Positions 1 to 64,000 of a stretch of 64,000 bases of DNA are shown here, one piece after another. The position numbers were made by a program, and so were the translations under genes. The stretch covers positions 248,001 to 312,000 of the forward strand of contig NW_026929305.1 in NCBI RefSeq assembly GCF_032062105.1, given 5' to 3'. Positions within the stretch are counted from its first letter, which is position 1. Each line of letters starts with the position of its first letter. The notes under the pieces were generated by a model. It did no database searches, was not told the origin of the DNA, and saw nothing but the letters and a program-made list of their open reading frames with translations. Source of the stretch: Saccostrea cucullata. Lineage: Eukaryota.

Positions 1-12300: not shown

Positions 12301-15300
12301 GTACTATTGGACATAACAAAAATTGTCCATATTTCAGTGAGGATCAAATGCAGAGACTTGGTTAAGAAGATAGCTATTTATAGACACAGACTAGCAGTAA
12401 GTCATTTAGTATTTGCTTTCATTCATACAAAATAATTAATGTAATAAATCATAAGTTAGTACAAATTTTAACCATTGAAAGATAAAACTTTTCATTTTAG
12501 GTACAGCTACCGGACAAGATAGTTATATACAAAAAGCTGTACTCGGACGATGTAAAATTGATATGTTACAAAGTCAAGGAGAAGATTAACAAGAAGTTTG
12601 AGTGTAATCTCCTTGTGGTTTGTTTTCCCAAAATATCATTCTTTGTCAGGTAAGCTGAAATAAAAACCTTGTAGATAAATTTTATAATTCTGAATACAAT
12701 ATTATCTTAAATTCATCTTCTAAATATTCTCATAACTACATAATTTTGATTGAAGCACCATTTGCAAAATAGAATCACAAGCTTTGATTTTTTTTTTTTT
12801 TTTTGTAAATAAATGTTGAGATTTGATATAAATTGAAATTATAAGTTTATGTTTGATATTTTGCAATTTTATGTCTACATGCAGCCATTTTTGCTATATG
12901 ATGTAAAATATGAAAGTTACAGTTTAGAAAGCATGCAGTATGTTCCTAAGTGTGCAGTCAAAATCAAAGACATACAGAGCGTGTCTAACATTTAATTGAT
13001 TTATATAGATGTAGGATTTTGTACCATATTGTTCTATATTTGAATAGGAAAAATCAGTGCTACTCAAGTTCCAAGGAATCATGTGAGCGGGAATGGCTGA
13101 TGGAGTCCATATATCGATTTACATCAAGGTCATATTTAGGTCGCGAGGGGCTCATTGGTTTAAAAATGGGCAGGTACGTGTCACGCCCAATCACCCGCTG
13201 GGCAGCGAGGCTCTTCTGGTTGGCCTGAAGAATGGTCAGGTGGGTGCTTGACCTTTCAAAAATTCACCTCCACAAGGTCATCCTTTAACCACCTTTTCAT
13301 TAAAGGCCAACCTGAATATTTGTAATTAATATATTGTTCTGTTTATGTCAAAAGTATATTCCTGCACTATTGTTTTTTTATAAAATGTGTATCTTAATTC
13401 AACACTTGTACTGATATACATATACTTTTGGTAATGGTTCTGTTATGTTGTGGGGAGGGGGTAATGTCTCTTTTTCTCATTTCGACATACTTTCAGGAAT
13501 TTTGATAAAGTTTTGAATATACATATACTGTGCATATAGCTCTAATTGCAGTTTTTTACCAAGATAACATGAAGTATAAAAAAAATTTTGAATTTTAACA
13601 ATTATGCCTTGAAAATTCATTGAAACAAATAATTTTAAAAATTATTTTGATGATATGTATATCAAAAAGATGACAATGTTTTTGTGTTAAATGCTTAAAG
13701 CAGAGTAAGTCAATGAAATTTGACATTTATGCCTAACAAAGCTGGCTTTTTGGAAACACAACGGTCTGGTGTATGACATCAACATTAAAATTTTTCTCTC
13801 CTTGTATATACAATGTACAGGGAGGTAAATAGTGAAGTAAAATTTTAATTATTTGGGATTCGAAAGCTGCATTTAAACAATGATTTTGCATTTTAAATAA
13901 AGTTGAAAGTTTGTAAAATTTTCAAAAATAACGAAAATTAATCATTTTCAGGAATTATTTAGCTAGGTGTGTTTACATCCTTAACTGCAATTTTTTTGTA
14001 CATTTACATGTATTTTGCTAAATTTAGTGACATTGATTTTGTTAACATAAGAAAAATTTGAAATTCAATTGTTTCATGAATGCAATATTTCAATTTCATG
14101 TATTTCAAAAACTTAAGTTTTAATATGAATCTGTTGATAGATAAGTAGTACTTATTGATTTAATATTTTTGGCTTTCTTTCTACAGGAACCGAATGCTAA
14201 CAGTGTAGCCTGGAATACACACTATGAAGACATGCTCTGTTTTTCTGGGAATGGGTTACTCAACATCAAGGCCAGCAATTTCCCAGTTCATGTTCAGAAG
14301 CTTCAAGTAAGGGTCGACTTTGGAGTTTGTGTGGAATCTTATAAAGAAATGATACAAATTTATGTAGAAAGACTATCTTACATTCACTAATTTGTATTTA
14401 ATCCTAATTTTTTTTTTCTTTGGTTATTAGGAGGTAAGAGTGATTTATGATTGTTCAGTTTTTTTTTGTACTTTGTTGACATGTTTGATTAGTTCTTAGC
14501 TCTGCAAAGCCAAAGGCTCAAGTGAGCTTTTCTGATTAAAATGGTCCATATGTCTGACTGTCTGTATTTATTTACATTTAGTGTATATGTGTATACTATG
14601 AGCATATTCAGTATAGTTTAAGCTTGGGCCATTAAGAAAAATATTTCATATTGATTATTTGCAAACTAATTAGTGTTTTTTCAATCATTTGACTTACTTT
14701 GGTTCCAAAAAAGGTGTTTCCTTTACATAAATTTATCTGGTAAAGGGGTAGGGGGAGAGTGCTTGGCTAAGTGTTTTTGCCCATGGGCCTCTTGTTCCAA
14801 GTTGCTGCACTCTTTACTGCACTCTTTGCAAAGCTGAATATCTTTAAATTCTTAAGGGATAGAAGGTATTGCTGTGAAAAATGGTCATGGTTACAGCTGT
14901 ATATCAACTTAGATTTAGATGGGATTTTTTTCACTTAACACAGTGTACATTTATTAATATGTACTTGAAAAAAAAGATACATCCATAAAAAAATGTGAAC
15001 ACAGTTGTACACGCATGTACATTTACATTCATGAAATTATTGCTGTTATTGTTTGTTTGCTATAACATGTACTTGGCCCTTTTGGTTTAATTAAACTGAA
15101 TGATGGTTTCAGTATAAAATAGAATAAGGATGACAGCATATTCATAATTTAGTTTGTAGGGCTGACATAAATCTGTACTTTACTTACTAATTTTCTATAT
15201 GACACTGTAGAATTAAAATTTACATTGTGTGTTTTTATGACGGGGTTTTATAGGTTTCATTGGATCTAAGATTTTGATCTAACAATGTATATTGTGTTTA

Positions 15301-18300
15301 CAGGGTTTTGTGGTGGGCTTCAGTGGATCTAAGATTTTCTGTCTCCACATCTACTCCATGTCCTCAGTGGATGTTCCACAATCAGCCTCCATGTACCAGT
15401 ACCTAGAAAAGAAACTCTTCAAGTAAGTACAGACATCCAACACACTGCCAAGTCTTGTTTATAAGAAATTTCTATCCAGATATTTGTATAGAAAGGGGTA
15501 GGGGACATTATTTTTTGTAAAGAAAATGGTTTCCAAGTAATGTGTTTGGGTAAATTTCATCCTAATATTGCCTCCAACAATGGGACAATTAACTTTTCTT
15601 TAACACAACTGTTCATGGGAAAATTCAAAAGGAAAGAAATTGAAAGTGTAATAGGGCAAAATAAACATGATAGAAAGTACTAGCCCTTTGTAGGGTATTT
15701 GCAAAGGATATCTTGATTGGTGTAATAACAAAGTGTGCTGATTGTATTCTGCTCCTAACATAACCATTGATGTTCTTTAAAAAAGTTAAATGATAACAAA
15801 GCAAAAGACTTTAAATATTCTCATGTGAATTACTATAATTGCTTGCATATAAGCTCACTGAACCCTTTAATTTCTAGGGATGCCTACAAGGTAGCCTGTT
15901 TAGGGGTGACAGACGGGGACTGGGAAGTTCTGGCCCATGAGGCTCTTGAGGGGTTGGACTTCGACACGGCCAAGAAAGCCTTCATCAGAATCAAGGATCT
16001 CCGCTATCTGGAGCTCATCCACTCCATAGAGGTCTGTATTTTCTCTGGTTACAGTGTATGGAAATGTTAGGTGTGTTCAACTGAGGAGAAAAGAGTAAAA
16101 AAGAATGGATAAATCTGAATAAAATAATAATATTAGAGCAGTATTTAAAAAAGAATTTTATTTGATTTCAGGAGAGGAAAAAGAGAGGTGAAAATGACAA
16201 CATGATCTTCCTTGGAGATGTGTACAGTTACCAAGGGAAATTCAACGAGGCCGCCAAACTGTACAAAAAAGCCGGAGGAGAACAGAAGGCCATGAATATG
16301 TATACAGACCTCAGGATGTTTGACCAAGCCAAGGTTTAATAAACAACATTATATACAGAATTCTTAAAATGTTTTCATAATAAATTGCAAATTACATTTT
16401 AAATAAAATTATTAAACATGTGCTCATTTTACAATAAAAAGTTAGCACTGATGTTAGAATATCAAGATATTTGTCACTGACCAGGTGTACTGAATCGATT
16501 GGAATATGTTTATTTAGGATTCAGATATTAAGTAAGTAAGCTGTATTTACAGGAATACATTGGCTCTGGAGACCCTCTGGATAAGAAGATGCTAATTACT
16601 AAGCAGGCTGACTGGGCCAAGAGCAGTAATGAGCCAAAGGCTGCTGCTGAAATGTACATTTCAGCTGGGGAGTACTGTAAGGCTATTGACATTGTAGGGG
16701 AACACGGATGGGCTGACATGTAAGATTTAATTTTAACTACAATGAAGGTTTTGGTCCAAATGATACATGTATTTATTTACATGGACATATATGCATGCTT
16801 CTGCATTTGTAAACCATTTTGGTATTATGAACAAGAACTTGGATTTGTTTCTTTATTATCTTGATCATGTAGAGTTCTGAATGTTCCTGTGACTAAAACA
16901 AAAATGATATATATTTGAAAATTGACCTATTTACAGGATGATAGACCTGGCCCGTAAGCTAGACAAGGCTGACCGTGAAGCTCTGAGTCGAGCCGCCATG
17001 CACTTGACCAAAATGGAGCAGTACCCCTTCGCTGCTGAAGTGTACAGTAAAATGGGAGATATTAAAGCCCTCATAAACCTTCATGTAGAGGCCAAACACT
17101 GGGAAGATGTATGAATAACTTTCACTTGATTTCTTGTTAAAAATAAAATTTTACCCCCTAAAGTCTTGCAGTATGCACTGTTTGGCTGTTTGGTGTACTG
17201 TAGATTCCTTATTTTTCGCGAGTACTTATTATCGCGAATGGGCTCTTCACCGTCAAATTGCGAGAATAACAATTTGCGAATGGACAGTTGATCAAGAGAT
17301 TTTACATAGATTTCAGCACCAGAAAAATAAAGGCGAGTAATTTTATTTCGCACGTGGCGCTTCTCGCGAAATTACGCGATAATTAATTACACGCGTATAT
17401 TTAGGAATCTACAGTAATTTGAATAAAGGCATGTCAACATCTACTGCAAGGCCAAGCTCTTGATAGTTTTATGACAAGTAGTGATAATTTAAAATATATA
17501 TCCCTTTTAATAATGACTGTATCTCTGTGGCAGGCCTTCGCTCTGGCTGAAAAACACCCTGAGTACAAGGAGGAGGTTTATGTACCGTACGCTCAATGGC
17601 TCGCCGAGAACGACAAGTTTGATGATGCTCAAGAGGGTGAATATTCTAAACTATTTCTGTTAAAATGTCTGATTTTTTTTTAACAAGAGACATAAATTTA
17701 AGGGAAGGGAGTTGAAATGTTCTTTTTTTGTAGCATTCCATAAGGCTGGTCTGCAGGGGGAGGCAGTCAAGGTCCTGGAACAGCTAACACACAATGCTGT
17801 TATTGAGAGTCGCTTCAATGATGCCGGGTAATATTTCTGGAAAATCTCCATGCAGTGTCTGGATATAGCAAGAGGTGGGTGACCTAACAAGAGCAACATC
17901 ACTTAAGATTTTTTTCCATGATGCTTTTCGTTGTTTTTTTTGTATTTTTGTCAGTTGTAGTAATATAATATAAAACTACCTTTCTGAAAATCTGAGTTGT
18001 TTTTGCCTGTTTTCAGAAGAAGAAGATGGTTTGTATTTGTATTCAGGGTTATTTTGTTGCTTCAATGGCTAACATTAAAATATTCTTGATATGTGAAAAA
18101 AAATTAGAAGTTCATTGTCCCTAGTCCAGCTATAAGTCTTTGAAAAACAAGGGTTTGTTATAGTGCCAGTCTTTTTTACTGTGGAATTTATGTCAGTATT
18201 TTTCAGAAGTTTTATTTTCAAGAATTTACAGTCTCATCAAAAATCGTAATTGAAATCTTCAACAAGACATTCAGCTTCTTAAAAATTGAAAAATATTTCC

Positions 18301-21300
18301 CACAAACTCTAAATTTTTAGTTATCCTCAAATTTTGGCAACCACAAATTAAAATGATTCCACAGTACCTATGTAACAGCCAGAAAGTCCATTTTTAGGAG
18401 TTTCAAGAAATAGATATCGCTGAATTCCAATTTTTTGAGCTAGTATGAACGGTTATCATGGCGAGTTAAAAATTGTTTGCAAATTTGTCAGCCATTCTGT
18501 AAAAGATATAGTTCTAAGCATGATTGGGAGATTGAAATGGTTGTATATGCTTAGAAATGCTAAAAAGATGCTAATAGCTGGTGGAAAATGAAACTAGCAT
18601 GAAAGATTTACAAGAGCTTTAGTTGATACCCCTTAAAATGAGAAAAAGAATTTGATATATCATGTATTAGAGAGCTACAAATCTATGTTTAGTATGATGT
18701 ATATTGAGTATTAAGAAGAAGAGTTGTATGTTTTAGTTCTTGCACATGTACATATGTCTGATCTTTCTAAATTTCTGCTTTATACAGAGAACAGTGGTAT
18801 GAATAATTGTAAACTTGCACCCTTTCATTTTATACCACACAATTAAGATTGGAGTGACATTCAGATTTATTATTGTTGACCCATGTGTTGAAATTTTATT
18901 CATGCAGAAACACCCCCACCCCCAAAGATTCGATGAAAAAATGACAAATATACTCCCTGCACAGAACCTGACCTAATTAAGTTTTAGTTTTCTGATAACA
19001 TGTAACACGAATTTTAGTCTGATTTTACTTTGTGTGCTTGCTGTGATATAAATTTTTTTTTGTTTTTTAATAAAATGTTAATTAATGGGGGTACAAAAAA
19101 GTATATTGAGTGTTCTTATCCTTTTTTGTTGTTACACTGTTTATGATATTGTAATACTTGGTATCTTGAAGTGTGAATATTGACAAAAATTATGTTATTG
19201 TTTAACTTGTAACTTCTGATCTTCGGAATATTTTTTGACCTGTCATGTTTTTACTGCTCAGGAGCATGAATTAAGTAGCTTAACTGGGATCATATTTATT
19301 GTGAGCTCTGCACTCTATATTATCATCCTTTTTTCCACCTTAATTTCATCAGTTTTATCTTGGCTCCTTTTGTAGAGGATTCAGAGAAACGAGAAGAAAT
19401 GTTTGCCAAGTTCCAAGACTATCAGAGGAAGGCTGACATGTATTACGCCTACCATTCCATTCAAAGATATACAGTAAGTCTAGCATTCTAGAGAGAAGCA
19501 AGTTTAGATTTAACTCTGTAGCTTTGTTTTAAATGTCTTGAAATACAATTTGCAAGCATGCACATGTATTTGTTTAGAAAAGGGTATCTCTTTCAGGATC
19601 CCCAAAAATCTTTGTACATTATTGCACTATTATTTAATGAATAGGTTTTTTTGATATCCCATAGTCCTTGCATTCAATATGATATGTGTTGTTTCATGTC
19701 AGTACTAGTAATCACTTGAATTGAATGTGTCTGTTTCAGGATGAGCCTTTCACATCACATCTACCAGAAGCCCTGTTTAACATTTCTCGATATCTGCTTC
19801 ATATGATCCAGAGTGGAATACCACACGGAATCTCTAAAGTGTATCCTTCGTTTAATTGATTTGGTTTTAATACAGTACATTTAACTTTGGTTAAAGATCC
19901 ATGTGCTACTTTAAAATATGAATGCCTTTCAATTTAATTCTTCTTATTTAAAATAACTTAAACAGACTTCAGAAGAAATTTACAAGTCCATACAGTTCTG
20001 GTACATTGCAAACAAAAATATTTCAAAGAATGAAATTTTTTCAGTTAGAACCATTTTGAACTATAGAAATCAGTAAAGAAATTGCTCATTTTTGAATATT
20101 CCTTAATTGAGTGTTAAGAGGGACACTATATGCATTAGCCAAGCAGAGTAAGAACCTGGGAGCCTTTAAGTTGGCTCGTTACGCCTATGAGAAGTTACAG
20201 ACACTGAGGATACCCAGTAGATTCCAGGAGGCTGTAGATCTAGGTAGTGTGATGATCCGATCCAAGGCATTCCAAGACTCCGAGGTATTGTACATGTGTA
20301 TAAATTGGACAATGGCTAATTTTATGTTTTATGTATCGTTAATAAGTATGATGCATTTTCAATTTGAAAGTTTTTTTTTTTTGTTTAAATCTGAATTTGG
20401 TTGTTGTTTTGATTTAGGAGCTCCTTCCCATGTGTTACCGCTGTTCCACCACAAACCCTCTTCTGAACAATGGAGGAAACTGCTGTGTCAACTGTAGACA
20501 ACCATTTGTCCACTCTTTTGTCTCATTTGGTGAGGTTTTTTTTTTATAACTTAATTTCTTTTACACTTAAAAGCAATATTTTTGTTAAATTGAAAAAAAA
20601 TGAAATTGAAAATAAGCGAATAGGGAAACGGAAATCTGCGCGACAGATTTATTTTTAAAATGTGATGAAAAAGATGCAAAATTTAATAAAGATAGTCTTT
20701 GCTTAATGAAGACTTAATACATGTTTATCTGTTGTTTTACAGAGGTGCTGCCGCTGGTGGAGTTTGTGTTAGACAGCAGTCTGACGGACGAGGAGGCTGT
20801 ACAGATCCTGGACCTGTCTATACCCAAACAGAAGAAAGAGGATCGAGGCTGGAAGGAGGGGCGCATCGGACGTATCCTTAATATCACAATGATAAAGTCA
20901 TGCTGAGTCAAACTGACATTAGATTTATGCAGTTTTAGAGAGATATGTTCCAAGATATGCTCAGGATCTTTTGTCTGAGAGTAATAAAATTTATGAATTA
21001 CATATCAAAGATAAATTCAAGAGAAGTTCATGAGAGAATTTTAAATTTGTTTTCCTGTTCCAAGGATAATTTTTGCATTTTTAGGTCACCTGAGTAACTC
21101 AGGTGACCTATTGCTATCCGTTTTCGTCTGTCGTCGTCAGTCGTCCGTTGTGCGTCGTGTGTTAACATTTGAACATTTTCAGCTTCTTCTCTGAAACCAC
21201 TGAACCAATGTCAACCAAATTTGCTATACAGTATCTATGGGTGAAGGGAAACAAAAATTGTGAATTTCATGATCCCTGCCCCCCTGGGGCCTGAGGGGTG

Positions 21301-21482
21301 GGGCCAAAACCTCTAAAATTAGTGCAATCTTTAAAAATCTTCTTCTTTACTCCTGAACATTAAGCAGGCAAACTGTTGGCATGAATGTAATGAGCATTGA
21401 GTCTTCTACCAAAATTGTGAAATTCATGGCCCCAGGGTCAGGGGTTCTAGTGCTAGGACGGGGCTATATAGATTATATAGTG

Positions 21483-21516
<34 letters not shown>

Positions 21517-23955
21517 GCTCCTGGGTATTAAATAAACTAACTGAGTACATAGTTATGATGAGCAAGAGTGCCTCTTCCAGATTTGTGAATTTTATGGCCC
21601 CAGGGTCAGGGGTTCTGGTGTTAGGGCGGGGCTCTATTGATTATATAGTGAAAATGCATTTATTCTTTGAAAATCTTCTTCTCTGCTTCTGGATATCAAA
21701 TAAACTAACTAAGCACATAGTTATAATGAGTAAGAGAGCCTTTTCCAAAATCATAAATTTCATGGCCCCAGGTTCAGGGGTTCTGGTGTTAGGGCGGGGC
21801 TCTATTGATTATATAGTGAAAATGCATTTATTCTTTGAAAATCTTCTTCTCTGCTTCTGGATATCAAATAAACTAACTAAGCACATAGTTATAATGAGTA
21901 AGAGAGCCTTTTCCAAAATCATAAATTTCATGGCCCCAGGTTCAGGGGTTCTGGTGTTAGGGCGGGGCTCTATTGATTATATAGTGAAAATGCATTTATT
22001 CTTTGAAAATCTTCTTCTCTACTTCTGGGTATTAAATAAACTAATTAAGTACATAGTTATGATAGGCAAGAGAGCCTTTTCCAAAATTGTGAATTTCATG
22101 GCCCCAGGGTCAGGGGTTCTAGTGCTAGGGCAGGGCTCTATAGAATATATAGTGAAAATGCATTAATTCTTTGAAAATCTTCTTCTCTGCTTCTGGGTAT
22201 TAAAAAAACTAAGTAAGTACATAGTTATGATTAGCAAGAGTGCCTTTTCCAAAATTGTGAATTTTATGGCCCCAGGATTAGGGGTTCTGGTGTTAGGGCG
22301 GGGCTCTATTGATTATAAAGTAAAAATACATTAATTCTTTGAAAATATTTTCCTTTGCTTCTTGGTTTTATGCCAATGATCCAAGTACATGTATATATAT
22401 TTATGATAAAGAAAGGTGCATCTTGCAAAGAGTTTTTTTTTATGCCCCCTGGGTCAGAAGGGTGGGGGGGGGTACATAGTCTGAAAATAAATTAATGCTT
22501 TGAAATCTGCTCTTTGGTATTAATCAACCATTTTATGATAAAATTTGCAAAATTTTTAAATATGTGGCCCCAGGTCAGTGGTTCCTTTGGGGTGAGGTGC
22601 ACAACTGGGTATAAAGTGGAAGTGCATTTTCTCTTTGTTACTCTGATCTACCTCTGGGTATTAAGTAAATAGAGTAAGCATGCTAAGTTAATAATTATGA
22701 TAAGCAATGGTGCCTCTTTCAAAATTGTGAATTGTGAATTTCATGGCCTCTGGTTTAAAACGCGAACCAAATTTAATTGTTTGAAAGTTGTTACAATATA
22801 CTCAGGTGACCTATAAGGCCCGTGGGCCTCTTGTATATATTTCTATATCCGTGTATAAGTGTGATGAATTTGGCCCATATATGAGTTAATGTAGGAGGTA
22901 GTAGTTTGCCTTGACTGGCTTTAAGATGCCCAGACTCTGAGTTTAGGTCAAGCTCAGGATGATGAACCTGAGGATGAGGACCCATTCTCAGCCAAACTCA
23001 TGACCTTTGATGTAAGTAAAGAGGGATTTATAGTGCAAATAGGAATTTGATAGTAAAGGTTTTTTGGGGTTGTTTCTGTCTTTTAAATTCAGTATTGTTT
23101 TATGCACTCTATTCATTTAATGGAAATTAAGTTTGTATTACATTTTACTATTTACAGCAAGAAGAAACAGAATTCCGTCCCGTGGTTGTAACAAAATCTG
23201 TTCTACAAACTTTATCTAGATCAGAGGTTTACATTCTTAAGTGGCCTAAACCACTGAGATACCAGTTCTTCAGATCCCTACTGCCTGATGTCACTATAAC
23301 TCAGTGTCCTAAGTGTAATAAGGTAATATATTACATTTCTTAGTGTAAAATGTCAAATCATTACACGGTTTGCATGCAGCAAACATACTGTAAATCACTA
23401 TTTATTCACGAGAACTTTATTTTCGCGTAATTACGCGAGACAGTGTGCTCGCGAAAATTTAATTCTCGCGTATTATAGCATTCCTTATGATTATATAGAG
23501 TAATAACCACAATTCGTGAAAATTTTGTCTTGCTAATCAAGAGTCAATGACTATCTCGCGAAAATAAGGTGTCGCGAAAATTAAGTGATCTACAGTACTA
23601 AGGTCTTAGGTCAAAACTTTCAAATTTCCTAAAGTATAATGTATTGCCAGTATTTGATCACTATTACTCTTTGTCCCAAGTGTAATAATAAGTTATATTA
23701 AAGAATTTTTTATGGGAAATGCAGTGTAGTTTAATTAATTTAATCATCATTACACTGCCAAAAAATATTTTGAAACCTACAAAAAAAAGAAAATTCAGCA
23801 GTTTTTTATTCACTCTCATAGAGATTATTTTGTTGTTATCATTCAGTAAATGTGATTATTTGTTCTATTGTCAGTTGTTCCACACTGATGACTTTGAACT
23901 CCAGTATCTTCAGAAAGGTCACTGCCCATTCTGTAGGAGCACCTTAGAGGACTGA
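3311..23955 (+). CDS. IFT122: Intraflagellar transport protein 122 homolog (IFT-A, WD40 repeats, C-terminal Zn-binding motifs)
   Basis: Starts [10 protein letters not shown]...[26 protein letters not shown] and ends [15 protein letters not shown]. Exons: 3311-3369, 3626-3856, 4304-4380, 4769-4902, 5874-5953, 6619-6694, 7276-7467, 7884-8022, 12338-12396, 12501-12649 (indels), 13048-~13239 (corrupted), ~13660-13800 (degraded), 14187-14306, 15304-15422, 15878-16031, 16172-16333, 16553-16719, 16937-17108, 17534-17636, 17734-17874, 19376-19473, 19740-19840, 20119-20284, 20418-20529, 20743-20871, 22926-23011, 23158-23322, 23875-23955. AATAAA near 24346. Confidence 0.95.
5090..5768. mobile_element. 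Non-autonomous DNA transposon, CAGGG termini, 5-bp TSD (hAT5-like)
   Basis: gaatt|cagggatttatc...gataaatccctg|gaatt; the inverted repeat extends imperfectly (tttactaccg/cggtagtaaa). Confidence 0.75.
6779..7195. mobile_element. CAGTAAAACT-family MITE containing a nested CTGTA-family MITE (6865-7095)
   Basis: Outer ends ta|cagtaaaacttg...caagttttactg|ta align with the empty copy at 979-1152; inner element ta|ctgta...tacag|ta. Confidence 0.75.
8294..9188. mobile_element. Non-autonomous TIR transposon with CAT termini and 7-bp TSD (P-element-like)
   Basis: atattat|catacatgttaac...gttaacatgtatg|atattat; subterminal ctaccg repeats. Confidence 0.7.
9666..11256 (+). mobile_element. Non-autonomous Helentron (HINE) with internal ~146-bp satellite array
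   Basis: 5' ttttagctcacctcaacgaa, (cgtcgg)n microsatellite, about 8 tandem monomers (ataagccct...gcttcggatgctgaatctgacctac), 3' subterminal inverted repeat ttcgttgaggtgagct plus hairpin gtaatc-tct-gattac. Confidence 0.85.
14496..14797 (+). mobile_element. Short degenerate HINE
   Basis: 5' ttagctc...aaaggctcaagtgagct and 3' gcccatgggcctcttgtt, resembling the end of the HINE at 21079-22835. Confidence 0.5.
17198..17414. mobile_element. CTGTA-terminus MITE, TA TSD
   Basis: ta|ctgtagattcct...aggaatctacag|ta. Confidence 0.8.
19841..20118 (+). other. U12-type (minor spliceosome) GT-AG intron in IFT122
   Basis: Donor GTATCCTT; branch site TTCCTTAAT close to the AG; no polypyrimidine tract; restores reading ISKV|GTLYALAKQ. 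Confidence 0.85.
20872..22925 (+). other. Second U12-type GT-AG intron in IFT122, expanded by a HINE insertion
   Basis: Donor GTATCCTTA; branch site GCCTTGAC about 10 nt before the AG; frame EGRIGH|AQTLSL...EDPFSAKL maintained. Confidence 0.8.
21079..22835 (+). mobile_element. HINE with internal ~168-bp satellite array
   Basis: 5' palindrome aggtcacctgagt-a-actcaggtgacct, (gtc)n microsatellite, about 6-7 monomers (ttcatggccccagggtcaggggttct...), 3' actcaggtgacct plus hairpin aggccc-gt-gggcct. Confidence 0.88.
23388..23595. mobile_element. CTGTA-terminus MITE, TA TSD
   Basis: ta|ctgtaaatcact...agtgatctacag|ta. Confidence 0.8.
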
Positions 23956-25028
23956 AAAATTAAGGAGCAAAAAAGGAATTAGAACCCATTTTACAATGAG
24001 GAAGAAAAGCTAGTGATCACGAATCATGATCTAAACCAAGAAAGAAAACTCGGATACAAAGTCCTAGTGAAAGTCCTGCCTAAAATATAGTGTATGCATC
24101 TCTCAGAATCTCTTGTTCAACTTCAGTGGGGGGAAGTCCTTCATATTTCCTCTCGGCAAATCCTCTGATGCTGTTTTGTTAATGTCTTTATTTTGGGTAA
24201 ATCCATCTTTAAACTGATATTTGTATTTAAGTGTGATGAAAGGATTTTGTAATTTATATTTTTGTAAGTTCACTGTTGAAAAGAAGAACATTCTCAGTAA
24301 TTTATTTACACTGTAAGATTAATGTTGTATAATGATGATATGACCAATAAAAAAATATTAAATATTTAAGATTTATCAAAATTTATCCACGTATGTTCGG
24401 AGGATGTCCCAAATGAATGAAAGGTATATGTAGAAAGTTGCCTATCAAAGGATGAGTTAGACCAATGCTTAATTTAAAATCAATTTTGAAAGGGGCAAGT
24501 GGGAGGGGGTTGTTGAAGTGATGGATTGGAATGATTAATTTTTTTTCAAAATTAAATACCCATTAATTTTTTAAAGTAAATTGTAATGTTTTGAAGTTAC
24601 TTTTTTAGAAGAAATATTGATTGAAGTGATTTATTAATACAAAGTTACAAATATTTAGCAACCGTAGCTCATTTTCTGACCCTGATTTTTAAAAAGGGAA
24701 AGGGGGGGGGGGTCCAGTCTAATGTATTTGAGGATATTTTTAATTCACTTGTCTGCTGTTTAGGGACAATATTTTCAAATAAAGCAAAGATGGGTGAATA
24801 AAGGGGACAAATGTTTATTATGTGACTAAATTAAAATTCAGTTATAACAAAATATTCTTTGACATTTCATTAAGAATTAATGTATGCTTCAGGTCAAATG
24901 TCCACAAAGCGCAACAATCTCTCAAAGATTGAAATTAGTCATCTTTGAAATTGCATATTCCAGAGAGGGGAAAATTATCATTTCTTTATACCCCAACTAT
25001 TTTTTCATTCATGTATAAAAGGGTTTTC

Positions 25029-25657
25029 TACGACGGCGTACTCGTGCCATTTCAACAATGTAGAAATTTTTTTTTAAATCGTTTGAACGATTTAAAAAAA
25101 AAATTTGTACGATTTAACAAAATTGTTTGTAAAATTTAATAAATCGTTTGTACAATTTAATAAATCGTTTGTACGATTTAATAAGTCGTTTGTACGATTT
25201 AATAAATTGTTTGTACAATTTAGTAAATCGTTTGTACAATTTAATTAATCGTTTGTACAATTTGTTTGTTAAATCGTTTGTACAAGTCAGTTTATTAAAT
25301 CGTTTGTACAATTTATTAAATCGTACAAACAATTTTTTAAATCGTACAAACGTTTTCTTAAATCGTAAAAACGGTTTCCTAAATTGTTCAAACGATTTAT
25401 AAAAATCGTACAAACTATTTTAAAAAATTGTATAAACAATTTAATAAATTGTACAAACGATTCAATAAATTGTACAAACGATTTAACAAACAAATTGTAC
25501 GATTTATTAAATTGTACAAACGACTTATTAAATTGTACAAACGATTTATTAAATTGTACAAACGATTTATTAAATCGTACAAACGATTTATTAACTCGTT
25601 CAAACGATTTAAAAAAAAAATTCTACATTGTTAAAATGGCACGAATACGCCGTCGTA
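25029..25657. mobile_element. Foldback non-autonomous element with TAC...GTA termini and 6-bp TSD (IS3EU-like)
   Basis: gttttc|tacgacggcgtactcgtgccattt...aaatggcacgaatacgccgtcgta|gttttc; arms are built of inverted 21-bp tandem repeats (aatttaataaatcgtttgtac). Confidence 0.8.
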
Positions 25658-26755
25658 GTTTTCGCTTCATTTTCTTCAAAAATTATATTCAAGGTATGCG
25701 TAAAATGTACAAAAATATTAAACAATGTCCCACTATACTTTAAAAATACTTTTTAGCTCACCTCAACGAAGTCGAGATGAGCTTATGCTATACCCCCGGC
25801 GTTGGCGTCGGCGTCGGCGTTAGCGTCGGCGTCCCAGGTTAAAGTTTTAGGAGCAAGTCCATTCCCAAGTAACTATAAGCCCTACCTGAACCAAACTTGC
25901 ATGGATGATGCATCTAGGGATGTACAGTACTAGAACTTGCTTCGGATGCTGGATCTGACCTACATTTTCTAGATGAGTGACCAGATTAAAGTTTTTGGAG
26001 CAGGTCCATTCCCAAGGAACTATAAGCCCTACCTGGACCAAATTTGCATGGATGATGCATCTAGGGATGTACACTACCGGACTTGCTTCGGATGCTGGAT
26101 CTGACCTACATTTTCTAGATGAGTGACCAGGTTAAAGTTTTTGGAGCAGGTTAAAGTTTTTGGAGCAGGTCCATTCCTAAGTAACTATAAGCCCTAGCTA
26201 AACCAAACTTGCATGGATGATGCATCTAGGGATGTACACTACCAGACTTGCTTCGGATGCTGGATCTGACCTACATTTTCCAGATGAGTGACCAGGTTAA
26301 AGTTTTTGGAGCAGGTCCATTCCACAGGAATTATAAGCCCTATTTTGACCAAACTTGCTTGGATGATGCATCTAGAGATGGACACTACCAGACTTGCTTC
26401 GGATGCTGGATCTGACCTACATTTTCATTCCCAAATAACTATAAGCCCTACCTGAACCAAACTTGCATGGATGATGTATCTAGGGATGTACACTACCAGA
26501 CTAGCTTCAGATGCTGGATCTGACCTACATTTTCATTCCCAAGTAACTATAAGCCCTATTTGGACCAAACTTGCATCTAGCGATGGACACTACCAGACTT
26601 GCTTCGGATGTTGGATCTGATCTACATTTTCATTCCCAAGTAACTATAAGCCTCTACCTGAACCAAACTTGCATGGGTGTGTATCTATGAATGGACACTA
26701 CCAGACTAACTTCGGATGCTGGATCTGACCTACATTTTCATTCCCAAGTTACTAT

Positions 26756-27494
26756 TGTAACGTTTTTTACAAAGTACAAATAATTATTTAATAGGTCCGC
26801 TTAGGATTCCTTCCTAAGTATCACGTTTATAATATGAATCAAACAAACTTCAACAACAATGGCACGATAACAAGAAACTGACTGAAATTCACTATGTATA
26901 TATACTTTTTCCTCGGTCCTATCTGGATAAATGATTAGCAAACAAATATGAACTTAACGACAACGAATTATAAGAAAAGAATCAACCACAATTGAATCAC
27001 TAACGATCAAGCAAATAATCAAATATGAAGTTATAACACTGTAGTTGCAGACTGAGTGGTTTAACCAACAATCCTGTTGTTTCCCGACACAGTCTGCAAC
27101 TACCTTAAAAACACACCCTAAAAGTCACTGAGACACCTTTTAATAAAAGTCACCAAGACACTATTTAAAGTCACCAAGACACTTTAGTCACTGAGACACA
27201 CTATTAAGGAACTAGGTTCCTGAGCTGAGTGGTCTAACGAACAATTGTGTTGTTTCCCGACACAGCCCAAGAACCTAGTCCAGGAGGTGTTACTCAAACG
27301 ATGAGTAACGACCAAGTAGCCAAATACTTCATGGGTGTTTATATTTATACTCTTTCTAATAACTAATGATTGGTTGATGATTCTAAAACTCTGATTGGCT
27401 ATAATATCAAGTGCTGATTGGTCAAATATAAAATGATATGATTGGACGATTTTAAAGGCATTTCAATCCACCATCGATATTCTATATCATTACA
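26756..27494 (-). repeat. Gypsy 3' LTR (739 bp)
   Basis: Near-identical to 32705-33442; preceded on the minus strand by the polypurine tract gaaggcgtgggtaa (27495-27508). Confidence 0.95.
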
Positions 27495-27615
27495 TTACCC
27501 ACGCCTTCGAAAAAAATATGCGTCCTTGCATAGGTAAATAAGATGGTTAAAAACATTGAACTTTAAAACTGCAGTAGTATTTCCTACCCAACTCATTTTT
27601 ATTTACATACTGTAT

Positions 27616-30600
27616 TCAGAAAGAGACATAATCACTAAGGTAGGCTGGTCTGCTTCTCTTTCGTTTGCCATCTGCCTGAAAACTCTCCTTTTCATATGTT
27701 TCCTCAGCATCTTCAGCAATGTTTTCAGAGGAATCAGACATTGTATTTTCTGCAATGTTATTCGCTTGCAAAGGTTCTGATGTTAGGATTTGGTCTTTCA
27801 TTAGCCTTATCCTGTCAGTATGAATGACTTGGTTTGCACCTCTGTATCCACAGTTTACTTTATAAGTAACATTGGAACATTTCTCAATAATTTCAAATGG
27901 TCCTTGCCAATATGATGTAAATTTGGGAGATGTACCAGTCTTACGTTTTGGAAAGTAAACGTAAACTCTGTCACCTGGCTTAAATGACTGCCAGTTTAAT
28001 TTTCTATCATGATACCACTTCTGTCGTTCTATACTCTCTTTTGTCATTTCCTTGACAACTGCATGTGCTTCTTCTAATTTTTCTTGTAACTCCCAAACCC
28101 ATCTATTCTGTGGAATTCTCTTAATATCAGAATGGACCTCGTATACGATATCCAAAGGTGTAGCGACCTCTCTACCTAACATCATTTTGTTTGGAGTTGC
28201 ACCCGTTGATTCGTGGACTGCTGCTCTGTATGCCATCATTACGTATGGGAGATGCTCGTCCCAATCCGTATGGTGCTCATTGACATAGGCTGATAACATG
28301 GTAGCAAGAGTTTTGTTAAATCTTTCGACCATCCCGTTCGATTGGGGGTGGTACGGGGTGGTGTGTGTTTTCTTTATATTCAAAAGCCGGCACATTTCTG
28401 TAAAAAGATTGCTTTCAAACTGGACTCCTTGATCGGAGTGAATAGTTCCAGGCACTCCAAAGCGGGCTATGACTTCTTCCACTATCACCTTAGCTACAGT
28501 TGCGGCTTCCATATTAGCCATAGGAAAACTTTCTGTCCATTTAGTAAAGTAATCCGATACGACTAGTATATATCGGTTACCATTATTGGACATGGGAAGT
28601 TCGCCTAATATATCTGTAGCAATACGTTCCATTGGTGCGCCGCAAGTGACAACTTGCATCGGGGCACGTTTAGTAGTATTTGGTGATTTTCGCCTTTGGC
28701 ATTTTTCACAACCAGCAATGTACAATTTAACATCTTTCTGCAATCCTGGCCAATAGTATTTGCAGTTTATTTTCGCCAATGTTTTCTTTATCCCAAGATG
28801 TGCAGATGTCCTTTCATCATGGAACTGTCCTAACACTGTTCGTCTTTCACTGTATGGCACAACAGCTTGCAGAGAAACTTTGCCATTTTCGTGCTTTTTC
28901 TTTCGGAAGAGCATTCCATCCTCTAATACCAGAGCATCCCACTGAGAGCATAGAGACTTAATGAAGTTGCTTTGACCAGAAATCTCTGATGACTCCGGCT
29001 TAACACCTTTTTCAACCCATTTGATCAGTTGATTTATATCTCTGTCGTCGTTTTGTTTGGCTTTCAAAGACAAATTATCCTTAGGTGTTACACTACTTAT
29101 AGTATTAACTATACTTTCAGAAGATGTACAACATGCTTTTCTGCAAGGTAAACGGCTAAGGGCATCAGCATTTGCATGCTTATTCCCTGGTCTGTGTTCA
29201 ATGGTCATTTGAAAATTGCTCAGCGATTCAAACCATCGAGCAAGCTGGCCTTCTGGATTCTTGCTGTTCATTAGCCATTTCAAAGAACTGTGATCTGTTC
29301 TGACTAAAAACTGTTTGCCATACAAGTAGTGTTTGTAATACTTTGTAAAGTAGACAACAGCCAACAGCTCTTTCCTTGTGACGCAATATTTCCGTTCTGC
29401 TTTTGATAAGGTTCTGCTTCCAAAAGCAATTACTCTTTCTACTCCGTTTTGTGTCTGTGAAAGAACTGCCCCTATTGCTACGTCGCTAGCATCTGTATCC
29501 AAAATAAATGACTGTGTAAAGTCAGGATGGGCAAGAATTGGTGCGGAGATAAGTGCATGTCGAAGGGAGTCAAAGGATGCTTGACAATCATCTGTCCATT
29601 TGAAATTTGATCCCTTCTCAGTCAATTTGTTCAGTGGCTTTGCCTTTTCTGCGAAGTTGTGTATAAAACGTCTGTAGTAGCTGCAAAGACCTAAGAAGCT
29701 TTTCACCTCTGTCAGATTAGTAGGCACAGACAAATTTTGTACTGCAGAAATTTTTGAAGGATCTGTGCTTACTCCTTCCTCTGATACCACGTGTCCGAGA
29801 AATTCAACAGTCTTATGAAACAAGTGACACTTTCTTGCTTTCAGGTTCAGGTTAGCAGATGACAGTCTATCAAATACCTGTGTGAGGTTTTCTAACATGT
29901 TGGTAAACGATGTACCGATAACAATGATGTCATCTAGGTATACCAAACATATTTGCCATTGCAAGCCACTCAGAACAGTTTCCATTAGCCTTTCGAAGGT
30001 TGCCGGGGCATTGCAAAGGCCAAACGGCATAACATTAAAATGGTATAGACCACGTTTAGTTGCAAATGCCGTTTTTAGTTTATCTGAGTCATCCATGCTA
30101 ACTTGCCAATACCCGGAGCACAAATCAAGGGTTGAGAACCACTTTGCTCCGGCAAGACTGTCTAACGAGTCATCGATGCGTGGAAGTGGGTAGGCGTCTT
30201 TGACTGTAGCTGCATTTAAACGCCTGTAATCCACACAAAATCGCAAAGAACCATCTTTCTTTTTGGCTAAAACGACTCCCGATGCCCATGGACTATTCGA
30301 TTTCTCTATGATTTTCCTGTCAAGCATGTCGTCTAATTGCTTGTTCATCTCATCCTGTAAATGATGTGGAATTCTTCTAGGAGGTTCTTTCAGTGGGCGT
30401 GCGTCCTTGGTATCAATCGTGTGTTTAACCAGTGAAGTACGTCCCAAGTCTCTGTCTGACTTCGCAAATATATCTGCATACCTAGCCAAAAACTTTTGTA
30501 ATTGAGGTATTTCACCACCATTTAGATTAACTTTAGATCTCTCAAACAGATCCTGCAGATGGGACGGCAGATCCTTGCATGGCTTATTTACAGTAGAGGT

Positions 30601-32607
30601 TGGTTCAAAAACATTGTCAACTGAACTCATATTTGCAATAAATGTTTCTGGATACACTGTTTGATGTTCATGGGATGGATTCATCATTCGGACTGGTATT
30701 TCTCCATCTTTTACATATCCAACTGATCTTGCTATTAATGCCTTTCCTGATTTCAGGAACTTCTCCGATGGTTCTATCATACCTAAAACTTCTTTCATGT
30801 CGTAGGATTTTGACGGCATTGAGACCTTACAATAAGTCACTATCTCACTTCTGGCAGGAACAACAATCATCTCTTTGGAGTTAATTCTAAAGCAACCAAT
30901 TTTGCCACAGAAATCAACTTTGTAAACTTTGTCGTTTACCTTCAAATACCCATTAACTACGTCTATTGTACAATTGTATTTCTTCATAAAGTCAAGTCCA
31001 ATGACTCCATCAAGAGAAAAATCTGCTACGATGACATCTTGGCTATAAAAACTCTCACCCAGATTAATGCAAATGCTACTTTTTCCTTTCACAGTTAAGT
31101 CGGTCCCACATGCGGAAGAGACTATTTGATCGGTTTTGTACAAAACTGGTTTGTTTTGTATAGCCTCATAAACTTTACTTGACAGTACTGATAGTGTTGC
31201 TCCCGTGTCAACAAGCAAATTCGCTTCAATCCCCTGGATGGTAGCTTTCACGTACATTCCAGCTTCAGGGTCATTCTGGTTTACACCAACTTGAGCTTTG
31301 TAAGACTTGATGCATTTGAATGTGTTTTGTACAGGATGTTTCTTTGTACTATATGTGTATTTCTTTTGTGCTGGTGCGTTTTGTTGAGTTCTATAACCTT
31401 GTGGACAGTCATATCGGAAATGATTTGGAGATCCACACAAATAGCAGCGTCTGTTGCTGGTAGCTCCAAATTTCTTTTTGTATACAACATCCTGGGAATT
31501 CTTTGCTTTCATGTCATTAACTTCCTTACGAAGTTTTCTTATTTCATCCTTTAGCTCTACCAATATACTTGTGCTGATCTGATGTGATCTGTCTTTCTTG
31601 TTTCCCTCAGTTTTCTCTGACTGCATTGGTCGTAAGTGGGTTTGTTTTTCTATCATTTTACGATCAGATTTAACAAATGCTTCCAATTCGACAGCATGTC
31701 GAATAGCATCATTGAGATTTAATGGCCTTGCTTGTTTTATTCTCAATCTCATGTCAGCATCTAGGAGGGCATCAATAAACTGTTCTTTTGCCAGCGTTTC
31801 TTGTACATCTCTTGGCGCCGTTGGGTATGCCAAGCTTGTGAGTCTTCTTATGGATTGTCCCAGTTCTGGTAAAGTTTCCGTTGCTCGTTGTCGGCGTTCT
31901 CGCAGTTGGGTTCTATACAAGTCATTTTGATTCGAAGGTGCAAATCTCTCCTCTAATGCATTCACAAGTAAGACATAGTCATGCTTGTGTGTATTAGGCA
32001 AATTCCCCAGTACACCCTGAGCCTGTCCCCTCAAGGAAACTGCTAAATATAAACCTTTCTCTTGTTCCGTCCACTTGTTCAACATGGCGCATGCATCAAA
32101 ATGGGAACAATAATCTAACCAGGATCCAGTACCATCAAATGTTGCAGGTTTTATATGGGTCTGTGGTTTCTTCTCTGTTGCCGTTATGATATCGGTCTCT
32201 GTATCTTGTCTACTAAATCGACGATCCTTTCGGCGATTAGTAATGTTTGACTCTGTTGCACTTCCAGAGACTGGTGTTGACATTAAATAACCAGGTCTTT
32301 TGCCCTCATCGGAAGGAACACTACTTGTACCAAACAACATTTCATCTTCCCAAGAAACTTTTCCCATGGGATGCTTTTTCGGTTTAACATCACCGTGAAA
32401 GTCTATATCAGAAAATCTCCCTGATGCAAAACCTAAATCTTTTGATTTCGTATCTGATCGAACATCTGGGGTACTTGTTTTATTAGCACTTGTATCCTTG
32501 GCTAAACTAGCATTGTGAATGCTTAAACTGTCATTTTTCAACTCTTGTAGCTTCTGCTCTATGAACGTTATTTCTTTGTCAATGTCGGTAATGTCCTTGT
32601 CAGCCAT
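27616..32607 (-). CDS. Gypsy Gag-Pol polyprotein, 1663 aa, single ORF
   Basis: CCHC knuckle CYLCGSPNHFRYDC, protease LVDTGA, RT MPFGLCNAP and YLDD, RNase H DTDAS...ADALSR, integrase HHCC and SDQG...GMVER, GPF motif; order PR-RT-RH-IN; no chromodomain. Confidence 0.97.
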   Translation of the reverse strand: MADKDITDIDKEITFIEQKLQELKNDSLSIHNASLAKDTSANKTSTPDVRSDTKSKDLGFASGRFSDIDFHGDVKPKKHPMGKVSWEDEMLFGTSSVPSDEGKRPGYLMSTPVSGSATESNITNRRKDRRFSRQDTETDIITATEKKPQTHIKPATFDGTGSWLDYCSHFDACAMLNKWTEQEKGLYLAVSLRGQAQGVLGNLPNTHKHDYVLLVNALEERFAPSNQNDLYRTQLRERRQRATETLPELGQSIRRLTSLAYPTAPRDVQETLAKEQFIDALLDADMRLRIKQARPLNLNDAIRHAVELEAFVKSDRKMIEKQTHLRPMQSEKTEGNKKDRSHQISTSILVELKDEIRKLRKEVNDMKAKNSQDVVYKKKFGATSNRRCYLCGSPNHFRYDCPQGYRTQQNAPAQKKYTYSTKKHPVQNTFKCIKSYKAQVGVNQNDPEAGMYVKATIQGIEANLLVDTGATLSVLSSKVYEAIQNKPVLYKTDQIVSSACGTDLTVKGKSSICINLGESFYSQDVIVADFSLDGVIGLDFMKKYNCTIDVVNGYLKVNDKVYKVDFCGKIGCFRINSKEMIVVPARSEIVTYCKVSMPSKSYDMKEVLGMIEPSEKFLKSGKALIARSVGYVKDGEIPVRMMNPSHEHQTVYPETFIANMSSVDNVFEPTSTVNKPCKDLPSHLQDLFERSKVNLNGGEIPQLQKFLARYADIFAKSDRDLGRTSLVKHTIDTKDARPLKEPPRRIPHHLQDEMNKQLDDMLDRKIIEKSNSPWASGVVLAKKKDGSLRFCVDYRRLNAATVKDAYPLPRIDDSLDSLAGAKWFSTLDLCSGYWQVSMDDSDKLKTAFATKRGLYHFNVMPFGLCNAPATFERLMETVLSGLQWQICLVYLDDIIVIGTSFTNMLENLTQVFDRLSSANLNLKARKCHLFHKTVEFLGHVVSEEGVSTDPSKISAVQNLSVPTNLTEVKSFLGLCSYYRRFIHNFAEKAKPLNKLTEKGSNFKWTDDCQASFDSLRHALISAPILAHPDFTQSFILDTDASDVAIGAVLSQTQNGVERVIAFGSRTLSKAERKYCVTRKELLAVVYFTKYYKHYLYGKQFLVRTDHSSLKWLMNSKNPEGQLARWFESLSNFQMTIEHRPGNKHANADALSRLPCRKACCTSSESIVNTISSVTPKDNLSLKAKQNDDRDINQLIKWVEKGVKPESSEISGQSNFIKSLCSQWDALVLEDGMLFRKKKHENGKVSLQAVVPYSERRTVLGQFHDERTSAHLGIKKTLAKINCKYYWPGLQKDVKLYIAGCEKCQRRKSPNTTKRAPMQVVTCGAPMERIATDILGELPMSNNGNRYILVVSDYFTKWTESFPMANMEAATVAKVIVEEVIARFGVPGTIHSDQGVQFESNLFTEMCRLLNIKKTHTTPYHPQSNGMVERFNKTLATMLSAYVNEHHTDWDEHLPYVMMAYRAAVHESTGATPNKMMLGREVATPLDIVYEVHSDIKRIPQNRWVWELQEKLEEAHAVVKEMTKESIERQKWYHDRKLNWQSFKPGDRVYVYFPKRKTGTSPKFTSYWQGPFEIIEKCSNVTYKVNCGYRGANQVIHTDRIRLMKDQILTSEPLQANNIAENTMSDSSENIAEDAEETYEKESFQADGKRKRSRPAYLSDYVSF

Positions 32608-32687
32608 GTTTTACAATATGCCCACAAAATAAAAACAAATGATAGATCAACAAATGATACAAAATATATAAACGTAATATTCCTAAA

Positions 32688-32700
32688 ACCGCTGCCACCA
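32688..32700 (-). other. Primer-binding site complementary to the tRNA-Leu 3' end
   Basis: Minus strand TGGTGGCAGCGGT lies 4 nt after the 5' LTR; complementary to ...ACCGCTGCCA-CCA of eukaryotic tRNA-Leu. Confidence 0.8.
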
Positions 32701-32704
32701 AATT

Positions 32705-33442
32705 TGTAACGTTTTTTACAAAGTACAAATAATTATTTAATAGGTCCGCTTAGGATTCCTTCCTAAGTATCACGTTTATAATATGAATCAAACAAACTTC
32801 AACAACAATGGCACTATAACAAGAAACTGACTGAAATTCACTATGTATATATACTTTTTCCTCGGTCCTATCTGGATAAATGATTAGCAAACAAATATGA
32901 ACTTAACGACAACGAATTATAAGAAAAGAATCAACCACAATTGAATCACTAACGATCAAGCAAATAATCAAATATGAAGTTATAACACTGTAGTTGCAGA
33001 CTGAGTGGTTTAACCAACAATCCTGTTGTTTCCCGACACAGTCTGCAACTACCTAAAAACACACCCTAAAAGTCACTGAGACACCTTTTAATAAAAGTCA
33101 CCAAGACACTATTTAAAGTCACCAAGACACTTTAGTCACTGAGACACACTATTAAGGAACTAGGTTCCTGAGCTGAGTGGTCTAACGAACAATTGTGTTG
33201 TTTCCCGACACAGCCCAAGAACCTAGTCCAGGAGGTGTTACTCAAACGATGAGTAACGACCAAGTAGCCAAATACTTCATGGGTGTTTATATTTATACTC
33301 TTTCTAATAACTAATGATTGGTTGATGATTCTAAAACTCTGATTGGCTATGATATCAAGTGCTGATTGGTCAAATATAAAATGATATGATTGGTCGATTT
33401 CACAAGCATTTAAATCCAACATCAATATTCTATATCATTACA
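32705..33442 (-). repeat. Gypsy 5' LTR (738 bp) with four CCAAT boxes and a TATA box in U3
   Basis: Direct repeat of 26756-27494; gattgg x4 at 33317-33393 and tatttata at about 33290 (CCAAT and TATAAATA on the minus strand). Confidence 0.95.
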
Positions 33443-34849
33443 CTATAAGCCCTAGCTAAACCAAACTTGCATGGATGATGTATCTAGGGATGGACACTAC
33501 CAGACTTGCTTCGGATGCTGAATCTGACCTACATTTTCATTCCTAAGTAACTATAAGCCCTAGCTAAACCAAACTTGCATGGATGATGTATCTAGGGATG
33601 GACACTACCAGACTTGCTTCGGATGCTGGATCTGACCTACATTTTCATTCCTAAGTAACTATAAGCCCTAGCTAAACCAAACTTGCATGGATGATGTATC
33701 TAGGGATGGACACTACCAGACTTGCTTCGGATGCTGGATCTGACCTACATTTTCATTCCTAAATAACTATAAGCCCTAGCTAAACCAAACTTGCATGGAT
33801 GATGTATCTAGGGATGTACACTACCAGACTTGCTTCGGATGCTGGATCTGACCTACATTTTCATTCCTAAGTAACTATAAGCCCTAGCTAAACCAAACTT
33901 GCATGGATGATGCAGCTAAGGATGGACACTATCAGACTTGCTTCAGATGCTGGATCTGACCTATATTTTCCATACAAGAGGCCAGGTTAAAGTTTTGGGA
34001 ACAGATGAATCCGAATGAATTTGAAGTCCTTGATATCTGCAGTATTAACAGTTATGAATATTTATTTACACTATACATGTTTTTCACGCTACACGCGTAG
34101 AAATGTGTATATACCATGTAAGGGGTTAAACACAACTTGCAAGAATAATGTTGTTGGGATGAATACTAAATATTAAGAAAATATGATGTGATATTTGCAT
34201 TACTTAAACTGATAACATTGGTCGAGGTGAGCTTCGTAATCTTTGATTACCTATGTTTATGACACAGCATTTATATCTTTCACAGAAATATTGGAAATCC
34301 ATTTAGTCAAGGGCCATATCTCAAACATGATTGAAATGCCTTTTTTGTTCTGAGTGGTATGGCATATTGGTAAAAATGCTAGTCTTGAAGGTAAACTAAG
34401 GATTTTTATTTCTTAGGTTCATTCCCCAAGAATACCACATTTAAAAAAAATAAGGATTATGATTTTTGCAGAAAGAAATTTTCGCAGAAAAGTTTAATTT
34501 CTTATAAATATCATACCTTTCGATGATAAAAACTTACAATTACTTTTATACATTTGAGGCTATAAGCATTTTGCAATCCTTGTTCACCCACCTTCTTTAA
34601 AAAGTAAATCAAAAAGTAAAAATACTCATATTCATTTGTATTGCATATTGTAGAATTCATGTAGAAAGTTCAAAATCTGAGATCATGGCTACTTGGCAGA
34701 TGACCACCTGTCCCCCACTGGACTAAATCTATAATGTCCAGTAGTGACCTGTGTGAGATAAGACTAAAGTACGCACCAAATTATTGACCAGTCATAGTAT
34801 AAACAAAATAAACAGTATACATGTATAGAATACTAAAATGTATAGGTAT

Positions 34850-35789
34850 ATGTATGCCGAAATATTCTTACTATTTTTGCTGTGTCTCAATATTGGTAAG
34901 TTTATTTGAAGTTGTTTTTATTTTTACGAATCATATGTTTTTTCGTGTTATTTGCTTCCTTCTTAAGTCATAACTCGAAGAGGTCATCTTTTTTTCAATC
35001 CAGTTCAAAACGACCAGGTATCCCCACCAACCCAGGAGGCGGTGTTCGTAACGGCTCTATACGACATAGGTCGTGAACATTGGACACACTTTCGGCGAAG
35101 TTTCGACGAATACCTATCTTATTTCAGGAATGTCCTGGGTTTGAATGTAAAAATGATCATCTATTCTGACGAATCGGTTCAAAAATTTGTCTTGAACGAA
35201 AGAAAAAATCTACATCAGAAAACACAGATCTATGCACTACCATTCACTGATTTAGAGTTCTATCGATACAGACAGCATATTGGAAACGTTCTTGTCTCCC
35301 CTGAGTTCCGAGATTCCAACGAAATGCTTAATCATCCGGAAGCTTTTTCAGTGAAATATTTAATCCTGATGAACAACAAAGTTTCATTTTTGTCAGATGC
35401 TGTACGAAAAAATCCTTTTAACAGCACGCATTTCTTCTGGATTGACGCCGGGTATGGACATGGTGATAACCTTACCCAATGGAAGAACTTTCTGCCTAGA
35501 GTTCTTTTAAACAAACACAACAAGATTACATATATTGAATTGAACGATCCAGCGTTATATAAAGATATCAATGAACCTCATAAAGTTCAAATGTCGCCTG
35601 CTTTTTGTGGCGGGTTTTTTGGAGGGGATGCGGCGGCCATTTTGAAATATGAAAAACTCTACAAGAAAACTTTTCGAAAACTCCTCACGGAAAACATAGT
35701 GGACGATGATCAGAATGTGGCATTTCAGTGTTACGTAGAGAATCCTAATCTGTTTGAAAATATTCGTGGACACTGGTTTGATGCCTTTA
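34850..35789 (+). CDS. HtrL/YibB-family putative glycosyltransferase-like protein with signal peptide/anchor; exons 34850-34895 and 35004->35789, 3' end in gap
   Basis: Motifs VTALYDIGR, F..YL.YF, NPFNSTHFFWIDAG, GGFFGG, DDDQ, WFDAF. An upstream mini-exon MYAEIFLLFLLCLNI g|gtaag joins in phase to ccag|tt. Confidence 0.75.
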
Positions 35790-35918
35790 NNNNNNNNNNN
35801 NNNNNNNNNNNNNNNNNNNNNNNNNNNNNNNNNNNNNNNNNNNNNNNNNNNNNNNNNNNNNNNNNNNNNNNNNNNNNNNNNNNNNNNNNNNNNNNNNNNN
35901 NNNNNNNNNNNNNNNNNN
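35790..35918. other. Assembly gap (129 N)
   Basis: Run of n characters. Confidence 1.
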
Positions 35919-36855
35919 TATATTTGTACATATGGAGGAAAAGGTGGCTCGCATGATTTTCATTCATTTTCCTTTTCACATATTATAATATCATATATTT
36001 TTTTAAGAACCCTATCTACACTGCACACTAAAGAGTTCTGATTATATGGTATTTTTCTGCAGTTAGAGTGATCTATACCATTAGATCTTAATTCTAAAAA
36101 ATAGAAATTAACAATATATTACTCAATTTGTAATTATTTCAGGTATTCTTAACATTTTAAGTGGTCAGGATGAATTAATTGAACATGTTATTTCCATGCA
36201 TTTTCCCTATGGAAGTAAACAACCGTGATTTCTATTCACTGCTACAATGTTGTCTTTGGACATTTTCCCCGGGGTAAATGCCAAGCCCCATACAGTGAAA
36301 ATTAAAGAGATAAGCTCAATATTGACACCTTTATACAATATATTTTTCTCAATGTCCAAAAAACATTTTGCACTGGTGTAGAGAGGGTCCTTAAAGTCAG
36401 AAAAGCGCCTTCTTTGAATGAGAGTTATCTTTCTTTTCTCATATTGTCAAAAAGTGCCTGATATCCCCGATATGAAATTGTCAAACCTAAATCTATTATA
36501 AAATCAGTGACTTATTCTAAAAGAGATACTAATCCAGTAATTGAGTACCACATGCAGTGGGGAGAAAACTTTGATAAGATGAAGGGGGAGGGGGTCAGTG
36601 TTTATGGGTGGATACAGGTGAGCGAGGTGCATGAGAGGCGCAGTTACAATTATAAACTGATGCAAATGTGTTTCGATATTGAAAATCTTTTTTATGAAAC
36701 GTGATTACACTTTTTCTTAATATTTGGACAGTGACAAACAATATACAATGTATACGGAAGGATGGACGCTATAAGCCCGACTTTGTAAATAAAAGAGACT
36801 TACATATGCACGCTTTATTTTTTCTATTTGTAATATTGTTTAATCTGCGTGCATA

Positions 36856-49872: not shown

Positions 49873-50884
49873 TGATTACTATTGCAATTTACTTGCCCTA
49901 AAAGGTCTAGTGATGCAAATGTCGTGGTTTTCGGGACCATATTCAAAACCCGATTATTTTGGGAACCCGGTTATAATTATATATTGGGAATTGTTTGTAA
50001 TGTAATTTATTTTGCTTGCATTTTATTGTAGTAAATCACAAATGAGTCCGACTGCGACTCGGACTAGCTGTGATAGTCCCCGTTATCTTTTGCTTTTTAC
50101 ATGACTTGAAGGTCTAGTGATGTAAATATCTTCATTTTCCGAACATTGTTCAAAAAGACATTATACTGGTATTGTTCTCTATTATACCATACCTCAATTG
50201 TATTTGTTCCAATGCTTTCGAGTCATTTGTATATATTGTAATGAAAGATACTGTTTTTTTTCTTCAATTTTAATGTATTGAGATGAAGTATTAGTGGATA
50301 ACATGTATATAATATTTTTCATAGACATTTTGTTGTAACAGTCACCGTGGAATCTAATTATGGCACCATTTAAGTCATGTGTAATAAAAATTTTAATTTA
50401 ATCTTAACATGTTAAAACCGTTTTAATACAAAGTATATTGTTCTTGAAATATTTCAAAAATTACACATGGCTTAAATATATGGCTGGCGTCCCCGTCGCG
50501 GTGCTGGGCGTCACACCTTCACACCAATTCCTTTAAACAGAAGAAAGTCTTTCATTTTAAATACTTCCAGCATCATTTGTATGCGCAAATCATTTTTTCC
50601 CTGGTTTAAAAGTGTGAATGTGTGATGGCAAATAGCCAATTTGTCCCGGTGGACTGGAAAAAAAAATTTGCACTATTTGTGAGAATACAACGCAAAAGGT
50701 ATTTTAATACGAAATACAGTCCTATTTTGTCAAAAGGTTATAATAGTTAACTTGTAAACCGAGGAGGGGGAATATAAATTAAGGGGGAAAAAACGAAGAA
50801 AAAAAAATTGGTATGTATGCGTATTAAAATACCTTAAGAATATATTTCTACGCAGTATTGTTAAAATAACTTCTTTTCCAGATA

Positions 50885-51316
50885 ATGGATTCAATCGATG
50901 GAACATTGCTGCAAGTGTTGGGGTTGAGTTTTAAGGTCCAACAAAGCAAATCGATGTCCAAAGAGCAAGTACAAATGTTCAACACTCTTACAAATAAACT
51001 AAGCGAAGAGGTTTCAAATATAAAGAAAGAGTTTGAAGCGATGGAAAAAAGAACAGTCGACTCCAAAAAGGAAGAAGCGACGTTAAAACGAAAATTTCAA
51101 GCATTAAAGAAGGAAGTCGAAGCACTCAAAATAAAAAATCAGAAATTAGAAAAAACGACGACGGAACTGAAGGCAAAATGTACAGATCTAGAAAAAGACC
51201 TTGATTCTAGCTGGGTTGAAGATATAGAACTGGATACAGGTGCCAATGAAGAAGGAAAGCAAAATGAAAAAGGAGAGGCGAGAAATGAGGAGAATACCGC
51301 AAAAACCAAAGAATAG
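50885..51316 (+). CDS. 143-aa coiled-coil protein with acidic tail, putative Helentron accessory gene
   Basis: Heptad K/E/L-rich sequence; acceptor-like cttttccag immediately before ataATG; AATAAA near 51628. Confidence 0.55.
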   Translation: MDSIDGTLLQVLGLSFKVQQSKSMSKEQVQMFNTLTNKLSEEVSNIKKEFEAMEKRTVDSKKEEATLKRKFQALKKEVEALKIKNQKLEKTTTELKAKCTDLEKDLDSSWVEDIELDTGANEEGKQNEKGEARNEENTAKTKE

Positions 51317-51843
51317 GAGAGAAAACTGAACACAGAGAAAAAACAGAGAAAAAACTTTAACGACTATAATAGAGCTTATTTGTTTTGCATTTGTGATTTT
51401 GTTTAACATCAATGCGTGAATATGTACTCATAGTTTTAAAGCAATTATGTTATAGTTGTGTATAGAGCAATTAATGTATGTTATGTACAAATACATATGT
51501 TAAAAAAATCCTTTTGTGTAATGCTTAATACATCACCCGAAGAGGTCAATTTTTTACTAGGTCTTATTAATAATTTTTCTTCATAAAAACTTTATTTTCT
51601 ATCGAACTTTTGTATAATAGAAAATACAATAAATGATTGTTTTATTGTATGTTGAAAGAGCTTTTCTAAAGTCCCTGGGTATCTCCTTAAATTGAAAGAT
51701 GTTAACTTTCATTAATCTTTATCAAGATTTCAGAAGAGCTCTTAAAGAGACACTTAATAACTGTAAAAGTGTCTCCAAAAAAATATAGATTTACAATAAA
51801 TATCTTTTTTCAGATGGACCCGTCTTAGTGTAAGGATTAACCA

Positions 51844-54800
51844 ATGTCCAAAAGGAAACGAACATTTAGTGGTCGAGAGAAAAAAGCCAAAGAAAGATAT
51901 AGGAAAAGGAGAAAACGGGAGGAAAAACCACGAACTCTTACGTATAGTCCAATTACTAAATCATGGGCTGCTCAAAAAAGAGAGGAACAAAAATTGACTT
52001 TACAAAATGATCATCATCTTTATGATAATACGTCTTCTACAAAGCTAGGACACCCCTCTAAGCTTCAACCAACTTCTCCGAATGGTAACTGTTTCTTCAA
52101 TGCACTATCATTTATCCTAACTGGAACAGAGAAGTTTCACAGCCAAATAAGGGCAAATGTGTGTGATTTTATTTCTACTCACTCTGCAGACTTGCAAGAA
52201 TTTTTACCAAACACCTGTCAAGGAGATGGAAAAAAATATTTAAATGATTCATCAATGAGAGTGATAGGTACTTGGGCGTCAGAGACAGAAATTTTTGCAG
52301 CTGCTTACATGTTAAATACAGAAATTTACGTCTATACCAAATATGGATGGCAATGGAAATGGTTACGACACAGCCCACCTGAACCTGCAAACACTTTGGG
52401 TATTTACTTGTATCATCATAATTTGAATCATTACGAAGTCGTTCTCGAAGTCGCTAAACAAAATTCAAAGAATCTGAAAAACCAAGAACGTTATTTTTCA
52501 AATAGGGAAAATGAAAGGAATCGCAAAAGAACAAAGTATGCTAGTGACTCTTCTGCGCGTGAAGCAAAGAAACTTAAAATGAAAGTTAAATACCATAGTG
52601 ATGTTAAAAGCAGAGAATATATCAGGAAGACAAACAATGAAAGACAAAAGAAGAAGTACAACTCTAACACTGCGTTTAGACGTAAACAAAAACAACGTGT
52701 GAAGCACCATTATGAAACATCAAGCACATATAGAAACCTTAAACTCATGTTATCACGAATGAGATACCTGTCAAACGCAGTGTTTAGGCAATCAATTCAA
52801 AAAATTGCAAGAAAACGGTACATTGAGGACTATACCTATCAGAACAAAATGAAAACTGCATCTAAAAAGAAGTACAAGACCAATACAGGCTTTCGCCAAA
52901 GTGTGAAAGAGTCATCCAAGAAGAAGTACAAGACCAATCCAGGCTTTCGTCAAAGTGTTAAACACTCGTCTAAGAAAAAGTACAAGACCAATCCAGACTT
53001 TCGTCAAAGTGTTAAACAGTCGTCTAAGAAGAAGTACAAGACCAATCCAGACTTTCGTCAAAGTGTTAAACAGTCGTCTAAGAAAAAGTACAAAGCCAAT
53101 CCAGACTTTCGTCAAAGTGTTAAAGAGTCGTCTAAAAATGTGAAAAACTATTCTAAACAAAAATACAATGAAGACAAAGACTTTAAGCAGCATGTGAAGT
53201 CATACTCCAAAATGAAATATAAAGTAAACGCAGATTTCAGACAATGTGTCAGAGCTTCGTCCTTGAAAAGATACGCATCAAGACCATTATTTCGATACAA
53301 GCTGAAGAAGTATCTCTCTCATCAATATCACAGCGATAGGAGTATAAAACGTAAGAAAAAAGAAACTGTCCGACTAAGAAGAAAATCCTTAGACAAAGCC
53401 TTGCAGACATTTCTGAGAAATATAGGAAAAACTCCGAAATACACCTGTACAGTATGTGCACGAATATTGTTTAAAGAACAAGTTAAGTTGTGCAATAAAT
53501 CTAAATATATAGAAAGCAAATATGCAGAAAATGCTAAGAAATGTTTGATAGGAAACTTTGTGTGCGACTCGAAAGAATGGATATGCATAACCTGTGACAA
53601 ACATTTGAGCTGTGGCAACATGCCCCCTCAAGCTCTTGCCAATGGATTGCATCTCAATCCAATGCCGGAGGAACTGAGTAGCCTGAACAGTCTAGAAAGG
53701 CAACTAGTCGCACTTCGTATTCCATTCATGAAAATTTTATCACTACCCCGTGGTGGACAACGGGGTGTGAAAGGCCAAGTTGTGAATGTACCTTCCAATA
53801 TTAACAGTGTAACGTCTTCACTCCCTAGAAGCATAGAAGGTGCCCAGATGATTAAAGTGAAACTGAAACGAAAACTATCATACAAAGGATATCAACAGTA
53901 TGAGTGGATACGTCCTACAAAAGTCATAGAGGCTGTCAAATACCTTGTGGAAAATAACTGTTGGTACTCTCAAATTACCTTAAACGACAATTGGTTTGAC
54001 ACAAACAATGATTCGGACTTAGTACGGGAGGAGAATATGCAAGAGAGCTCAGATGATGAAAACCCTCACGATACACAAAGTGCAGACTCAGAAAGTGCAG
54101 AAAGTGATTCACAAGATAAAGATGCACAAATTCATCCAATAGAAACGTGCTCAGAACCTCTTGATCTAGGACAGGAATTTCTTGACACAGATAACAAAAT
54201 TTTCTGTGTAGCACCTGGTGAAGGGCAAACGCCACAAAGTATTTTTCAAGAAAAGGGGGCAGAGGCAATGGCATTTCCAGCCCTTCTTCCAAATGGAAAA
54301 TACGGGTTTTCAGAAGAAAGAAAAATAAAACTTTCACCCTCAAAATACTTTAACTCACGCCTGTTTTGTGCTGACACACGTTTTGCAAAAGACAATAAAT
54401 TTATTTTCTTCGCACAGTTTATGATAGAGATGAGTAACATAAAATCAAACTTATCTATTGCTCTGCGAAAAGGAAAGGCAAAAACAGATGATGGGAAAAA
54501 AATAACAGCCTCAATGCTTACTAATTCAGAAAACTTACAACAGATATTAAAGACAGACGCTGGATTTCGCTTTCTACAACCCGTAAGAGGCTCGCCACCA
54601 TACTGGCAAAGGACCATGAAGGATCTATATGCAATGATTCGTCAACTAGGAATACCAACATGGTTTGTGACTTTCTCTGCAGGTGAAACGCGTTGGGAAG
54701 AGACAATTGATGCACTTAAGAACAAAAATGATATTCGACCTATACAAGATATTGAATGGACAGAGAAATGTCAACTTATTAGAGAAAATCCAGTTATGTG

Positions 54801-57800
54801 TGCAAGACTATTTAATCATCGGGTACAAAGACTTTTTACCGATCTCATCATGTCTCCTGCGCAACCAGTTGGAGAAGTCACTGACTTTTTCTATAGAACA
54901 GAGTTCCAACAGCGTGGTTCCCCACACATACACTGTTTGTTGTGGGTAAAGAACGCTCCAAGACTAGGCAAAAACACAGACAAAGAAATTTGCTCGTTTG
55001 TCGATAAATACATCACCTGTTCTCTGCCTGATCCTGAAAAAGATCCCGATCTTAATGACATTGTAAAAGCAGTTCAAATGCACAATAAATCACATACAAA
55101 GTCATGTAAGAAACATTCTACAACATGCAGATTCAACTTCCCAAGACCTCCCATTTTGGAGAGTTTTATCGCAAAAGTGCCTGACGACAAAGATACAACA
55201 AAATTTAAAGAGGGAGGATCAGATATGCCAACTATAGAGGAAATAAACAAAATGTGCAAAGCAGCAAATCAAAGATCACCAAAACAAATAGTAAAAGATG
55301 TATGGAGTATCATTAGCTCTACAGAGAATGTAGAAGAATCAACAATAGATAACATCCTACAGTCATGCAACGTCTCCTACTCAGCATTTGTAGACAGTTT
55401 GAAAACTATCACCAAAAGAAACTGCATATATCACAAAAGAGGTCTATCTGACACTTGGGTAAATAATTACAATCAAACCCTACTCAGAGCCTGGAACGCC
55501 AACATGGATATACAATATATTATGGACCCGTACTCATGCGTAGCTTACATTCTATCTTACATCAGCAAAGCAGAAGCAGAAATCGGAGAACTGCTAGCAG
55601 ATGCACAAAAAGAAGCTAGGGAGGGAAATAAAGACGCAGCTTCGGCAATGAAACAAATATCACACGTTTATATACAAAACAGAGAGGTGTCGGCCCAAGA
55701 AGCAGTATACAGAATTTGCAGTATGCATCTGAAAGAATGTTCAAGACAGGTTCTTTTTATCCCTACAGGAAATGATGCTTTTAGAATGAGTCTTCCTTTG
55801 AGTGCTCTTCATTCAAAAGAAGGAAGCAGCGAGGATATATGGATGCCATCTATCATGGATAAGTATTACTCTCGCCCTGATACAGAAGACTTTGATGACC
55901 AATGTCTAGCAGAGTTCTGTTCCAACTATTGCTTCTATCCAAAATCAAGACCTCCAAAGGCATCCAAAAAGAATAAAGACATTTCCTCAATTCATGAACT
56001 CCAGAAAGGATTAGGATATATTAAAAGAAGAATGGAGGGAAAAGAGGCTATTATTCGGTACCCAAGATTCAATCGTCTTAAAAATCCAAACGACTTCTAC
56101 TTGTCTCTGTTACAACTATACTTGCCTCACAGAAGACCAATAGACTTAGCGTCTAAAGACTTAGAAGAATATATTCAGCATGCAAAAGTTGGGGACAAAA
56201 ATGTATTAGATATTGTTAATCAAAACAGAGGTCTCTTCGAGAAAGATGTACAGGACCTGGAACGAGCTTGGGAAGATGTTCAAGAGGGCCGTATTGGAGA
56301 AGATGCCTGGTCAGCAGTTGCCCCAGAGTGTGAGGCAGAGAGACTGAACATTCAAGAGGAAAACAAGCAGCTTACTCAAGAAAAAGAGAACGAAGAAGAA
56401 ATTTCACCTGATATTGAACTTTTGGCATCTTCAGAAAAAGAGAAAAGTATGACTAAATGTGTTACACAATATCAGAGGCCAAAACTCTCCCAAAAAGAAA
56501 TCCAAGATTCGCTGAGAAACATGAACGAAAAGCAACAAAGAATATTCTATCAAGTTAGAGAATGGGTTCTAAAAGTTTCATGGAATCAGCATCCCGAGCC
56601 TCTACATGTATTTGTAACTGGAGGTGCTGGCACAGGAAAATCACATCTTATTAAATGTATTTACCATGAGACAAACAGAATTCTATCTAAAACAGTAGAA
56701 AACCCCGATTCAGCGACAACTCTTATAGCAGCTCCAACAGGTACAGCTGCTTTCAACATTGGGGGCATGACTCTCCATTCGGCATTTGGTATCAGCAAGA
56801 ACATTAAACTTCCTTATACACCTTTGGGAGAAAATATTTTAAACACATTAAGAGCAAAGTATGAAAATTTGAAACTCATCATTATTGATGAAATATCAAT
56901 GGTGGACCATAAACTTCTCACCTATGTCCACGGCAGATTAACTCAAATTAAGCAGTCAAAGAAAGTTTTTGGGAATGTTGCAGTATTGGCCTTTGGAGAT
57001 TTCTACCAACTGCCACCAGTGAAAGCATCACCACTCTATAAAGTTAAGGAGTCTGTTATGGTGGATCTTTGGAACCCCTTGTTCTCTAAAGCTACGTTGA
57101 CTGAGATTATGCGCCAGAAAGACGATGCTAAATTTGCAGAGATGTTGAATCGTTTACGAATTCGAGGTCGAGGAGAACCGTTACTTCAACAAGATATTGA
57201 AATGCTGCAATCTGTATCATGTGATTTGGCACCTAAGAATATGCAAGATGCTCTTCACATTTATTCTCTGAATAAAGATGTTGCAACGCATAATGAGGCT
57301 ATGGTCGATGCAATTTGTCATCCTTGTATTTTATCCACAGCAAAGGACTATACAAGGAGTAGTGTAACTGGAAACTTGGTCTTAAGGTACCAACCTTACA
57401 GCTCCTCATCACAAGAAGACCTCCCAGAAGTACTAAAATTAGGACTGAATGCAAGGGTGATGTTAACTCGAAATATCGACACCGAAGACGGTCTTGTGAA
57501 TGGCGCATTTGGAACTATTACTGCTATAGACCAACCTCAGGAAAATAATGTTAGAGCTGTTTACGTTAAATTTGACAACAACACAATAGGAAGAAAAGCA
57601 AAATCCAAAGCAGTCTCAGACATACCAGGATCAGAAGGTGCAGTCAGAATCACACTATTTGAAGATTCTCTTGCTGGTAAAAATGCAGTTAGAAGGCAAT
57701 TTCCTCTCAAGCTTGGCTGGGCTGCAACAATACACAAAGTACAAGGAATGACTTCCAATCGTGTAATTGTTTCACTTAACAGAGTATTTCAGCCTGGCAT

Positions 57801-58623
57801 GGCATATGTTGCACTAAGCAGAGCAACTGCCCTTGAAGGATTACGCATAATAAACTTTGATATGAATAGCATATTTGCCTCTGAAGATATCAAAAAAGCT
57901 TTGGAAAATATGCCAGACTTTCTCCCCCCGAACGATCCAAACATTGAAAGTAACTCGTTAAAGATAGCTTTACACAATACAGAAGGCCTTATTATCCACA
58001 AAAGGGACATTGAAAGCGCACAGATTCTTAATGATGCACACGTGATATGTTTCACCGAAACCTGGTTGAAAAAAGATGACTATATCCCAAAATCAATCTT
58101 ACCAAACTCGATGGTATATTCAATGCCTCGAAAAGAAGCCTACTCTTCTGCTGACCAGACATTTCGACAATTTGCGACAATGGAAAGAGGAGGTGTTGCA
58201 ATATTTACAAGAGACGTGGAAAGTACATTATACGATACCCGTACTGCAAATTTGGAGTGCGTAGCGGTAATGATAAAGAAACCAATCAGTGTAGCAGTGC
58301 TGGTTATCTACCGCCCTCCAATATACTCTTTAACCAAATTTAAAGAGCGCCTAGAGAGTCTTCTTCTCCGGATCGCTGCAGACATATCTTCACCAGTTAT
58401 CATTCTTGGGGATTTTAATGATAACGCGCTCAACACAGCACCGTGTTTGCAGGAAATATTTACCAAATATGGTTACCAACAGCTTGTAAAATCACCAACA
58501 ACAGAGTCTGGGACATGCCTCGATCTGGCTCTAGTAAAAGGTTTTGATGAGCTTCCAAGAGTGACTGTGAAACCCATTTATTATAGTTTTCACGATGTTA
58601 TCTACATTGAATGTAAAACATAA
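51844..58623 (+). CDS. Helentron Rep/helicase transposase, 2259 aa: OTU protease, basic repeats, Zn finger, HUH Rep, PIF1 helicase, AP endonuclease
   Basis: OTU GNCFFNALS/WA/NHY; CTVC...CITC; Rep FVTFS, YRTEFQQRGSPHIHCLLW (Helentron-type RGSPH), YILSYISK; helicase GGAGTGKS, DEISM, GDFYQLPPV, TIHKVQG, YVALSR; endonuclease HNTEGL, FTETW, IYRPP, GDFND, FHD; uninterrupted ORF. Confidence 0.96.
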   Translation: MSKRKRTFSGREKKAKERYRKRRKREEKPRTLTYSPITKSWAAQKREEQKLTLQNDHHLYDNTSSTKLGHPSKLQPTSPNGNCFFNALSFILTGTEKFHSQIRANVCDFISTHSADLQEFLPNTCQGDGKKYLNDSSMRVIGTWASETEIFAAAYMLNTEIYVYTKYGWQWKWLRHSPPEPANTLGIYLYHHNLNHYEVVLEVAKQNSKNLKNQERYFSNRENERNRKRTKYASDSSAREAKKLKMKVKYHSDVKSREYIRKTNNERQKKKYNSNTAFRRKQKQRVKHHYETSSTYRNLKLMLSRMRYLSNAVFRQSIQKIARKRYIEDYTYQNKMKTASKKKYKTNTGFRQSVKESSKKKYKTNPGFRQSVKHSSKKKYKTNPDFRQSVKQSSKKKYKTNPDFRQSVKQSSKKKYKANPDFRQSVKESSKNVKNYSKQKYNEDKDFKQHVKSYSKMKYKVNADFRQCVRASSLKRYASRPLFRYKLKKYLSHQYHSDRSIKRKKKETVRLRRKSLDKALQTFLRNIGKTPKYTCTVCARILFKEQVKLCNKSKYIESKYAENAKKCLIGNFVCDSKEWICITCDKHLSCGNMPPQALANGLHLNPMPEELSSLNSLERQLVALRIPFMKILSLPRGGQRGVKGQVVNVPSNINSVTSSLPRSIEGAQMIKVKLKRKLSYKGYQQYEWIRPTKVIEAVKYLVENNCWYSQITLNDNWFDTNNDSDLVREENMQESSDDENPHDTQSADSESAESDSQDKDAQIHPIETCSEPLDLGQEFLDTDNKIFCVAPGEGQTPQSIFQEKGAEAMAFPALLPNGKYGFSEERKIKLSPSKYFNSRLFCADTRFAKDNKFIFFAQFMIEMSNIKSNLSIALRKGKAKTDDGKKITASMLTNSENLQQILKTDAGFRFLQPVRGSPPYWQRTMKDLYAMIRQLGIPTWFVTFSAGETRWEETIDALKNKNDIRPIQDIEWTEKCQLIRENPVMCARLFNHRVQRLFTDLIMSPAQPVGEVTDFFYRTEFQQRGSPHIHCLLWVKNAPRLGKNTDKEICSFVDKYITCSLPDPEKDPDLNDIVKAVQMHNKSHTKSCKKHSTTCRFNFPRPPILESFIAKVPDDKDTTKFKEGGSDMPTIEEINKMCKAANQRSPKQIVKDVWSIISSTENVEESTIDNILQSCNVSYSAFVDSLKTITKRNCIYHKRGLSDTWVNNYNQTLLRAWNANMDIQYIMDPYSCVAYILSYISKAEAEIGELLADAQKEAREGNKDAASAMKQISHVYIQNREVSAQEAVYRICSMHLKECSRQVLFIPTGNDAFRMSLPLSALHSKEGSSEDIWMPSIMDKYYSRPDTEDFDDQCLAEFCSNYCFYPKSRPPKASKKNKDISSIHELQKGLGYIKRRMEGKEAIIRYPRFNRLKNPNDFYLSLLQLYLPHRRPIDLASKDLEEYIQHAKVGDKNVLDIVNQNRGLFEKDVQDLERAWEDVQEGRIGEDAWSAVAPECEAERLNIQEENKQLTQEKENEEEISPDIELLASSEKEKSMTKCVTQYQRPKLSQKEIQDSLRNMNEKQQRIFYQVREWVLKVSWNQHPEPLHVFVTGGAGTGKSHLIKCIYHETNRILSKTVENPDSATTLIAAPTGTAAFNIGGMTLHSAFGISKNIKLPYTPLGENILNTLRAKYENLKLIIIDEISMVDHKLLTYVHGRLTQIKQSKKVFGNVAVLAFGDFYQLPPVKASPLYKVKESVMVDLWNPLFSKATLTEIMRQKDDAKFAEMLNRLRIRGRGEPLLQQDIEMLQSVSCDLAPKNMQDALHIYSLNKDVATHNEAMVDAICHPCILSTAKDYTRSSVTGNLVLRYQPYSSSSQEDLPEVLKLGLNARVMLTRNIDTEDGLVNGAFGTITAIDQPQENNVRAVYVKFDNNTIGRKAKSKAVSDIPGSEGAVRITLFEDSLAGKNAVRRQFPLKLGWAATIHKVQGMTSNRVIVSLNRVFQPGMAYVALSRATALEGLRIINFDMNSIFASEDIKKALENMPDFLPPNDPNIESNSLKIALHNTEGLIIHKRDIESAQILNDAHVICFTETWLKKDDYIPKSILPNSMVYSMPRKEAYSSADQTFRQFATMERGGVAIFTRDVESTLYDTRTANLECVAVMIKKPISVAVLVIYRPPIYSLTKFKERLESLLLRIAADISSPVIILGDFNDNALNTAPCLQEIFTKYGYQQLVKSPTTESGTCLDLALVKGFDELPRVTVKPIYYSFHDVIYIECKT
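52861..53135 (+). repeat. In-frame 51-bp (17-aa) tandem repeat SKKKYKTNPDFRQSVKx, about 5 copies
   Basis: Visible in both the DNA and the translation. Confidence 0.9.
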
Positions 58624-58914
58624 TCACTTTGACTGAATATGCATTTGAGTGAACGATATAAATTAATGTACATTGTAAATTAAATCTAAAACAATTGTCC
58701 ATTGCAATGCTGTAAATATGTTGTTTTTTTTTCATTTTGATAAATTTAAGTCAAGTCGTAAAGATGATGTCTCTAATATTCTATTGTAAATCGATATAAA
58801 CATGCTATGTGTATAATTTATTCACAATCAATCCTATCATGTCCATTTAACCGAATGTTGAGAAAGACTAACATGTGTAGGTGTATATTTTAATGTACTT
58901 GTATATATTATTGT

Positions 58915-58934
58915 AAAAAAAAAAAGAAAAAAAG

Positions 58935-58977
<43 letters not shown>

Positions 58978-58980
58978 AAA
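58915..58980 (+). repeat. Genome-encoded 66-nt A tract with 3 G interruptions
   Basis: Seen directly, 292 nt after the Helentron stop codon. Confidence 0.97.
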
Positions 58981-59035
58981 CACTGTCGTCGTCTGCCAGG
59001 CGACCTGACGAGCCCTTACAGGGCGAAACAGTGTT
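58979..59035 (+). ncRNA. Type III hammerhead ribozyme; predicted cleavage after GUC at 58987
   Basis: Stem III aacactg/cagtgtt; GUC triplet; stem I gtcgtc(t)/(a)ggcgac; core CTGACGA (59005-59011); stem II gccc/gggc with loop ttaca; GAAA (59025-59028). All core consensus nucleotides are present. Confidence 0.92.
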
Positions 59036-59225
59036 CTTAGCATCTCCACTCTATCAAATATCTCCAACTCGATTTTGTCTTCAAATAAGAAAAAAGATTC
59101 AACCACACTTTGAATACTTTCTGAGGAAATAATTAAATTTTAGGTGCAAGCTACAAAAAAATTAATTAGGAAAATACATGGCTCTCATCCGGTACGCCGA
59201 GATGAGGGCTTTTTTTTTTATTTAT

Positions 59226-59640
59226 TATACCCCCGCTAGAAAAGTGCGAGGATATATAGAAATCGAAATGTCCATTCGTCTGTTACGCTTTCGGGTACCC
59301 ATCTCTTTTCTGCAACTCCTCTTTACAGTTACCACTGAATGGATATCTTAAACAAAAATGAGACTTTCACAAAATCTTTGTTATATAGTGTAATTGTGCA
59401 CCTCATATTTTACTTTTTGATCGGACACATATTTTGAATTTTCTACAGCAAAACATTGACACTGCCTTTTTCTATAACATGGATGGTTACTCATCTCTTA
59501 TCCGCAACTCCTCCTACACCACTGAATAAAATTTTATGATAATTTCACAGATTCTTTATTACATAATGCCGTTGTGCACCTCCTATTATACTTAATAATC
59601 CGACACTTATTTCGGGTCTTCAAGAGCAAAACAGGGACTT
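59226..59640 (+). mobile_element. HINE-like 5' fragment with two ~190-bp internal repeats
   Basis: ttatacccccgc...gcgaggatata head; catctctt..tc.gcaactcctc occurs twice. Confidence 0.45.
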
Positions 59641-59652
59641 TGTCATTAAAAA

Positions 59653-60135
59653 TGGCTCTCACACGGTACGCCGGAGTGGGGGCTTTTTTTATTTATTCGA
59701 AATAGCTCTCACCCGGTACGCCGGAGTGGGGGCTTTTTTTATTTATTCAAAATAGCTCTCACCCGGTACGCCGGAGTGGGGGCTTTTTTTATTTATTCAA
59801 AATAGCTCTCACCCGGTACGCCGGAGTGGGTTTTTTTTTTTTTTATTTATTCGAAATAGCTCTCACCCGGTACGCCGGAGTGGGGGCTTTTTTTATTTAT
59901 TCAAAATAGCTCTCACCCGGTACGCCGGAGTGGGGGCTTTTTTTTTTATCTATTCAAAATAGCTCTCACCCGGTACGCCGGAGTGGGGGCTTTTTTTATT
60001 TATTCAAAATAGCTCTCACCCGGTACGCCGGAGTGGGGGCCTTTTTTATTATTATCAAAATGATTCTCTACCGGTACGTCGGAGTGGGGGTCATTTTTAT
60101 TTATTTAAAATGGCTCTCATCTGGTACACTGGAGA
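59653..60135 (+). repeat. ~50-bp tandem array of GC hairpin + oligo-T units (8 near-identical, 2 degenerate; isolated variant at 59180-59220)
   Basis: Unit aatagctctcacccggtacgccggagtgggggc(t)natttattc. Confidence 0.95.
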
Positions 60136-62955
60136 TACACTGTACAATAGATGGAATGTCTTAAAATGCAAACATTCTTCATTGCCTTATCTAATAAACC
60201 GCACAAGAAATAGGACACCAAAATGGTCATGCATTGGGATATCCTACAAAATGATGTAGAAAAAAAATATCATGAAATCACGCGCATGCACGTGAGCTGC
60301 AATTTGATTGGCTGAAACTTTAAATTGCTATTTCTCCTTTGTTTTTTTGACGAAATTCTTTGAAATTTAAAATATAGTCATGCATTAGGATATCCTACAA
60401 AATGATATTAAAAAAATCATGAAATTACGCGCATGCACGTGTGCTGCAATCTGATTGGCTGAAACTTTAAATGGCTATAACTCCCTTGTTTTTCAACCAA
60501 ACAGGATGGGATTTAGAACATAGATAGATGTAAGGGACTCCTACAAAAAGGTATGATCATCATGCACGTGCACGCACGTGCGTGCATTTGAAACGAGTAT
60601 ATTTTAAAATACTCTTGAAAGACAAGATGATATGGTCATAACGCACATGCATTCACATGCGCTTGGGTGCAATGCTAAAAATTGAATATAATTAGTATCC
60701 TTCTAGAAAAACGTTGTTAAAGTCAAAAATGCACAGAGTTTGTCTTATTTAATGAAACTTACAGGGAATATGGCACCGAAAGGGAGTTGGGGAGCGTTTG
60801 GGGAACATCTGTAACGGTTCCCGTTACAATTAGCACTAGTTTCTTTTTTTTTTAAACAAAATTTAATACCTGTCCAGTAACAGAAGAATTATTATACTAG
60901 AATAAAGAAAACAACTTTCTAAAGGATTGTATACATACACATTAAATTAGCTTGAAATCGGTGTACTAGTATATTGGAAAGTGCAGGAATTATTTACCAT
61001 TGCAGGTTGAGAAGGGATGCCATATTTTAGGTTTGAAACCAGGCAAGTGAAAGCTGAATTCCAACCTACTTCAACATACTTGTACCCACTGTCTTCAAGA
61101 TATCAGTGTTTGAGACGTCAAAGTTCAAATATAATAGGAACATGTTTATCATATTATGTGATGGCATCCTCAAATCTTATGTTGTATAACAATATGTTTT
61201 AGAACTTATCAAGCTTTATTCTGTACCTTGCCAAAAAAAAAACTCAACTCAGCATAATTCTCATTAACTAATTATCATTGTTACTTGCGTATGTCAATGT
61301 AGGTCATTACTGGTACATGCCTGACCAACTAAAACTCTAAAATTGAAAAATCAGAGTCAAGATTTTCAGAGCAGCAGAAACAGTAGAATTTGTCATGTAA
61401 ATCTAATGATATGTACCGTAGCTGAGAATAAATGTACTCTAAATGTTGCATATATAAAAAAGAAAAAAGCAAAAAGTTCTCTTGTTTTCAGAATTTATAT
61501 TTACATGTGAAAAAAAGAAAAGGAGGTTGATATAGTTGGTGTGATGAGATGTTGGCAGGAACCTAGTAAAATAAAAGGAAGAACTTCCTTAAAATGATAC
61601 TTGTAGGGGAGAGTGTCTCATGGGGGGATTGTTTCAACTGACTTTACAGAATACAAAAGATCCATTGCATACCTAATTATCAATTATATGCCAAACACTA
61701 TGTTTAAAGTTTTCCATTGTTGGATATTTATGTTTAAATCCAAGATAACTTACCCAAGAGGATGTGATTTTTTTTTAACCAATGTAATTTTTCTCAAGTT
61801 TAAAGCAGTGTTTCATAAGTTTTAATGAAAAAATCAGAAGGGGGAGGGGGTAAATTTTTGACTTCATTCAAAGTATCTGTGGTTTGCAGTTGCCCATGAA
61901 TTTAATAAATAATTATACAAAGCAACAAGTTGAAATGAGTAAAATATTATGAATGTCCTGCATGTTTTAGTTTCATTTCAGAATTTTTCAAGTTTGACCA
62001 AATCTTGAAAAAGTAAAAGCCACAAGGTTTTGCAATTATTTGACATAGCATTACAAAATGCAATATAATTTTGCAACATCATAAAGATGCAAATTTAAGA
62101 TGCCAAAAAATTTAGTTCACATTTACATTTAACTCATTACACATGTTTTATAAAAGAGTAAATAAGTGTAGTTTGGGAATATTGTTATGTTAAACGCAGC
62201 CATTTTGGTTAAAAATCTGGTATTCCTGTCTCCATGGTAAAAAATTTTGCATTCCTGTTTCCATAGTAATAAAGAATGGATAGGGAAAATTTTATTTCAT
62301 ATTAGTTTCAATCTAAGGAGATAGTTTCAGGAAACTTGAAACATGCCCTGGTTAGTCTACATGTACTTCAAAATTGTCAATTTTACGGAAAGGGGGGGGG
62401 GCATTTTGTGCAGGTGTTCACAGTTCTCCTATCTAAGAACATATTTACATGTATTAATGCTCTTGGAAATGGGATGTGAATATTTTTACATGACACTTCA
62501 CCTAGATATGGACTAATTTTACTGTAAATGACATCAAAACAGGTAGAAAGGAACATTTCTTTTCTATATGAACTTAATTAAATGTGCATATGTTCCTTGA
62601 AATACGGAAATTTTGCAGATTTTGGGTAATTTTTCATTAGCTTTTTTAAAAAAAAATTTTTAAGTGTCCCATAAATATTTTAATGTGTTTAAACTAACTT
62701 ATGTACCATCTATACAATGCACTGTTTCCTGAATTTCTAATCAGTGTGCAAAGTATTAAAAAATCGCTTAGAAAAAGGGTCTAAAATGGCAATTTTCTCA
62801 ATTTGGCAAAAATCCAAAATCCCCAAAGCTAAGCGTTGTTAAGCCATTATGTAGAATAACAGTTTTTAAAAAATTATGTTGTTATACTAGAGAGGAATAA
62901 TGGTAGTTTTGAAACAAAAGTAGATTTTCCCATTCTCTTGTTTCTTTTAAGCTCA

Positions 62956-64000
62956 TTTTTAGCTCTACTGGTCAGAGACCAGAAGAGCTTATACGATAGT
63001 AAAGTGTCCGTCGTCCGTCCGTCTGTCTGTCTGTCTGTCTGTAAACAATTTTTCAAAACGCTACTCCTCCTACAGTTTTGGTTTGATTTTAATATAACTT
63101 TGCACACAAGTAGACTACACTAAGATACATAAAATTGTGCATCGGTTTTTGATTTCGATGAACGGTGTTGCCATGGTTACTAAAAATAGAATTTTCTGTG
63201 AATTCCTTTAAAACGCTACTTCTTCTACAGTTTTGGTCTAATTTCATTATAACTTGGCACACTAGTAGACTACACTAAGATACATAAAATCGTGCATCGG
63301 TTTTTGATTTCGATGAACGGTGTTGCCATGGTTACTAAAAATAGAATTTTCTGTGAATTCCTTTAAAACGCTACTTCTACAGTTTTGGTCTAATTTCATT
63401 ATAACTTGGCACACAAGTAGACTACACTAAGATACATAAAATAGTGCATCGGTTTTTGATTTCGATGAACGGTGTTGCCATGGTTACTAAAAATAGAATT
63501 TTTTGTGAATTCCTTTAAAACGCTACTTCTATAGTTTTGGTCTAATTTCATTATAACTTGGCACACAAGTAGACTACACCAAGATGCATAAAATAGTGCA
63601 TCGGATTTTGATTTTGATGAACGGTGTTGCCATGGTTACTAAAATTAGAATTTTCTGTGAAATTCCTTAAAAACGCTACTCCTTCTACAGTTTTGGTCTG
63701 ATTTCAACATTACTTGGCACACAAGTAGACTACACTAAGATACATAAAATAGTGCATCGGTTTTCGATTTCGATGAACGGTGTTGCCATGGTTACTAAAA
63801 ATAGAAATGTCTTTGAATTCCTTTAAAACGCTACTCCTTCTACAGTTTTGGTCTGATTTCAATATAACCTGGCACACATGTAGACTACTCTAAGATACAT
63901 AAAATAGAGCATCAGATTTTCATTTTGATGAGCAGTGTTGCCATGGTTACTAAAAATAGAAATGTCTTTGAAATTCCTTTTAAACGCTTCTCCTACTGCA
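62956..64000 (+). mobile_element. 5' part of a HINE with ~152-156-bp satellite, running off the window
   Basis: ttttagctctactggtc-aga-gaccagaagagct head, (gtcc/gtct)n microsatellite, 6 monomers containing cggtgttgccatggttactaaaa. Confidence 0.85.

What the first reader, a model, noticed from the sequence alone, without database searches (positions are those of the whole stretch)
58915..59035. Templated poly(A) fused to a type III hammerhead ribozyme at the 3' end of a Helentron transposase gene
Seen: 292 nt after the Rep/helicase stop, on the sense strand, a 66-nt A tract runs directly into aacactGTC-gtcgtct-gcc-aggcgac-CTGACGA-gccc-ttaca-gggc-GAAA-cagtgtt. Known: this is the complete hammerhead core (CUGANGA, GAAA, NUH triplet, G10.1-C11.1) in type III topology. 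Loop 1 can begin with U and loop 2 ends in A, the pair typical of fast natural hammerheads. No AATAAA lies between the stop and the tract, only a distant ATTAAA at about 58679. Inference: self-cleavage after C58987 would give an mRNA ending in an encoded A66 tail plus CACUGUC with a cyclic phosphate. That would be 3'-end formation independent of host cleavage/polyadenylation, or a way to cut read-through transcripts from circular or tandem rolling-circle intermediates. Animal hammerheads are mostly type I motifs of Penelope-like elements and retrozymes; I do not know of one described as part of a rolling-circle DNA transposon.
Basis: partly seen in the sequence, partly recalled or inferred. 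Interest (0 to 1): 0.95.

Follow-up and report, generated by a model that had tools for sequence, protein, structure and literature searches.

The report
Ribozyme-bracketed transposase gene in oyster Helentron
A rolling-circle DNA transposon of rock oysters keeps a DNA-encoded run of A's fused to a self-cutting hammerhead RNA after its transposase gene, and a second, different self-cutting RNA in front of it, which suggests that it cuts out and tails its own messenger RNA, something I found described only for retroelements and for engineered reporter genes.

Summary
Confirmed and extended. A complete type III hammerhead (58979-59035; Rfam E 1e-8, below the gathering score) follows a 66-nt A tract, 292 nt after an intact Helentron RepHel ORF in Saccostrea cucullata. 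It is part of the element: it occurs in 19 of 19 copies of two families (60% amino-acid identity) and in S. echinata, 1.1-1.9 kb inside the right terminus. Between families it is 90-93% identical, while four-fold sites are 28-40%. Duplicates further downstream have decayed; the copy next to the A tract has not. New: the same elements carry an HDV-like ribozyme upstream of their ORFs (50362-50639, covarying stems), and two other Helentron clades here carry a different hammerhead or a 3' HDV-like ribozyme. Relatives from mussel, scallop, abalone, amphioxus and fish showed none. Best reading (0.55): self-cleavage makes the transposase mRNA's 3' end, and the tract serves as an encoded poly(A) tail, like the engineered A95-C7-HhR reporter. 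Cleavage is not shown and the RNA reads (about 1x) are inconclusive. I found no paper on ribozymes in Helitrons, and no earlier scan note of this on other DNA.

The parts
58915..58980 (+). A tract, 63 A + 3 G; proposed DNA-encoded poly(A) tail
   Evidence: longest pure A run 8-42 nt in other copies, longer in copies with an intact ORF; 0 of 40 other Helentron UTRs have such a tract
58979..59035 (+). Type III hammerhead ribozyme, predicted cut after C58987; the 5' product ends in the A tract plus 7 nt with a 2',3'-cyclic phosphate
51844..58623 (+). RepHel transposase ORF, 2259 aa: OTU, DUF6570, HUH Rep, Pif1 helicase, AP-type endonuclease (Helentron/HLE2)
50362..50639 (+). HDV-like ribozyme with long J1/2 and P4 inserts; predicted cut before G50362, catalytic C at 50629
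   Evidence: 0 descriptor hits in 40 shuffles of the window
50885..51316 (+). Accessory ORF, 143 aa coiled coil, 38% identical to the matching ORF in S. echinata
50870..50881 (+). Splice-acceptor-like pyrimidine run + CAG just before the accessory ORF; also present in S. echinata
   Evidence: sequence
51804..51813 (+). Splice-acceptor-like pyrimidine run + CAG 30 nt before the RepHel ATG; also present in S. echinata
   Evidence: sequence
59180..59219 (+). First UNCG-capped hairpin + T run downstream of the hammerhead; a related hairpin sits at the same place in family 2 and S. echinata
59645..60134 (+). Array of 9.6 copies of the same hairpin + T run (50-bp unit)
60796..60841 (+). HLE2 right terminus: subterminal inverted repeat, hairpin, CTAG, then TT; reached through about 570 bp of a non-autonomous partner
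   Evidence: same terminus at stop+1456 to +1562 in family 2 and S. echinata, and about stop+1500 in L002
48903..49857 (+). 59-bp tandem array upstream of the HDV-like ribozyme; related array at the same place in family 2 and S. echinata

Best explanation
This Helentron lineage defines its own transposase RNA with ribozymes. Step 1 (shown): the A tract and hammerhead lie inside the element, 330-380 nt after the RepHel stop, in both families and both species, and are under purifying selection. Step 2 (inferred from a complete core, about 0.9): the hammerhead cuts the nascent transcript in cis after C58987. Step 3 (inferred, about 0.6): the upstream product, ending in about 20-66 A's plus 7 mixed bases and a cyclic phosphate, is the working mRNA. 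The tract binds poly(A)-binding protein and stands in for a tail; the 7 non-A bases may slow deadenylation, as C7 does in the engineered A95-C7-HhR reporter. The cut also separates the mRNA from 1.1-1.9 kb of hairpin repeats and from read-through into host DNA or round the circular intermediate. Step 4 (structure shown, role inferred): HDV-like ribozymes upstream of the ORFs cut on the 5' side. Because each ORF has a conserved splice-acceptor-like site after the ribozyme, these probably lie in introns or free the unit from upstream co-transcripts.
For: Cassette in 19 of 19 copies with a RepHel C-terminus and in S. echinata. Hammerhead 90-93% identical between families against 28-40% at four-fold sites and about 60% in the UTR. 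97.9% of stem cells stay paired, with one two-sided change and seven one-sided ones. Duplicates about 345 nt downstream have decayed (24 and 49 bits against 86-88), the one at the tract has not. Pure A runs are longer in intact-ORF copies (median 29 against 10, p 0.004). No such tract in 40 other Helentron UTRs. No conserved AATAAA before the cut. Reads pass the only ATTAAA (depth 4 and 9 at 58719) and none lie at 59048-59195. Upstream HDV-like motif with covarying P1, P2, P4 and J1/2 helix. An engineered tract + C7 + hammerhead end gives a translated, deadenylation-resistant mRNA in fly cells (PMC4888236).
Against: No cleavage assay. RNA depth was about 1x, the tool skips the A tract, and the region after the ribozyme is under 80% identical between copies, so the gap in reads proves nothing. 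The tract is short or interrupted in many copies and is only A9 plus TAA repeats in the one S. echinata copy. About 22 further copies of this hammerhead, the clade B hammerhead and the clade C HDV have no A tract. The tract-length link may only reflect copy age. Most Helentrons tested have no ribozyme, so it is dispensable for this class of element.
Confidence: 0.55

Rival explanations
1. The ribozyme is an insulator or brake, not a maker of mRNA ends. It cuts read-through or surplus transcripts, or removes a downstream polyadenylation signal and so lowers transposase output, as in mammalian Clec2. The A tract is a linked microsatellite or only softens the decay.
For: Two other Helentron clades have a 3' ribozyme without a tract; in clade C it lies 15-100 nt before the point where copies diverge. 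Clec2 precedent (PMC6765202). Helitrons form circles (PMC4778049). Tract is degenerate in S. echinata.
Against: The tract abuts stem III in both families despite saturated neutral sites; only the tract-adjacent hammerhead escaped decay; intact copies have the purest tracts.
Confidence: 0.25
2. The two ribozymes excise a unit RNA with a 5'-OH (HDV) and a 2',3'-cyclic phosphate (hammerhead) that a host tRNA-type ligase joins into a circular mRNA (8626 nt in the window, 7516 nt in S. echinata) with an internal A tract.
For: The two ends are chemically the ligase's substrates (PMC6765202); both ribozymes are conserved in both families.
Against: No junction read could be sought: the reads were laid only on 55200-59630. 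Splice-acceptor-like sites before each ORF and 30 ATGs between G50362 and the RepHel start fit a spliced, capped mRNA better. The two ends show no obvious pairing.
Confidence: 0.1
3. The cassette is a passenger: a piece captured from a retroelement, or the fossil tail of a retrocopied Helentron mRNA, carried along without function or recently swapped between families.
For: Helitrons capture DNA. The genome is rich in ribozyme-bearing retroelements, and a twister piece after one Helentron (L042) belongs to an independent repeat. About 22 tract-less copies of the same hammerhead lie in an unidentified repeat that could be the donor.
Against: An island of 90-93% identity in saturated surroundings, structure-keeping changes, decayed duplicates as internal control, same position in two species, no target-site duplication.
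Confidence: 0.07
4. The A-ended RNA is a template for retro-mobilisation by LINE or Penelope enzymes.
For: An RNA with a terminal A tract resembles a LINE template (own knowledge).
Against: No copy ends at the tract or the cut site; all 19 run on past the ribozyme, and most that could be followed reach the DNA terminus.
Confidence: 0.03

Closest known systems
Helentron / HLE2 rolling-circle transposons (PMC11417382; oyster HINEs PMC7492417)
   Same: RepHel with OTU, DUF6570, Rep, Pif1 and endonuclease; right end with subterminal inverted repeat, hairpin and TT.
   Different: No ribozyme is mentioned in the HELIANO paper (0 occurrences) and none was found in five literature searches that paired Helitron or Helentron with ribozyme terms.
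Engineered A95-C7-HhR reporter 3' end (PMC4888236); yeast synthetic A tail + ribozyme (Dower 2004, title only, via PMC3241649)
   Same: Encoded A tract, 7 non-A bases, then a hammerhead cut: the same layout.
   Different: Those are laboratory constructs; this one is natural, selected and in a transposon. Function here is untested.
Clec2 3' UTR hammerhead of mammals (PMC6155905, PMC6765202)
   Same: Type III hammerhead in the 3' UTR of an animal protein-coding RNA.
   Different: Clec2 is discontinuous, in a host gene, has no A tract and lowers expression by cutting off the polyadenylation signal.
Penelope-like elements and retrozymes (PMC6155905; 10.64898/2026.07.22.740005)
   Same: Hammerheads inside mobile elements.
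   Different: Those are retroelements; animal ones use type I motifs in terminal or tandem repeats, and type III goes with plant LTR retrozymes. Here: DNA transposon, one intact internal type III motif, no reverse transcriptase.
HDV-like ribozymes of R2, L1Tc, RTE and the CPEB3 intron (PMC6765202)
   Same: Nested double pseudoknot upstream of an ORF, freeing the RNA from a co-transcript or lying in an intron.
   Different: Here in a DNA transposon, one before each ORF in family 2, with 110-140-nt J1/2 and 80-100-nt P4 inserts and a 6-bp P1, and paired with a 3' hammerhead.

Membership tests
Type III hammerhead ribozyme | Core CUGANGA, GAAA and NUH triplet | tested here: met
   CUGACGA, GAAA, GUC
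Type III hammerhead ribozyme | Three stems, stem III open, stems I and II closed by loops | tested here: met
Type III hammerhead ribozyme | Rfam RF00008 gathering score (48.5 bits) | tested here: not met
   45.2 bits, E 1.2e-8, full length; best copy 47.3. A curated cut-off for a plant-centred model, not a structural failure.
Type III hammerhead ribozyme | Loop 1 / loop 2 tertiary contact | tested here: inconclusive
   Loop 1 starts with U, loop 2 ends in A, both invariant in 14 sequences; contact itself not testable
Type III hammerhead ribozyme | Self-cleavage | not testable with these tools
   needs an in vitro assay
Helentron (HLE2) | HUH Rep + Pif1 helicase in one ORF | tested here: met
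   PF14214, PF05970; HUH motif at aa 1020, two-tyrosine motif at 1235, Walker A at 1593
Helentron (HLE2) | AP-type endonuclease and DUF6570 marker | tested here: met
   PF03372 E 3e-10, PF20209 E 2e-23; marker status from PMC11417382
Helentron (HLE2) | Right end: subterminal inverted repeat, hairpin, TT | tested here: met
   60796-60841; flanks diverge right after it in 9 family 2 copies and S. echinata
Helentron (HLE2) | Left end with matching inverted repeat | tested here: inconclusive
   Matches at 42948 and 43003, but 43001-44128 is a whole non-autonomous unit and 47950-48920 has no other copy
HDV-like ribozyme (50362-50639) | P1, P2, P3, P4, P1.1 in nested double-pseudoknot order, L3 consensus, catalytic C in J4/2 | tested here: met
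   descriptor hit in window and twice in S. echinata, covariation, 0 in 40 shuffles
HDV-like ribozyme (50362-50639) | 7-bp P1 starting with G.U or G-C | tested here: inconclusive
   6 bp with G1.U (G1-C in one copy), or 7 bp starting U.G
HDV-like ribozyme (50362-50639) | Rfam match; self-cleavage | tested here: inconclusive
   No Rfam hit for the window at gathering level or for L071 at E 2, as expected with long inserts; cleavage not testable
Retrozyme / Penelope-like element | Tandem or terminal ribozyme repeats around a non-coding or RT-coding unit | tested here: not met
   single intact internal motif after a RepHel ORF, no RT

The most novel reading that the evidence does not exclude
A DNA transposon whose transposase message is cut out at both ends by its own ribozymes (HDV-like 5', hammerhead 3'), carries a DNA-encoded poly(A) and needs no host cleavage and polyadenylation; in the extreme form the two ends are ligated into a 7.5-8.6 kb circular mRNA. 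Ribozymes would have been recruited at least three times in the Helentrons of one oyster genus.
Probability: 0.3. Interest if true: 0.93.

Novelty: new variant of a known kind. Interest (0 to 1): 0.82.

Why it matters
Self-cleaving ribozymes in animal genomes are described from retroelements and a few host genes. A selected hammerhead and HDV-like pair inside a DNA transposon widens that picture, and an encoded A tract plus ribozyme would be a natural third way to make an mRNA 3' end, matching a construct that laboratories built by design. How Helitron transposase RNA is ended, and how read-through on circles or into host DNA is handled, is hardly studied; here the cut sites are predicted to the base and can be tested at once.

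Tried and rejected
Rfam at gathering level finds nothing in the window. Ribozymes in relatives: none by Rfam or descriptor in two Mytilus copies (53% identity), Argopecten, Haliotis, Branchiostoma, Chanodichthys, Crassostrea angulata and two ENA contigs; only 2-8 kb of flank and one or two copies each, so absence is not proven. The C. angulata protein turned out not to be in the HDV clade; the Logan contigs of P0413 end 0.7 kb after the stop, too short; the sea-urchin look-up failed. The twister after L042 was rejected as a Helentron part: its matches cover only the ribozyme piece, on contigs outside the RepHel list. No target-site duplication around the cassette. RNA reads inconclusive; one Logan contig is a frameshifted copy that lacks 58766-59211. 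The tree is the quick version; the link between clades A and B is unsupported (54). Dower 2004 could not be read. The element's left end was not established. No structure or complex prediction was run.

Full report
Observation. The sequence is as described. A 66-nt tract (63 A, 3 G; 58915-58980) starts 292 nt after the stop of a 2259-codon ORF and runs into a hammerhead. Rfam Hammerhead_3 matches all 54 positions at 45.2 bits, E 1.2e-8, under the gathering score of 48.5. The minimum-energy fold is the hammerhead (z -3.4), also in a 540-nt context. The predicted cut after C58987 leaves the tract plus 7 bases on the upstream RNA.

Host and element. The ORF has OTU, DUF6570, HUH Rep, Pif1 helicase and endonuclease domains, the make-up of a Helentron/HLE2 (PMC11417382). 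The right terminus (subterminal repeat, hairpin, CTAG, TT) is at 60796-60841; family 2 copies end with the same motif 1.5 kb after the stop and their flanks diverge there. The cassette is therefore internal, 1.1-1.9 kb from the DNA end. The left end was not established.

The cassette belongs to the element and is selected. All 19 copies with a RepHel C-terminus in this clade carry it: 3 of the window's family and 16 of a second family at 60% amino-acid identity. One broken copy has a core mutation and one lost a stem base. S. echinata has it at the same distance, with a degenerate tract. Between families the hammerhead is 90-93% identical, four-fold sites 28-40%, and the UTR about 60%, near alignment noise. 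In 14 distinct sequences 97.9% of stem cells pair; one pair changes on both sides and eight on one side. The sequences are related, so this is support, not proof. Family 2 and S. echinata have a duplicate hammerhead about 345 nt downstream that has decayed (24 and 49 bits against 86-88). Copies with an open frame over 2100 codons have longer pure A runs (median 29 against 10, p 0.004), which may reflect age but shows what the spreading copies carry. None of 40 other Helentron UTRs has such a tract, and no target-site duplication flanks the cassette.

A second ribozyme upstream. A 60-nt island at 50462-50522 is about 90% identical in family 2, where it occurs twice per element about 1.4 kb apart, and in S. 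echinata. It is the core of an HDV-like ribozyme. A descriptor finds it at 50362-50639, twice in S. echinata, and otherwise only the Rfam-confirmed HDV motifs below; 40 shuffles of the window give none. The outer P1 pair is G.U or G-C; one P2 pair is G.U, A-U or G-C; one P4 pair is U-A, C-G or U.G; a 13-18-bp helix closing J1/2 swaps U-A for C-G; the inserts are otherwise unalike. In S. echinata the order is HDV, coiled-coil ORF, HDV, RepHel, A tract, hammerhead; the window has only the first HDV. Each ORF is preceded by a pyrimidine run and CAG in both families, and 30 ATGs lie between G50362 and the RepHel start, so splicing from an upstream exon is likely and these ribozymes may be intronic (inference).

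Other clades. Among 40 more distant copies (35-40% identity), one clade has a different type III hammerhead with a long stem I about 150 nt after the stop (three contigs; a fourth copy has it deleted). Another has an HDV-like ribozyme above the Rfam cut-off (44-57 bits): 13 of 33 genomic matches lie downstream of and on the same strand as a listed RepHel ORF, 12 of them within 0.85-3.7 kb, and copies diverge 15-100 nt after it. Its first P1 pair is C-G, which from my own knowledge is a weak cleaver. Neither clade has an A tract. The remaining clades and nine relatives from other animals showed no ribozyme. About 22 more copies of the window's hammerhead, without tract, sit in a low-copy repeat that I could not identify.

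RNA. Three oligo-dT libraries give about 1x depth along the ORF, with some depth in every bin up to 58751 in at least one run and none from 58752 to 59195. Reads pass the only ATTAAA. The tool skips the A tract and the downstream part is poorly conserved, so this fits the model but does not test it.

Mechanism. Shown: anatomy, linkage, selection. Inferred: cleavage in cis (about 0.9), and use of the tract as a tail on the working mRNA (about 0.6), together 0.55. The layout equals the A95-C7-HhR reporter, which is translated and resists deadenylation in fly cells (PMC4888236). Rivals: insulator or Clec2-like brake (0.25; PMC6765202), ligation of the 5'-OH and cyclic-phosphate ends into a circular mRNA (0.10), passenger (0.07), retro-template (0.03). 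The first two are not exclusive of the best reading.

Comparison and novelty. It is a member of HLE2 (left end untested) and has every testable feature of a type III hammerhead except the Rfam cut-off. It is not a retrozyme or Penelope element. Reviews place animal hammerheads in type I satellite or Penelope settings, with Clec2 as the type III exception (PMC6155905). Five searches pairing Helitron or Helentron with ribozyme terms found no report of the association; the library lacks most subscription papers and Repbase notes, so this is not proof. The parts are known and the combination appears new: a new variant of a known kind, interest 0.82.

Noticed in passing
window 50362-50639; L071 862-1145 and 2359-2636: HDV-like ribozyme with long inserts upstream of the ORFs; two per element in family 2, one in the window's family. 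Not listed among earlier notes.
   Followed up: yes
L032, L044, L052, L054, L060 (and 8 more contigs by coordinates): A separate Helentron clade ends in an HDV-like ribozyme 0.85-3.7 kb after the stop, with a C-G first pair, just before copies diverge.
   Followed up: partly
L038 stop+147..260, L050: Third clade with a different type III hammerhead whose stem I carries a 60-nt hairpin extension; no A tract.
   Followed up: partly
L023-L030 and about 14 more contigs: Same hammerhead without A tract at the end of a roughly 370-nt module in an unidentified low-copy repeat, often next to minisatellites; possible donor or derivative.
   Followed up: partly
window 59180-59219 and 59645-60134; L008, L071, L021: Hairpins capped by UNCG-type loops with G.U pairs and followed by T runs, repeated downstream of the hammerhead in both families with different stem sequences.
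   Followed up: partly
window 48903-49857; L071 619-803: 59-bp tandem array upstream of the HDV-like motif, with a related array in family 2 and S. echinata.
   Followed up: partly
window 48439-48510 and 48583-48665: Two tRNA-like stretches with A- and B-box-like motifs; not called by ARAGORN, no other copy found in the genome. An amphioxus Helentron also has a tRNA-like match 2.5 kb upstream of its ORF (L078 2466-2537), perhaps a SINE.
   Followed up: partly
L042 1642-1696 (-): Twister-P1 ribozyme after A10, 594 nt past a RepHel stop; a 120-nt piece of an independent repeat.
   Followed up: yes
L071 1-600: GC-richer upstream segment shared by family 2 and by one copy of the window's family (C15623) but missing from the window copy, whose 5' region seems rearranged.
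   Followed up: no
window 27616-32607 (-): Gypsy-type LTR retrotransposon with an unbroken 1663-aa gag-pol ORF.
   Followed up: no
window 42946-44128 and 60220-60841: Non-autonomous HINE-type elements share the right terminus of the autonomous families; the window copy reaches its terminus through about 570 bp of such a partner.
   Followed up: partly
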